Assembly: GCA_963828165.1 (NCBI GenBank)
Contig: CAWHDR010000001.1
Coordinates: 2,784,001 to 2,848,000 of the forward strand
Direction: 5' to 3'
DNA: 64,000 nucleotides
From: an uncultured Chloroflexia bacterium
GTDB taxonomy: Bacteria > Chloroflexota > Limnocylindria > Limnocylindrales > CSP1-4
This document shows positions 1-64,000 of this stretch, piece by piece. The stretch's first letter is position 1; every line of letters starts with the position of its first letter. The notes under the pieces were generated by a model. That model was given only the letters and a program-made list of their open reading frames with translations, was not told where the DNA came from and did not search any database. The position numbers and the translations under genes were made by a program.

Positions 1-430
1 TCCGCCGTCCGGTTCGTCGACGGCTCCCTGAAGGCCCAATTGGGCACCCCGGATATGCGACTCCCGATCCAATACGCCATGACCTACCCTGACCGCCGGC
101 CGTCACCGGCAACCCCGCCCGACCTGATCGCGACCGCGACGGCTGGACTTCCGCGCGCCGGACACGGCGCGGTTCCCGGCGTTGCGCATCGCCCGCGAGG
201 CCGGGACCGCCGGCCCGCGCGCCTCGGCCGCGTTGATCGCCGCCGACGACGTGGCCGTCAACCGGTTCCTCGAGGGCTCGCTCGACTTCAACGGGATCCC
301 GCGTCTGCTGGAGGCCGCCGTCGAGCGGTTCGGCGCTGGCGAGGACGAGCCGGACGTCGAGACCCTCATCGCCCTCGATGCGGAGGTACGTGCGGCCTTC
401 GCCACCGGACCGATCGGGAGCGCTCCATGA
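1..430 (+). CDS. dxr: 1-deoxy-D-xylulose-5-phosphate reductoisomerase, 3' end (partial; one extra base at ~137)
   Basis: Frame 1 reads [22 protein letters not shown], then the next frame reads [22 protein letters not shown]...[11 protein letters not shown]. Sits in the dxr-rseP-ispG order, with an ATGA overlap into rseP. Confidence 0.92.
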
Positions 431-1548
431 CCGGGTTCTTCCAATCGATCATCACGGTCGTCCTGTTCCTGGCGATCCTGGGGATCCTGGTCGTCATCCA
501 TGAGCTCGGCCATTTCGTGACCGCACGCCTGGCGAACGTCCGCGTGCTCGAATTCGGGGTTGGCTTCCCACCGCGGGCCAAGGTGCTCCGCGCGAAGGGC
601 GAGACGCTCTACACGCTGAACTGGCTGCCCATCGGTGGCTTCGTGAAGCTCGCCGGCGAGGACGGCAACGATGCGGACGACCCCCGTTCCTTCGCGGCGC
701 AGCGCTGGATCACGAAGATGGTCATCCTCGCGGCGGGCGTCGCCATGAACGTTTTGCTCGCGTTCGTGATCTTCACCGGCATCGCGTGGCTCGCGTCCCC
801 GCTCATGGGCATCCGCTTCCACGAGGTCGTCCCCGGTTCTCCGGCGCAGGCCGCGGGTCTCCAGCCGGGTGACGCGATCGTGGCCGTCGACGGGGAGCGC
901 TACCAGTTCATCGCGGGTCTCACCGTCCTCGATGGCCTGCGTTCGCGGCCCGGAGAGACCGTCGTCCTGACCGTCGACAACGCCGACGGTGCGAGGCGCG
1001 ACGTCACGGTCACCCTGCGCGACCAGGCCGCCATCGACGCGGGCCAGGGCGCTCTCGGGATCTCGCAGGAAGAGAAGCCGTGGGAGGCCTACTTCGATGG
1101 TGCCTCGACCTCGAATCCCTTACCCGACGCGATCGCGATCGGGGCCGAACAGACGGTCGGGGCCCTGGGGCTCATCCTGGGCGGCCTGGGGACGCTCGTG
1201 AGCTCCGTGGCGGCCGATCCGACGGCGCCGCCACCGGTCGCTGGACCGGTCGGCATCGCGACCCAGATCGGTGACGTCTTCTGGAACGCGGGTCCGATCC
1301 TGACCCTGTACGTCGCCGGGATCCTGTCGGCCAACCTGGCGCTGGTCAACATCCTGCCGTTCCCGCCGCTCGACGGCGGCCGGATGCTGATGATCACGCT
1401 CAAGCGGCTCTTCGGCCGGCGCATCAGCCTCCGCGCGGAGCAGCTGACCTACGTCGTCGGGATGGTGTTCCTGTTCGCGTTCATCCTGTGGGTGACCGGC
1501 TACGACATCATCCGCAGCCTCACCGGGGGAACGCTCGGCGCGCCATGA
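427..1548 (+). CDS. rseP: RIP/site-2 membrane metalloprotease (M50) with PDZ domain
   Basis: [20 protein letters not shown]-like [24 protein letters not shown]. Confidence 0.95.
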
Positions 1549-2837
1549 GCTCCCAGGACGCCCTCCGGCCACGACGCAGGCCCACGGTCAGTGTCGACGT
1601 GGGTGGCGTGCTCGTGGGCAGCGCCCACCCGATCGTCGTCCAGTCGATGACGAACACCGACACGGCCGACGCGGACGGGACCGCTATCCAGGTGGCGCGA
1701 CTCGCCCACGCCGGCTCGCAGCTCGTCCGGGTCACCGTCAACACCGAGGAAGCAGCGGCCGCCGTTCCGGAAATGGTCCGCAAGGTGCGCGGCCTGGGCG
1801 TGGACGTGCCGATCATCGGCGACTTCCACTACAACGGGCACAAGCTGCTGGTGGAGTACCCGGAGATGGCCGGGCTGCTGGCGAAGTACCGCATCAACCC
1901 GGGCAACGTGGGCGCCAAGCGCCACGACGAGCATTTCGCGACGATCGTCCGGGTGGCGATCGAGAACGACAGGTCGGTCAGGATCGGCGTCAACTGGGGC
2001 TCGCTCGACCAGGCCATCCTCACCGAGCTGATGGACGCCAACGCCCGGCTGCCCGAGCCGCTCGATTCGCGCGACGTGATGATCGAGGCGATGCTCCAGT
2101 CCGCCCTGCGTTCAGCCGAGCTGGCGGAGGAGACCGGTCTGGGCCATGACCGGATCATCATCAGCGCCAAGGTGTCCGGGGTGCGCGACCTCGTCGACGT
2201 CTACCGGCAGCTCGCCGCCCGCTGCGATTACCCGCTCCACCTGGGCCTGACCGAAGCCGGGATGGGCGACAAGGGCATCATCGCATCGACGGCCGGGCTC
2301 GCGATCCTGCTCAACGAGGGTATCGGGGACACGATCCGGGTGTCCCTGACCCCCGAGCCGGGTGCACCTCGTGAGCGCGAGGTCGAGGTCGCGCAGCAGG
2401 TGCTCCAATCGATGGGTCTCCGCTCGTTCCTGCCCCAGGTCAGCGCCTGCCCGGGCTGTGGCCGCACGACGAGCACGTTCTTCCAGGAGATGGCCCAGCA
2501 GATCCAGGGCTACCTGAAGGAGCGCATGCCGGAGTGGAAGGAGACCCATCCCGGCGCCGAAGAGCTGCGAGTCGCGGTCATGGGCTGCGTCGTGAACGGC
2601 CCGGGCGAGTCCAAGCACGCCGACATCGGGATCAGCCTGCCCGGCACGTTCGAGGAGCCGGTGGCGCCCGTCTTCATCGACGGCAAGCTCGACCGGACGC
2701 TGCGTGGCGACGGTCTCGTCGCCGAGTTCATCGACATCCTCGAGGACTACGTCGCGCGGCGCTATCCGGGCCCCGGCGTGACGGCCACGCCGGCCGCGAC
2801 CGACAAGGACGCCACATCGGTCACGCCCGTCGGCTGA
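1545..2837 (+). CDS. ispG: (E)-4-hydroxy-3-methylbut-2-enyl-diphosphate synthase
   Basis: [54 protein letters not shown]. Confidence 0.97.
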
Positions 2838-2859
2838 TCGGTTCCCGAGCGGCGGCTGT

Positions 2860-2889
2860 TTGAGCCGTCCACGCGTCCGGGTGTATACT
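2860..2889 (+). promoter_or_regulatory. Putative sigma70 promoter of the nusA-infB operon
   Basis: TTGAGC-18 nt-TATACT. Confidence 0.6.
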
Positions 2890-2914
2890 CCGCGCAACTG
2901 AACGGCCGCTCCGT

Positions 2915-2942
2915 GACGTGGGTGACCCCCGCGTCTTTTTTT
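2915..2942 (+). terminator. rimP-leader-like intrinsic terminator/attenuator in the nusA 5' UTR
   Basis: GACGTGGG-TGACC-CCCGCGTC hairpin plus T7, between the promoter and the nusA SD (GAGGAGG). Confidence 0.75.
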
Positions 2943-2987
2943 CGGACCGGCCGTGATTTGGCATTCTGCGCAGAAGAGGAGGCGATC

Positions 2988-4439
2988 GTGAGTCGAGACT
3001 TCGTGGGCGCCCTCCTCCAGCTCAACGCGGAGAAGCAGGTCTCCCGTGAACAGCTGATCGGGGCCGTCGAAGACGGCATCCAGTCGGCATATCGCCGCGT
3101 CGCCGGCGACGAGGACATCCACGTCCAGATCGACGCCGAATCCGGTCGCATCCGCGTCTATCGCGCCCGCCGCGTCGTCGACGAGATCGAGGACGAGATG
3201 ACCGAGATCACGGTCGACGAGGCGCGCAAGCACCTGGCCGAGGCCAAGGTGGGCGACATGGTCGAGACCGAGCAGCTCGACGGCGACGTCTTCGGCAGGA
3301 TCGGCGCGCAGACCGCCAAGCAGATCGTCCTCCAGCGCATCCGCGAGGTCGAGCGCGACCAGGTCTTCGACCAGTTCGCCAGTCGCGAGGGCGAGCTCAT
3401 CACGGGCACGGTGAATCGAGTCGAGCCACGGGCGATCATCCTCGACGTCGGCAAGATGGTCGAGGCCATCCTCGCCACGACCGAGCAGAGCGCCCTGGAG
3501 CACTATCGAATCGGGCAGAACGTCAAGGCGTTCGTGCTCGAGGTGCGCCGGTCCGTGCGCGGGCCACAGATCTTCGTGAGCCGCACGCACAAGGGCTTCC
3601 TCCGCCGCCTGTTCGAGCTCGAGGTCCCCGAGATCCACAGCGGCACGGTCGAGATCAAGGCCATCGCCCGTGAGGCGGGCAGCCGCTCGAAGGTCGCCGT
3701 GTCGTCGCGCCAGGATGGCCTCGATCCCGTGGGGGCGACCGTCGGACAGCGTGGCGCGCGCGTCCAGGCCGTGGTCGCGGAGCTCGCCGGCGAGAAGATC
3801 GACGTCATCCCGTGGAGCGACGACGCCGGCGTGTTCGTCGCCAACGCGCTGAGCCCGGCACAGGTCCTCTCGGTGGACATCGACGAGGAGCACCGCATCG
3901 CGTCCGTGACCGTGCCCGAGCGGATGCTCTCGCTGGCGATCGGCCGCGAGGGGCAGAACGCCCGGCTGGCCGCGCGACTGACCGGTTGGCGGATCGACAT
4001 CCGGAGCGACGTGTCCGTGGCCGAAGCCAAGGCCGCCGCCGACGCACCCGCCGTGACCGAGCCGGTTGCCACTGACGGCGTCGAAACCGAGGCGCCCGCC
4101 GAGGATGCCGCAGCTGCGGCCAAGCCGAAGCGCGCGACGAAGGCGAAGACCGCCGTCGCAGATGGCGAGGGCGAGGGCGACGCAGCGGCAGCCGTAGCCA
4201 CGATCGAGGCCAAGCCCAAGAAGGCTGCCGCGAAGCCCAAGGTCGCCGCTACCAAGACCACGGCAGCTTCCAAAACAACGACTACGGCCAAGACTGCGGC
4301 TGCGAAGCCCAAGGCCGCGGCCTCCAAGGCGAAGGCCGCTGCAACCGCATCCGAAACCGCCGCCAAGCCAAAGCGGGCGACCAAGAAGACCGCCGAGGCC
4401 GACGCCGACGCTCCCGCCGCCGAGGAGGTGGCGTCGTAG
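2988..4439 (+). CDS. nusA: Transcription factor NusA with ~140-aa Ala/Lys-rich C-terminal tail
   Basis: FGRIGAQTAKQ, S1 domain, AREAGSRSKVAV, SLAIGREGQNARLAARLTGWRIDI; GTG start after GAGGAGG. Confidence 0.97.
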   Translation: MSRDFVGALLQLNAEKQVSREQLIGAVEDGIQSAYRRVAGDEDIHVQIDAESGRIRVYRARRVVDEIEDEMTEITVDEARKHLAEAKVGDMVETEQLDGDVFGRIGAQTAKQIVLQRIREVERDQVFDQFASREGELITGTVNRVEPRAIILDVGKMVEAILATTEQSALEHYRIGQNVKAFVLEVRRSVRGPQIFVSRTHKGFLRRLFELEVPEIHSGTVEIKAIAREAGSRSKVAVSSRQDGLDPVGATVGQRGARVQAVVAELAGEKIDVIPWSDDAGVFVANALSPAQVLSVDIDEEHRIASVTVPERMLSLAIGREGQNARLAARLTGWRIDIRSDVSVAEAKAAADAPAVTEPVATDGVETEAPAEDAAAAAKPKRATKAKTAVADGEGEGDAAAAVATIEAKPKKAAAKPKVAATKTTAASKTTTTAKTAAAKPKAAASKAKAAATASETAAKPKRATKKTAEADADAPAAEEVAS

Positions 4440-4498
4440 CCCCGGCCGCGCGACCGGCGGCGAGGTCGGCCAGCACGCCGCGCCGGACGCCGGCCCGG

Positions 4499-4771
4499 AT
4501 GTGCGTGGCTTGCCGGACCTCGCGCCCCAAGCGCGAGCTGCAGCGCATCGTCCGCACCCCGGAGCGTGACGTCGTGTTCGATCCCAGCGGACGGCTGGCC
4601 GGCCGTGGCGCCTACGTGTGCCAGGACCCGGTCTGCCTCGAAACCGCCATCAAGAAAGGCGCCCTGGCACGGGCGCTCGAGACCCCGCTCCCGGCCACGT
4701 TCCTCGAGGCCGTGACATCGGGAGCGATCACCACGAACACCGCACAAGGAGGAGCCCGTGGCCAGGAGTAG
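4499..4771 (+). CDS. ylxR: YlxR/RnpM family RNA-binding protein (true start probably upstream, ~4436)
   Basis: RMCVACR...KRELQRIVR...GRGAYVC; located between nusA and infB. Confidence 0.9.
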   Translation: MCVACRTSRPKRELQRIVRTPERDVVFDPSGRLAGRGAYVCQDPVCLETAIKKGALARALETPLPATFLEAVTSGAITTNTAQGGARGQE

Positions 4772-6665
4772 GAGCGGCACCCGCGGCCGACGCGGCCCCC
4801 GCAAGCCGCCGCGTCGCGACGGAGGACTCGCATCGCAGGTCCAGACGATCGATCCGAGCGAGCGCGGCGCGATCGAGCTGCCCGGAACCATCACCGTCAA
4901 GGAGCTCGCGGAGCTGCTGACGGTCAACGTCGCGGACATCATCCGCGAGCTGATCAAGAGCGGCATCTTCGCCACGATCAACCAGCTGATCGACCGCGAC
5001 ACGGCGTCCCTCGTCGCGTCCGAGCTCGGCTACGAGGTGGCCGAGACGATCGCCGCGTCGACGAACGGGACAGGACCGGACGGTGAGGCCGAGGGCCCCG
5101 CACCCGAGGCCACCAAGGAGTCCCTCTTCGACGAGGACGATACGGCGGCGCTCCAGCCGCGCCCCCCGATCGTCACCGTGATGGGCCACGTCGACCACGG
5201 CAAGACGAGCCTGCTCGACGCCCTGCGCTCGACCGAGGTCGCGGCCGGGGAACGTGGCGGCATCACGCAGCACATCGGCGCGAGCGAGATCGACCACGAT
5301 GGCAAGCGCGTCGTCTTCCTCGATACCCCTGGTCACGAGGCCTTCACCGCGATGCGCGCCCGCGGCGCCCGCGTCACCGACATCGCGATCATCGTGGTCG
5401 CGGCGGACGACGGCGTCATGCCCCAGACGCTCGAGGCGATCGCCCACGCGAAGGCGGCCAAGGTCCCGATCATCATCGCGCTCAACAAGATCGACAAGCC
5501 CGACGCGGACCCCGTGCGGGTGAAGACCGAGCTGACCGAGGCCGGCGTCGTGATCGAGGAGTACGGCGGCGATGTGCCGCTCGTGGCGGTCTCTGCCAAG
5601 AGCCGCCAGGGCCTCGACGAGCTCATCGAGATGGTCCTGCTCGTGTCGGACCTCCAGGAGCTCAAGGCCAACCCCGATCGGCCCGCGATCGGCACGATCG
5701 TCGAGGCGCAGATGGACAAGAGCCGCGGCGCGGTCGCCACGGCCCTGGTCCAGACGGGCACCCTCAAGGTCGGCGACATCATCGTCGTGGGCGAGACCTT
5801 CGGCCGGGTGCGCGCGCTCGAGAATGACCGAGGCAAGCGCGTCAAGGAGGCGGGTCCGGCCAGCGCCGTCGTCATCCTCGGCCTTTCGGAGGTCCCGGAG
5901 GCGGGTGACATCCTGCGCGTGGCGGCCGACGACAAGGAAGCCCGCACGATGGTCGAACAGCGCAAGGCCACCGTCGCCGCGAAGGGTGGGGAGGGGAGCG
6001 GTCGCGCCACCCTCGAAGACCTCTACCGACAGATCCAGGCGGGCCAGGCCAAGGAGCTGCGCATCATCCTCAAGGCCGACGTCTCGGGCTCGCTGGGCGC
6101 GATCACGCATGCGCTCGAGCAGCTCGACCAGGATGAGGTCCGGATCAACGTGCTCCACGAGGCGGCCGGCGACATCACCGACAACGACATCATGCTTGCC
6201 ACGGCGTCGGACGCGATCATCGTCGGGTTCAGCACGAACATCACCGAGACGGCCCGCCGGGCCGCCGAGGCCGAGGGTGTCGACGTCCGGATGTACGACA
6301 TCATCTACAAGCTCACCGACGACATCGACGCAGCGCTCAAGGGCCTGCTCGAGCCGGTCGTCGTGGAGGTCGTGGAAGGCCGGGCGGAAGTCCGCCAGGT
6401 GATCAGGGTCGGGAAGAACACCCAGATCGCCGGGTCGTACGTCACGGACGGTCGGATCGTCCGCGGTGGCGCCCGTATCTGGCGCAACGGCAAGGTCGTC
6501 GCGACCGACCGGATCGAATCGCTGCGGCGCTTCCGCGACGACGTCCGCGAGGTCCAGGCGAACTACGAGTGCGGCATCGGGCTGGCCAGCTTCCACGACC
6601 TGGAGGAGGGCGACATCATCGAGTGCTTCACGTCCCAGACCGTCACTCGCGCGCCGTCCAACTAG
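4758..6665 (+). CDS. infB: Translation initiation factor IF-2 (short N-terminus)
   Basis: [41 protein letters not shown]. Confidence 0.98.
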
Positions 6666-6673
6666 GCCGGGCC

Positions 6674-7216
6674 GTGACCCAGCGAACGGACCGAGTCGAC
6701 GAGCTCTTGCGGCAGGAGATCGGGGCCATCGTCACGCGCGATGTCGCCGATCCGCGCATCGGCTTCGTGACGATCACGAAGGTCGAGACGACACCGGACC
6801 TGCGCCACGCCAAGGTCTGGATCAGCGTCATCGGCCAGCCGACCGAACGTCGCGGGACCGTCGCAGCCCTGCAGCGGGCGATGCCGTTCGTCCGTCACGA
6901 GCTGGGTCGCTCTCTGCGGATCAAGCGCATCCCGGACCTGCACGTCCATCTCGATGACACGGCCGAACGCGGCACGCGCGTCCTGCAGCTTCTCAACGAG
7001 CTGGGAGCCGGTGCCGCCCCCGAGGGTGATCTGCCGCTCGGCGAGACGCTCCCGACCCCGGTCCAGCGTGTCCATCATGAGGGCGACGAGCCCGACGAGC
7101 CGCCGTCCGCGGTGATCCCGCCCAAGCCACGTGCCCGTCGACGCACGGGGCCCAAGCCCGGCGGCATGCCCGCATCCAGGCCGGGGTCGAAGCCCAGACC
7201 GGGAAGGCGCCGATGA
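6674..7216 (+). CDS. rbfA: Ribosome-binding factor A with Pro/Arg-rich tail
   Basis: RTDRVDELLRQEI...DPRIGFVTITKV..TPDLRHAKVW...RIPDLHVHLD. Confidence 0.95.
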   Translation: MTQRTDRVDELLRQEIGAIVTRDVADPRIGFVTITKVETTPDLRHAKVWISVIGQPTERRGTVAALQRAMPFVRHELGRSLRIKRIPDLHVHLDDTAERGTRVLQLLNELGAGAAPEGDLPLGETLPTPVQRVHHEGDEPDEPPSAVIPPKPRARRRTGPKPGGMPASRPGSKPRPGRRR

Positions 7217-8232
7217 GCATCGATCTGGGCCCCTACCTCGACGCGGTGCCCCACACGGTCGTCGAGCGGTTGCGCAGCGCCCGTCGCGTGCTGGCCGTGG
7301 GTCACGAGAACCCCGATGCCGACACCCTCGGGGCGACGCTCGGCATCGTCCGGATCGTCGAAACGCTCGGGGGTACGGCCGACCCGGTCTGCACGGACCC
7401 GGTCCCCCCGCTCTACGACTTCCTGGCGGGAGTCGAGCGCGTCCGAACGGACCCGGACCCGGCGACGCCGTACGACCTGCTCGTCGTGTCCGATTGCGGC
7501 TCGCTCGACCGGATCGGCGACGTTCGTGGACGTCACGCGGAGCTGTTCGAGCGGCTGCCACGCGTCGTCATCGACCACCACGCCTCGAATGATGCGGCGG
7601 GCGAGACCGATTGGATCGAACCGCACGCCGCCGCGACCTGCGAGATGGTCGCCCTCCTGGCGGCCCGCGTGGGCGTGCCGCTGGACATCGGGGGTGGGGC
7701 CATGGCTGCTGCCCTGATGGCCGGCATCGTCATGGACACCGCCACGTTCGCCCACCCGAATGCGACGCCTCGGACCCTGGCCGTTTCGGCAGCGTTGGTC
7801 GAGGCCGGCGCGCCGCTGTCCGACATCTCGCGCCGGCTGTATCGATCGAAGCCCGCGGCGCAGCTTCGGCTGTTCGGGCGCGTGCTCGATCGACTCGACT
7901 CGGTCGACGGCGGCCGCGTCATCCATTCGACCCTGCTCGACGCGGACCTCGCCGCGACGGGCACGCTGGCGCCGCAATCCGAGGGGATCATCGACCTCCT
8001 GGCCCAGGCCGATGAGGCCGAGGTGGCGATCCTGTTCAAGGAAGCCGGCGACGCGACGCGGATCAGCGTCCGGACGAAGCCCGGGGGAGTCGATGCCACC
8101 GTGCTGACCGGGACGTTCGGTGGGGGCGGGCACGCCCGGGCGGCCGGGGCGACCGTGGACCTCCCCGTGGACCGGGCACGGACCGCGGTCCTCGCCGAGG
8201 CGGACCGTCTCGCCGCCGAGGTCGCGCGCTGA
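7213..8232 (+). CDS. nrnA: DHH/DHHA1 phosphoesterase (NrnA-like nanoRNase/pAp phosphatase)
   Basis: HENPDADTLG, VIDHH, DT, FGGGGHARAAG. Confidence 0.85.
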   Translation: MSIDLGPYLDAVPHTVVERLRSARRVLAVGHENPDADTLGATLGIVRIVETLGGTADPVCTDPVPPLYDFLAGVERVRTDPDPATPYDLLVVSDCGSLDRIGDVRGRHAELFERLPRVVIDHHASNDAAGETDWIEPHAAATCEMVALLAARVGVPLDIGGGAMAAALMAGIVMDTATFAHPNATPRTLAVSAALVEAGAPLSDISRRLYRSKPAAQLRLFGRVLDRLDSVDGGRVIHSTLLDADLAATGTLAPQSEGIIDLLAQADEAEVAILFKEAGDATRISVRTKPGGVDATVLTGTFGGGGHARAAGATVDLPVDRARTAVLAEADRLAAEVAR

Positions 8233-8234
8233 CC

Positions 8235-9188
8235 GTGGCCCACAAATCCCTGGGACCCGGCCTCGACGGCATCCTGGTGGTCGATAAGCCGATCGGTCCG
8301 ACCTCGCACGACGTCGTCGGCCTCGTGCGCCGGCTCGCCGCGACCAGGCGCGTCGGCCACGGTGGCACGCTGGATCCGTTCGCCTCAGGGGTGCTCCCGC
8401 TGTTCCTTGGCCGCGGCACGCGCGTCGTGGAGTTCCACATGGCCGATCGCAAACGCTACCGCGCCACGGTCTGCTTCGGCGCCTCGTCCTCGACCGACGA
8501 CCTCGAGGGCGAGCTCACGCCCGCTATCGGTCCGGCGCCGACGCGCGAGGAGACCGAGACGGCCCTGGCCGGACTGACGGGTCCGATCTCGCAGCGCCCG
8601 CCGGCGTACTCGGCCATCAAGGTGGGCGGCCGGCGTGCCTACGCGATGGCGCGTGCCGGTGAGGCGGTAAAGCTGGCGGAGCGGCAGGTCAGCATCCACG
8701 AGCTCTCACTCGTGTCGTGGGACGGCACGGACTCGGAGCGCCCGATCGCGGTTCTGGATATTGCCTGCTCGGCCGGAACGTACGTTCGTGCGTTGGCCCG
8801 CGATCTCGGGGAGCGACTCGGGAGCGCGGCCTACCTGGGTGCGCTGCGACGAACGGCGGCCGGCCCGTTCCCCGAGACCGATGCCATCCCACTCGATACC
8901 GTCCGTGCGGCAGCCGCCGACGATCCGGCCGCGATCGCCCGCTTGTTGCGACCGATCGATACGGGCCTCGACCGCTTTCCCGACGTCGCACTGACGTCGC
9001 CGGAGCTCGACGCGGTCGCTCGCGGCCAGTTCATCCGCCCGTCGGCGGGCTTCGAACCCGGCGCGGAGCGCTACCGGCTGCGGGCGCCGGACGGCTCCCT
9101 TGCAGCCGTGGCCATCGAAGCCCCGCACGGCCGGCTGGCACCCGACAAGGTCCTCGTGACGCCGGCCGGATCGGCCGCCCCGGCCTGA
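8235..9188 (+). CDS. truB: tRNA pseudouridine(55) synthase
   Basis: DKPIGPTSHDVV, GHGGTLDPFASGVL, PPAYSAIKVGG, CSAGTYVRALARDLG. Confidence 0.97.
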   Translation: MAHKSLGPGLDGILVVDKPIGPTSHDVVGLVRRLAATRRVGHGGTLDPFASGVLPLFLGRGTRVVEFHMADRKRYRATVCFGASSSTDDLEGELTPAIGPAPTREETETALAGLTGPISQRPPAYSAIKVGGRRAYAMARAGEAVKLAERQVSIHELSLVSWDGTDSERPIAVLDIACSAGTYVRALARDLGERLGSAAYLGALRRTAAGPFPETDAIPLDTVRAAAADDPAAIARLLRPIDTGLDRFPDVALTSPELDAVARGQFIRPSAGFEPGAERYRLRAPDGSLAAVAIEAPHGRLAPDKVLVTPAGSAAPA

Positions 9189-9931
9189 TGGACGTCGTCG
9201 CCGGGGTCGACGGGCTGCGGGCCGAGCACGGTCCGATCTTCGCGGTCGTTGGCGTCTTCGATGGCTTGCATCGCGGTCACGCCTACCTCCTCGAGCATCT
9301 CGTCAGCGGGGCCGAGCGCCGCTCGGCGCAACCGACCGTCATCACGTTCGACGCCCATCCGGATGAGGTCCTCACCGGCTCGGCGCCGCCGCTGCTGATC
9401 CATCCCGACGAACGACTCGAGCGCCTGGCGGCGGCTGGCGTCACGCTCACCGTCGTCCAGCATTTCGACGAGGCCGTACGACAGACACCCTACGACGTGT
9501 TTGTCGGACGGATCGAGGCTGCGACGTCCCTCGCCGGTCTGCTCATGACCCCGGACGCGGCCTTCGGGTTCGAGCGGCGCGGGACGCCGGACGCGCTCGC
9601 CGTGCTGGGTCGTGAGCGCGGCTTCGACGTCGTCGTGGTGCCTCCGTTCAGCCTCGACGGCCGCGCGGTCCGAAGCTCTGACATCCGGAGAGTGATCGCG
9701 TCGGGGGACCTGGCCGGCGCCGAGGAGCTGCTGGGCCGTCCGGTGACACTTCGAGGCACGTCGCGTGACGGGACGATCGATCTCGGGTGGCCGATGGCAT
9801 TGCCCCCTGACGGCGACTACCCGTGCCTCGTCGATGGCACCCAGGACCAGCTCACGATCCGCGGCGGCGAGGCCCGACTGGCGAGATCACCGGCCGATGC
9901 CCGTACCGTCCTGGTGCAGCTGCTCGCCTAA
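9188..9931 (+). CDS. ribF: RibF-like FAD synthetase (FMN adenylyltransferase domain; kinase domain reduced)
   Basis: [30 protein letters not shown]; only 247 aa with no PTAN motif. Confidence 0.85.
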
Positions 9932-10491
9932 AGTCCCGGCTGCCAGAGCGGCTCGTCCGCACCCCGCTCGTGGTTCTCGTAGCGGGCCATCACGAACAAT
10001 GCGTCGGACAGGCGGTTGAGGTAGGGGAGCACCCACTCGCCGATGGGCTCGTCCCGGGCCAGCGTGATGGTCTCCCGCTCGGCACGGCGGCACACGGTCC
10101 GGGCGACATGGAGCTGCGCGGCACCGGCCGATCCCCCGGGGAGCACGAAGTTCGTCAGCGGCCCGACGACGGCGTTGAACTCGTCGATGAGGCGCTCGAG
10201 GTTCTCGACGTGGTGCGGCTGGACGGTCGGGATCGCGCCGCGGCGCTCGTCGTCGTCGGGCCAGCACAGGTCGGAGCCGAGGTCGAACAACTCGTTCTGG
10301 ATCCGCCGGAGCTCGTCTGCCAGGCGCGCGGTCAGGCCCAGGGCCAGCGCCACGCCGATCGTCGAGTTGAGCTCGTCGACCGTGCCGTAGGCGCGCACCC
10401 GAGCCGAGTCCTTGGACACCCGGCGTCCGCCACCGAGACCGGTCATCCCTTCGTCGCCGGTCTTCGTGTAGATCTTGGTCAGTCGCGGCAT
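9928..10491 (-). CDS. pduO: PduO-type ATP:cob(I)alamin adenosyltransferase
   Basis: [47 protein letters not shown]. Confidence 0.93.
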
Positions 10492-10635
10492 GCGATCGAT
10501 CGTACCCGACGTCTTCGCGGCTGGCACCAGGACCTCACCACGAGCGGTGATCGTTTGCCGCAATCCCGGCGGCCTGCTAACATCCGCCGGTCATAGATGG
10601 AAGAACATCAAGCACAGATCGTGTCGGAGGACCGA

Positions 10636-10905
10636 GTGCCGCTCGCGCGGGAACAGAAGCAGGAGATCATCACCGGGTATGCCACCAAGGAAGGTGACAC
10701 CGGTTCGCCCGAAGTCCAGGTCGCGCTCCTTACCGAGCGGATCGCGGAACTGACCGGGCATCTTCGCAGCTTCCCCAAGGACAACCATTCGCGCCGCGGC
10801 CTCCTCAAGCTCGTCGGCCAGCGCCGTCGCCTTCTCGCCTACCTGATGAAGAAGGACAGCGCGCGCTACCGGACCGTCATCGGACGGCTCGGGCTCCGCC
10901 GCTAG
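10636..10905 (+). CDS. rpsO: 30S ribosomal protein S15
   Basis: [13 protein letters not shown]...[23 protein letters not shown]; SD GGAGG. Confidence 0.98.
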
Positions 10906-11029
10906 CACCCGCCGTTTCCGGACCCCGGGCGTTACCCCGAGGTTCGCGTTTATCTCGGGGCCAGCAGCGCAGCAGGCCGACCCGCCCACGGGTCGTCTCC
11001 CTCCTCCACGACAAGGAGGATCGTTTCCC

Positions 11030-13613
<2,584 letters not shown>

Positions 13614-13655
13614 GCCGAAACCGCCGGGCGATCGCCCGGACCCATCGCTGCCCAA

Positions 13656-13693
13656 GACGACCGGTCGGTTCCCTCGGGAGCCGGCCGGTCGTC
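13656..13693 (+). terminator. Strong hairpin downstream of pnp (no U-tract)
   Basis: GACGACCGGTCGGTTCCC-TC-GGGAGCCGGCCGGTCGTC, ~18 bp including G-U pairs. Confidence 0.55.
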
Positions 13694-13751
13694 ACGTTCG
13701 GGCACGCGGCGACGCGCAAACGGAGCCCGTGCGGGAGCCGCCAAGCCTCGC

Positions 13752-13760
13752 TGGTATACT
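13752..13760 (+). promoter_or_regulatory. Extended -10 promoter of the asd operon
   Basis: TGgTATACT. Confidence 0.55.
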
Positions 13761-13798
13761 CCCGCCGTGCCCGACCAGACCCAGTCCATAGCCGAGCC

Positions 13799-14872
13799 AT
13801 GCCCACGATGAACTCGAAACCGCTCAATATCGCGGTCGTCGGCGCCACAGGCGTCGTCGGCGGGACGATGATCCGGATGCTCCGCGAGCGCCGCTTTCCC
13901 ATCGGGGAACTGCGCCTCCTCGCCTCCGCGCGCTCCGCCGGGCGGACCATCGATGTCGACGGCACGGAGCATGTCGTTGGCGAGGCCACCGCCGAGTCGT
14001 TCGAGGGCGTCGACATCGCCCTGTTCAGCGCCGGCGGCGGCATCTCCAAGGAGCTGGCGCCGCAAGCCGCGGAGCGTGGCGCGACCGTCATCGACAACTC
14101 GTCGGCGTGGCGCATGGACCCGAACGTCCCGCTCGTCGTCTCGCAGGTCAATCCGGACGACATGGAGCGGCATGAGGGGATCATCGCCAATCCCAATTGC
14201 TCGACGATGCAGCTCGTGCCCGTGCTCATGGCGCTGCGCGACGCCGTCGGCCTCGAACGGGTCGTGGTCGATACCTACCAGGCCGTCAGCGGCACCGGTG
14301 CCAAGGCGATCACGGAGCTGCAGGCCCAGCTGGAGGCGCACGTCGGCGGACAGCCGCTCGAATCGAACGTCTATCCCCACCAGATCGCGCTCAACGCCCT
14401 CCCGCAGGTCGATGTCTTCCTGGACAACGGCTACACCAAGGAAGAGTGGAAGGTCGTGACCGAGAGCCGCAAGATCCTGCACCTGCCGGACCTGCGCGTC
14501 TCGTGCACGGCGGTCCGCGTGCCGGTCTTCGTGGCGCACAGCGAGGCGGTCCACGTCGAGACCCGCGAGCCGATCACACCGGATCGAGCCCGGACCCTGT
14601 TCGCCGCCGTGCCCGGGGTCGTCGTGCAGGACGACCCGTCCACCTCGACGTATCCGCTCGCGACCGAGGCCGCCGGATCGGACGAGGTCTACGTCGGTCG
14701 AGTCCGGCAGGACCCGTCCATCGGGGATGGTCGCGGACTCGCCTTCTGGGTGGTGAGCGACAACCTGCGCAAGGGCGCGGCCACCAACGCCGTGCAACTT
14801 GCCGAGATCCTGGTCGAGCGGGGCTGGGTCAAGGCCGCCGCGGCACGAAACGCGGCCGGAACCCCGGCGTGA
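13799..14872 (+). CDS. asd: Aspartate-semialdehyde dehydrogenase (start may be 13808)
   Basis: VVGATGVVG, VIDNSSAWRM, IIANPNCST, SDNLRKGAATNAVQ. Confidence 0.97.
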   Translation: MPTMNSKPLNIAVVGATGVVGGTMIRMLRERRFPIGELRLLASARSAGRTIDVDGTEHVVGEATAESFEGVDIALFSAGGGISKELAPQAAERGATVIDNSSAWRMDPNVPLVVSQVNPDDMERHEGIIANPNCSTMQLVPVLMALRDAVGLERVVVDTYQAVSGTGAKAITELQAQLEAHVGGQPLESNVYPHQIALNALPQVDVFLDNGYTKEEWKVVTESRKILHLPDLRVSCTAVRVPVFVAHSEAVHVETREPITPDRARTLFAAVPGVVVQDDPSTSTYPLATEAAGSDEVYVGRVRQDPSIGDGRGLAFWVVSDNLRKGAATNAVQLAEILVERGWVKAAAARNAAGTPA

Positions 14873-15675
14873 CCGACGCCGAGCGCCGCGCGGCGCTCGA
14901 GGAGATCGCCGGAGAGGTTCGCGTCTGCACGCGGTGCCGCCTCCACGAGACCCGCACGAAGGCCGTACCGGGTGAAGGCGATCCCTCCACGGAGGTCGTC
15001 TTCGTGGGAGAGGGCCCGGGCATGAACGAGGACCGCGAAGGCCGACCCTTCGTTGGCCGCGCCGGCGGCCTGCTCGTGAACCTGCTCGGTCATATCGGCT
15101 GGAGCCGCCAGGACGTGTTCATCACGAACATCGTGAAGTGCCGTCCGCCCGGCAACCGAGATCCCGAACCGGACGAGATCGCCGCCTGCGCGCCGTACCT
15201 CGAACGACAGCTCGCGGTGCTCGACCCGTCCGTCGTCGTGACCCTGGGCCGGCACTCGATGGGCCGGTTCATGCCGGGCACCCGGATCTCGCAGGCGCAC
15301 GGCACGACCCGCACCGCGGACCCGGCGACCGGTGCCCGAGACGCCACGGTGTTCGCGATGTATCACCCGGCCGCAGCCCTGCGAACGCCGGGCATCGAAC
15401 GCGACAGCTACGAGGACGTGGCGCGCATCCCGACCGTGCTGACCGACGCCCGCGCCCGCCGCGCCGAGGCCCGCCGCCGGGCTCGAGCCGGGGCGGCAGC
15501 GCCGATCGCCTCAGCTCCGGGCGCAGAGACCTTCGACGCGGGGCCGTCCCCCGCTGACGCCACGCCCCAGGCGGACCAGCCCGCCCCGAGCCCCATCGTC
15601 CCCACGGTCCAAGCCACGTCGGCCGCGTCGCTTCCCGAAACCGAGCCCGCCGGCGACCAACTCAGTCTCTTCTGA
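14869..15675 (+). CDS. Family-4 (Fe-S) uracil-DNA glycosylase with disordered tail ending QLSLF
   Basis: CTRCRL, VGEGPG, GRPFVGRAG, NIVKCRPPGNRDP, YHPAAAL. Confidence 0.93.
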   Translation: MTDAERRAALEEIAGEVRVCTRCRLHETRTKAVPGEGDPSTEVVFVGEGPGMNEDREGRPFVGRAGGLLVNLLGHIGWSRQDVFITNIVKCRPPGNRDPEPDEIAACAPYLERQLAVLDPSVVVTLGRHSMGRFMPGTRISQAHGTTRTADPATGARDATVFAMYHPAAALRTPGIERDSYEDVARIPTVLTDARARRAEARRRARAGAAAPIASAPGAETFDAGPSPADATPQADQPAPSPIVPTVQATSAASLPETEPAGDQLSLF

Positions 15676-15694
15676 CCCCTCACACAGGAAACCG

Positions 15695-17377
15695 ATGACA
15701 TTCACCCAGACCACCGATACCGACCAACCACTCCGCATCATCCCGCTCGGCGGGGTGGGGGAGATCGGCAAGAACATGTACGTCTTCGAGTACGGCGACG
15801 ACATCGTCGTCATCGACTGCGGCCTCATGTTCCCGGACGAGGAGATGTTCGGCATCGACCTCGTCATCCCCGACATCAGCTACCTCAAGGAGAACCGCGC
15901 CAAGGTGCGCGCGTTCCTGATCACCCATGCCCACGAGGACCACGTCGGCGCGCTGCCCTACGTCCTGCCCGAGTTCCCGGGCGTGCCGGTCTACGCGAGC
16001 ACCCTCGCTCGCGGCCTGCTCGGCAACAAGATCAAGGAGCACAAGCTCCACAACAACCCACTCATCGCGCTCGAGCCCGGCGACGAGACCGACATCGGGC
16101 CGTTCAAGGTGGTGCCGTTCCGCGTCGGCCACTCGATCCCCGACGCGATGGGCATCGCCCTCAAGACGCCGGTCGGCACGATCGTCCACACCGGCGACTT
16201 CAAGTTCGACCACACCCCGGTCGACGGCAAGCTGTCCGATTTCGCGATCCTCGCCAAGCTCGGCGCCGAAGGCGTCATCTGCCTCCTGTCCGACTCCACA
16301 CGAGCCGAGAACCCCGGCTATACCCCGTCGGAACGGACCGTCGGCGAGGCGTTCCGCGAGATCATGGAGCCGCTTGACGGGCGCGTGATCGTCGCGACCT
16401 TCGCGAGCAACATCGCCCGCGTCCAGCAGGTGCTGGATGCTGCCGCGTCCATGGGACGCAAGGTGGCCGTCATCGGCCGCTCGATGGAGCAGAACTTCCG
16501 GATCGCCACGGACCTCGGCTATCTCAAGTACGAGGCCTCGCAGATCGTGTCGAAGGACAAGATCAAGGACCACCCGGACGGCAACCTCGTCATCGCCACC
16601 ACCGGCGCCCAGGGTGAGCCCATGGCCGGGCTCGCACGCATGGCCAACCGCGACCACCGCTTCGTGGAGATCCAACCGGGCGATACGGTCATCGTCAGCG
16701 CGAGCCCCATCCCCGGGAACGAGGAGTACGTGTCCCGGACTATCGACAACCTGTTCAAGGCCGGCGCCAACGTGTACTACCACACCATCAAGCGGGCGCA
16801 CGTCTCAGGGCATGCCAGCCAGGAGGAGCTCAAGCTCATGCTCGGGCTGACCAAGCCGAAGTACTTCATCCCGATCCACGGCGAGTTTCGGATGCAGGTC
16901 CAGCACGGGCGCCTGGCCACCGAGACGGGGGTCGAACCGGAGAACGTGTTCATCATCGAAAACGGCATGCCCATCGAGCTGTATGCCGACGGGTCGGCCC
17001 GGCGCGGTACCCCCGTCACGGCGGGCTACGTGTTCGTCGACGGTTTATCGGTCGGCGACGTGGGCGACATCGTCCTGCGCGACCGCCGCTCCCTGGCGAA
17101 CGACGGCATGTTCATGATCGTCGTGACGGTCGACAAGCAGACGGGCTCGGTCGTCGGACGGCCCGAGATCGTGACGCGCGGCTTCGTCAAGCTCAACGAG
17201 CAGGATCCGCTCATGGAAGGGGCCGTCGAACGCGTGATCAAGGCGATCGATACGCCAGGCGACCACATCGCCGAGCACGCCCTCCTGAAGTCCCAGATCA
17301 AGGAGGGCGTCTCGCGCTACCTGTACGAGCAGACGAAGCGCCGGCCGATGGTCTTTCCCGTCGTGGTCGAGGTCTGA
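15695..17377 (+). CDS. rnj: Ribonuclease J
   Basis: PLGGVGEIGKNM, THAHEDHVG, HTGDFK, HVSGHA. Confidence 0.97.
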   Translation: MTFTQTTDTDQPLRIIPLGGVGEIGKNMYVFEYGDDIVVIDCGLMFPDEEMFGIDLVIPDISYLKENRAKVRAFLITHAHEDHVGALPYVLPEFPGVPVYASTLARGLLGNKIKEHKLHNNPLIALEPGDETDIGPFKVVPFRVGHSIPDAMGIALKTPVGTIVHTGDFKFDHTPVDGKLSDFAILAKLGAEGVICLLSDSTRAENPGYTPSERTVGEAFREIMEPLDGRVIVATFASNIARVQQVLDAAASMGRKVAVIGRSMEQNFRIATDLGYLKYEASQIVSKDKIKDHPDGNLVIATTGAQGEPMAGLARMANRDHRFVEIQPGDTVIVSASPIPGNEEYVSRTIDNLFKAGANVYYHTIKRAHVSGHASQEELKLMLGLTKPKYFIPIHGEFRMQVQHGRLATETGVEPENVFIIENGMPIELYADGSARRGTPVTAGYVFVDGLSVGDVGDIVLRDRRSLANDGMFMIVVTVDKQTGSVVGRPEIVTRGFVKLNEQDPLMEGAVERVIKAIDTPGDHIAEHALLKSQIKEGVSRYLYEQTKRRPMVFPVVVEV

Positions 17378-17379
17378 CC

Positions 17380-19815
17380 TTGGCGACACGACGCCGATCC
17401 AGCACGACGCGATCCGCGAAGACGGGCGCCACGCGGGCGCCACGGCGACGCCGGACGAACAGCTTCATCGGTCGCGTCAACCCGGAGGTGGTGCGCTCGA
17501 TCCTGGGGACCGTGATGATGGCCCTCGGTGCGATCACGCTCATCGCCCTGGTCCTCCCCGGCGAAGGCGCCCTGACCGACTGGTGGCGCGACTCCATCGC
17601 GCCGTGGTTCGAGGCCGGCCGCTGGCTGCTGCCGTTCCTGCTCCTGGCCGGCGGTTGGTGGATCGCGGCGGGACCCGGCAAGAAGGCGGGCTCCGGCTGG
17701 GGGGTGACCCTGGGTGGGCTCGCGATCGCCTACGTCGCGGGGCTGGGCGTGTTCGAGATCCTCGCCCTCGACATCCTCGGCGAAGAGCGCGGCGGCGGCC
17801 GGATCGGGCGGTTCCTGGCGGGAGCGCTGGAACCCCTGCTCACCGCGCCCGGGGCGATCGTGCTGTTGTCGGCGATCGGGTTGCTCGGGCTCATGCTCGC
17901 GTTCAACCTTCAGCTCCGCCAGCTGCTCGCACCGTTCACGGGAACGGCTCGCTGGGTCGGATCGACCACGGCTGAGTCCCTCCGGCGTGCGCAGGAGGCA
18001 CGCCCGGCGGACCCCAAGGCCCCGACCAATGGCACGGCCAAGGCGAGGACGCCGACCAAGGAGCCGGTCGCCATCCCGATCACGGCACTCGACGACCCGG
18101 CACGCAGCATCCTCGACGAACCGGCGCCCCGATCGGGCCAGTCGCCGATGAGCCAGACGGTCTGGACCGGTCCCTCCGATGGCGGCAGCGGCTCGCTGTC
18201 GGCGAGACCTGCTCGCGCCGCGACCGCTCTCGCGGGCGACGCTCCGACCGCCCTGGAGTCCCTGAACGCGATCGACTGGACCTTGCCCGCCATCGACCTG
18301 CTCGAGCCGCGACCGGTGGCGCTCGTCGGCGGCACGTTGGACCATGCCTCGAACTCGAGGCGGATCGAGGAGAAACTGCTGAGCTTCGCGATCCCGGCGA
18401 AGGTCGTGAAGGTCAATTCCGGGCCGGTCGTGACCCAGTACGAGGTCCGCCCGGAGCACCACATCAAGGTCTCGCGGATCGAGGCCCTGGCCGACGATCT
18501 GGCGATGGCCCTCGCGGCCCGCTCGATCCGGATCGAGGCACCGATCCCGGGCAAGGACGTCGTCGGCATCGAGATCCCGAACTCGGTCAGCGAGGTCGTG
18601 GGCTTCAAGCCGCTGGTCGATGAGAGCCAGATGCTCGATTCCACGAGCCCGTTGACCTTCGCGCTGGGCCGTGACGTGTCGGGCAAGGCCTACGCCGTCG
18701 ACCTCGCCAAGATGCCCCACCTGCTCGTTGCCGGCGCCACGGGGTCAGGCAAGAGCGTGTGCGTGAACGCGCTCATCACGAGCCTGCTCATGCGCGCCCG
18801 CCCGGACGAGGTCCGCATGATCCTCGTCGATCTCAAGCGGGTCGAGCTCGCGCCCTACAACGGCCTGCCGCACCTGCTGCAGCACGTGATCGTCGAACCG
18901 GGCGAGGCGAAAGCCGTGCTGAACTGGGCGGTCCGGGAGATGGAGGATCGCTACAAGCTGCTGGCTGCCCACAGCGTCCGCAACATCGCGGCGTTCAACG
19001 CCCGGCCGGAGGCCAACGGCGCCGCTGGCACGACACCGGTTGGCGGCGCTGGTTCGGGTGCGGTCGCGGTCGACACGGAGAACGCCGCCGAGCGGATGCC
19101 CTACATCGTGCTGATCATCGACGAGCTCGCCGACCTGATCATGCGCGAGGGGCGCAAGGTCGAGGATCCGGTCGTGAAGATCGCGCAAAAGGCGCGCGCG
19201 GTCGGCATCCACCTGGTTCTCGCCACCCAGCGGCCGTCGGTCAACGTCGTGACCGGGCTCATCAAGGCGAATGTCCCGTCCAGGATCGCGTTCGCGATGG
19301 CTTCCAATGTCGACTCGCGGACGGTGCTCGATTCCCCGGGTGCGGAGGACCTCATCGGTCGAGGCGACATGCTGTACCAGCCGGTCGACCTGCCACGACC
19401 CGTCCGCATGCAGGGCGTGTTCGTCAGCGATCACGACGTCGGCGCCGTCACGAAGCACTGGATGGACCAGACCGGCGGCAAGACCTTCTACGACGAGGAC
19501 ATCCTCGCGTTCGCCGACCCGGAGGATGGTGTCGGCGGCGACAACGGCCAGTTCGCGTGGTTGCGCAAGCGTGATGTCGATGAGATGACCATCCCGGCGG
19601 CTGAGCTGGTCACGACCATGCAGAAGGCCTCGACCTCGATGCTCCAGACGAAGCTCAAGCTCGGCTTCTCGCGGGCGAGCCGGGTGATGGACGAGCTCGA
19701 GCGGAACGGGATCATCGGGCCGCAAGACCCGCGGAATCCGGCCGTCCCACGCCAGATCTACGGCCGTGAGAACTGGTTCATCACCCAGGATGATGTGGAT
19801 GACCCGGGCGACTGA
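17380..19815 (+). CDS. ftsK: DNA translocase FtsK/SpoIIIE
   Basis: N-terminal TM helices, MPHLLVAGATGSGKS, IIDELADL, ATQRPSV, gamma domain ASTSMLQTKLKLGFSRA. Confidence 0.96.
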   Translation: MATRRRSSTTRSAKTGATRAPRRRRTNSFIGRVNPEVVRSILGTVMMALGAITLIALVLPGEGALTDWWRDSIAPWFEAGRWLLPFLLLAGGWWIAAGPGKKAGSGWGVTLGGLAIAYVAGLGVFEILALDILGEERGGGRIGRFLAGALEPLLTAPGAIVLLSAIGLLGLMLAFNLQLRQLLAPFTGTARWVGSTTAESLRRAQEARPADPKAPTNGTAKARTPTKEPVAIPITALDDPARSILDEPAPRSGQSPMSQTVWTGPSDGGSGSLSARPARAATALAGDAPTALESLNAIDWTLPAIDLLEPRPVALVGGTLDHASNSRRIEEKLLSFAIPAKVVKVNSGPVVTQYEVRPEHHIKVSRIEALADDLAMALAARSIRIEAPIPGKDVVGIEIPNSVSEVVGFKPLVDESQMLDSTSPLTFALGRDVSGKAYAVDLAKMPHLLVAGATGSGKSVCVNALITSLLMRARPDEVRMILVDLKRVELAPYNGLPHLLQHVIVEPGEAKAVLNWAVREMEDRYKLLAAHSVRNIAAFNARPEANGAAGTTPVGGAGSGAVAVDTENAAERMPYIVLIIDELADLIMREGRKVEDPVVKIAQKARAVGIHLVLATQRPSVNVVTGLIKANVPSRIAFAMASNVDSRTVLDSPGAEDLIGRGDMLYQPVDLPRPVRMQGVFVSDHDVGAVTKHWMDQTGGKTFYDEDILAFADPEDGVGGDNGQFAWLRKRDVDEMTIPAAELVTTMQKASTSMLQTKLKLGFSRASRVMDELERNGIIGPQDPRNPAVPRQIYGRENWFITQDDVDDPGD

Positions 19816-19950
19816 GATGGGCGCGCCCATTGGGGCCGTGGCACGGCTGGGAACGTCGCTGGGGTATCCTTTCGCGACGGTGGTCGTCGGGGTGGCGCGA
19901 GACCAGGACGGCCGGGACACGACCGGGCGCGATAAGGACGGAACTGCTCG

Positions 19951-21312
19951 ATGACGACACGGGACCAGGTCCGGCGAGCCGTCAGAGCCGAGCGCGGCGA
20001 GGCACGCCCGATCACCGCGGAACCCGCCCCCGGGCTGCCAGAGCGGCTGCTCGCGGCCCGCGAGCGCAAGGGCGTCGACCTGTACCGCGCCGAGCGCGAC
20101 ACGAAGATCCGGGTCCGCTACCTGGCCGCCCTCGAGCGCGGCGACTATCGCGAGCTCCCGGGGAACGTCTACACGAAGGGATTCCTGCGCAACTACGCGC
20201 TGTATCTCGGCCTGGACCCCGATGACGTGCTGTTGCAGTGGCGACGCGAGCGCGGTGACCCGCGCGAGCCCCAGGCCGTCATCACCGTGCCGCGACCGAT
20301 CGCCGCGCCACGCAAGGGCCTGACCTTCTCGCCGAGCCTCGTCGTCTTCGCCTTGCTGACGGTGGCGGTCCTCGCGTTCGCCGCCTATCTCGGCGTCCAG
20401 CTGCTGCGCTTCGCCAAGCCGCCCACGATCGCGGTCACGACTCCGTCGGCAGCCGTGATCGAGGTCGACGAATTGGCCACCGAGTACCTGCTGAAGGGCA
20501 CGTCCACGGCCGGCGCCACGATCTCCATCGAGACACCGGGGCGCGACCCGTACAGCGTCAGCGCCGATGCCGATGGCGACTGGAGCGCGAGCGTGGAGCT
20601 GCGCCGCGGGCGCAACCAGTTCGAGGTCTCGGCGGTCGACCCGGATACGGGCAAGCAGTCGGAGGCTGCGGTCAGCCTGTTCATCACGGTGCCGTACCTG
20701 GTCTTCGTGTCGCCGACCCTGTCGATCGACCAGCCGGCAGAGGGCGCGACCTTCGAGAACGGCGCGATCCCCGTCCAGGGCCGCACGACGAACGCCGACT
20801 CCGTCGTCGTGAGCGCGGCCTACTCGGGTCCCGCGGAGCCGCCGAAGGCCGGTGCCGCCACACCCGCGCCACCGGCCGTGCCGGCCCCGGTCACGGTCCC
20901 GGTCGCCGAGGACGGCACGTTCACGACGCCATTCGAGCTGACCGCCGGCCGCTGGGCGATCACGGTGACCGCCTCGAGTCCCGAGGGCAAGACATCCTCC
21001 CTCAGCCGCGCGGTGACGGTCGCGTTCAAGGGCGTCAACCTCGTCGTGTCGATCGATGGCGGCCGTGCCTGGATCAAGGTCTGGGTCGACGGCAAGATCC
21101 ATCCGGATGTCGGCGCGGCCGGCCGCGTCTTCAACGACGGCAAGACCCTGACCTTCAACGGGAAGCGGTCGATCGAGGTTCGCACGGGGTCATCGGGCGT
21201 GACGAAGTTCGCGCTCAACGGGACGTCGCTCGGAGCGCTGGGCCGCAGTGGGACGCCCGAGACTTGGCTGTTCGAGCCACCCGCCAAGCCCGAGCTGACC
21301 CAGCGTCGCTGA
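19951..21312 (+). CDS. rodZ: RodZ-like protein (HTH, TM, beta-rich extracellular repeats, DUF4115-like end)
   Basis: TKIRVRYLAALERGDYRELPGNVYTKGFLRNYALYLGLD, single TM, AWIKVWVDG; follows ftsK. Confidence 0.85.
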   Translation: MTTRDQVRRAVRAERGEARPITAEPAPGLPERLLAARERKGVDLYRAERDTKIRVRYLAALERGDYRELPGNVYTKGFLRNYALYLGLDPDDVLLQWRRERGDPREPQAVITVPRPIAAPRKGLTFSPSLVVFALLTVAVLAFAAYLGVQLLRFAKPPTIAVTTPSAAVIEVDELATEYLLKGTSTAGATISIETPGRDPYSVSADADGDWSASVELRRGRNQFEVSAVDPDTGKQSEAAVSLFITVPYLVFVSPTLSIDQPAEGATFENGAIPVQGRTTNADSVVVSAAYSGPAEPPKAGAATPAPPAVPAPVTVPVAEDGTFTTPFELTAGRWAITVTASSPEGKTSSLSRAVTVAFKGVNLVVSIDGGRAWIKVWVDGKIHPDVGAAGRVFNDGKTLTFNGKRSIEVRTGSSGVTKFALNGTSLGALGRSGTPETWLFEPPAKPELTQRR

Positions 21313-21317
21313 CGGAC

Positions 21318-21821
21318 GTGCCGCCGACCGACGAGGAGCTCCTGGACCTCGCCGAGCGCGTGGGGGCATCGTGCCGTACCGGCAACCGGACCCTTGCGAC
21401 GGCCGAGTCGTGCACCGGCGGGCTGGTCGCCCACCTCATCACCGAGGTCCCGGGCTCGAGCGCCTATTTCGTGGGCGGCCTCGTCACGTACGACAACGAC
21501 GTGAAGACCGCCCTTGCCGACGTTCCGCAGAGCGTCCTTGACGCCCACGGCGCCGTGTCCGCCCAGGTGGCGGTCGCCATGGCCGAAGGCACCCGCCGCC
21601 GGCTCGGCGTGGACGTCGCGGTCTCCGTCACCGGGGTCGCCGGACCGGATGGCGGGAGCGACACCAAACCGGTCGGCCTGACCTACGTGGGGATCGCCGA
21701 CGCCGATGGCGATGACGTTCGCCGGCACCTGTGGTCGGAAGACCGGCGTGGCAACAAGCGGGCGAGCGCGGCGGCCGCGCTGTCGCTCGTGCTCGAGCGT
21801 CTCGCCGCCAGCGACACGTGA
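21318..21821 (+). CDS. cinA: CinA C-terminal/PncC family NMN amidohydrolase
   Basis: ATAESCTGG, PGSSAYF, HGAVS, TGVAGPDGG..KPVGL. Confidence 0.9.
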   Translation: MPPTDEELLDLAERVGASCRTGNRTLATAESCTGGLVAHLITEVPGSSAYFVGGLVTYDNDVKTALADVPQSVLDAHGAVSAQVAVAMAEGTRRRLGVDVAVSVTGVAGPDGGSDTKPVGLTYVGIADADGDDVRRHLWSEDRRGNKRASAAAALSLVLERLAASDT

Positions 21822-23377
21822 CGCGCGACGCGGCCGCGATCGGTGCCGGCCTCGCGCCGGCACGTCCAGCACGGCCGATCCCCGCCGGCCAGCGGCTGCA
21901 TGTCATCGGCGTCGCGGGTGCCGGGGCGAGCGCCGCCGCCCTCCTCGCACACCACGCCGGCGCGCTCGTGACCGGATGCGATGCCGGTGGAGCGTCGCCG
22001 TACACGCCAGCGCTCGACGAGGCTGGAATCAAGCTGCACTGGCAGCACAGCGCCGAGCACATCACGAGCGAGCCCGTCCCGGATCGCGTGGCGGTCACCA
22101 AGGCCCTGACCGCGGTCCATCCCGACCATCCCGAGCTGCAGGCGACCGTCGCCGCCGACATCCCCCTGGAGTCCTGGCAGCAGGCCGTCGCAGACGCGGC
22201 TGTCGGGCGCACGCTCGTCGGCGTCGCGGGGACCCACGGCAAGAGCACGACCGCGGGGTGGCTGGTCCACGCCCTGGTGGCTGCCGGCCTGGACCCCGCA
22301 GCATTCGTCGGGGCGTTGCTGCCGAGCCCGATCACGGGCGGCCTGCCGTCCACGGCCCGGACGGGAAGGGGCGCCCCATTCGTCGTGGAGGCCGACGAGT
22401 ATGCCGGCAACTTCGACCCGTACCGACCGGATGTCGCCGTCCTTACGAGCGCCGAGTGGGATCACCCCGACGTCTTCGCCGATTCGGCCGCGGTCATCGA
22501 TACGTTCGGGGCCTGGCTGGGGCGGATGCCCGGCAGTGGCACGATCGTCGCCAATGCCGGCGATCCGGGCGTCGAGGCGGTGCTGGACCAGGTCATCGGG
22601 GATCGCTCGCCGGCGGTCGTGGCCTACGCGCTCACCGAGATCGACCCAGGGCGAGGCGGCTACCTGCGCGGCCTCGCCGAGCGATTCGGCGTCGATGGCC
22701 GGCCCGCGAGGCCGCTGATGGGTCGCATCACGAGCGCAGACCCCGGGGGCACGACGCTCGAGATCCACGGTTTGGACTCCCCGACCGGGCCCGTCGTCGC
22801 TCGCCTGGACACAGCCGGGCGGCACAATGCCGCCAACGCGCTCGCCGTGGCTGGAGCGGCGATGGCGTTGGGCGTGCCCACCACCGGGATCGTCGAGGCG
22901 CTCGCGTCCTTCCGGGGCGTCGGACGCCGCCTGGAACACAAGGGCGAGGCGGCCGGCGTCGTGGTCTACGACGACTACGGCCATCATCCGACCGCCATCC
23001 GCGAGACGCTCGCTGCGATCCGGCAGCGCCAGCCGGGGCGCCGCGTGTGGGCGGTGTACGAGCCGTTGACGTACCATCGAACGGCCGCCCTCATGCCCGC
23101 GTTCGCCGACGCGCTCGCGACAGCGGACGCGGTGGTGGTCGCGGACATCTGGGCCGGACGAGATCCGGACACCACGGTCGCATCCGCCGCCGGCCTCGCG
23201 GAGGCCGTGGCTAGGGCCCGACCGGGGCTCCTCGTGGAGGCCCCAGGCTCGGTCGACGAGACCGCAGCATGGCTCGCGCACGAGGTCCGGCCGGGGGATG
23301 CCGTCCTCGTGATGGGCGGAGGCAACAGCTACCGGATCGCTGAGGGCCTGTTACGCCGACTCGGATCGGAGGACTGA
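21818..23377 (+). CDS. murC: UDP-N-acetylmuramate--L-alanine ligase (MurC/Mpl family)
   Basis: VAGTHGKSTT, VEADEY, DHPD, GRHNAANA, DDYGHHPTAI, LVMGGG. Confidence 0.8.
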   Translation: MTRDAAAIGAGLAPARPARPIPAGQRLHVIGVAGAGASAAALLAHHAGALVTGCDAGGASPYTPALDEAGIKLHWQHSAEHITSEPVPDRVAVTKALTAVHPDHPELQATVAADIPLESWQQAVADAAVGRTLVGVAGTHGKSTTAGWLVHALVAAGLDPAAFVGALLPSPITGGLPSTARTGRGAPFVVEADEYAGNFDPYRPDVAVLTSAEWDHPDVFADSAAVIDTFGAWLGRMPGSGTIVANAGDPGVEAVLDQVIGDRSPAVVAYALTEIDPGRGGYLRGLAERFGVDGRPARPLMGRITSADPGGTTLEIHGLDSPTGPVVARLDTAGRHNAANALAVAGAAMALGVPTTGIVEALASFRGVGRRLEHKGEAAGVVVYDDYGHHPTAIRETLAAIRQRQPGRRVWAVYEPLTYHRTAALMPAFADALATADAVVVADIWAGRDPDTTVASAAGLAEAVARARPGLLVEAPGSVDETAAWLAHEVRPGDAVLVMGGGNSYRIAEGLLRRLGSED

Positions 23378-23379
23378 CC

Positions 23380-23763
23380 GTGGACCACGCTTCCGCCGCC
23401 GACCTCCTGGATCGCTACAAGCGTGCCTGGGAAACCTTCGACGGCGACGCCTGGACCGATCTCTTCGCCGAAGAAGCGGAGTACCACGAGGACCCGTTCG
23501 AACCGCCGATGGTCGGGTCCAACGCGCTCCGGGCATACTTGCTCGAAGCGGCCGAGGCGCAGGACCAGGTCGAGATGACCGTGGAGCGGCACTGGGTCGT
23601 AGGTGACACGGCGCTTGCCGCGTGGCACGCCAGCTACGTGCAGCGCACGGATCGCGCCCGCGTCCGACTTGCCGGCTTCATGACGCTGGAGCTTGCGAGC
23701 GACGGTCGCATCCGTCGCTTCCGCGAGTGGTGGCATCGACGCGAGACACCGGCGACCGGATAG
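23380..23763 (+). CDS. NTF2/SnoaL-like protein
   Basis: LFAEEAEYHEDPF...DGRIRRFREWW. Confidence 0.8.
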   Translation: MDHASAADLLDRYKRAWETFDGDAWTDLFAEEAEYHEDPFEPPMVGSNALRAYLLEAAEAQDQVEMTVERHWVVGDTALAAWHASYVQRTDRARVRLAGFMTLELASDGRIRRFREWWHRRETPATG

Positions 23764-23792
23764 GGACGAGCCGGATAGGGAAGAGGAGGACC

Positions 23793-24285
23793 ATGGCAGG
23801 CGATGCCTCATTCGACGTCGTGAGCGACTTCGACGAACAGGAACTGCGCAACGCGCTCGATCAGGTCCGGCGTGAGGTCGGCCAGCGCTTCGACTTCAAG
23901 GGCGTCACGGTCGACCTCGCGCAGGCGAAGGAGGAGATCGTCCTCGTCACGGACGACGAGCATCGCGCCAGCGCGGTCAAGGACCTCATCGAATTCGAAG
24001 GCGATCAAGCGAAACCTGTCGCTCAAGATCTTCGATTGGGGCAAGGTCGAACCGGCCGGCGGCAACAAGGTGCGCCAGGAGATCAAGCTGCGACGCGGAC
24101 TGCCCGAGGATCTCGCCAAACGCATCACGAAACTGATCCGCGACGAATTCCCCAAGGCCAAGTCGCAGATCCAGGGTGACGCGGTCCGCGTCACGAGCAA
24201 GAGCAAGGACGAGCTGCAGAAGGTCATCACTCGCCTGCGCGAGCTCGATGAGGCCGTCCCGCTGCAATTCCAGAACTACCGCTGA
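23793..24285 (+). CDS. yajQ: YajQ family nucleotide/c-di-GMP-binding protein (extra T at ~23994)
   Basis: SFDVVS...NALDQ...RFDFKG, then the next frame reads KAIKRNL...[18 protein letters not shown]...PLQFQNYR. Confidence 0.92.
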
Positions 24286-24293
24286 GGTGATCG

Positions 24294-24398
24294 GTGTTAC
24301 CTGGATCTCGATACGCCCGCGTCGTGATGGTCATCGTGACGGTCGTGATCGTGCTCGGCCTGATCGCCTCGGCCGTGGCCTATCCGATCGCGTTCTGA
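24294..24398 (+). CDS. 34-aa single-pass membrane peptide (below ORF-track cutoff)
   Basis: MLPGSRYARVVMVIVTVVIVLGLIASAVAYPIAF; SD GAGGTG; GC3-rich codons; fills the gap after yajQ. Confidence 0.7.
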   Translation: MLPGSRYARVVMVIVTVVIVLGLIASAVAYPIAF

Positions 24399-24423
24399 GC
24401 CTGTCCACATCATGGAACGCCTC

Positions 24424-26553
24424 ATGACCGAGCCCGTGACCGAGACGCCCGGGACGCCCGCGGCCGATCCGATGACCGACGCGCCGGACGGCACGCCGCT
24501 CGAGGCCCTCGGGCAGCCGGGCGGCGAGCCGGATCCGCCGACGGTTCCGCAGGAGGCCCCGCAGGAGGCCCCCGGTGAGCAGCCTTCGATCGACGCGCCA
24601 CCGGGCGAGCCGCCGGGCTCGCCCGAACCAACCCCGCCCGAGCCGCCCGGCGAGCCGCAAGAGCCGCCGTGGAGGCCGCCGGACGAACCCCGACCGCCGC
24701 CGATGGAGGCACCGGGGGCGCCCGGCCAGCCCCCGGCCATCGAGGCCACCGAGGCGCTGACGGTTGCGGCGACCGTAGAGGCGCCCGCTGCAGCCCCGGC
24801 CGCGGAGGCGCCGGCCGCAGAGGCGCCGACCGCAGAGGCGCCCGCTGCAGCGCCGCCGCCCGCGGAGGCACCCGCGGCCGAGGGCCCGCGGACCGTCGGT
24901 CGCCTCATCGCCGACGCCCTGCGCAGCGCAGGTGTCCGCTACGCCTTCACCGTGCCTGGCGAATTGTTCCTCGGCCTCCTCGACGCGCTCGGTGATGCCG
25001 GCATCCGCGTCGTCGCGACGCGTCACGAGGGTGGCGCCGCATTCATGGCCGAGGCCCACGGCCAGCTCACCGGCCGACCCGCCGCCTGCCTTGGTACCCG
25101 TGGGGTCGGGGCCGCGAATCTGGCGATCGGCATCCACACGGCACGCCAGGACTCGACCCCGATGTTCGCGATCATCGGCCAGGTCGAGACCGCGCATCGC
25201 GGGCACGAGGCGTTCCAGGAGATCGAACCGATCGCCACGATCGGCGGACTCGCGAAATGGGCGGCGGAGCCCAGCGAGCCAGGCGACGTCGCCCCGGTCA
25301 TGTCCGAGGCGATCCGGCAGGCGCTCGGCGGGCGGCCCGGGCCGGTGCTCCTGTCCTTCGCGGAGGACCTGCTCGATCGGCCGGCGCCCGTCGAAGCGAG
25401 AGTGGAAGCCGGGCGACCGGGCCCGGCGCGTCCCGCCGACGAGGACCTGCGAGCCGTCATCGAGCTGCTCGCCTCGGCCGAGCGTCCGGTCATCCTCGCG
25501 GGAGGCGGCATCCTGCGCGCCCGCACGTCGACCGAGCTGTTGCGATTCGCGGAACTGCTGCAGGTCCCGGTCATCGCCGCCTGGCGTCGAGGCGATGTGG
25601 TCTCGAACGACCACCCGCTGTTTCTCGGGATGGCGGGCTTTGGTGCGGCCGCATCTGTGCGCGACCGCCTTGCCGCCGCCGACGCGATGCTCGTCATCGG
25701 CTGCCGTCTGAACGAACCCACCTCGTACGACGATTCGATCCCGGCGGAGACGACCCGCTGGGCCCATGTCGACCTCGAGCCTGCGCGAGCCGAAGGCCTG
25801 CGCGTGCCGACCATGACGGTGGCCGCCGACGCGCGCGCGTTCCTGCGTGCCGCCAACGAGCGGCTGCTCGGCAAGGCCGTGCTCGATGCCGCCCTGGTCG
25901 CGCGTCGCCAGGAACACAACGTCACCGACCGCGCCGCCTGGGAGGCCGCCACGATCGTAGACGCCGATGCGGATGCCTGGACCGGACCCGGCGTCCACCC
26001 GGGACGCGTCATCACGACGCTGCGACGCGTCCTGCCCGACGACGCGATCGTCACGACGGACGCGGGTAATTTCGCCGGCTGGGCCGGTCGTGGCTACCGG
26101 TTCCGCAAGCCCGGCACCTTCCTCGGGCCGACGTCCGGGGCGATGGGCTACGGCGTGCCGGCCGCGATCGCCGCGTCGCTGGTGCACCGCGACCGCCCCG
26201 TGGTCGCCCTCGTCGGAGACGGCGGGATGGCGATGACGATGGCCGAGCTCGAGACCGCGGTCCGCGAGGGCTCCCGCGTCATCGTCCTGGTGTTCGACAA
26301 CGAGCGCTTCGGCACCATCCGGATGTGGCAGGAGTCCCGCGGGACCGGCGAGGGCGTGGCGACGGAGCTCGGATCGATCGACTTCGCGGGCATCGGCCGC
26401 GCCCTCGGCGCCCGTGGCGTGCACGTGGAGCGCGATGCCGACCTCGAACCCGCGCTCCGCCAGGCGCTCGTCGAGGAGCGCTCGACGGTCGTCCACCTCG
26501 CGCTGGATCGCGCCTGGGTGTCGGTGGACCAGCCCGCAGTCCCGACCGGCTAA
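24424..26553 (+). CDS. ThDP-dependent enzyme (acetolactate synthase large subunit-like) with Pro/Glu/Ala-rich N-terminal extension
   Basis: TRHEGGAAFMA, EAFQE, GAMGYGVPAAI, GDGG..M..ELET...FDN. Confidence 0.9.
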   Translation: MTEPVTETPGTPAADPMTDAPDGTPLEALGQPGGEPDPPTVPQEAPQEAPGEQPSIDAPPGEPPGSPEPTPPEPPGEPQEPPWRPPDEPRPPPMEAPGAPGQPPAIEATEALTVAATVEAPAAAPAAEAPAAEAPTAEAPAAAPPPAEAPAAEGPRTVGRLIADALRSAGVRYAFTVPGELFLGLLDALGDAGIRVVATRHEGGAAFMAEAHGQLTGRPAACLGTRGVGAANLAIGIHTARQDSTPMFAIIGQVETAHRGHEAFQEIEPIATIGGLAKWAAEPSEPGDVAPVMSEAIRQALGGRPGPVLLSFAEDLLDRPAPVEARVEAGRPGPARPADEDLRAVIELLASAERPVILAGGGILRARTSTELLRFAELLQVPVIAAWRRGDVVSNDHPLFLGMAGFGAAASVRDRLAAADAMLVIGCRLNEPTSYDDSIPAETTRWAHVDLEPARAEGLRVPTMTVAADARAFLRAANERLLGKAVLDAALVARRQEHNVTDRAAWEAATIVDADADAWTGPGVHPGRVITTLRRVLPDDAIVTTDAGNFAGWAGRGYRFRKPGTFLGPTSGAMGYGVPAAIAASLVHRDRPVVALVGDGGMAMTMAELETAVREGSRVIVLVFDNERFGTIRMWQESRGTGEGVATELGSIDFAGIGRALGARGVHVERDADLEPALRQALVEERSTVVHLALDRAWVSVDQPAVPTG

Positions 26554-27407
26554 CCGTCGCGCCGCGCCAGCACGGAGAACGAGAGGGGGATCCGGCCGCG
26601 TTCGTCGGGGCGTACGTCGGCGTGGCCGCCCCACCAGTCGGTCGGGTGCTCGGCGAACCGTTCGACGCGGAGCCCGGAACCCAGGATGGCCGTCACGATC
26701 TCGCCGAGCGTCCAGGCCCGGGCGAACTTCCAGGCCTGGTGGTCGTCGTCGATCGAGAGGCGGTCGATGTACTCGGGCGCCCAGCCCTTGGACGCCTCGG
26801 GCCCCGCGAAGTAGTCGTAGTCCGTCGCGACCCAGGCACCGTCCGCATCGACGTCGAACAGCCACTCCGCGGGATGACCCTCGAACAGGACGAGCCGGCC
26901 ACCCGGGGCCAGCAAGCGGTACAGCACGGCCGCCCACGCATCGAGGTCCTGCAGCCACATCAGCGAGCCACGACCCGTGTAGACGAGGTCGGCCGTCCCA
27001 TCGAGCTCATGCGGCGTGTCGAGGACGTCGGCTTCGATCCAGCGGGCGGGCGCCCGGACGGTCGCCGAGAGGCGCTCCGCCAGCGCGAGCATGCGCGGGC
27101 TGAAGTCGACGCCGATGACCTCGTCGGCACCCAGGTTCCACAGTGAGAGCGTGTCGCGACCGCCGGCACATTGCAGGTGGATCGCCCGCCGGCACCGTCC
27201 GCGCAGGTCGCCGATGAGCTCGAGCTCCGGGGGGAGGAGGTTCGTGCCACCCGCGGCGATGACCTCGACCGCTTCGGCGAACCAGCCCTCATAGCGCTCG
27301 GCGGCTTCGTCCCACGCCTGGCGGTTCGCAGCGTGCATGCCTCGCGGATCGGCTCGCTCAGCGGGCGTCGCAGGGCGTACGTGCGGGTTCGGGTCATCGG
27401 CGCGCAT
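26550..27407 (-). CDS. Class I SAM-dependent methyltransferase
   Basis: HLQCAGGRDTLS, GVDFS, LAPGGRLVLFEGHP. Confidence 0.85.
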   Translation of the reverse strand: MRADDPNPHVRPATPAERADPRGMHAANRQAWDEAAERYEGWFAEAVEVIAAGGTNLLPPELELIGDLRGRCRRAIHLQCAGGRDTLSLWNLGADEVIGVDFSPRMLALAERLSATVRAPARWIEADVLDTPHELDGTADLVYTGRGSLMWLQDLDAWAAVLYRLLAPGGRLVLFEGHPAEWLFDVDADGAWVATDYDYFAGPEASKGWAPEYIDRLSIDDDHQAWKFARAWTLGEIVTAILGSGLRVERFAEHPTDWWGGHADVRPDERGRIPLSFSVLARRDG

Positions 27408-27445
27408 GCGCGTGAGTCTACGGCGCGTCACTCGCGTGACAGGTC

Positions 27446-27476
27446 GTTGACACAACAACTACCTTGGCAGTAGCAT
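27446..27476 (+). promoter_or_regulatory. Promoter of the pirin gene with overlapping short inverted repeat
   Basis: TTGACA-18 nt-TAGCAT; GTTG-N6-CAAC over the -35. Confidence 0.5.
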
Positions 27477-27505
27477 GATGACAACACCAAAGGAGCTCGA
27501 AACCC

Positions 27506-28516
27506 ATGCCCGCTGTCGTCGTCGAAGACATCACCGTCCTGCCGAGGATCCCCGCACCGGATCCGGCGGTCGCGCAGGAGCGGACCATCCGCAGCATCAC
27601 GAACGCTCCGCACGGCTTCGAAGGGGAGGGGTTCCCCGTCCGCCGCGCCTTCGCCGGCGTGGCGCTCGAGGACCTCGATCCGTTCGTCCACCTGGACCAG
27701 ATGGGCGAGGTCGAATACGCGCCGGGCGAACCCAAGGGAACGCCGTGGCACCCGCATCGCGGCTTCGAGACGGTCACGTACATGATCGACGGCACGTTCG
27801 AGCACCAGGATTCGAACGGCGGCGGTGGGCTCATCACCAACGGCGACACGCAGTGGATGACCGCCGGCTCGGGGATCCTCCACATCGAGAAGCCGCCGGA
27901 GGCGCTGGTCCTGAGTGGGGGCTTGTTCCACGGCTTCCAGCTCTGGGTCAACCTCCCGGCCGACCAGAAATGGTCGGCGCCCCGCTACCAGGACATCAGG
28001 GCGCGGGAGGTGGCGCTGCTGTCGTCGCCGGATGGTGGGGCCCTGGTCCGGGTCATCGCCGGCGAGGTCGCTGGCCATGCCGGGCCGGGCTCGACGTACA
28101 GCCCGATGACGCTCGTCCATGCCACGCTGAGTCCCGGCGCTCGCCTCTCGCTGCCGTGGCGACCCGACTACAACGCCCTCGTCTACGTCATGGCGGGGCA
28201 GGGGAGCATCGGCACGGATGGCCGTCCGATCGCCACGGGCCAGCTTGCCGTCATGGGTCCGGGCGACGCGCTGACCGTGTCGGCCTCGACCCAGCAGGAG
28301 CAGCGCAGCCCCAGCCTCGACGTGCTGATCCTGGGCGGCCGACCGATCCGCGAGCCCGTCGCCTGGATGGGCCCGTTCGTGATGAACACGCGCGAGGAAG
28401 TCCTCCAGGCGGTCGCCGACTACCAGGCCGGTCGCCTGGGCAGCATCCCGGCGGTGCACAACACGCCGTCGACGCTCATCCAGACCGACCGCTCTACCGC
28501 GAGCGAGCCCGGCTGA
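27506..28516 (+). CDS. Pirin family protein
   Basis: WHPHRGFETVTY, QWMTAGSGILHIE, QLWVNLP, GPFVMNT. Confidence 0.95.
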   Translation: MPAVVVEDITVLPRIPAPDPAVAQERTIRSITNAPHGFEGEGFPVRRAFAGVALEDLDPFVHLDQMGEVEYAPGEPKGTPWHPHRGFETVTYMIDGTFEHQDSNGGGGLITNGDTQWMTAGSGILHIEKPPEALVLSGGLFHGFQLWVNLPADQKWSAPRYQDIRAREVALLSSPDGGALVRVIAGEVAGHAGPGSTYSPMTLVHATLSPGARLSLPWRPDYNALVYVMAGQGSIGTDGRPIATGQLAVMGPGDALTVSASTQQEQRSPSLDVLILGGRPIREPVAWMGPFVMNTREEVLQAVADYQAGRLGSIPAVHNTPSTLIQTDRSTASEPG

Positions 28517-28528
28517 CGTACCCGCCGT

Positions 28529-29287
28529 TCAGTCGAGCGCGTCGACGACGGTCGTCTCGCCCGGGCCCAGGACCCGGAGCTCCGTCTCCGGTGCGAGGGT
28601 GGCACAGGCGGCCCTGAAGCGGATCGCGGGCCGTTCCTGTGGTCCTCCCCAGACCCGCGCCAGCCCGGCCGGATAGAGCGTGCCCCAGTGGATGGGGACG
28701 ACGACCCGGGCCCCGATCATGCCGGCCAGCCTGGCGGCCCCACGCGGCCCGAGATGCCACGGCGCAGAATGCGGCCCCCAGCTGCCGATCGGGAGGAGCG
28801 CGACGTCCACCCGTCCCGCCAGCGCCCGCAGCCCCGCGAAGGCGGACGTGTCGCCAGCGAAGTAGACGCTCGGTGTGCCCTCCACGAGGTATCCGAGCGC
28901 GCCAGCCGATGGGTAGCGGGGCCACCGTCCATGGTGTGCCGGCACGGCCGTGACGCCCACCCCTCCGATGTCGGCCTGCTCGTGCTCTGCGAGCTCCCTC
29001 GCACGAAAACCCATGCGCTTCGCGACCTTGCCGAGACCTGCGGGCACGATGATCAACGGATCGCCTTCCAATCCGGCCAGTGACGACCGGTCGAAGTGGT
29101 CCGGGTGAGCGTGCGACAGCAGGACGGCGTCGATACGTCCGATCGCCGCCGTGTCCACCGACCGACCGCTGCGACGCAGCGGCCCCAGTCGATCGCGCAG
29201 GAACGGATCGGTCAGGAACCGAAGTCCGCCGGTTTCGAGGAGCACCGTGGAGTGGCCGATCCAAGTGAGCCGCAGGGGTTCAGGCAC
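28529..29287 (-). CDS. Metallo-beta-lactamase-fold hydrolase
   Basis: WIGHST, SHAHPDHFD, YFAGDT, PIHWGT. Confidence 0.9.
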   Translation of the reverse strand: MPEPLRLTWIGHSTVLLETGGLRFLTDPFLRDRLGPLRRSGRSVDTAAIGRIDAVLLSHAHPDHFDRSSLAGLEGDPLIIVPAGLGKVAKRMGFRARELAEHEQADIGGVGVTAVPAHHGRWPRYPSAGALGYLVEGTPSVYFAGDTSAFAGLRALAGRVDVALLPIGSWGPHSAPWHLGPRGAARLAGMIGARVVVPIHWGTLYPAGLARVWGGPQERPAIRFRAACATLAPETELRVLGPGETTVVDALD

Positions 29288-29921
29288 CCAGGATGGCGCG
29301 CCAGCCGCGTCGTTCGCGGGTCGCCTTCTGCCGAGGAGCCCGCGTGAGGATGTACATGGCGCCGACGACGGCGCCGATCCACGTACCGACGATGTCGTCC
29401 ATCGTGTCCTCGTACGTGAGGTCCATGCCCCCCTGGCCAAGCCGCCACGCCACGTACTCCATCGTCTCCCAGAGTGTCTCCCCGGCGATGGCGATCGCGC
29501 CTCCGGCCAGGGCCGCCTGCCACCGCTCATCCACGTGAGGCGCGATCAGGGACCCGCTGACACCCGCAAGGAGTGCGGCGTTCGCCACGTGGACGGCATC
29601 ATCGACCCGTACTTGCTCGTACACACCGAACGCGTTGCCAGCAGCATCCGCGAGCAGTGGCAGCGTCACCGCGAGATCGAGGGCTCGCGGGTACGGATCC
29701 CTGGGACCGGGCAGCACCCGCCAGGCGATCGGGACGAGGAGCAGCGCCGCGCTGTACCCGATGGCTCGCGTCCGGATCGCCTTGCCGCGCAGTCGGGGCG
29801 ACGCGTGATGGAGCAGGGCATCGATCCCGAAGCCGACCGTGGCGATTTTGGCGCCCAGGGTCAAGGCGTCGAGGGCGCGCTCGCTGCGAGTCGTGGGGCT
29901 GCGGTCAGGTGTCGGATTCAC
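29280..29921 (-). CDS. Integral membrane protein (DUF2238-like)
   Basis: Several TM segments; DDAVH, WETMEY, DTMDD pattern. Confidence 0.65.
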   Translation of the reverse strand: MNPTPDRSPTTRSERALDALTLGAKIATVGFGIDALLHHASPRLRGKAIRTRAIGYSAALLLVPIAWRVLPGPRDPYPRALDLAVTLPLLADAAGNAFGVYEQVRVDDAVHVANAALLAGVSGSLIAPHVDERWQAALAGGAIAIAGETLWETMEYVAWRLGQGGMDLTYEDTMDDIVGTWIGAVVGAMYILTRAPRQKATRERRGWRAILGA

Positions 29922-30027
29922 GGTCCGCGTAGCCTGCGTCGGGTCGGCTCACATCGGTGGTCCATGGCCATACCGTACCCTTGCACGCGCGAACCAGGTG
30001 CGTGCGGTCAAGCCGCCACGTCGGAGC

Positions 30028-30444
30028 TCAGGGCACGATCCGTTTCCGCGCATCGACGCCCTGGATCCCACGCTCGGTGAGCGCCGCCGCGAATCCCTCG
30101 AGATCGTCGACGGTGACGTACAGCGCCGGGACCCGGAACGGCCCGACCCGGACGCGCTCCACGAAGTCCAAGCGGACGCCGCCGTGGTGCGATCCCCCGA
30201 ACGTGATGTCCCGGTGGCGGACGCTCATCCGCACGCCGATCGCCGTGATCCAGAGCCACGGGCCCTCGATGCGCCAGCCGATGATGTTCGCCAGGGGCGT
30301 TACGCAGCGGAACCGCCCGAACCGTGCCTCCAGGTCGTCCTCGCGCAGCTCCACCCAGGCATCGTCGGGCCCGCCGACCCCGAACAGGCGGAGCAGCGGC
30401 CGCGATCGTCTGCCGAGGCGGATGGGGAACCGCATGGTTGGCAC
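30028..30444 (-). CDS. Hypothetical protein
   Basis: Coding-like ORF; TAGCCT 6 nt before the GTG start. Confidence 0.7.
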   Translation of the reverse strand: MPTMRFPIRLGRRSRPLLRLFGVGGPDDAWVELREDDLEARFGRFRCVTPLANIIGWRIEGPWLWITAIGVRMSVRHRDITFGGSHHGGVRLDFVERVRVGPFRVPALYVTVDDLEGFAAALTERGIQGVDARKRIVP

Positions 30445-30538
30445 CCGGGCAGGCTAGCGGCTCAGGATCGGGCCGTCCAACGTGGGACGGTGCGACCGCG
30501 CGGCTGCCCCGACGGCACGCCTTCGGTATCGTGGTGCG

Positions 30539-31066
30539 ATGCCGCCGTCGACCTCCCAGCTCCGGCTGCGCCCGTACACGGACGAGGATCGCTGGCTGAC
30601 CGAAACGATCGAGACGAGCCCCGTCATGATGGCCGACCTGGGCGGCCCTCTCCCCGAGGCCGACATCCCGGGGATCCACGCCCGGCGGCTCGAAGGGATG
30701 GCCGCAGACCGGCTGTGGTACTTCACCGTGGAGCTCGAACCTGAGGGCACGGCGGTCGGCACGATCTGCCTGTGGTCCGACGCCGTGGCTGGCGAGCTGC
30801 GCAGCGAGGCCGGTTGGGCGATCCTTCATGAGTACCAGGGTCGCGGCCTCGCAACGGAGGCCTTGCGACTCCTCATCGCGCAGGCCCGCGAGGACGGGCG
30901 GTGGGGCGACATCCACGCCTTCCCGGGCGTCTCGAACGGCCCATCCAATGCGGTCTGCCGGAAGAACGGCTTCGAGAATGTGGGGGAGGAGACCGTCCTC
31001 TACGCGGGCCGGCGGTTGGCCTGCAACCACTGGGTACTCGATGCCGAGGCACACCCGGCGGGTTGA
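30539..31066 (+). CDS. RimJ/RimL-type GNAT acetyltransferase
   Basis: YQGRGLATEAL, NGPSNAVCRKNGF. Confidence 0.88.
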   Translation: MPPSTSQLRLRPYTDEDRWLTETIETSPVMMADLGGPLPEADIPGIHARRLEGMAADRLWYFTVELEPEGTAVGTICLWSDAVAGELRSEAGWAILHEYQGRGLATEALRLLIAQAREDGRWGDIHAFPGVSNGPSNAVCRKNGFENVGEETVLYAGRRLACNHWVLDAEAHPAG

Positions 31067-31137
31067 CGACAGGGGCCCGCCCCGCGCCGCATGGTCATCC
31101 TGAGAGAGCGCGGGCATCCACCCGCCGAGAACAGGGC

Positions 31138-31166
31138 TTGTCATCCATTGGCGCGGATGGCACACT
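31138..31166 (+). promoter_or_regulatory. Putative sigma70 promoter of the leader peptide-sulfurtransferase transcript
   Basis: TTGTCA-17 nt-CACACT. Confidence 0.6.
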
Positions 31167-31175
31167 CCGCACACG

Positions 31176-31250
31176 ATGTACCGTCACACGATCGCCAAGC
31201 GCCGCTGTCTGTGTCCCACCCACGCCGAGCAGGGCAGGTGGTGTATCTAG
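31176..31250 (+). CDS. Cys-containing leader peptide (24 aa)
   Basis: MYRHTIAKRRCLCPTHAEQGRWCI; three TGT codons; lies between promoter and terminator. Confidence 0.75.
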   Translation: MYRHTIAKRRCLCPTHAEQGRWCI

Positions 31251-31290
31251 GCGTGCGATCCGCGTAACCCGCACGCCGCTCACCCCACCG

Positions 31291-31320
31291 GACCCCTGCA
31301 TTGGCAGGGGTTTTCGTTTT
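31291..31320 (+). terminator. Attenuator terminator upstream of the sulfurtransferase
   Basis: GACCCCTGC-ATTG-GCAGGGGTT followed by TTCGTTTT. Confidence 0.85.
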
Positions 31321-31357
31321 GTCCGGCATCCACGACCACCATTGAGGGACACACGGA

Positions 31358-32695
31358 ATGACCATCCTCCACGAGATCGCGAGCACGACCACCACGATCT
31401 CTACCGCTGAACTCCGTGATCGACTGGGCGATCCGCGATTGACGGTGATCGATGCCCGTCCGCTGACCGGCTACAACGGCTGGCGCCTGGAGGGCGAGGC
31501 CCGCGGCGGCCATCTCCCCGGCGCCGTCGCGTTCCCGAGCGCCTGGCTCACCAGCGTCGATCAACCCGAGATCCGCCGCATCCTCGACGAGAAGGGGGTC
31601 GTCGCGGAGCGGGACGTCGTCGTGTACGGCACCCGGCCCGATGACGCCGAAACCGTCGCCACGGCCCTGGCCGCGCTCGGCATCGAGAACGTCCGCATCT
31701 ACGCCGACGGCTTCTCCGCCTGGGCAGCCGATCCAGACCTGCCGCTCGAACGCCTCCCGAAGTACGACAAGCTCGTACACATCGACTGGCTACGCCGGGT
31801 GCTCGCGGGCGAGCGCCCAGAGGCTGCCCCGGAGGGCAAGTTCCTGCTCTTCCACGTGAACTTCGGGGTGCCCGAGGAATACGCTGAAGGCCACATCCCG
31901 GGGGCCCACTACCTTGATACGAACTGGCTCGAAGATCCGGCCGACTGGAACCGGCGGTCCCCTGAGGCGCTCGAGACCGCGCTGCGTGCCCTCGGGATCA
32001 CACACGACACGACCGTCGTGGTCTATGGCCGCGATACGGAGGGCCACGCGAACGAGAAGTGGCCCGGGCGTCGGGCTGGCCAGATCGCCGCAACCCGTGC
32101 GTTGATGATCCTGCGCTACGCAGGCGTCGACGACGTCCGCCTCCTCGACGGTGGGTACGACTGGTGGGTCAGGACCGGCAATCCGCTCCAGATCGAGCCC
32201 GTCGAGCCGACACCGGTGGGGGCCTTCGGGGTGCAGATCCCGCTTCGGCCGGAGGTCATCGTCGACATCGAAGAGGCCAAGCAGATCATCGCCGACCCCG
32301 CCGGAGCCGCGCTGGTCAGCATCCGCACGTGGCGCGAGCACATCGGCAATGTCAGTGGCTACAACTACATCGGTCCAGCGGGTCGGATCAAGGGCGACGT
32401 CTGGGGCAACTGCGGCACCGACGCCTACCACATGCAGCATTACCGCAACGTCGACAACACGATGCGCGCGTACCCCGAGATCACGGCCAACTGGGCCGAG
32501 GCCGGGATCACGGCCGACAAGTGGGTCGCGTTCTACTGCGGCACCGGGTGGCGGGCCAGCGAGACCTGGTTCTACGCGTACCTCCATGACTGGCCGCGGG
32601 TGGCGGTCTACGACGGCGGCTGGTTCGAGTGGAGCCAGGACCCGATCAACAACCCCATCGAGATCGGTGAGCCCGTCGAGGTGGACGCCGCCTGA
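31358..32695 (+). CDS. Three-domain rhodanese/thiosulfate sulfurtransferase (YnjE-like, no signal peptide)
   Basis: GHLPGA, GHIPGA, active-site FYCGTGWRASE, VYDGGWFEW. Confidence 0.92.
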   Translation: MTILHEIASTTTTISTAELRDRLGDPRLTVIDARPLTGYNGWRLEGEARGGHLPGAVAFPSAWLTSVDQPEIRRILDEKGVVAERDVVVYGTRPDDAETVATALAALGIENVRIYADGFSAWAADPDLPLERLPKYDKLVHIDWLRRVLAGERPEAAPEGKFLLFHVNFGVPEEYAEGHIPGAHYLDTNWLEDPADWNRRSPEALETALRALGITHDTTVVVYGRDTEGHANEKWPGRRAGQIAATRALMILRYAGVDDVRLLDGGYDWWVRTGNPLQIEPVEPTPVGAFGVQIPLRPEVIVDIEEAKQIIADPAGAALVSIRTWREHIGNVSGYNYIGPAGRIKGDVWGNCGTDAYHMQHYRNVDNTMRAYPEITANWAEAGITADKWVAFYCGTGWRASETWFYAYLHDWPRVAVYDGGWFEWSQDPINNPIEIGEPVEVDAA

Positions 32696-32868
32696 CCCGC
32701 GAGACGCAGGAGGCAACCCTGGGGTCGCCGTCAGGCGCTCACACAACGTGAACACGACCTTCTGAGCCGCTGGAGTCCGCGCACCGGGGCCGCGCTTGCG
32801 ATACGCGCGCAATCCCGCGTGCACCGGGCTTGACTCCTGTCGTCATCGTTTCGGCGCACCATCGAGCG

Positions 32869-33090
32869 ATGAACGATCGCGACCGTCAGCCAGGCCCGGA
32901 CAAGAGCCCGTCCGGACCGCGCGAAGCGAACGATCCGGGCTCGACTCGATACGGCACGAACTCGGGCTCCGGCGCCAATGAGCCGAAGCACCGGGAGCGT
33001 AAGGAGACCAGCCGGGGCTTCGAGCCGCGCCAGGGCGGCGACCAGACCCGGACGCAGCCGAGCCAGGGCGACCGGAGAAACGGACGATGA
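32869..33090 (+). CDS. Small hydrophilic hypothetical protein
   Basis: CACCAT 6 nt before ATG; ATGA overlap with the next ORF. Confidence 0.5.
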   Translation: MNDRDRQPGPDKSPSGPREANDPGSTRYGTNSGSGANEPKHRERKETSRGFEPRQGGDQTRTQPSQGDRRNGR

Positions 33091-33284
33091 AGGGCAAGCC
33101 CGCATCCGACAGCCGCGAACGCGAGATCCCCGCTCCCAAGTCCGACCCCGGGATGCGCGAGACCGACGATCACGTCATGGGCAGGGCCCCGCGCGGTGAC
33201 ACGCAGCCGGTCGACGACCTGGATCGTGGCGTCGACGACGAGCATCTCAACTCACCGTCGCAGGGCGTCCGCCCCGAACGCTGA
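33087..33284 (+). CDS. Small acidic hypothetical protein
   Basis: SD GGAG; GC3-rich codons. Confidence 0.55.
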   Translation: MKGKPASDSREREIPAPKSDPGMRETDDHVMGRAPRGDTQPVDDLDRGVDDEHLNSPSQGVRPER

Positions 33285-33292
33285 GAGCCAGC

Positions 33293-34720
33293 TCAACCCT
33301 CGCGGGCAGCCTCGAGGATCGCCGCGAGGGAGCGGTCGATGTCCTCCTCGGTCGTGGACCAGTTGACGATCGAGATCCGCATCGCCGCCATCCCGTGCCA
33401 CGTCGTCCCCGACAGCCAGCACGTGCCGTCGGCCTGGACGCGCGAGATGACCTGCCGCGTCCACGCATCGGCATCGCCACCGTCCGCCGGGTGGAACCGC
33501 GCGAGGATCTGATCCAGGACCACGTCGTTGAGGATCTCGACCCCGCTGCCGCGCAGTCCGTCCGCCATTCGCGTGGCCAATCGGCAGCCGCGCTCGACCA
33601 TCTCGCGCACGCCGTCGCGGCCGAGTGACCGTAGGGCCGCGTAGGTAGGGAAGCCACGCGCCCGGCGCGAATATTCCGGCACCCACCGGAACTCGTCGCG
33701 TTCCGCCGACCCGTAGACGATGTAGGCGGCACCAGGCGGCGACAGGGCATCGGCGTGGGCGCTTGGATCGCGTACGAACGCGTAGCCGCAGTCGTACGGC
33801 ACGTTGAGCCACTTGTGGCCGTCGGTGGCCCACGAGTCGGCGCCCCCATGTCCGTCGAGGAGATGGCGATAGGCGGGGCTCGCGGCCGCCCACAGGCCGA
33901 ACGCCCCGTCGACGTGGATCCAGGCCTCCGGGTGCCGCTCCCTGATGAGCTCGATGGCCGGTCCGATCGGATCGAACGCGCCGGTGTTCACGTTGCCCGC
34001 CTGGAGCGACACGATCAGCGGCCCGTCCCCGGCCGGGAGCGCCTCGGCGAGCGAATCCATCCGCATGCGGCCCTGCTCGTCGGACTCGACGGAGATCACG
34101 CGCGAACGGCCCATGCCCAGGTATTGCAAGGCGGTCGGGATCGTGGCGTGCGCTTCCGATCCGATGACGACCGAGATCTCGGGGGCACCGAACAGCCCAC
34201 GGTCCTCCACGTCCCAGCCGACTCGCTCGAGGACCCGGTGCCGGGCCGCGGCCAGGCACGTGACGTGCGCCATCTGGCAACCGGTCGTGAGCCCGATGCT
34301 CGCGCCTTCGGGGAGGCCCAGGAGGTCCACCAGCCAGGTGCCGATCACTTCCTCGACCACCGATGCGGACGGACCGGCCGCGAACAGCCCCGCGTTCTGA
34401 TCCCAGGTCGAGGTCAGCCAGTCGGCGGCAAGCGCCGCCGGCAAGGACCCTCCGATCACGAAACCGAAATAGCGCGGACCCGCCATCCCCACGACGCCCG
34501 GCTCGCCGTCACGAGCCAAGGCCTCGATCACCTCCGCTACCGGCAGCCCGGCTTGGGGCACGGGACCGCCGAGGGATGCCAGCAGCTCGTCCCGCCCGGC
34601 GCGCGGGGCGACCGGCCGCTCGTCCAGCGACTCCAGGAAATCGGCCGCCAGTTCGGCCGTCCGCTGCAGGAGCGCCCGATCCGTGGATCGCCGGGTCGAG
34701 CGCGTCAACCCGTCCGTCAT
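33293..34720 (-). CDS. Group II PLP-dependent amino-acid decarboxylase
   Basis: PRYFGFV, WIHVDGAFG, ADSWATDGHKWLNVPYDCG. Confidence 0.93.
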   Translation of the reverse strand: MTDGLTRSTRRSTDRALLQRTAELAADFLESLDERPVAPRAGRDELLASLGGPVPQAGLPVAEVIEALARDGEPGVVGMAGPRYFGFVIGGSLPAALAADWLTSTWDQNAGLFAAGPSASVVEEVIGTWLVDLLGLPEGASIGLTTGCQMAHVTCLAAARHRVLERVGWDVEDRGLFGAPEISVVIGSEAHATIPTALQYLGMGRSRVISVESDEQGRMRMDSLAEALPAGDGPLIVSLQAGNVNTGAFDPIGPAIELIRERHPEAWIHVDGAFGLWAAASPAYRHLLDGHGGADSWATDGHKWLNVPYDCGYAFVRDPSAHADALSPPGAAYIVYGSAERDEFRWVPEYSRRARGFPTYAALRSLGRDGVREMVERGCRLATRMADGLRGSGVEILNDVVLDQILARFHPADGGDADAWTRQVISRVQADGTCWLSGTTWHGMAAMRISIVNWSTTEEDIDRSLAAILEAAREG

Positions 34721-34806
34721 TCCCACCCTCCGATCGCTGCGTCCCGCTACGTCACGGCTCATCTTGCCCCATGCGCGCAGGCCTCGGGCTGCGGTAGCGT
34801 GCACCG

Positions 34807-36012
34807 ATGGTCGAACGCCCCGCCCCGGACGTGCGCATCCCGCTCGGCGTCGTCGTCGGGCTCTTCCTCGCATCGGTGGCCCTGCGGCCGCAGCTGCTCG
34901 CGATCGGCCCGTTGCTGCCGCTGATCCGCGAAGACCTCGACCTGCCGGCCAGCCTGGCCGGACTTCTGACCACGATCCCGGTGCTGTGCATGGGGATCTT
35001 CGCCCCGATCGGCCCGCGCGTCGCCGCGCGGCTCGGGCCACGGACCGCGTTCGCGGTCTGCCTCGGGCTCATCGTCGCCTTTGGATCGCTGCGGGCCGTG
35101 GCACCGGCATACCCCCTCATCCTGCTGGCCACGCTCGGGCTCGGGATCGGTGTCGGGATCGCCGGGGCGATCCCGTCGATGATCGTGTCGCAGCGGATGC
35201 CCGAACGGCCGGCACTCGGTACCGGAGCCTATGCCGGCGGCATCGTGGCGGGTTCGACGATCGCCGCCGCGGTGGCCGTGCCCTTGGCGGTGGGCGGCGA
35301 CTGGCGGCTGTCCCTGGTGCTGCTGTCGGCCGCCTCGATCCTGTCGATCGCCGCCTGGCTCCTGCTCGTCCGCGGAGAGGGCAAGATCCCACGTCTGGAT
35401 CCCACGGCGAGGCGGCTGCCGTGGGGCAGCGGCACCGGCTGGCTGCTCGTGCTGCTCTTCGGGCTCCAGTCGCTGATGTACTACGGGATCGTCGCATGGC
35501 TCCCGAATGCGTTCGTGGAGCGGGGCTGGTCCGCTGCCGCCGCGGGCTCGCTCATCGCCGTCTTCAACGGCGTCGGCCTGGTGACGACGATCGGCGTGCC
35601 ACTCGTGGCCGACCGGCTCGGTGCCCGGCGACTGCAGTTGCTCGCCTCAGCGGCCGTCGCGACGGTGGCGCTCGCGGGCATCATCGTGGTGCCGACGCTG
35701 GCATACGGCTGGATCGCCATCCTGGGGCTCGCCCTCGGCGCGATCTTTCCCCTCGTCCTGACGCTGCCGCTGGACGTCACCGACGACCCCGGCCAGGTTG
35801 GCTCGGTCGCCGCATTGATGCTATTCGGCGGCTACATCCTGTCGTCCCTGGGGCCATTCATCCTCGGGGCGGCGCGAGATCTGACCGGCGATTTCGAAAC
35901 CAGCCTGTGGTTGCTCGTTGCGATCGGCGTCGTCTTGATCGGGTGCTGCACGATGCTCTCGCCCGAGCGCTTGCGCCGTGGCATCCGCCGACCCGTCCTG
36001 CATGGGGCATGA
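34807..36012 (+). CDS. MFS transporter (CynX-like)
   Basis: ~12 TM helices; ALRP...GLLTTIPVLC; ADRLG. Confidence 0.88.
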   Translation: MVERPAPDVRIPLGVVVGLFLASVALRPQLLAIGPLLPLIREDLDLPASLAGLLTTIPVLCMGIFAPIGPRVAARLGPRTAFAVCLGLIVAFGSLRAVAPAYPLILLATLGLGIGVGIAGAIPSMIVSQRMPERPALGTGAYAGGIVAGSTIAAAVAVPLAVGGDWRLSLVLLSAASILSIAAWLLLVRGEGKIPRLDPTARRLPWGSGTGWLLVLLFGLQSLMYYGIVAWLPNAFVERGWSAAAAGSLIAVFNGVGLVTTIGVPLVADRLGARRLQLLASAAVATVALAGIIVVPTLAYGWIAILGLALGAIFPLVLTLPLDVTDDPGQVGSVAALMLFGGYILSSLGPFILGAARDLTGDFETSLWLLVAIGVVLIGCCTMLSPERLRRGIRRPVLHGA

Positions 36013-36020
36013 TTCAGCGG

Positions 36021-36842
36021 ATGTACCTGGTGATCCTTGCGGATGGCCGGACCCGGCAGCGACCGCCGACCGGCGGTGAACTTCCCGTGGCCTTCCAACA
36101 AGCTGCGGATGGGCGGACCGGCCTCGAACGAACGGTCCAACGGCTCGCGCCATTGATCGACGCTCTCGACGTGGTCGTCGTGACGGACCGCCGAAACGGG
36201 CAGACCGTCCGAAGCCTGATCCCGGATGCCCTCGTCCTGGCCGAGCCGATCCATCGCAACACCGCCGCCTCGGTCACGCTGGCGACCGTGTCGGTCGAAC
36301 GATCCGCGGACGAGGCGATGCTCGTGGTGATCGCCGATCACGACATCGAGGACGACGACGCGTTCCGTCGTGCCGTCAGCACCATGGCGGAGTCGCTCGC
36401 CGCGACCGAGACTCCGGGTGGACTCGCGGCGCCCCTCGTGGCATTCGGTGTGACCCCGACCGACGCCGATCCGGGATGGAGCTACATCCGACCGCGGTAC
36501 GGCGACGCCTTTCGGGCGGGTGCGCTGCGTGGCTTTCCGGTGGATGGCTACGAGGCGCATCCGAATGCGACACGGGCCCGCGAGCTGTTCGACTCCGGGA
36601 CGACGTACTGGAGCGCCGGCATCTTCCTGTGGCGGCGCGCCGACATCCATGCCGCCATCGAGCGCTACACGCCACTCCTCACGCTGATCGAGCCGGCCCA
36701 TCGTTCGGAGCTCGCGCTCGCCGCGGCGTACGACCGGATCCAGCCGCTCTCGATCGACGAGACCGTGCTGGCGGGCGCCGCGGACGACGGCGCCGTGGTG
36801 GCGATCCCCCTGGACGTGGGCTGGAAGCCGAGCGGGGACTAG
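36021..36842 (+). CDS. Degenerate mannose-1-phosphate guanylyltransferase-like protein
   Basis: LAEPIHRNTAAS, ADH, YWSAGIFLW, SIDETV, DVGW; signature GGxGTR absent. Confidence 0.7.
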   Translation: MYLVILADGRTRQRPPTGGELPVAFQQAADGRTGLERTVQRLAPLIDALDVVVVTDRRNGQTVRSLIPDALVLAEPIHRNTAASVTLATVSVERSADEAMLVVIADHDIEDDDAFRRAVSTMAESLAATETPGGLAAPLVAFGVTPTDADPGWSYIRPRYGDAFRAGALRGFPVDGYEAHPNATRARELFDSGTTYWSAGIFLWRRADIHAAIERYTPLLTLIEPAHRSELALAAAYDRIQPLSIDETVLAGAADDGAVVAIPLDVGWKPSGD

Positions 36843-37000
36843 CCACAGCACCTGGCGGATATCGACGCTCGCCGGGTATGGGATGGACGAAGGTCCGCCC
36901 CCGGATGCGACCGCTGCGCATGCTCGGTTCGGGGCCGTGGTGTTCTGATGCGGTGGTCGAGCCCTCGATCCCGGAAGGCTCCCAGGCAGAAGGAACCCAG

Positions 37001-37612
37001 ATGAACCGCTCCCCCAACCTCTCCCGCGTGGCTGCCCCGGTGGCCGCGCTCTTCGCCGTTCTCGCCGTGCTCGTCGTGGTGGCCGGCGGGGCCTTCGGTC
37101 GGTCCGCCGACCCATCTCCGGCCCCCAGCGATCGCCCGTCGACACCGCCCAGTGTCGCCCCGAGTGCTCCATCGTCACCGCAGCCGACGGTCGACCCAAC
37201 GGTCGCGCCGACCGAGGACCCGGCAAACGGCTTCATCACGGTCGCTCTCGACAACCTGACCGATCACGACGTCTCGGTCGTCATCGACGATGAGACCGGC
37301 ATCCTCGACGGAGCGGTCTCCGGCAATCCCGGCGACGGCATGTCGGTCCGCTGGCTCGACGTGGAGGTCGACAATCTCGACTCGACGACACTACGCGTCG
37401 TGTGGGTCGGCCTCCCGCGCGATGAGGAGGTCCGGCTGTCCATCTCCGAGGCCGATGGCACCTATCGCCTCAGCTTCGTTCAGGCGGCCCCGCCGGCGTA
37501 TTCCGATGCCGTCGGCTACGACCGCATCCTCGTCCTGCGCTTCGACACGGACGTCAATGCCGACGATGTCAAGGTCACCTTCGATGAGGCCGGGGCCGCC
37601 AGCGCCGGCTGA
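37001..37612 (+). CDS. Exported/membrane-anchored hypothetical protein with Pro/Ser linker
   Basis: N-terminal hydrophobic helix; SD AAGGA. Confidence 0.7.
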   Translation: MNRSPNLSRVAAPVAALFAVLAVLVVVAGGAFGRSADPSPAPSDRPSTPPSVAPSAPSSPQPTVDPTVAPTEDPANGFITVALDNLTDHDVSVVIDDETGILDGAVSGNPGDGMSVRWLDVEVDNLDSTTLRVVWVGLPRDEEVRLSISEADGTYRLSFVQAAPPAYSDAVGYDRILVLRFDTDVNADDVKVTFDEAGAASAG

Positions 37613-37691
37613 CCCGTCCCCAGCAGGATCCATCGCCCGGCCATCTCGGTCGGGCGATGCCATGCCCGCCTTCCGCTGCCATCATCAGGAC

Positions 37692-38720
37692 GTGACCGTC
37701 CCGACCCTCAGCCGTCGCGCGTTGAACCGCGCGCTCCTGGCGCGCCAGCTCCTCCTCGAGCGCTCGACCCTCTCGATCCCCGAGGCGGTGGAGCAGGTCG
37801 GCGGCCTCCAGACACAGTACGCACCGTCCGGCTACGTGGGGTTGTGGACGAGGCTGCGCGATCTCCCGCGTGAGGCGCTCACGACGGCCCTCGAGGACCG
37901 AAGCGTCATCCAGGCGTCGTTGATGCGGGTGACGATCCACGTCGTGTCAAGGCGCGAGTACTGGCGCTATGCCCTCGGCGTCCGCCGGGCGCGACAGCAG
38001 TGGGCGCTGCGAACACCGGGCGGGGCAGGGGAGGCCGCGATGGTGGCGGCTGCGGCTCGGATCCGCGCGGCCCTCGCGGACGGCCCACGTACGGTCAAGG
38101 AACTCGGCGAGCTCGGTGCCGGGTTCGTGGGAAACCTCGGTCTCTGGGTCGACCTTGTCCGCGTCCCGCCATCGGGTACCTGGGAACGCCGACGGGCGGA
38201 CCATCTGGCCCTTGCGGAAACCTGGGTCGGCGAACCGGACGCGACGGAGGCAGAGGGCCTCACGCACCTGGTCCACGCCTACCTGCGCGCATTCGGCCCG
38301 GCAACGTGGCGGGACATCGCCTCGTGGGCCGGGATCACGGCCACTGACGCCAAGCGCGGCGGCGAAGGCTTGACCCTGACCGCCTATCGCGACGAGGACG
38401 GTCGCTCACTCGTCGACCTGCCCGACGCGCCCCTGCCCGATCCGGGGACGCCGGCGCCGATCCGGTTCCTGCCGCATTGGGACGCCAACCTGCTGGTCCA
38501 CGCGCGACGGACTCAGGTATTGCCCGAACCGTATCGACCGCTCGTATTCAGCATCCGCAAGCCGTTTTCCGTCGGGACCTATCTCGTCGACGGCGCCGTG
38601 GCCGGCGCCTGGTCCGCGAAAGACGGTCGGATCCTCCTGGACCCGTTCGAGGAGCTCTCGGCGAGCGATCGGCGCGCTGTAGAGCGTGAACGCGAGGCGC
38701 TGGAAGCATTCAGCGCGTGA
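37692..38720 (+). CDS. AlkZ/YcaQ-family (HTH_42) DNA glycosylase
   Basis: LNRALLARQLLL, GLQTQ (QxQ), MRVTIH, YLRAFGPAT, RFLPHWD. Confidence 0.88.
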   Translation: MTVPTLSRRALNRALLARQLLLERSTLSIPEAVEQVGGLQTQYAPSGYVGLWTRLRDLPREALTTALEDRSVIQASLMRVTIHVVSRREYWRYALGVRRARQQWALRTPGGAGEAAMVAAAARIRAALADGPRTVKELGELGAGFVGNLGLWVDLVRVPPSGTWERRRADHLALAETWVGEPDATEAEGLTHLVHAYLRAFGPATWRDIASWAGITATDAKRGGEGLTLTAYRDEDGRSLVDLPDAPLPDPGTPAPIRFLPHWDANLLVHARRTQVLPEPYRPLVFSIRKPFSVGTYLVDGAVAGAWSAKDGRILLDPFEELSASDRRAVEREREALEAFSA

Positions 38721-38745
38721 CTCGGAGGGACGAAGCCATGCGCCG

Positions 38746-39675
38746 TCATGACACGATCTCCACGATGTCGTTGTCGGCAACCATATGATCGCGCCCGACG
38801 CGCTGGCCTTCGAAGCGAGCCGACGTGCCCCAGACACGCGCGGCCGTGAAGCTCGCGCCCAGATCGTGATGGACCCAGTCGGCCACATCGGTGACCGTCG
38901 CGCCCGGATGGAGCGCGAGCGGTTCCTCGTCGACGGTGCCGCCCTTCCGCAGCCGAACACGGAGAAGGCCGGTCAGCCCCCAGACCGCGGCCCGAAAGGC
39001 ATCGAGCGACGCCTCGTCGATGATCGATACCGGGATCACATCGAGGTCCGGGAAGGCCGCCGCCAGGCGGGACAGGGAGCCCGGCCCGGCCTCGTCGGAC
39101 CGCGTCGCGGCGAGCAGCGCCGGTTTCTCGATGCCGGCGGCGGCGATCTCGGCCACGACGACCTCGAGCTCCGCGGGATCGGCGTCACTGCGGCAGCAGT
39201 AGACGATCGCATCGGCCGACCGCAGGACACCGAGCAGCGCCCGACCGCCACCCCGGTCCTCCGAGGCGCCCTCGATCAGCCCCGGGATCTCGACGAGCTG
39301 GATGAGCACGCCGCCGATGCGCGTGAGTGCGGGGACCGGTCGGAGGGTCGTGAACGGGTAGTCCCCGGTCTTGATCTGGATCTCGGACAGCGCCTGAAGC
39401 AGCGACGACTTCCCGACGTTGGGCGGCCCGACGAGGGCGATCTGCGCCGCGCCCTCTCGCCGGACGGCGATCGAGTCACGGTGGACGGCGCTCGCCCTGA
39501 CCCGCGTGTCCTCGATCTCGGACATGAGCCACTTGCGCAGGTCCGCGTACGGCCCGTTGCGATAATCCGGTAGCTCGCCGAGGAGCGCCTGGACCTCCCG
39601 GATCCGCTCCCGACCTTCCTTGCCTGTCAATCGACGCTTCGCCACCTGCGCGAACGTCCTGTGCGGCATCGGCAT
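38746..39675 (-). CDS. OBG-family DRG/Rbg1-like GTPase with C-terminal TGS domain
   Basis: EGAAQIALVGPPNVGKSSLL, YPFTT, IQLVEIPGLIEGA, ARVWGTSARFEGQRVGRDH. Confidence 0.88.
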   Translation of the reverse strand: MPMPHRTFAQVAKRRLTGKEGRERIREVQALLGELPDYRNGPYADLRKWLMSEIEDTRVRASAVHRDSIAVRREGAAQIALVGPPNVGKSSLLQALSEIQIKTGDYPFTTLRPVPALTRIGGVLIQLVEIPGLIEGASEDRGGGRALLGVLRSADAIVYCCRSDADPAELEVVVAEIAAAGIEKPALLAATRSDEAGPGSLSRLAAAFPDLDVIPVSIIDEASLDAFRAAVWGLTGLLRVRLRKGGTVDEEPLALHPGATVTDVADWVHHDLGASFTAARVWGTSARFEGQRVGRDHMVADNDIVEIVS

Positions 39676-39750
39676 GCCGATCTCCTTACCTCACGCGGAA
39701 CGACACGGCCCGCGCAGCCCGAGGGGGCTGCGACGGCGGCACGCGTCGTC

Positions 39751-39787
39751 CCGCCCCTTCCACCGACGCTGGTTCTGGAAGGGGCGG
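39751..39787. repeat. Perfect 12-bp inverted repeat in the GTPase leader
   Basis: CCGCCCCTTCCA-N13-TGGAAGGGGCGG. Confidence 0.9.
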
Positions 39788-39788
39788 C

Positions 39789-39857
39789 TCAGCCGGTGAT
39801 GTCGAAGAGGGAGGCGAGCCAGGCGCTCTGCGCTTGCAAGCCGATCGGAGCGGTCAT
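39789..39857 (-). CDS. Putative 22-aa leader peptide of the GTPase gene
   Basis: MTAPIGLQAQSAWLASLFDITG; TACGCT 9 nt upstream; a 12-bp hairpin starts right after the stop. Confidence 0.5.
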   Translation of the reverse strand: MTAPIGLQAQSAWLASLFDITG

Positions 39858-39953
39858 CGTGGCTGCAGCGTACACCGCTCTGCGATGCGGGTTGAACATC
39901 CCGCGGCGGTCGTGTGAGGCAGATAGGCCCGCGGACCGGACTACCGTGCGGCG

Positions 39954-40367
39954 ATGAAGACCTTGAAGGGCCTCGTGCTCATCTCCGCGATCGTCGCAGG
40001 CGGCACGCTGTCAGCCTGCAGCAACGCCCCGGGCGCGAGCCCGTCCCTGCCGGCCGTGTCCCTGCCCGCGGTCTCGATCGATCCGTCCGCGGCGGCCGGC
40101 GCCGTGGTCGCTGTCCTGGACCAGCTCGACTCCGAGATCACGGCCAACCAGACGGCAACCGGGCTGACGGTGGAGGAGCGTGACGCGCTCAAGGAGACCG
40201 TCGCCACGATCCGTGCCGCCGTCCAGACGGGCGACTTCTCTGCGGCGCAGCCCGCAGTGGACGAGCTGAAGGCAAAGGTGGCCGAGCTCGACGCGAAGCT
40301 CGGGACGGACGCCGGGACACGCCTGAAGGCCGCACTCACGCAGCTCGAGGCGCTCCTCGCCAGCTGA
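39954..40367 (+). CDS. Lipoprotein, helical, unknown function
   Basis: MKTLK + hydrophobic core + LSAC lipobox. Confidence 0.8.
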   Translation: MKTLKGLVLISAIVAGGTLSACSNAPGASPSLPAVSLPAVSIDPSAAAGAVVAVLDQLDSEITANQTATGLTVEERDALKETVATIRAAVQTGDFSAAQPAVDELKAKVAELDAKLGTDAGTRLKAALTQLEALLAS

Positions 40368-40384
40368 CGCGTCGCAGCCCGGAC

Positions 40385-40771
40385 TCAGTCCTGCTTGCGG
40401 TCGATGGCGCGCGCGAGCTCCAGCTTGTCCATCTTCGATCGACCCTCGACGCCAAGATCCCGAGCTCGCTCGTAGAGCTCGGCCTTGGTGTGCCCCAGGT
40501 AGTCGACTCCGCCGAGGGACTCACCCCGGCCCTCCCGCGCGGCTGCGCCGCGATGCGTCGAGCGCGGGTCCGACGGCCCCTTCTCGTCCTTCGGCTCCCA
40601 GTGGTCGTCGACCTTCTCGAACGAGTGCTTGAGGGACTTGAACGCGGTCCGATGCGCACGTTCGCCGTCGCCGTACTGCTCCGCGGCGCTGTCGTGCGTC
40701 TTGAGCCAGGTCTCCTGGGCCTTCTTGGGCGACCGTTTGAGCGTCCCGGGCAGGGATTCGTCAGCAGGCAT
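40385..40771 (-). CDS. ChaB family protein with C-terminal Rho-N-like helix pair
   Basis: LPGTLKRSPKKAQETW..THDSA..YGDGERAHRTAF; TKAELYERAR...GRSKMDK. Confidence 0.85.
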   Translation of the reverse strand: MPADESLPGTLKRSPKKAQETWLKTHDSAAEQYGDGERAHRTAFKSLKHSFEKVDDHWEPKDEKGPSDPRSTHRGAAAREGRGESLGGVDYLGHTKAELYERARDLGVEGRSKMDKLELARAIDRKQD

Positions 40772-41035
40772 CGATGGCGTCCTCTCGTGCGGTTGTCAGG
40801 ACCACGAGCATCGTAATCCCGCCGTGGGGCTGACATCCCGACACGCCGGGCTGAGCCGGGACGTGGCCGCCGACGTTGCCTACTTCGTCGACCGGCTCGC
40901 CGCCAGGCTCGTCTTCGGATCGACGTCGCATTCGAGGAGTCCACCTGCGCAGCGACCATCAATGCGACCGAAGGCTGATAGGCGCCCACGTGCGAATGCC
41001 GCAAACTGGTGTCCCGATAGCATCAGGAGAGGCCC

Positions 41036-41467
41036 ATGGATTGGAAGCTCGAGCTCGTCGTCGTCCCCGTGTCGGACGTCGACCGTGCGAAACGGTTCTA
41101 TGCGGAGCAGCTGGGCTTCGTCGTCGACGTCGACGACAGTCCGATGGAAGGGTTCCGCGTCGTCCAACTGACGCCGCCCGGATCCGCCTGCTCCATCTCG
41201 ATCGGCCAGGGACTCACCGAGGCTGTGCCGGGCACCCTGCAGGGCATGCAGCTCTGCGTCGGTGACATCGAAGCCGCCCACGCCGAGCTCGTCGAGCGTG
41301 GGGTGGATGTCACGCCGATCCGCCACGTCGATCGGGAGCAGGGAGGCTGGGCGGACGGCAAGGGCGGCGTCTACAACTCGTTCATCTTCTTCAAGGATCC
41401 CGATGGCAACGGCTGGGCCATCCAGGAGAGCCCGCTGCTCGGGGGCGAGGGCGCCCAGGGCCGATGA
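41036..41467 (+). CDS. VOC/glyoxalase family protein
   Basis: VPVSDVDRAKRFY..LGF, QLTPPGS, FKDPDGNGW. Confidence 0.9.
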   Translation: MDWKLELVVVPVSDVDRAKRFYAEQLGFVVDVDDSPMEGFRVVQLTPPGSACSISIGQGLTEAVPGTLQGMQLCVGDIEAAHAELVERGVDVTPIRHVDREQGGWADGKGGVYNSFIFFKDPDGNGWAIQESPLLGGEGAQGR

Positions 41468-41628
41468 CGGACAGGACCCGGATCGACGCGATCCTCACCG
41501 CGCTCCCCGCGGACCAGCGGGCGGCCCTGCAGGATCTGCGCGAGACGATCGCACAGACGGCCACGGACAGGAGGATCGTGCGTGCCCGGATGGCCGAGAC
41601 GGACGCGCGCTGGGGCAGCCGGACCTGA
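41464..41628 (+). pseudogene. Internally deleted DUF1801/YdhG-like remnant (54 aa)
   Basis: IDAILTALPADQRAALQDLRETI joined directly to RIVRARMAE; central core absent. Confidence 0.6.
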
Positions 41629-41630
41629 CC

Positions 41631-42185
41631 GTGCCCGATTCGGCGACGGTCCGCAGAGCCAACACGGAGGACCTGACCGCGCCCGAGATCGCGGCGATCC
41701 GCAAGATGCTGATTGATGCGTTCGGGTCGGACGAGGACGAGGCCTTCACCGACGACGACTGGGAGCACGCGATCGGGGGCCTGCATTTCGTCGTCGCTCT
41801 GGAGGGCGCGATCGTCGCCCACGCGTCCGTCGTGGAACGGCAGCTGCATGTCGACGGACGCGCCATCAGGACGGGCTACGTCGAAGCCGTCGCGACCGCA
41901 CCCGACCACCAGGGGGCAGGCTTCGGGTCGCTCGTCATGACGGAGGCAAATGCCTACATTCGCGGGGCGTTCGAGCTGGGGGCGCTCGGCACGGGACGGC
42001 AGGCGTTCTATGAGCGGCTGGGTTGGCGGACGTGGACCGGGCCGTCGGGCGTGCGCACGACCGACGGGGTACGCCCGACGCCCGAGGACGACGGCTACCT
42101 CATGGTGCTCACGACGCCCACGTCGCCGCCGCTCGATCTGAATGGGACCATCATCTGCGAGTGGCGCCCCGGCGACGTCTGGTGA
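41631..42185 (+). CDS. GNAT resembling aminoglycoside 2'-N-acetyltransferase AAC(2')-I
   Basis: FTDDDWEHAIGGLH, GYVEAVAT...QGAG, FYERLGW..W.GP, CEWRPGDVW. Confidence 0.85.
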   Translation: MPDSATVRRANTEDLTAPEIAAIRKMLIDAFGSDEDEAFTDDDWEHAIGGLHFVVALEGAIVAHASVVERQLHVDGRAIRTGYVEAVATAPDHQGAGFGSLVMTEANAYIRGAFELGALGTGRQAFYERLGWRTWTGPSGVRTTDGVRPTPEDDGYLMVLTTPTSPPLDLNGTIICEWRPGDVW

Positions 42186-42236
42186 GGCGCGGAGCGGTGT
42201 AGGATTCTGATCCCTGAAAGGTTGGAGGAGACCATC

Positions 42237-43709
42237 ATGGGCCAGATCCATCGCCGTCGATTCCTGCAGGGCGCTGCGGTCGCTGTCGGCGCTGCCGCCT
42301 TGGGTGGTCCGTTCCAGGGCTTCACCGCACTCGGCGCCGGCGCAGGCGCCACACCGGCGTTCCGGCGCCTCCGGGCGATCCCGGATCTGCGCGACGGACA
42401 GGTTCGGTTGTGGCTGCCCGATGGATTCGCCTATCGATCGTTCCACGACACCGAGTTCCCCGTGGTCCTCGACGACGGCACGAACCTGCCCGGCCGTCAC
42501 GATGGCATGGGTGCCTTTCCAGCCGAGAACGGCAACGTGATCCTCGTTCGGAATCACGAGGTGAACAATCCGGGCCCGGCCTTCGGAGACGCCAGCCTCG
42601 CCTACGATCCCATGGCCCAGAGCGGTACGACCACCATCGAGGTCACGCCCCAGGGTGAGGTCGTCCACGCGTTCACGAGCCTCAACGGGACCCAGATGAA
42701 CTGCTCTGGCGGACAGATGCCATGGGGCAGCTGGATCACCTGCGAGGAGACGATCAACGGTCCTGACGTCGGCCCCGACTTCACGGGTGTCTCCAACATC
42801 CCCCTCACCCAGCCGCACGGGTTCATCTTCGAGGTTCCCGCCGGTGGTCAGTCGGATCGCCAGCCCGTGACCAGGGCCGGCCGATTCGCCCACGAGGCCG
42901 TTTCGTTCGACCCCAAGGACGGGATCCTCTATCTGACCGAGGACAACTTCGGCTTCCCGTCGGGCTTCTTCCGATACATCCCGGGCGAGAACCCGATGGA
43001 GACCGGGTCGCTCGACAACCAAGGACGGCTCCAGATGCTCGCGGTCGTGGGTCAGCCGAACGCCAACCTGGCCGCCGAACAGCCGCAGCGCGCGACATAC
43101 CGTGTCGAATGGGTCGACATCGACGATCCGGACCCGTCGTTCCCGTACACGCCGGGGCAGACCGCACCCACGGCCAACGACACGGCCATCCGCTACGTGG
43201 GTGACCAGGGCCGTGCGCAGGGCGCGGCGTACTTCTCGCGGCTCGAAGGCTCCGTCCACGACAACGGCGTCGTGTACTTCTGCTCGACGCAGGGCGGCGG
43301 CCCCGCCGAGACGTCGCTCGGGCCGATCGCCGACGGGTTCGGCAACGGGACGGGCCAGATCTGGGCCTACCACACCCGGTCGGAGAAGCTGCAGCTCCTC
43401 TACCAGTCGCCGGGCGCGGATACGCTCGACTTCCCGGACAACGTCACCGCCAGCCCACGCGGCACGCTGATCCTGTGCGAGGACAACGTCAACGACAACT
43501 ATCTGCGCGGTCTGTCGCGCGGCGGGCAGCTGTCTGACGTGGCACTGAACCGCATGGTCAGCCAGCTGGGAACCAGGCCATCGCGGTTCAACGACGAGTT
43601 CGCCGGATCCACCTTCAGCCCGGACGGCGGGACGCTCTTCGTGAACATCCAGGCATCGCGTGGCATCTCCTACGCGATCTGGGGTCCCTGGGAGCGGATC
43701 GGGGTCTGA
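42237..43709 (+). CDS. phoX: PhoX-family alkaline phosphatase, Tat-exported
   Basis: RRRFLQ Tat motif, NHE, NCSGG..PWGSWITCEE, GRFAHEA, PDN, EFAGSTFSPDG.TLFVNIQ. Confidence 0.88.
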   Translation: MGQIHRRRFLQGAAVAVGAAALGGPFQGFTALGAGAGATPAFRRLRAIPDLRDGQVRLWLPDGFAYRSFHDTEFPVVLDDGTNLPGRHDGMGAFPAENGNVILVRNHEVNNPGPAFGDASLAYDPMAQSGTTTIEVTPQGEVVHAFTSLNGTQMNCSGGQMPWGSWITCEETINGPDVGPDFTGVSNIPLTQPHGFIFEVPAGGQSDRQPVTRAGRFAHEAVSFDPKDGILYLTEDNFGFPSGFFRYIPGENPMETGSLDNQGRLQMLAVVGQPNANLAAEQPQRATYRVEWVDIDDPDPSFPYTPGQTAPTANDTAIRYVGDQGRAQGAAYFSRLEGSVHDNGVVYFCSTQGGGPAETSLGPIADGFGNGTGQIWAYHTRSEKLQLLYQSPGADTLDFPDNVTASPRGTLILCEDNVNDNYLRGLSRGGQLSDVALNRMVSQLGTRPSRFNDEFAGSTFSPDGGTLFVNIQASRGISYAIWGPWERIGV

Positions 43710-43718
43710 GGGTCTCCC

Positions 43719-44036
43719 TCAGCGCGCCTTCGTCGCGGAGAGATACAGCGGCTCGCCCGTGTCGTCGGGGATGCGCAGGATGTGGCGCACGGGCGGCGCG
43801 CCTGGGTCGGACCCGACTGCCGTCCGGGACATGACGTCGTTCACACCGGGCGGCCACCACTCGAACGGCCGTCCGGCCGGGGTCGTGTGGATCTCGGGCG
43901 GGAGGTCGAGCTCGTCGATGTAGAGGGCTCGCCCGTCATGCGGCTCGCCGACCAGGGTCACCCGGATCAGGCCACCGCGCCCGTCGATCCGCGTCTTGAA
44001 CTCGGCCGGCTTGGGAAGGAATTCCTCGGCTGTCAT
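43719..44036 (-). CDS. Hypothetical protein
   Basis: Coding-like ORF; TAGAAT 8 nt before ATG. Confidence 0.6.
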   Translation of the reverse strand: MTAEEFLPKPAEFKTRIDGRGGLIRVTLVGEPHDGRALYIDELDLPPEIHTTPAGRPFEWWPPGVNDVMSRTAVGSDPGAPPVRHILRIPDDTGEPLYLSATKAR

Positions 44037-44109
44037 GAGGAGGCATTCTAGGTCGTCATCGAGGGCGTTGGGCTCAGGAGCGTGGCCGGTCCCGACCCGA
44101 GAGTGTTGA

Positions 44110-45213
44110 TCAGCCGGCGTCGACCGTCGGGCCGACCGTCTCGCGCGCCCACGGCATGAGCGTGGGCGGCACGAAGGTCGAGGCGATCTCGATCCGCCGC
44201 CCACCCTCGGTCATGGAGGTCGCAGCCGCCTCGAGGATCTCGACGACGTGGGCGGCCTGTTCACCGCTGGCCCGGTGTGGTCGATCCTCCGCGATCGCCG
44301 CGGCCATCTCGGCGACGCCGCGGGCCCACGCCGTCCCGCGAAACCCGGGCCGAACCAGGTCCACGGCCTCGTAGTCCTCGCCGTAGGCTCCGAGCTCGAC
44401 CGTGGCGTCGAAGTCCTGGAAGCTGCCGAGTGCCAGGGACGCGTCGTCACCGTGGAATTCGATGCTGCCGGTGAGCTTGGTCGGACGCCCGACGTAAAAG
44501 CTCGCACCGAGCCGGACGACGGCGCCACCATCGAGCTCGATCGCCGCCACGATGAGATCCGGGCTGCCGATCCGGAAGGGTGCCCCGTCGATCGTCACGC
44601 GATCCGGCTTCAGGCCCCAGCCCCATGCCTGGACCGCCCGGGCGCGCCCCAGCATCGTGGTCACGAGCGTGATCGGGTAGACGCCGACATCCACGAGCAC
44701 GCCGACATCGAAGAACGGCGCGGGGGCGGGGTGCCACGTCTCGATCCGACCCCAGTTCACCTCCGCGTAGACGGCCCGCACCTTGCCGAGGCGACCGGTC
44801 TGGATCATCGCGGCGGCCGTCTGCTGCGCCTCCCCGAGGAACGTGGCCGGTGAGCAACCCAGGCGGAGGCCCAGCTCCGCGGCGACCCGGACGAGCTCGT
44901 GCGCCTCGTCCGCCCGCAGCGCCAGCGGCTTTTCGCTGTACACGTGCCGACCCGCCTCGAGGGCGCGCTTCGTGACCTCGTGATGGGCGTGGTGGATCGT
45001 GAGGTTGACCACGATGTCGACCTCCGGGTCCGCCAGGAGATCGTCGAGCGAGGCGTGGGCACGGCAGGCGTGCTCCGTCGCGAAGGCGGCCGCACGCTCG
45101 GGATCCAGGTCCGCCGCGGCGACCAGCCGGATCTCCGGGTGCGTGCTGGCATCACTCGCATACCCGCCTGCGATGTTGCCCGTTCCGATGATGCCGATAC
45201 CGAGGGGTGTCAT
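44110..45213 (-). CDS. Gfo/Idh/MocA oxidoreductase
   Basis: GIIGTGNIA, HVYSEKP, DVGVY. Confidence 0.92.
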   Translation of the reverse strand: MTPLGIGIIGTGNIAGGYASDASTHPEIRLVAAADLDPERAAAFATEHACRAHASLDDLLADPEVDIVVNLTIHHAHHEVTKRALEAGRHVYSEKPLALRADEAHELVRVAAELGLRLGCSPATFLGEAQQTAAAMIQTGRLGKVRAVYAEVNWGRIETWHPAPAPFFDVGVLVDVGVYPITLVTTMLGRARAVQAWGWGLKPDRVTIDGAPFRIGSPDLIVAAIELDGGAVVRLGASFYVGRPTKLTGSIEFHGDDASLALGSFQDFDATVELGAYGEDYEAVDLVRPGFRGTAWARGVAEMAAAIAEDRPHRASGEQAAHVVEILEAAATSMTEGGRRIEIASTFVPPTLMPWARETVGPTVDAG

Positions 45214-45254
45214 GGAGCAGAGGCTACGTCAGTTGGATGCCCTATCGTGCGCGG

Positions 45255-46007
45255 ATGCGACACGACCAGATCGCGCTGCAGCTCTACACGGTTCGCGGAC
45301 TGATGGCCAAAGACCTGCCCGGAACCCTCCAGGCGGTTTCCGAGGCAGGCTACCGGGCGGTCGAGCTCGCAGGGTTGCCAGAGATCGCGCCCGCTGCGCT
45401 CGCTGCGTTGCTGAACAAGATGGGGCTGCGCGCCATCGCCTCGCACGAGGGCGTCGAGCGACTCCGGGACGACGTGACGGCCGTCGCCGAGCGGCTGGCC
45501 GAGCTGGGCTGCCCGCGCGTGATCGTGCCCTGGATGCCGGAAGAGGATCGTCAGACGGCCGACGACGTGCGCCGCTTCGCCGCCGAGCTTGGTCGGTTCG
45601 CCACGGATTTCGCGAGCCATGGGATCCGGCTCGGATATCACAACCACGATTTCGAGTTTGCGGCGCTGGGCGGGACAACGGTGTGGGACGTTCTGCTGGA
45701 CGAGCTATCACCTGACGTCGAGATCGAGCTGGACGTGTACTGGGCGGCCTTCGGTGGCCGCGATCCGGTGTCGGAGATCCGGGCGACGAGTGACCGCGTG
45801 CGCCTCCTCCACATGAAGGACCGAGCAACGGGTCCTGAGCGCCGCGACGCCCCGGCTGGGGAGGGGACCCTGCCCTTCCAGACGATGGTGGAAGCGGGCC
45901 GATCCGCCGGCGTCGAGTGGTACGTCGTCGAGCAGGACGTGCCACGCGACCCGTTGCGCGACATCGCGAGCGCCTATCGGTTCCTGCGCTCGCTCGCCGG
46001 CGAATGA
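45255..46007 (+). CDS. Sugar phosphate isomerase/epimerase (xylose-isomerase-like TIM barrel)
   Basis: LQLYTVR, GYHNHDFEF, ELDVYW, LHMKD, VEQD. Confidence 0.9.
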   Translation: MRHDQIALQLYTVRGLMAKDLPGTLQAVSEAGYRAVELAGLPEIAPAALAALLNKMGLRAIASHEGVERLRDDVTAVAERLAELGCPRVIVPWMPEEDRQTADDVRRFAAELGRFATDFASHGIRLGYHNHDFEFAALGGTTVWDVLLDELSPDVEIELDVYWAAFGGRDPVSEIRATSDRVRLLHMKDRATGPERRDAPAGEGTLPFQTMVEAGRSAGVEWYVVEQDVPRDPLRDIASAYRFLRSLAGE

Positions 46008-46017
46008 GCACCGAGCC

Positions 46018-46287
46018 GTGAGCGAGTTCATCCGACGCCTGCTCGGCGGCGACCGACCGCCAGGCGATGCCCCGAAGCCGTCGACCGAAACCATCGTCCC
46101 GACAGTGGCGGCCGAGACGGCGGACGTCGACGCCGCCGAGCGTGCACACGAGCTTGACCTGCTCCGCGAGGAGCAGGCGCGCCTCGACGACCTGGCACAA
46201 CGCCAGCTCAAGTACGCGCACTACTCCTGGGAGCCACCGCGGCAGGGTGGCGAACGCCGCGCCGACGACGTCGACGAGACGTCGTAA
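46018..46287 (+). CDS. Hypothetical protein
   Basis: GC3-rich ORF directly after the isomerase gene. Confidence 0.55.
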   Translation: MSEFIRRLLGGDRPPGDAPKPSTETIVPTVAAETADVDAAERAHELDLLREEQARLDDLAQRQLKYAHYSWEPPRQGGERRADDVDETS

Positions 46288-46294
46288 CCGCCGA

Positions 46295-46741
46295 TCAGTT
46301 CGTCAGCCGGCCCTCGTAGACGTCGATGATCCCGACGGCCGTGCTCGTCCCGACCAGGGACCCACCGCCCCGCAGGCCGGTGTAGTCACCGGTCCCACCG
46401 ACGACGGCAAAGCCACCGACCGTACCCGTGCCATCCGGCGAAGCCCCGGCGTTGACCCGGATCTGGAAGGTGCCCGACCCGTCATCGCAGGTCAGGGTCT
46501 TGACCAGGTGGAAGGTCGCGGCGCCGCGGCCCATGCGGCCAAATCCGGCGGCGAACACCGGATCGGTCACGGCCGTCCCGGATTCGCAGAGGACGCCACC
46601 GGTGGCCGTGAACTCCTCCGAGACCTCGAACACGATGTCGATCGTCAGGACGGTCTGCGGTGGGGCTGCGGCGCTCGCTACCGGCGCCACGAGGAGGGCA
46701 AGCAGCAGGCCGATCGTCGATCCGAGTCTGAGGATGCGCAT
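46295..46741 (-). CDS. Secreted beta-rich protein
   Basis: Signal peptide ending ASA; FAVVGGTGDYTGLRGGG; SD GGGAG. Confidence 0.75.
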   Translation of the reverse strand: MRILRLGSTIGLLLALLVAPVASAAAPPQTVLTIDIVFEVSEEFTATGGVLCESGTAVTDPVFAAGFGRMGRGAATFHLVKTLTCDDGSGTFQIRVNAGASPDGTGTVGGFAVVGGTGDYTGLRGGGSLVGTSTAVGIIDVYEGRLTN

Positions 46742-46863
46742 GGCGTCTCTCCCGTCCGGGCTTCGGAGCGCTCCGTGGCCCCGACCACCTACTCCATAGG
46801 CGTTCGAACAGCCCAAACGGTTCTCTTTTCGGGTCGAGCATCGCGGGTGGCACAATGCCCGGC

Positions 46864-48841
46864 ATGACGGACGTCAAGCCGCCGACCTTCAGCCCGCACG
46901 CGGACCCGCTCCGGGCCGGTCGTGACGCGTTGGCCCGGCATGCGTGGCTGGAAGCGTTCGAACAGCTGTCGCTGGCCGATCGCGACGGCGGATTGTCGGC
47001 GGGCGCCGACCTCGAGGCGCTCGCCCTGGCCTCGTTCTTCGGCGCCCATGCGGAGGGCGAGCTCACGGCCAAGGAACGGGCGTTCAAGGCGTACGAGGCG
47101 GAGGGGAACGAGCTGCGTGCGGCCTACCTGGCGATCGACATCGCCCGTTGGTACGGCTACGAGGGCAAGTTTTCGATCGCCTCCGCGTGGAAGCGCCGTG
47201 CGGAGCGGCTCATCGGTCTCGAAGGCGAGACCTACGCGCACGGTTACCTGGCACTGATCGCCAGCGAGGCGGCCGGGGCGATGGGCGATCCCGACACGGC
47301 GCTGGCCCTCGCCGAGCGCGCGGTCGAGATCGGCAAGGCTGCCGACGATGCCGACCTGACGGCGTACGGACTGACGAACCTGGGTGCACTCAAGATCGCC
47401 TCGGGCGCGACCGTCGACGGTTTGAACCTCATGGAGGAGGCGTCGATCGCTGCCGTCAACGGCGACCTCTCGCCGTTCACTAGTGGCGTGACGGCGTGCC
47501 GGATGATCGGCGCCTGTCGCGACCTGACGGACTACCGCCGTGCGAGCGAATGGATCGAGGCGACCGAGAAGTACTGCGACCGGCAGTCGGTCTCCGGCTT
47601 CCCCGGCATCTGCCGCGTCCACCGCGCCGAGGTCTCGGTCATCGGCGGGGCCTGGGACCAGGCGGAGCAGGACCTGGAGCGGGCCACGGTCGAGCTCGGC
47701 GCGTACAACGCCACACCGCCCCAGGCTGACGGGTTCTACGCGATCGGCGACGTCCGGCGGCTCAAGGGCGATTTCGAGGGCGCCGAGGCAGCGCTCCGCG
47801 AAGCCCATGCCCGCGGCCGGTCGCCGCAGCCGGCGCTTGCCCTCGTTCGCCTGGCGGAGGGCAAGGTCAAGGCGGCTTCGGCGGCCATCAACGCCGCCCT
47901 GGCCGAGGAGACGTGGGATCGCTGGGCACGAGCGCGACTCTTGCCGGCCCAGGCGGAGATCGCGATCGCGGCCGGCGACATCGCGCTCGCTCGAACAGCG
48001 GTCGATGAGCTGGTCGGAGTGGTTTCTGGGTACCCATCGCCGGCGCTCGAGGCGGGCCGCCAGACGGCACTCGGCCGCGTGCTCGTCGCGGAGGGCGACT
48101 TTCCCACGGCGACTCGGGAGCTGCGCGGCGCGATCAAAGGTTGGCGCGAGGTGGGTGCCCCGTACGAAGTCGCTCGGGCGAGGGCCGTGCTGTCGAAAGC
48201 GCTCCGAGCCATGGGCAACGAGGACGACGCCGAGCTCGAGCTGCGCGCGGCGCTCGACGAGTTCCGCCGGCTCGGCGCCCGCGTCGATGTCGAAGGGGCC
48301 GAACGCGAGCTCCGCGAGGCTGAGGACCGCCGGACCGGGCCGCAGAGTGCCACGAAGACCTTCATGTTCACCGACATCGTCGGTTCGACCAACCTTGCGG
48401 AGATGCTGGGAGACAAGGCCTGGGAGCGACTGCTTGCGCTGGCACGACGACATGCTCCGAAGGCTTGTGGCCAGCGGGGGAGGGGAGGTCGTCAATTCCA
48501 CCGGCGACGGCTTCTTCGTGGCCTTTGACGCTGCTCGATCGGGTGTCGACTGTGCCATTTCCATCCAGCGGGCCCTGGCCGATCATCGCGACAGCACGGG
48601 TTTCGCGCTGTCCGTTCGCATCGGCCTCCACACCGCCGAGGCCAACCGGCGCGGGACGGATTACAGCGGCACGGCGGTCCACGTCGCCGCGCGCGTCGCG
48701 GCACTGGCCGTGGGCGGGGAGATCCTCGCGACGGCCGAGACCCTGGCCGATGCCGGGACCGTTTCGACCTCCGGTGCCCGGTCGGCATCGGTCAAGGGCG
48801 TGACGGCCCCCGTCGACGTGGCAGCGATCGCCTGGTCCTAG
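46864..48841 (+). CDS. TPR-like sensor + class III adenylate/guanylate cyclase (extra T at ~48435)
   Basis: GICRVHRAE; TFMFTDIVGST, then the next frame reads RWHDD...NSTGDGFF...VRIGLH...VHVAARV. Confidence 0.88.
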
Positions 48842-48887
48842 CAGCCAACGCGGCCTTGGCGGCCGCCGTCGGCGTATCGTGGACACC

Positions 48888-49586
48888 ATGGCCAAGGCGA
48901 CGGACAACGACGACTCCCTCAAGCGCCTCGGTGGCGGGCGCTGGCAGACGCGCGACGAGCAATTCACGATCGAGCCGCAGTCGGGCACCTGGGTCGTGGT
49001 CGATGCCGAGCAGACCGACGATCTCGGGTTGCCGCTGGTCCGTGGGCCCTTCGGCAGCCTCGGCGCCGCGAAGGCAGGGATCGCGACGGCGCGGGACTCG
49101 GAACCGGCTGCCTCGCCCCTGGCCGCGAGGCTGCGGGACCGCCCGGCGAGCAAGTCGAGCAAGGACGACGACCAACCGCGCAAGAACGGGGCAGCGGGAG
49201 CCAAAGCGGCCGCTGATTCTGCCTCGCCCGCGAAACCCGCCAAGGCCGCCAAGGCCGCCAAGCGCCCCGAGCCCGAGCCGCCCGCAGAGCCACGTTGGAT
49301 CCAGGCCCTGGAACCTGCCGATCGGCGGCGTGCGAAACGGATGATCGACGCGCTCGCGGAGGCCGGCGCATCCGACCCGGAAGGGATCGCGCGACGCGAC
49401 ATCGTCGGCGAGGTCCCGGCCGCGGCCGCCTTCGCCATCGCGCGCGCGCTCAAGGAGCTGGGTGACGACGCCTCCCCGCTGGAGGTTGCCCGGCTGCTCG
49501 GGGGAGGCCGCGACGAGGGACTCGGTGTCCGGTGGCGTCTGGTCGACGCCGACGACCGGCCGATCACGCTCGATCTCGAGGCCTGA
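48888..49586 (+). CDS. Hypothetical two-domain protein with Lys/Ala linker
   Basis: TATCGT 7 nt before ATG; operonic with the next genes. Confidence 0.7.
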   Translation: MAKATDNDDSLKRLGGGRWQTRDEQFTIEPQSGTWVVVDAEQTDDLGLPLVRGPFGSLGAAKAGIATARDSEPAASPLAARLRDRPASKSSKDDDQPRKNGAAGAKAAADSASPAKPAKAAKAAKRPEPEPPAEPRWIQALEPADRRRAKRMIDALAEAGASDPEGIARRDIVGEVPAAAAFAIARALKELGDDASPLEVARLLGGGRDEGLGVRWRLVDADDRPITLDLEA

Positions 49587-49589
49587 GCG

Positions 49590-49838
49590 ATGGATGAGTT
49601 CCTGTCCACGAAGGAGATGGGCTGGGTGCTGGGTAGATCGGCGGGTAGCGTCCGCGACATGATCCGCGACGGCGAGATCGAGGGTGTCCGCCTGCCCGAG
49701 GGCTTTCGGGTCCCGAAGGCCGAGGCCCTGCGAGTGGCGCGCGAACGGATCGAGGCGGAGGCGGGCCGCAAGCTGTCCGATCGGGAGCTCGAGCGACTCA
49801 TCGACGAGGTCATCGCGACCAACGAGCAGCGTGCCTGA
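49590..49838 (+). CDS. Excisionase/MerR-like HTH DNA-binding protein
   Basis: FLSTKEMGWVLGRSAGSVRDMIRDGEIEGVR...FRVP. Confidence 0.8.
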   Translation: MDEFLSTKEMGWVLGRSAGSVRDMIRDGEIEGVRLPEGFRVPKAEALRVARERIEAEAGRKLSDRELERLIDEVIATNEQRA

Positions 49839-51078
49839 CCCGGCCGGCCGCACGGTCACCTACCGCGTCCCTGGTGCCACGCTCACCGAGCGCGAGCACG
49901 ACGTGCCGCTCGATCACGCGCGCGCGGATGGGCCGCGAATCACGATCTTCACCCGCGAGGTGGCCGCGCCGGACGGTGGCGACCGTCCGTACCTGCTCTT
50001 CCTCCAGGGCGGACCGGGTTACGAGGCGACCCGACCCACGAGTCCACCGACCGGCTGGATGAAGCGCGCGCTGGCCGACTACCGGGTGTTGTTGCTCGAC
50101 CAGCGTGGAACGGGGCGATCGACGCCGGTCGGTTCCCAGATCCCGGGCGACACGCCGGAAGGACAGGCGTCGTACCTGACGCATTTCCGCGCCGATTCGA
50201 TCGTGCGCGACGCGGAGCATGTCCGCCGGGAGCTCGGTGTGGACCGCTGGAGCGTGCTCGGCCAGAGCTTCGGTGGCTTCACCACGATGACGTACCTGTC
50301 GATCGCGCCCGAGGCGCTCCGCGAAGCCTTCATCACGGGCGGCCTGTCGCCCATCGGCCGGCCGGTCGACGACATCTACGGCGCGACCTACCGGCGTCTG
50401 ATCGTGGCGAACCGGCGCTACTTCGAGCGCTACCCGGACGATCGGGCACGAGTCGACGAGATCCTGCGCCGACTGGAGGACGAGGACGTGCGTCTCCCGT
50501 CCAGCGACCGGCTCACGGCTCGCCGGTTCCGCCAGCTCGGGATGTGGCTGGGCGACAGCGCCGGCTTCGAGCTCCTGCACCACGTGATCGAGCTGCCGTT
50601 CGCCTCACCCGCGTTCCTGCACGACGCCGAGGCTGGCGTCCGGTTCGGCCGCAACCCGATCTACGCGACCCTGCACGAGTCGTCGTACGCCGACGGCGTG
50701 GCGACACGCTGGTCGGCGGAGCGCCTGCTGCCGGACGAGATCACGGCCCAGGGCTCCTTCACGGCCGAGCACGTCTTCCCCTGGATGTGGGAGGACTACG
50801 GGGGACTTCGCGATCACCGCGCCGCCGCCGAGCTACTCGCGGAGCATGCGTGGCCCGCGCTGTACGACGCCGATCGGCTGCGGCACAACGAGGTCCCGGT
50901 CGCGGCCACGATCTACGTCAACGACCTGTACGTCGAGCGCGACTTCGCCGAGGAGACCGCCGCGACGATCCGCGGTCTGCGGACGTGGGAGACCGACGAG
51001 TTCGAGCACAACGGCCTGCGCGCCGACGGCGAGCGGGTGCTCGGCCGATTGATCGACCTGGTGCGCGGACGAGCCTGA
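49831..51078 (+). CDS. pip: Proline iminopeptidase (alpha/beta hydrolase)
   Basis: FLQGGPG, DQRGTGRS, FRADSIVRD, GQSFGG, EHNGLR. Confidence 0.88.
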   Translation: MPDPAGRTVTYRVPGATLTEREHDVPLDHARADGPRITIFTREVAAPDGGDRPYLLFLQGGPGYEATRPTSPPTGWMKRALADYRVLLLDQRGTGRSTPVGSQIPGDTPEGQASYLTHFRADSIVRDAEHVRRELGVDRWSVLGQSFGGFTTMTYLSIAPEALREAFITGGLSPIGRPVDDIYGATYRRLIVANRRYFERYPDDRARVDEILRRLEDEDVRLPSSDRLTARRFRQLGMWLGDSAGFELLHHVIELPFASPAFLHDAEAGVRFGRNPIYATLHESSYADGVATRWSAERLLPDEITAQGSFTAEHVFPWMWEDYGGLRDHRAAAELLAEHAWPALYDADRLRHNEVPVAATIYVNDLYVERDFAEETAATIRGLRTWETDEFEHNGLRADGERVLGRLIDLVRGRA

Positions 51079-51164
51079 TCGCGCGCTGATTCAGGGCCGC
51101 TCATCGCGACGGACATGGAAAAGCCGGGCGGTCGGATGACCGCCCGGTTTCGACGAGGGGATTG

Positions 51165-51482
51165 CTACTGCGAGATCGGGTACATCTGGCGCTGGCGCGC
51201 CTCCCACTCCTGCGCCGACTTGAGGACGGCCTGGTCGTGGGGGGAGAGATACCGACCGCGCTGTTCGCGGTGGAGCCGCTCCCACTCGGCGCCGTAGGCA
51301 TCCCACTTGGCCTGCTCGGCGGCTGCCGCGCGGATCTGCTCGGCGGTGGCACGTTCGACGAGCGTCTGCACGCCGGTGCCGACGAGCCCGCCGACGATGC
51401 CACCGAGCATCGATGCCGCGAGTGCGACCCCGATCAGGGCGGTCGATGGGCTCGTTCGCTGGGTCTGGGTGAGTTCAGTCAC
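51165..51482 (-). CDS. Small membrane-anchored hypothetical protein
   Basis: One TM helix; SD-like GAAGGG before GTG. Confidence 0.65.
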   Translation of the reverse strand: MTELTQTQRTSPSTALIGVALAASMLGGIVGGLVGTGVQTLVERATAEQIRAAAAEQAKWDAYGAEWERLHREQRGRYLSPHDQAVLKSAQEWEARQRQMYPISQ

Positions 51483-51629
51483 TTGGATTTCCCTTCTTCG
51501 TGGCGCTTCGTCGTCGAGCGCCTTCGATGAACCCATCCTCGATGCCGCCGGACCCCGGGGAAATCACGGAAGTCCCTATATCTGAGGCCGCCGCGGGTCT
51601 CGCGAACCCCCGGATTCGGCCCCCAGACG

Positions 51630-54413
51630 TCAGTCCGCGGCGCCCTGGTCGAGGTCGACGCGTGCCAGCTCCGTGCGCGACTGGACCCCAAGGGTGCGGT
51701 ACACCCGGGTCAGGTGCGCCTCGACCGTGTGGACGCTGATGAACAGCGCGTCGGCGATCTCGCGGTTGGTCTGCCCGGACCCGGCCAGCTCGGCGACCCG
51801 TCGCTCGGTCTCCGTGAGTGGGGACCCCGCCGGTCGGCGCATGGCGACCCTGCCGAGCTCGGCCGTCGTCCGCTCGATCCAAACCCTGCTACGCAGCCGG
51901 GTGAAGAGCTCCAGGGCGGACCCGAAGGCCGCCCGCGAGGCGCCCTTCTGACGCGAGCGGCGGAGCACTTCACCAAGCGTGAACCAGGCGCGTGCCGTGC
52001 GGAACGGAACCTGTAGGGCGGCGTGGATCCGGACGGCCTCCTCAGCGTACCGGACGGCCCCCTCGTGGTCGCCTTCCGCGGCCAGCACCAGCGCCCTGGC
52101 ACGCGCCACCTCGGCAATAGCGGCCGGCCACGGACGACGTCGAGCCCGTCGCTCCACGGGATCCAAGAGCCGTCGAGCCTCATCGAGTCGCCCGAGACTG
52201 ATGAGGCTCTCGGCGGTGTACGCCACGATCGACTCCCAATGCAGCGGCGCCAGTCGGCCGAGACCCGGTTCGGACACAACCTTCGAAAGCCGCCCATAGG
52301 TCGCCGCGGCGTCGCCAAGCGAGTGGTCCAGCATCGCGAGGGATACCTGGACGGTCGAGCGGAACCAACGGTGCGCCGAAGCCTGAGCGACCAACTCGAC
52401 CTCCGCCCCGAGCACCCGTGCCGCCTCGACCTCACCGCGCAGGACAAGGAGATGCAGTCGAGTGGCCAGGATGTCCTGGTGGTACGCGCCCTCGACGGTC
52501 TGCAGGAGGCCTGCGTACGCCCCACTCGCGATGCGCTCAGCCTCGTCGAGGTCGCCAGCATCGACCTCGATCTCGGCCAGCACGGCAAGCAGGCTCGAGA
52601 TGCTGGTCCAGTCCCCACTCGCACGGGCGTGCTCGATCAATCGCTCGACTCTGAGGCGACCTTCGGATGGGTCGCCGTGGTAACTGAGGATCCTCCCGAA
52701 CTGCAGGTCGGGGTGCTCGAGGACCGGCACGGCATCGAGCGGCACCGCGAGGGAGTCTGCGCGCTCCATGAGGTGCCGCCACGGCCGGCCGAGCGAGCTC
52801 AGCCACGAGGCGGAGTGGCCCAGCGCCTGACACTCCAAGGATCGATCGCCGAGCTCGCGGGCCAGGCGCAGCGCCAGGAACATGTCGAGACGAGCGCGGC
52901 GCCAGCCCCGCCACGACAGATAACCGATTCCCGCAAGGCCGGAATGGATCGCGATTCGGAGCCGCGGATCCTCGACCGCCATCGGCATGGCCCGGCGGTA
53001 CAGGATATCCGCGGCATCGAGGTCCGCGAACATCAAGGCAATGATCGCCCGCCGGGCGAGCACGTGACCGAGAGCCGAACCTGGCGATAGCTCCGTGGCG
53101 GCGAGCGTCAGGATCGTGTCGGCGCGCTCCGCGTCGCCGGCGGCGAACAGGTACTCGGCGGCAGCGATGCGCCGTCGAAGGCGGTCGTCGGCTTCATCCG
53201 AGGGCGTCAAGCGGACAGCCTCCTCGGCGAGCGTTGCGGCGACCTCGGGCGCACCCCGGCCGGCGGCGGCTGCCGCACCTTCATCAAGCGCGGCCGCGAT
53301 CGAGCCCTCAGGACCCAAGGCGGTCCGGGCGAGATGCCGCGCGCGCTCTTCCGGTCCGGTCGCGAAGCCGGCTAGTCGCTCGTGGACCTCGCGGCGGCGG
53401 CTCGGCGTTGCGCGGTCGTAGGTGGCCGCGGCGAGCAGCGGGTGGGTGAACCGGATGTCGTCGTCGGCCGTCTCCAGGACGCCCGCGGCCACGGCCCCAT
53501 CCAATCCGGCAGCGAAGCGTTCGTGTCCAAGCGCGGCTTCGATGACGCGGGCGGTCGGCTGGGCCAGCGCCGCGGCATGCAGCGCCACGTCATCGGCGGC
53601 CGCATCGAGCGCCGCCACGCGGGCTCCCACGAGCCCCTCGAGGCTGCGCGGGACCGCGAGCGACTCTGGCGTCACCTGACCCCCGCGGCGCTGCAGATCC
53701 CGACCGAGCTCGAGCGCGTAGAATGGCGTGCCTCCCGAGATGGCATGGAGGCGGGTGAGGACCGGCCGCGACAGCTTGAGACCGAGGTGCTCACGCAACA
53801 GCGCCGCCGTCTCGTCGACCGACAGGGGCGGGACGTCCCGCCGCGTCATCCGGTCGGCGGGCAGCGTGGTCAGCCAGGCGGGCAGCGGCTCGTCGGGGGC
53901 GGCCGCACGACGGGCGAGGAGGAACCCGACTCGATCCATCTCGAGGCGCCGGATCGAGAAGTCGAGCACGCGCGCCGATGCGTCGTCCAGCCACGGGACG
54001 TCGTCGATGGCCAGGAGCAGCGGCGCATCCTGGGCGGCGGCTCGCAACAGATGAAGGGCACCCAGCGAGACACCGAGCGGCTGCGGCGGCGAGGCCGCCG
54101 ACACACGCAGGAGGGCGGCATCCAGCGCCTCGCGCTGTGGTCCAGGCAGGTCCGTCGCGGGTGTGTCGAGCAGCGGCGTCAGGAGATCGCCGAGCGACGC
54201 GAAGGCGAGACCCGTCTCGACCTCCGTCGGTCGGGCCGTCACGACCCGATACTGGCGATCCTTTGCGGACCCGACGCCGGCGTTCCAGAGCGTCGTCTTG
54301 CCGATGCCCGCCATCCCGGACAGCAGCATCACCGGCGAACGGCCGTCTTCGATCGACTCGAGGAATCCGTCGATCGCGTCCAGCTCGTCCTTGCGACCGA
54401 CGACCGATGCCAT
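51630..54413 (-). CDS. LAL/MalT-type AAA ATPase-LuxR transcriptional regulator
   Basis: VVGRKDE, GMAGIGKT, AIDDVPWLD, GGTPFYALEL, C-terminal LTETERRVAEL..G.TNREIADALFISVHTVEAHL. Confidence 0.95.
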   Translation of the reverse strand: MASVVGRKDELDAIDGFLESIEDGRSPVMLLSGMAGIGKTTLWNAGVGSAKDRQYRVVTARPTEVETGLAFASLGDLLTPLLDTPATDLPGPQREALDAALLRVSAASPPQPLGVSLGALHLLRAAAQDAPLLLAIDDVPWLDDASARVLDFSIRRLEMDRVGFLLARRAAAPDEPLPAWLTTLPADRMTRRDVPPLSVDETAALLREHLGLKLSRPVLTRLHAISGGTPFYALELGRDLQRRGGQVTPESLAVPRSLEGLVGARVAALDAAADDVALHAAALAQPTARVIEAALGHERFAAGLDGAVAAGVLETADDDIRFTHPLLAAATYDRATPSRRREVHERLAGFATGPEERARHLARTALGPEGSIAAALDEGAAAAAGRGAPEVAATLAEEAVRLTPSDEADDRLRRRIAAAEYLFAAGDAERADTILTLAATELSPGSALGHVLARRAIIALMFADLDAADILYRRAMPMAVEDPRLRIAIHSGLAGIGYLSWRGWRRARLDMFLALRLARELGDRSLECQALGHSASWLSSLGRPWRHLMERADSLAVPLDAVPVLEHPDLQFGRILSYHGDPSEGRLRVERLIEHARASGDWTSISSLLAVLAEIEVDAGDLDEAERIASGAYAGLLQTVEGAYHQDILATRLHLLVLRGEVEAARVLGAEVELVAQASAHRWFRSTVQVSLAMLDHSLGDAAATYGRLSKVVSEPGLGRLAPLHWESIVAYTAESLISLGRLDEARRLLDPVERRARRRPWPAAIAEVARARALVLAAEGDHEGAVRYAEEAVRIHAALQVPFRTARAWFTLGEVLRRSRQKGASRAAFGSALELFTRLRSRVWIERTTAELGRVAMRRPAGSPLTETERRVAELAGSGQTNREIADALFISVHTVEAHLTRVYRTLGVQSRTELARVDLDQGAAD

Positions 54414-54419
54414 GAGCGA

Positions 54420-54800
54420 TCAGGCCGTGCCGGCCTCGCGTGCCAGCCACGCCTCGCGGGCCACGACGACGGCCAACAGCACGATGAGGAACCCATTCAC
54501 CGGGTGGAGGGCGGCGATGGTCGGTGAGGAGCCGCGCATCGCGACGAAGACCGACTGGAGCAGGAACAGACCGAAGATCACGGCGGCCAGGATCGTCAAC
54601 CGTCGGCCGAGCCCGCCGACCACGCCGACGACCAGCAGCAGGATCGGGAAGATCGAGAGGACGTAGCCCGTGTCCCGGTGGGTCACGAAGGCCGTCGGGC
54701 TTTCGAAGACGCCGAGGCCCGCGAGGAACACCTGCACCGCCAGGCCCACGACGAATGCAACCGCCACGACCAGGTAGACGGTGCGCGCGATCGAACGCAT
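54420..54800 (-). CDS. Four-TM membrane protein (DUF6220-like)
   Basis: VQVFLAGLGVF...H...LQ...AALHPVNG; SD GGAGG. Confidence 0.75.
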   Translation of the reverse strand: MRSIARTVYLVVAVAFVVGLAVQVFLAGLGVFESPTAFVTHRDTGYVLSIFPILLLVVGVVGGLGRRLTILAAVIFGLFLLQSVFVAMRGSSPTIAALHPVNGFLIVLLAVVVAREAWLAREAGTA

Positions 54801-54986
54801 TCCCCTCACTCCCTCCAGATACGTTGCCGAATCGAACGCCGTGGGTTTTGGCGCTCAGGATGCCCGACCGACATCCCGAACGTCCAGCCGTTTCGCCCGA
54901 CCGCGGGATACCTGGCATGTGACCGATCGCTACGCTGAAAGCCGGTCTCGATTCGGCCTGACGCCGTAGGGTCGTGACGCAGCGCT

Positions 54987-55232
54987 TTACTGCTGGTAGC
55001 GCTCGACCACCTCCGCGGACCGCTCCTCGGCCTCGTTGGGGTCGAGCCCGGCCGTTGCGCGCGCCTGTCGCTGGTGCAGCAGGTCGTAGACGCGGTCGAG
55101 CTCGACCTTGATCTGCTCGAGCCGGTCCTGCTCATCCTGACTCAGGCCCGAGCCATCGCTGGCCGAGGCGTACAGGCGCTCTTCCTCCGCGGACAGGGCG
55201 TTGATCGTGTGGAACAGGTCGAGATCCGTCAT
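54987..55232 (-). CDS. DUF2630-like small protein
   Basis: VELDRVYDLLHQRQAR...AEERSAEVVERYQQ. Confidence 0.8.
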   Translation of the reverse strand: MTDLDLFHTINALSAEEERLYASASDGSGLSQDEQDRLEQIKVELDRVYDLLHQRQARATAGLDPNEAEERSAEVVERYQQ

Positions 55233-55368
55233 GGCGTGTCCTCTCGGGTTCGAGCCGCACCCGGCGCAACGACCGATGAGTCCGGCGGCTTCGGTCGGTC
55301 TTTACAATGGCACGGCGCCGCACGGAGGTCCTCGCTGCGGCGCTCACCATGCTCGTCAAGGGGGAAGC

Positions 55369-57629
55369 GTGACCGAGTTCATCGACATCCGGGGTGCCCG
55401 CGAGAACAATCTCAAGGACGTCTCGCTGCAGATCCCGAAGCGCCAGATCACGATCTTCACGGGCGTGTCCGGCTCGGGCAAGTCGTCGGTCGTGTTCGAC
55501 ACCATCGCGACCGAGGCGCAGCGCCAGCTCTACGAGAACTTCAGCCTGTTCATCCGCAGCTTCCTGCCGCGCTACCCGCAGCCCGAGGCGGACGCCATCG
55601 AGAACCTGAGCATGGCGGTCATCGTCGACCAGAAGCGGCTCGGCGGCGGATCGACCTCGACGGTCGGCACGATCACCGACATCTACACCGTGCTGCGGCT
55701 GCTCTTCTCCCGGCTCGGCGAGCCCCACGTCGGCTACTCGAACGCGTTCTCGTTCAACGACCCGCAGGGCATGTGCCCCGAGTGCAACGGCCTGGGCAAG
55801 AAGATCGGCGTCGTGTCCGACGACTTCCTGGACCTGTCCAAGTCACTCAACGAGGGCGCGGTCCAGGTCCCGGTCTGGGGCAGCTGGGAGATCGACGCCT
55901 ACGCCGCGTCCGGCTTCTTCGACAACGACAAGAAGCTCTCCGACTACACGCCCGAGGAGATGGACCTCCTCCTGTACGGCAAGGATCGCAAGTACAAGCT
56001 GCGCGATCGGCGACAAGTCGATGAACGCCACCTACCTCGGCGTGATCGAGAAGTTCGAACAGGCCTATGTGCGGCGCGACCTCAAGACCCGCCCCGAGCG
56101 GACCCAGAAGGCCGTCGAGCCGTACCTCCGGATGCGCACCTGCCCGCTGTGCAAGGGCGGCCGTCTGAGCCAGGCGGCGCTCGCTTCCAAGGTCAACGGA
56201 CACGCGATCAACGAGCTCGCCGCGATGGAGGTGGGCCACGTGATCCCGATCATCCAGAGAGATCGAGGGTTCCGTCGCGGCGCCGATGATCGCGACGCTC
56301 GTGGAGCGGCTCCAGGCCATGGTCGACATCGGGCTCGACTACCTGAGCCTGGACCGCGAGACGGACACGCTCTCGGGCGGCGAGTCGCAGCGCATCAAGA
56401 TGGTCAAGCACCTCGGCAGCAGCCTCGTCGACGTCACGTACATCCTCGACGAGCCGAGCATCGGCCTCCACCCGCGCGACGTGCATCGCCTCAACGACCT
56501 GCTGCAGAAGCTGCGCGACAAGGGCAACACCGTGATCGTCGTCGAGCACGATCCGGACGTGATCAAGGTCGCCGACCACGTCGTCGACATGGGCCCGGGC
56601 GCGGGTGACGCCGGCGGTCGCATCGTGTTCGAGGGTACGTACGCGGACCTCAAGCGGGCCGACACGCTGACCGCCCGATTCCTGCAGCGCTCGCTGCCGA
56701 TCAAGGAAGACGTCCGCACGCCGAGCGGCTGGCTGCCGATCCGTGGTGCGGCCGTCAACAACCTCAAGGGCGTCGACGTCGACATCCCGACCGGGGTCCT
56801 GACGGTGATCACGGGCGTCGCGGGCTCGGGCAAGAGCTCGCTCATCGACGGGGTGTTCCTGCCCGAGCATCCGGAGGCGATCGTGATCGACCAGTCCGCG
56901 ATCGGGACGTCGACGCGCTCGAACCCGGCCACGTATACGGGTGTGATGGACGACATCCGCAAGGCGTTCGCGGCCGCGAACAAGGTCGATGCCGGTCTGT
57001 TCAGCTTCAACTCGAAGGGAGCCTGCGAGACCTGCAACGGGGCCGGGGTGATCTACGCGGAGCTGTCGTTCCTGGGCGGCGTCAAGACGCCGTGCGAGAC
57101 CTGCGAGGGGCGGCGCTTCAAGGACGAGGTCCTCGAGTACCGGCTCGACGGTCGCAACGTGAACGAGGTGCTGGGCCTCACGGTCGCCCACGCGCTCGAG
57201 GCATTCACGCACAAGGAGATCCTCCGCAAGCTCCAGGCCATGAGCGACGTCGGTGTGGACTACCTGACCCTCGGGCAGCCACTGAGCACGCTCTCGGGCG
57301 GCGAATGCCAGCGCATCAAGCTCGCGAGCGAGCTGCACCGCAAGGGCAACATCTACGTCCTCGACGAGCCCACGACGGGGCTGCACATGTCCGACACGAG
57401 CCACCTGCTGGCGATGCTCGATCGGCTCGTGGATGCCGGCAACACCGTGATCGTCATCGAGCACAACCTCGATGTCGTCCGCAACGCGGACTGGATCATC
57501 GATCTCGGGCCGGAGGGTGGTACGCGCGGCGGCGAGATCGTGTTCACGGGCACGCCCACGGACTTGCTACGGGCCGAGCGATCGCTGACCGGCCAGTACC
57601 TGCGCAGGGAGGAACCGGCGGCCGCCTGA
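55369..57629 (+). CDS. Class II UvrA-like (DrrC-type) ABC ATPase; extra bases at ~56003 and ~56256
   Basis: GARENNLK, GVSGSGKS, LSGGESQR, GVAGSGKS, LSGGECQR, Zn-finger Cys pairs; ~750 aa, shorter than canonical UvrA. Confidence 0.88.
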
Positions 57630-57673
57630 GCGACCGCCGGGCGGCCCGGTCCAACGCTTGACGAGGAGCATCG

Positions 57674-58525
57674 ATGCAGGTCGAGGTGAACGGGACCCGC
57701 CTCTGGTTCGACGTCGACGGTCCCGCTCTCGTCCCGGTGGGCGCGGCGATGCGCGAACGGCCCACGATCGTGCTGCTGCACGGTGGGCCGGGTGGATACG
57801 ACCACTCGTATTTCAAGCCCGACTTCGCGCCCCTCACGCGCGTGTCCCAGGTCGTGTACCTGGACCTGCGTGATCACGGCCGGTCCGCGCGACACGACCC
57901 GGCCGATTGGACCTTCGAGGCCTGCGCGGACGATGTTCGCGCGTTCTGCGACGCCCTGGGCATCGCCAGACCGATCGTGTTTGGCCACTCCCTGGGCGGC
58001 TTGACGGCAATGCTGTATGGCGCCCGTCACCCCGGCCACGCCGGAGGCCTGGTCCTCCAATCGACGATGGCCCGGTTCGACCTGACGCGGCTCGCCGAGG
58101 GCTTCCGCCGCGTTGCCGGCGACGAGGTGGGCGAGCTGGCCAGGCGCGATTTCGGCGGCGAGCCGGTCACCGACGAGGACTCGGCCCGGGTCTTCACCGC
58201 CTTCGGTCCTCGGTTGCCGGACGGTCAGCAATTGGGTCGCAGGGTCGGGAACCCCGACATCGGGGAACCCGGGATGGAGCTGCTCCGCCGCTTCGACGTC
58301 GTCGACCAGCTCGGTCGTATCGAGTGCCCGACGCTCGTCTGCGTCGGCGACCTCGATCCGGTCACGCCCGTGGGGGCCGCCCAGGAGATATTCGAGGCAC
58401 TGCCCGAGGGCATCCGGCGGCTGGAGCTGATGCGAGGCGCCGGTCACTTCCCGTGGAAGGACGTCCCCGATCGGTATTTCTCGGTCATCGCGGGCTTCGT
58501 CGAGGGCGCGGCCGGGCCGACCTAG
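57674..58525 (+). CDS. Alpha/beta hydrolase
   Basis: LLHGGPG, GHSLGG, GDLDP, AGHFP. Confidence 0.9.
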   Translation: MQVEVNGTRLWFDVDGPALVPVGAAMRERPTIVLLHGGPGGYDHSYFKPDFAPLTRVSQVVYLDLRDHGRSARHDPADWTFEACADDVRAFCDALGIARPIVFGHSLGGLTAMLYGARHPGHAGGLVLQSTMARFDLTRLAEGFRRVAGDEVGELARRDFGGEPVTDEDSARVFTAFGPRLPDGQQLGRRVGNPDIGEPGMELLRRFDVVDQLGRIECPTLVCVGDLDPVTPVGAAQEIFEALPEGIRRLELMRGAGHFPWKDVPDRYFSVIAGFVEGAAGPT

Positions 58526-58575
58526 ACGCGGGACGTGACCGTGCAAGACTTGCCACACGCAAGGGGGTCACGGGC

Positions 58576-59073
58576 ATGGGTCTTGGGTTCCTCAGCCACG
58601 TCCGCCTGGCAATGGTGATCGGCCTGGCTTGCGTGTTGGCTGGCTGCGGGCCAGGTCAGACGCCCATCCCGGCCGGTGCCCAGCAGGTTCATGTGTCCAT
58701 CGTCGGTTCCGAGGTCCGATTGGAACCCGCCACGGTCTCTGCAGGGGACGTCTACGTCGTGCTCGACACGCCGGGCTCCAGCGTCGGCTTCGCCCAACGG
58801 AAACGGACGGCGGCTGAGGCACCCGGTCCCTTGACGGATGCCGACCTGGACCGGCTCGCGCTCGGCGACACCCAGGGAACGGCCATCGGCGGGTTCGATG
58901 ACACCGGGTGCTCGCCGGAACAGCGGGCCGAGTCCCGCGGCCGGATCGGTCCCTGCGGGAATGTCTTCCAGATCGTCCTGACGCCCGGCAGGTACGCGTT
59001 CTTCACCGGCAGCCTCGAGGGTGAGGCTGGCGCGGATCCCCAGTCGATCACCGTCCTCGAGGTCCTTCCGTGA
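58576..59073 (+). CDS. Lipoprotein, possibly cupredoxin-like fold
   Basis: LAGC lipobox; EPATVSAG...LTPGRYAFF. Confidence 0.7.
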   Translation: MGLGFLSHVRLAMVIGLACVLAGCGPGQTPIPAGAQQVHVSIVGSEVRLEPATVSAGDVYVVLDTPGSSVGFAQRKRTAAEAPGPLTDADLDRLALGDTQGTAIGGFDDTGCSPEQRAESRGRIGPCGNVFQIVLTPGRYAFFTGSLEGEAGADPQSITVLEVLP

Positions 59074-59101
59074 GCGTGACCGGGCGGGCTACTCTTCGGA
59101 C

Positions 59102-60091
59102 GTGACGATCACCCGCAGGACCGCGAAGGCGCCGAAGACCGCGCTGCCGACCTTCATCCCGCCGATGCTCGCGACGCTGGTGGCCGTCCCGTTCGACGAT
59201 CCGGACTGGCAGTTCGAGATCAAGTGGGACGGCTTCCGGGTCGAGGCCATCGTCGAAGGCGGCACGGTCCGGCTCCTGACGCGCGGACAGCAGGACGCCG
59301 CAAGGTATTTCGGGCCGTTCCTGGAGCCGCCGACCTGGATCTCCGCGGGCCTGGCCGTCGTCGATGGCGAGGTCATCGCGATCGACGATCACGGCGAGCC
59401 CGATTTCGCGCTGCTCCAGGCCCGGATCAAGGGCGGCGGCAGGGGAGACGCGGCGACGCCGTTCATCTACGAGGTGTTCGATCTCCTCTTCCTCGATGGT
59501 CGGTCGTTGCTCGACGAGCCCCTGGAGAACCGCAGACGCATGCTGGGCGAGGTCCTGCGCCCCGACCCACGTGTCCGCCTGAGCGAGGACATCGCCGGGG
59601 ACGGGATCGCGTTCTTCGAGGCAGCGAAGGTGCGTGGCCTCGAGGGCATCATGGCCAAGGACCGTCGCTCGACCTACCTGCCCGGGAAGCGGTCGATGGC
59701 CTGGCAGAAGATCAAGATCCGGCCGGAGCAGGAGCTCGTGGTCGGTGGGTACACGCGCGGGACAGGGACAGCGGTGGATCTCGGCGCCCTGCTCGTCGGG
59801 GTCTACGAGGCTGGCGCGCTCCGATATGCCGGCAAGGTGGGCGCCGGCTTCACCGCCGACGTCCGAAAGGAGCTCCTGACCGCGATCGAACCGCTGGCAG
59901 CCGACGAGTCACCGTTCGCGATCCGACCACCCCGGGCCGCGGCTCGGAACGCCATCTGGCTTCGCCCGGAGCTTGTCATCCGGGCCGAGTTCGCTGGCTG
60001 GACCGGCGACGGACTCGTCCGCCAGGCGGCGTACAAGGGCTTCGATCTCGGCAAGGACCCCAAGGCCGTCGTTCGTGAGGCGCCCGGGTAA
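59102..60091 (+). CDS. ligD: ATP-dependent DNA ligase, LigD ligase domain only
   Basis: EIKWDGFR, VDGEV, FDLL, EGIMAK, W.KIK, YAGKVGAGF, WLRPELV. Confidence 0.88.
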   Translation: MTITRRTAKAPKTALPTFIPPMLATLVAVPFDDPDWQFEIKWDGFRVEAIVEGGTVRLLTRGQQDAARYFGPFLEPPTWISAGLAVVDGEVIAIDDHGEPDFALLQARIKGGGRGDAATPFIYEVFDLLFLDGRSLLDEPLENRRRMLGEVLRPDPRVRLSEDIAGDGIAFFEAAKVRGLEGIMAKDRRSTYLPGKRSMAWQKIKIRPEQELVVGGYTRGTGTAVDLGALLVGVYEAGALRYAGKVGAGFTADVRKELLTAIEPLAADESPFAIRPPRAAARNAIWLRPELVIRAEFAGWTGDGLVRQAAYKGFDLGKDPKAVVREAPG

Positions 60092-60146
60092 GGCTCTACC
60101 CATCCCGAATCGACGCCCAATCCTGTCGATCGAGAGAAGGGGAGCG

Positions 60147-60365
60147 ATGCAAGCAGCCCTCCAGGAGCGCTACGGCCCGCCCGAAGTCGTCCGCGTCACG
60201 GACGTCGAGCGCCCAGTTCCCATGGACGACGAGGTGCTGATCCGCGTCCATGCCGCGTCCGTGAACCGTGCCGACCTCGACGCGCTCGGGCCACGGCCGG
60301 GCTTCGTCCGGCTGTTCCTCGGCATGCGCGCGCCAAGGAACCATCGCACGGGCATCGATGTCGCC
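60147..60365 (+). pseudogene. 5' fragment of an MDR/Zn-type alcohol dehydrogenase-like oxidoreductase
   Basis: YGPPEV...PVPMDDEVLIRVHAASVNRAD...GIDVA; similarity ends abruptly. Confidence 0.8.
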
Positions 60366-60522
60366 GATCTCGGCATGCAGTGGCTCGAGCGCCGAGAGGT
60401 CGCTTCCGCGCAGGCCGGCCCTGCGAAACGACGCCCGGTGGAGCCAGGCACCCGACAGGTCGACGTCGCGGAACGTCGCGCCTCCGGCGTTCGGCGGGGC
60501 CGGATCGTCCTGCGTCGTGACG
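60362..60522 (-). pseudogene. Fragment of a pentapeptide-repeat (MfpA-like) gene
   Basis: Minus strand reads ATFRD VDLSG AWLHR ASFRR AGLRG SDLSA LEPLH. Confidence 0.65.
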
Positions 60523-60627
60523 ATCCCGCTGCTCTTCCTGGCCGAGGGCTGGCGACCAACGACACGGTGGGTTTACGGTATGCGCGCGCAGCACGACTGC
60601 GTGGCTGGGAGCAGCGGGTACTGCACC

Positions 60628-62592
60628 ATGGTCGAGACACTCGAACTCGGTCGCGAAGCGATGAACCGCCACGCTTGGGCAGAGGCGGTGGACGTGTTCG
60701 TCGCAGTCGACAACGACGGCGGCCTCGGAGCGGGTGACCTCGAACAGCTCGGCACTGCGGCCTGGTGGTCGGGGCAGCCTGACCAGGCCACGGAAGCGCT
60801 GGAACGGGCGTTCACCGCCTATGCCGACGCCGGCCAGTCGAGCGATGCCGCGCGGGTCGCCCTGGCCCTCGCGTACCAGGGTTTTCGTCGCCAGGCCGGT
60901 TCGGTCGGCGGTGGCTGGCTGGCCCGGGCGGCTCGTTTGCTCGAATCGGACCCTGAATCGCCGTCACACGCTCGGATCGCCGTCTTCCACACGCTCGGAG
61001 CGCTGATGGAGGGCCGACTGACGCAGGGCATCGAGCTGGCCGATCGAGCGATCGAGCTCGCGCAGAAACACCACGACCCCGATGCCAACTACCTGGCGAT
61101 GAGCTTCAAAGGCATGGGCCTGGTGTTCGCGGGGGAGCTGGAGGCTGGTCTGGCCTTGATCGACGAGGCGGCCGCGGCGGCCGCCTCGGGACAGCTCGAG
61201 CTCCGGACCGCCAGCGACATCTACTGCAACACGATGGCCGCCTGTCGAAACGTCGGCGATCTCAAGCGCGCGAGCCAGTGGGCGGATGAAGGGGAGCGCT
61301 GGATGCGTCGCCAGGCGGTGGGCGGCTATCCCGGCATCTGTCGCGTGCATCGCGCCGAGCTCAAGCGACTCCACGGCCGATGGTCCGAGGCCGAGCAGGA
61401 GGCGCGCCAGGCCTGCGTGGAGCTCGAGCGCTTCGGGCTCCTCGATGCGGTTGGCTACGCGCAATACGAGGTGGGCGAGGTTCGCCTGCGGATGGGCGAC
61501 CTGGACGCGGCCGGCGAAGCCTTCGACCGAGCGTACGAATACGGACACGACGCACAGCCAGGGATCGCACTCCTGCACCTGGCCCGCGGCGAGATCGACG
61601 AGGCCAAACGCTCGATCGAACGCGCGCTCGCGGCGACAACCAGCGGCGGGGGTGCCACCGACCGCGCGACCCGGGCGCGATTGCTCCCGGCCCAGATCGA
61701 TATCGCCCTGGCGGCTGGCGACCTCGAGACCGCCGGCCCAGCCGTCGATGAGCTGGAAACGATCGCGACCGACTTCCACCGACCCGTGTTCGAAGCGGGC
61801 GCACTCACGGCCCGCGGAGAGCTCTTCCTCGGTGAGGATCGGCCCGCGGACGCATCGCCCCTCCTCGGACGGTCCTGGCGGATGTGGCAGGACACGGAAC
61901 TGCCCTACGAGAGTGCCCGGGCGCGCCTGCGGTATGCCGAAGCCGAGGCGGCCGCGGGCGACCCAGAGGGTGCTCGCCGGGATCTGCGTGCTGCCCGCAG
62001 CGCGTTCGAGCGGCTCGGAGCGAGGCGCGACCTAGCACGCGTCGACGCGGTCCTGGGGGAGGGGTCCGAATCGTCGGCCCATGCCACCCGGCGGGTGACC
62101 AGGACGTTCATGTTCACCGACATCGTCACGTCCACCGACCTCGTCGGGTTGATCGGCGATGACGCCTGGGGTGACCTGCTCAAATGGCACGACCGGGAGC
62201 TGCGATCCGCCTTTGCGAACCACCGCGGGGAGGAGGTCAAGCGCACCGGCGACGGCTTCTTCGTCGCGTTCGAGCGAGCCGCTGACGCCCTCGAGTGCGC
62301 GGTCGACATCCAACGCCGGCTGGCGCGGCACCGCCAGGATCACGGGTTTGCACCCACGGTCCGCATCGGTCTCCACACGGCGGAGGGATCGCGCGATGGC
62401 GGCGACTATCAGGGCCGAGGCGTGCACGTGGCCGCGCGCATCGGCGCGGCCGCGACGTCCGCTGAGATCCTCGTGTCGACCGGGACGCTTGGCGAGATGG
62501 GCTCGGTCCGTTTCGGGTTGTCCGAGACGCGCCAGCTCACCCTCAAGGGGGTCGAAGAGGCCGTGGAGGTCCGCAGCGTCGTCTGGCGGTAG
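60628..62592 (+). CDS. TPR-like sensor + class III adenylate/guanylate cyclase (paralog of 46864-48841)
   Basis: GICRVHRAE; TFMFTDIVTST, KRTGDGFF, VRIGLH, VHVAARI. Confidence 0.9.
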   Translation: MVETLELGREAMNRHAWAEAVDVFVAVDNDGGLGAGDLEQLGTAAWWSGQPDQATEALERAFTAYADAGQSSDAARVALALAYQGFRRQAGSVGGGWLARAARLLESDPESPSHARIAVFHTLGALMEGRLTQGIELADRAIELAQKHHDPDANYLAMSFKGMGLVFAGELEAGLALIDEAAAAAASGQLELRTASDIYCNTMAACRNVGDLKRASQWADEGERWMRRQAVGGYPGICRVHRAELKRLHGRWSEAEQEARQACVELERFGLLDAVGYAQYEVGEVRLRMGDLDAAGEAFDRAYEYGHDAQPGIALLHLARGEIDEAKRSIERALAATTSGGGATDRATRARLLPAQIDIALAAGDLETAGPAVDELETIATDFHRPVFEAGALTARGELFLGEDRPADASPLLGRSWRMWQDTELPYESARARLRYAEAEAAAGDPEGARRDLRAARSAFERLGARRDLARVDAVLGEGSESSAHATRRVTRTFMFTDIVTSTDLVGLIGDDAWGDLLKWHDRELRSAFANHRGEEVKRTGDGFFVAFERAADALECAVDIQRRLARHRQDHGFAPTVRIGLHTAEGSRDGGDYQGRGVHVAARIGAAATSAEILVSTGTLGEMGSVRFGLSETRQLTLKGVEEAVEVRSVVWR

Positions 62593-62626
62593 CGGAGGCG
62601 CGAGCTGGGGCCCCGTCGTGGCCCCA

Positions 62627-64000
62627 TCAGTTGGGCGAGAGATCCTCCAGGCGCCACGCCTCCACGAGATCGCTCTTGCCCTTCACGCGCAGCGCGCCCA
62701 GTGGCTCGCCGGCCCGGCCGTCTCCGAGCGCCTCCCAGGTCGCCTTGCCGATGACCACCTGTCCCGGCTCGCCCGCCGCCATGAGGCGCGCTGCGGTATT
62801 GATCGAGTCACCGATGGCCGAGAAGCTCCGCCGAGCGTCCGCACCTACGACCCCGACGACCGCAGGCCCGGTGTTGACACCGATGCGGAACACGGGCCAG
62901 CGGGGATGGGCCGCGGCGACCGGCTTTCCAGCAGCCACGATCGACAGGCCCGTGCGGGCAGCCCGCTCTGCATGATCGGGCTGGTCGCCGCCCGCATTGA
63001 AGATGGCCATCACGCCGTCACCCGCGAAGTGCTCGATCACCCCGCCGCCGGCATCGATCGCCGGGACGACCGCCCCCCAGTACTCGTTCAGCATGCCGAC
63101 GACCTCGGTCGGTGACCGGGTCTCGCTGAACGTCGTGAATCCGGCGAGATCGGCAAACACGACGCTCACCTCACGCTCCTTGCCCGGGGACGCGGCTACA
63201 TCGGGCGTGACGCCACGGATCCCCTGGGTCACGACCGACGGCAGATACGGCTGGAATGCAGCGTCCAGGCGCCGAACCTCGCGGGCCGTCTCCGTGAGCA
63301 GGGCCAGCTCATCGTCCGACGCACCCTCGCGCCGCAGGTCCGACAGCACGCGTTCGGTCGACTCTCCCCGAACCTCCGCTGACGCGACCGACGTCACCGC
63401 CGACGCGAACCAGCGATCGACGCTGGCGAGCGTCGCCTCGAGGTAGAGACCCCCGAACGTCGCGGACAGGGAACCGCCGCGACGGTACTCCTGGCGGGCA
63501 CCAAGGGCGATCGCCGCGAAGGCCGCGAGCATCAGCAGATGCCACTCCCACCAGCTGGCGTGCCAGTTCCGGCTCAGCGACACGGCGATCATCGCCTCGG
63601 CCAGCAGCACGTACGCCACGCCCATGCTGAAGGTCACGGCACCACCGCGGTGGCGATAGAACAGGAACGAGCGCCACGCCGAATAGGCGTACAGCGCGAC
63701 CGCGACGAATGAAAGGAATCTGAGCGGACCGGCTCCCTCGAACGCCGTGGGCGGCCCGTTGAGGGGCGGTAGCCGCGCGATCGAGACGAACGCCCAGACG
63801 GCCATCAACGCCAGGAGACCACCGAGCAGGAGCGGTCGCAAACGGAGGACCGTCTGGGCCCGCGGCCCGGCCAGCGGGCTGGTGGACGCCGCCGCGAAGA
63901 CCGACGCGATGATGAGCCCGACCGGCGTGGCCGTGGCGAACCCGACGTTCGACTCGGCCAGCAGCACGCCCGGCGTCGCGAGGGCATGCAGGCCGAGGAA
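62627..64000 (-). CDS. Multi-TM class III adenylate/guanylate cyclase (5' end outside window)
   Basis: TM region; VFADLAGFT, AGDGVM, RIGVNTG, GDSINTAARL. Confidence 0.9.
   Translation of the reverse strand, partial: FLGLHALATPGVLLAESNVGFATATPVGLIIASVFAAASTSPLAGPRAQTVLRLRPLLLGGLLALMAVWAFVSIARLPPLNGPPTAFEGAGPLRFLSFVAVALYAYSAWRSFLFYRHRGGAVTFSMGVAYVLLAEAMIAVSLSRNWHASWWEWHLLMLAAFAAIALGARQEYRRGGSLSATFGGLYLEATLASVDRWFASAVTSVASAEVRGESTERVLSDLRREGASDDELALLTETAREVRRLDAAFQPYLPSVVTQGIRGVTPDVAASPGKEREVSVVFADLAGFTTFSETRSPTEVVGMLNEYWGAVVPAIDAGGGVIEHFAGDGVMAIFNAGGDQPDHAERAARTGLSIVAAGKPVAAAHPRWPVFRIGVNTGPAVVGVVGADARRSFSAIGDSINTAARLMAAGEPGQVVIGKATWEALGDGRAGEPLGALRVKGKSDLVEAWRLEDLSPN

Follow-up and report, generated by a model that had tools for sequence, protein, structure and literature searches.

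In the attenuators of the E. coli trp and Salmonella his operons, a short leader ORF contains codons for the amino acid being sensed and the transcript can form 1:2, 2:3 (antiterminator) and 3:4 (terminator) helices that exclude one another; segment 2 is left free when the ribosome stalls at the regulatory codons and is covered when the ribosome reaches the stop codon. The leader described here, which precedes a gene for a rhodanese-family sulfurtransferase in a member of the Chloroflexota, has the same parts and would work by the same logic. As in the trp leader, the regulatory codons are two in number and the terminator is stronger than the antiterminator. Unlike in the trp and his systems, the amino acid sensed would be cysteine and the two codons are split by a third (CxC); the upstream ORF (uORF) starts 7-10 nt past the −10 box with no Shine-Dalgarno sequence ahead of it and is probably leaderless; an extra conserved hairpin (hairpin H) lies between segments 2 and 3; and a single sulfurtransferase gene is controlled in place of a biosynthetic operon.

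Leader peptides that respond, or are predicted to respond, to cysteine have been reported in other bacteria. In mycobacteria, polycysteine leaderless sORFs read cysteine via ribosome stalling, and one of the operons under their control includes the gene of the rhodanese-type thiosulfate sulfurtransferase cysA2 (Canestrari et al. 2020, 10.1101/834739). The present leader resembles these in having a leaderless-type short Cys ORF and a sulfurtransferase as controlled gene. As far as the accessible text of that report goes, the mycobacterial switch is translational, with the Cys tract pairing with the Shine-Dalgarno region and no intrinsic terminator, whereas the leader considered here has a conserved terminator and a Shine-Dalgarno sequence that takes no part in the pairings. 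The same text defines the mycobacterial sORFs by at least two consecutive Cys codons; the window uORF has C-L-C, and some of its relatives have CC, CCC or CCCC. A closer parallel in terms of architecture is uORFC-8-2, an attenuator predicted on comparative evidence upstream of cysS in Rhodobacterales (Brewer et al. 2021, RNA Biol, PMC8632094). According to the accessible part of its description, uORFC-8-2 has a conserved AUG, two conserved Cys codons and an intrinsic terminator, as does the present leader; it differs in phylum, in the gene controlled and in its tandem Cys codons 14-15, which are mostly UGC and lie within the first stem. Here, the CxC codons (11 and 13) are mostly UGU, lie upstream of the stems and precede a rhodanese gene, which sets the two elements apart on the strength of that description. 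Finally, candidate Cys leader peptides were listed for cys and cbs operons of Actinobacteria (Seliverstov et al. 2005, PMC1262725). These too are short reading frames, with Cys codons close to the stop, ahead of sulfur-metabolism genes; in the portion of the source available their Cys codons come in runs and a terminator is not recognisable, whereas terminator and antiterminator are both conserved here. A literature search on cysteine leader-peptide transcription attenuation in Chloroflex* found nothing. Since the accessible text of PMC8632094 already predicts a terminator-type Cys uORF attenuator, the present element is less novel than it had been scored in the initial annotation.

The layout of the leader in the window (the whole 64-kb stretch of DNA analysed) is given in Table 1. 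The hexamers of the promoter proposed in the initial annotation and their spacer are exactly where they had been placed, with the uORF ATG 9 nt past CACACT. Translation of 31176-31250 returned the expected 24-codon uORF with Cys at codons 11, 13 and 23 (the last at 31242-44), all spelled TGT. The contrast drawn with the spelling preferred in nearby genes also held, the TGT to TGC ratio being 17 : 103 over 47 candidate genes of the window and 0 : 2 in the rhodanese gene itself. Both the inner hairpin and the terminator ahead of the rhodanese gene are present as claimed; the latter is a terminator-like hairpin of 10 pairs, 6 of them G-C, with a 4-nt loop, followed by TCGTTTTGTC, and has a folding energy of -17.4 kcal/mol when taken alone. 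The sequence GCAGGG..GGTGG (31229-31241), within the uORF, can pair with its complement CCACC..CCCTGC (31285-31299), as it does in the unconstrained minimum free energy (MFE) fold.

Table 1. Features of the cysteine-codon leader and of the gene downstream from it (positions in the window)
Feature	Position	Strand	Remarks
−35-like hexamer TTGTCA	31138..31143	+	Read in sequence
−10-like hexamer CACACT	31161..31166	+	17-nt spacer after TTGTCA
Leader uORF, 24 codons plus TAG, MYRHTIAKRRCLCPTHAEQGRWCI	31176..31250	+	Translated frame; stop TAG at 31248-50
Regulatory Cys-x-Cys codons TGT CTG TGT (codons 11-13)	31206..31214	+	Cys codons at 31206-08 and 31212-14
Segment 1, 5′ strand of hairpin with segment 2, equivalent of trp 1:2	31216..31226	+	Helix 1 of alignment
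Segment 2, GCAGGGCAGGTGGTGT, putative antiterminator strand within uORF 3′ end (codons 18-23, including Cys23)	31229..31244	+	
Hairpin H, GGCGTGCG / CGCACGCC; first base is last base of stop codon	31250..31277	+	Enclosed by putative antiterminator
Variable C-rich linker, including CCACC (31285-31289)	31278..31289	+	
Intrinsic-terminator hairpin: segment 3, 31290-31299; loop, 31300-31303; segment 4, 31304-31313	31290..31313	+	
Terminator U-run (TTTTCGTTTT)	31311..31320	+	Read in sequence
Shine-Dalgarno-like GAGG of rhodanese gene, 10 nt ahead of ATG	31344..31347	+	Outside conserved structures
Three-domain rhodanese-family sulfurtransferase, 445 aa, EanB-like/YnjE-like	31358..32695	+	Pfam PF00581, 3 stretches

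Taken by itself, the window does not beat chance. The leader of the window folds with a z score of -1.67, and 15 of 200 shuffled sequences fold equally well; one terminator-like site was seen in 3 kb versus 0.8 expected from shuffles. The TTGTCA-17-CACACT arrangement was not listed by a consensus promoter scan, CACACT having 3 of 6 matches to TATAAT. It is conservation in relatives that lifts the feature above chance.

A covariance model of the element (R1) matched the plus strand once in the window and once in each of 55 out of 80 loci from related soil Chloroflexota (64-143 bits), every match lying immediately ahead of the orthologous gene; minus-strand matches of R1 at the element sites correspond to palindromic hairpins. 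A search with R1 for a second copy or a regulon, covering the 64-kb window and the flanks of the 80 loci, found none, the next-best match in the window lying at 59694-59787 on the minus strand (E = 0.2). Neighbouring genes differ from locus to locus; therefore, the leader travels with the rhodanese gene. We also considered that the terminator might belong to the gene upstream and rejected this, given the conserved promoter between the stop codon of that gene (a GNAT gene, stop at 31066) and the uORF, and given that the upstream genes vary among loci. Four diverged leaders missed by R1 (L014, L018, L065 and L066) retain a promoter-like site and also a short ORF that contains Cys, and a scan found a terminator-like hairpin in three of them (L014, L065 and L066). 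The tree used was a quick IQ-TREE run on 75 of 81 rows, L032, L036, L037, L047, L069 and L078 having been dropped for want of a single long HSP. The counts that follow refer to the 53 aligned leaders (alignment A1) or, for in-frame uORFs, to 49 of them.

A promoter of the form TTGnnn, 16-19 nt, nAnnnT precedes the uORF in 51 of the 53 leaders, with a spacer of 17 nt in 35 rows, 18 nt in 15 and 19 nt in one. In the same number of rows the −10 hexamer ends 7-10 nt ahead of the ATG (9 nt in 26, 8 nt in 16, 10 nt in 7 and 7 nt in 2), which leaves no room for a Shine-Dalgarno sequence. Judging from this promoter spacing, the uORF transcript is probably leaderless or nearly so, with a 5′ UTR of roughly 0-3 nt. 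The homologous uORFs span 21-29 codons, and in 49 of 53 rows a single frame links the ATG with the Cys codons, the stop and the RNA core. As the distance from ATG to core in these 49 rows is 60, 63, 66 or 69 nt, insertions and deletions in the uORF come in threes. The aligned stop codon is TAG in 40 of the 53 rows and TGA in 7; in the remaining 6 rows the reading frame closes a few codons further on. From the conservation of frame, indel size and stop codon, the uORF looks translated.

Cys-containing uORFs upstream of orthologues, which the initial annotation had pointed to as a check, were indeed found: 47 of the 49 in-frame uORFs have 2-4 upstream Cys codons, the uORFs of L054 and L079 keeping only one. 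The Cys13 position reads TGT in 52 of the 53 aligned rows, and the Cys11 position TGT in 27, TGC in 17 and another codon in 9; the codon between the two takes 13 different forms. Some leaders have their Cys codons shifted (CC, CCC, CxCxC), and L055, whose uORF is out of frame with the core, nevertheless has four consecutive Cys codons in that uORF. Overall, Cys makes up 14.5% of uORF codons versus 1.2% in long ORFs of the window. The invariant Cys codon stands 10 codons before the conserved last one. The 49 in-frame uORFs together have 116 upstream Cys codons, and 47 of these show that spacing, at most one codon per uORF being able to do so. In a clade of 14 rows, three or four His codons come directly ahead of the Cys codons, giving HHH(H)CMCH. 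Apart from Cys, the N-terminal two thirds of the peptide are unconserved. The conserved C-terminal AEQGRWC is under constraint as RNA and not as peptide, because GGC AGG TGG TGT shows no synonymous variation and the changes that do occur there are non-conservative (R to G/N/W, W to R/G). The upstream Cys codons, in contrast, with their changes of spelling and position, are under selection as codons.

Because RNAalifold run on A1 returned only the terminator core, a weak 1:2 hairpin in a different register and a UGUC/GGCG pairing, missing hairpin H and the antiterminator, the named structures were tested one by one. The terminator core hardly varies, 6 of its 7 pairs being the same in 52 or more of the 53 rows, and pairing holds in 91.5% of cells; every one of the 53 rows keeps a G+C-rich hairpin followed by a T-rich run. 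Hairpin H (helix 2) is paired in 87.9% of cells, with 3 of 8 pairs showing compensatory changes (e.g. U-A to C-G in 5 rows) and a variable loop; its role would be to bring segments 2 and 3 together, to cause pausing, or both. Helix 1 (segments 1:2) is paired in 80.2% of cells, 4 of its 11 pairs having changes on both sides; its register is ambiguous, several being possible. The antiterminator proposed in the initial annotation is conserved in one of its halves. GCAGGG/CCCUGC, or a neighbouring register GCAGG-U-GGU/ACCCCUGC, is conserved, the two registers of segment 2 with the terminator 5′ arm being paired in 98.1% and 96.0% of cells; in contrast, the GGTGG/CCACC helix pairs in 66.4% of cells, has its central U-A in 9 of 53 rows and was discarded as unconserved. 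Likewise, the covariation suggested as a check was met with in hairpin H and the 1:2 hairpin but not in the antiterminator, whose strands vary too little for any GCAGGG/CCCUGC pair to have changed on both sides. What argues for the predicted antiterminator is conservation and complementarity only.

Constrained folding, proposed in the initial annotation to assess the stall geometry, bore that geometry out for footprint sizes that were assumed. When the mRNA was masked as far as 12 nt beyond the invariant Cys codon and the transcript was cut off at segment 3, segments 2 and 3 paired in all 53 rows; when the ribosome was placed at the stop codon, 51 of the 53 formed the terminator. In these folds the antiterminator is weaker than the terminator, and when the full-length RNA was folded with the ribosome stalled at the Cys codon, the MFE structure retained the terminator in 37 of 53 rows. 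The mechanism thus calls for kinetic trapping, an assumption also made for the E. coli trp leader.

We consider it very probable, on the conserved leader peptide, Cys codons, terminator and competing upstream segment, that this element belongs to the ribosome-mediated transcription attenuators (trp/his type), gauges the availability of charged tRNA-Cys and has a monocistronic three-domain rhodanese gene under its control, in line with the central claim of the initial annotation. Transcription would start on the uORF ATG itself or no more than a few bases from it, as the promoter spacing suggests, and a ribosome would translate the 24-codon leader. When Cys-tRNA is plentiful, the ribosome would reach the TAG codon, covering segment 2 and the foot of hairpin H; the terminator 5′ arm would then be free for its 3′ arm and transcription would terminate at the U-run. 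When Cys-tRNA is scarce, the ribosome would stall with codon 11 or 13 in the A site and cover segment 1, leaving segment 2 uncovered. Free segment 2 would pair with the terminator 5′ arm once the latter is made, no terminator would form and the rhodanese gene would be transcribed. Hence, the gene is most likely switched on when cysteine runs short.

The near-invariance of the RNA core could also be read as the mark of a riboswitch or protein-binding RNA, in which a metabolite or regulator sets the state of segment 2, hairpin H and terminator and the uORF is incidental or secondary. The 16-mer of segment 2 is exact in 35 of the 80 loci as well as in the window, and the H stem keeps its sequence too, which exceeds the needs of pairing; moreover, in naked nascent RNA the antiterminator is already formed in 34 of 53 rows, so a factor other than the ribosome could tip the balance. 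However, near-invariance is to be expected anyway of segments that each have two pairing partners and a peptide to encode, and the pattern of conserved stems with variable loops and linkers is the opposite of that usual for aptamers. A scan of positions 30000-33000 on both strands with the Rfam 15 covariance models gave no match at E <= 1. Such a mechanism would furthermore leave unexplained the promoter-ATG arrangement, the in-frame ATG, the indels in threes, the exchange of TAG for TGA and the upkeep of Cys codons despite synonymous and positional changes. We regard it as quite unlikely; the very strong conservation of segment 2 and of the H stem could hide some further function.

We give a slimmer chance to the uORF encoding a functional small Cys/His-rich peptide, for instance a metal- or sulfur-binding one, that has its own terminator while the rhodanese gene is transcribed separately. 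The conserved C-terminus (A-E/M-Q-G-R-W-C), the likeness of HHH(H)CMCH to a metal-binding motif in the 14-row clade and the strong terminator after the ORF all speak for such a peptide. Against it stand the lack of conservation of the N-terminal two thirds outside Cys and the C-terminal changes described above, which place the constraint on the RNA; in addition, the terminator 5′ arm is complementary to the 3′ end of the ORF in nearly every row, the element is always found ahead of one and the same gene, the rhodanese orthologue, and the 37 nt that separate the U-run from the rhodanese ATG in the window contain no listed promoter-like site. The least probable of these explanations, in our view, is translational control of the kind seen with the polycysteine sORFs, in which a stalled ribosome would open a structure hiding the ribosome binding site and termination would have no role. 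It draws on the mycobacterial precedent, namely, as the accessible text of 10.1101/834739 presents it, Cys-responsive leaderless sORFs that sequester the Shine-Dalgarno sequence, one of them heading the operon with cysA2. Here, in contrast, the GAGG sequence lies 30 nt beyond the terminator hairpin and is in no conserved pairing, the distance from core to gene ranges from 83 to 227 nt among loci with an unconserved spacer, and the hairpin with its U-run is kept in every aligned row.

The product of the gene under the putative attenuator shares a three-rhodanese-domain architecture with E. coli YnjE and with EanB, the O2-independent ergothioneine synthase of Chlorobium limicola. The label "YnjE-like" of the initial annotation is thus apt for the architecture but not for the closest kinship, since the nearest solved relatives are PDB entries 6h98 and 6ktv (about 407 bits vs 303 bits for YnjE). 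These entries, labelled only "Sulfurtransferase", we take to be the ergothioneine synthase EanB; their chain lengths and offsets fit the published EanB residue numbers 353, 412 and 417. A literature search for papers linking the codes 6H98/6KTV with EanB found none. The query retains both the CGTGWR active-site loop with its catalytic Cys (C394-R399) and the catalytic Tyr (Y335). Combining the chain offsets with the residue roles, including that of Tyr353, in the accessible part of PMC10903977, we infer that this loop and Tyr are the equivalents of EanB residues 412, 417 and 353. The closest characterised homologue consumes sulfur and does not supply it.

The one indication that the enzyme might supply sulfur for cysteine, as the initial annotation had implied, comes from its putative regulator. 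Neither among the 55 ORFs of the window nor among 79 of the 156 nearest-neighbour ORFs (L001-L040) was any cysteine-pathway Pfam family recognised, and the same set gave no match to PF10017, presumably the EgtD/EanA-type histidine methyltransferase family. Neighbours with a PALP domain (L002, L028 and L033), considered as candidate cysteine synthases, were set aside, their best scores being to threonine synthase or dehydratase. In L010 and L040, a convergent gene of the MttB family (quaternary-amine methyltransferases) adjoins the orthologue. Cysteine-derived sulfur and histidine are the building blocks of ergothioneine, and ergothioneine-type thiohistidines are abundant in soil. It is a long shot that the attenuator acts as a functional label for an uncharacterised EanB-like branch that is on under cysteine starvation, with a role in salvage or in making a cysteine-sparing thiol. 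In a salvage variant, the enzyme could, for instance, provide cysteine synthesis with sulfur taken from ergothioneine-type thiohistidines, or else from thiosulfate or polysulfide; the MttB-family neighbour of L010 and L040 would fit the breakdown of histidine betaine. Alternatively, under cysteine shortage the enzyme could produce a thiol that spares cysteine. In the 14-member clade with His codons, the leader may respond also to histidine starvation.

With these findings, the short list of cysteine leader peptides would gain a well-supported attenuator of the terminator type; so far the list is made up, in the literature as far as its accessible text goes, of mycobacterial translational switches, terminator-less candidates from Actinobacteria and the predicted element of Rhodobacterales cysS. 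They would also extend leader-peptide attenuation to an uncultured class of Chloroflexota abundant in soil (Limnocylindria-type bins). In other lineages, the orthologous gene has different upstream elements, e.g. a palindromic operator or an TTTACTTTG box; therefore, the family amounts to a small natural experiment in regulator swapping. According to the accessible part of PMC9516567, many EanB-like three-domain rhodaneses have no known function. For the enzymes of this group, the leader offers a regulatory clue, as the rhodanese that it precedes appears to be part of the response to cysteine limitation.

Re-reading the stretch upstream of the rhodanese gene from the sequence showed that the hexamers, upstream reading frame (uORF), hairpins and Cys codons described in the initial annotation were right in all details. 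The bias it claimed was also borne out: the uORF spells Cys only as TGT, the minor form among the window's 47 candidate genes (TGT 17, TGC 103). Taken from the window sequence alone, these leader features are not significant. The leader fold had a z of -1.67, one terminator-like site was found in 3 kb against 0.8 expected from shuffles, the TTGTCA/CACACT hexamers were absent from the promoter scan's list, and Rfam returned zero matches at E <= 1.

Features of the rhodanese leader region and its flanks (window coordinates)
Feature	Position	Strand	Remarks
GNAT acetyltransferase gene	30482-31066	+	upstream flank of leader stretch 31138-31357
-35-like TTGTCA	31138-31143	+	sequence reading; 17-nt spacer to CACACT
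-10-like CACACT	31161-31166	+	sequence reading; nine bases before ATG 31176
uORF, 24 codons, MYRHTIAKRRCLCPTHAEQGRWCI then stop	ATG 31176, TAG 31248-31250	+	three Cys codons, each TGT
Hairpin H, arms GGCGTGCG/CGCACGCC	31250-31277	+	sequence reading
Terminator-like 10-pair hairpin	31290-31313	+	TCGTTTTGTC directly after hairpin
GAGG	10 nt 5' of rhodanese ATG	+	sequence reading
Rhodanese gene, 445 aa, three rhodanese stretches	31358-32695	+	downstream flank of leader stretch

Of 8000 candidates scored against the rhodanese protein, at least 4306 are relatives at E <= 0.001; the best 120 are 78-94% identical and mostly metagenomic. A scan of genome contigs with this protein yielded 80 loci (L001-L080; proteins 67-95% identical), the majority labelled Candidatus Limnocylindrales, Limnocylindria or "uncultured Chloroflexia"; the window is therefore from that kind of Chloroflexota. 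When the intergenic leader was compared with the 80 loci by blastn, DNA conservation reached well past the closest relatives and was focused on 31224-31319, within which the 16-mer GCAGGGCAGGTGGTGT (31229-31244) was identical in 35 loci. Leaders of the window and 52 loci were aligned (A1; 53 rows, 168 columns) and the alignment was made into a covariance model, R1. The model matched the + strand of the window and 55 of the 80 loci with 64-143 bits, once per locus and always immediately 5' of the rhodanese gene. Weak matches came from L010 and L035; one locus, L021, is without upstream sequence. Neither the rest of the 64-kb window nor the flanks of the loci (2.5 kb) gave any further match. Scanning 79 of the 156 neighbour ORFs showed that the nearest neighbour genes are highly varied (GNAT, AlkZ-like, PPK2, pirin, MFS, GH25 and others), so the leader goes with the rhodanese gene, which itself stands alone. 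Elsewhere in the window, a polynucleotide-phosphorylase-like ORF (10850-13513, +; RNase_PH twice, RNase_PH_C, KH) also matched the RNase_T/DEDD exonuclease family strongly (E 9e-31) over residues 313-465, counted in the stop-to-stop frame; an inserted domain of this sort is unusual for the enzyme.

Upstream regions of the orthologs contain a short Cys-bearing ORF in nearly all aligned leaders, as the proposal of a Cys attenuator predicted. Read in frame with the 16-mer, the uORF of almost all leaders follows the pattern M-(variable)-C-x-C-(5-6 residues)-A-E/M-Q-G-R-W-C-x-stop. The pattern TTGnnn, 17-19 nt spacer, nAnnnT, 7-10 nt gap and ATG is present in 51 of 53 rows, the remaining two (L048 and L060) missing it solely through a gap of 11-12 nt, and in 49 rows of A1 this ATG shares its frame with the core (the conserved RNA at the 3' end of the uORF and beyond). 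In these 49 rows ATG and core lie 60, 63, 66 or 69 nt apart; for the two rows with an out-of-frame ATG (L005, L055) the distances are 67 and 68 nt. Length changes in the N-terminal part, which is otherwise unconserved, are thus multiples of three. At the aligned stop position, 40 rows have TAG and 7 have TGA; in the other 6 the frame extends a few codons into the hairpin. These multiple lines of evidence point to a uORF that is translated. There is no space for a Shine-Dalgarno sequence before its ATG, so the transcript, judged from promoter-ATG spacing, is probably leaderless or nearly so. L005 (2354-2499) shows a one-base difference, perhaps from faulty assembly of a long-read bin; the uORF of L055 (2335-2483) runs through four consecutive Cys codons and onward across the terminator.

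Upstream of the core, the 49 in-frame uORFs carry two Cys codons in 28 cases, three in 18, four in 1 and a single one in L054 and L079. All rows of A1 but one (52 of 53) have TGT where the window has Cys13. In the column of Cys11, 27 have TGT and 17 TGC; in the other 9, Cys codons usually lie one or two codons off, as CC, CCC or CxCxC. The codon between the two columns takes 13 different forms. In L055, whose frame is lost relative to the core, the uORF reads ...NCCCCP..., and a promoter-like site plus a short ORF containing Cys persists in the R1-negative leaders L014, L018, L065 and L066, with a strong terminator-like hairpin found by scan in L014, L065 and L066. The Cys share of codons is 14.5% in the uORFs and 1.2% in the window's long ORFs, and 72% of the regulatory Cys codons (83:33) are the rare TGT. 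It is the Cys codons of the uORF that are under selection. At its 3' end, GGC AGG TGG TGT shows zero synonymous variation, and changes within it lead to non-conservative replacements; the conserved C-terminal residues thus reflect a constraint on the RNA.

Pairing was assessed by counting paired cells for named helices across the 53 rows. The terminator had 91.5% of cells paired, and 6 of its 7 core pairs were constant in 52 or more rows. In hairpin H, 87.9% of cells paired and 3 of 8 pairs showed compensatory changes, and the hairpin of the post-CxC codons (31216-31226) with segment 2, the antiterminator strand (31229-31244), was 80.2% paired with both-sided changes in 4 of 11; covarying stems, a check on the attenuator proposal, are thus found. 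The covarying-pair total of the three helices was reached in 4 of 500 shuffles, and sliding the partners lowered their pairing from 86% to 42-46%. RNAalifold also paired UGUC (31212-31215; the invariant Cys13 codon and next base) with GGCG (31250-31253; A1 columns 28-31/67-70), the first four bases of the 5' arm of H, with compensatory changes in 4 rows at one pair; this could be a further alternative pairing tying the Cys codon to hairpin H.

Segment 2 contains two tandem GCAGG and can pair in two registers: GCAGGG (31229-31234) with CCCUGC (31294-31299), 98.1% paired, and GCAGG-U-GGU (31234-31242) with ACCCCUGC (31292-31299), 96.0% paired. Register 2 alone is kept in L028 and L033, register 1 alone in L043, L045, L067 and L074. 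Neither register gave a real covariation signal across A1 because the strands hardly vary, and such near-invariance is expected for a translated segment with two pairing partners; we infer the antiterminator from the kept complementarity. The GGTGG/CCACC extension initially proposed turned out to be specific to the window (66.4% paired, central pair in 9 of 53 rows).

The ribosome was modelled as a block of unpaired bases in folding. When all bases were blocked as far as 12 nt beyond the invariant Cys codon's first base, and the transcript stopped at segment 3 (terminator 5' arm, 31290-31299), segments 2 and 3 paired in every one of the 53 rows. Placing the ribosome on the stop codon (-18 to +14) let the terminator form in 51. 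These constrained folds agree with the switch initially proposed. Before segment 3 exists, segment 2 pairs with upstream sequence in 52 rows. Two results count against the switch: with a stalled ribosome and full-length RNA, the terminator (-17.4 kcal/mol in the window, the antiterminator contributing less) was still in the MFE structure in 37 rows, and in naked nascent RNA the antiterminator was already formed in 34. Together, these two results imply that, under this model, the switch must be kinetic. The switch of the E. coli trp leader is kinetic. Cys23 cannot serve induction: a stall at that codon would leave segment 2 hidden under the ribosome.

A quick maximum-likelihood tree included 75 proteins out of 81 (six rows without one long HSP were left out). 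The 51 rows with attenuator leaders were scattered across most of it, with 3 changes. A 13-row clade with good support, labelled Actinomycetota, Dormiibacterota and some "Chloroflexi CF" bins, has other upstream elements instead: a promoter palindrome in seven rows and a TTTACTTTG box in four. Seven loci lacking the attenuator (L023, L024, L026, L027, L029, L030, L031; one clade, support 99) carry the inverted repeat GTTGACTAT..(GGATTG)..ATAGTCAAC about 90-130 nt 5' of the rhodanese match; it overlaps a promoter-like TTGACT and looks like a transcription-factor operator. A conserved CGCTTTACTTTGTAAACT-like box, about 100-170 nt 5' of the match in L068, L072, L076 and L080 (Gaiellaceae, Thermoleophilia or Actinomycetes bins), may be a third mode of regulation of the same gene. 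L007 (2402-2500) retains a promoter-like TTGCCA-17-CACAAT and has lost terminator and core; its ORF starts within the -10 box, includes a pair of neighbouring Cys codons (LCC) and extends into the region where the rhodanese gene starts. This leader may have degenerated or may act by translational coupling.

The best solved relatives of the rhodanese protein are PDB 6h98 and 6ktv ("Sulfurtransferase"; 407 bits, E about 5e-121), followed by E. coli YnjE (303 bits). We take 6h98 and 6ktv to be EanB, the O2-independent ergothioneine synthase of Chlorobium limicola. Their chain lengths and alignment offsets are consistent with a 457-residue protein, in whose numbering the Cys and Arg of the CGTGWR loop and the aligned Tyr are 412, 417 and 353; the window protein keeps all three (C394, R399, Y335). 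The same numbers are given for EanB in PMC10903977. No methyltransferase of the EgtD/EanA type (the partner enzyme; PF10017) was found in the 64-kb window or among the 79 scanned neighbour ORFs. That the enzyme feeds cysteine synthesis, as the initial annotation concluded, is a hypothesis drawn from the regulator and not from gene context. In L010 (1933-3900, -) and L040 (3834-4313, -), an MttB-family gene (trimethylamine or quaternary-amine methyltransferases) lies convergent and directly downstream of the rhodanese orthologue; their leaders are degenerate at most (R1 26.6 bits in L010, no match in L040).

In a 14-row clade (support 100; 13 rows are L038, L039, L042, L046, L048, L050-L054 and L059-L061), three or four His codons immediately precede the Cys codons, e.g. 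MTRTHHHCMCHAAAEQGRWCR, in uORFs about 110-150 nt 5' of the gene match. His accounts for 7.5% of all uORF codons against a background of 2.4%. Stalling at the His codons might likewise release the antiterminator, so that the leader would sense both His and Cys. The substrate of the closest characterised relative of the enzyme is a histidine derivative.

The mechanism appears to be classical leader-peptide attenuation. Canestrari et al. (10.1101/834739) state that cysteine uORF attenuation was previously undescribed. They describe leaderless polycysteine sORFs in mycobacteria that control translation by masking the Shine-Dalgarno sequence, one of them at the head of an operon containing the sulfurtransferase cysA2; the Chloroflexota element, in contrast, has a true terminator. 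It likewise differs from the Cys leader peptides that Seliverstov et al. (PMC1262725) found in Actinobacteria, which are without terminators. The Cys uORF predicted upstream of Rhodobacterales cysS (Brewer et al., PMC8632094) is also of the terminator type, but target gene and lineage differ. A literature search found no paper on such a Cys attenuator in Chloroflexota. New in the Chloroflexota element, then, are the lineage, the target, the use of CxC instead of tandem Cys codons, and a probably leaderless start together with a true terminator.
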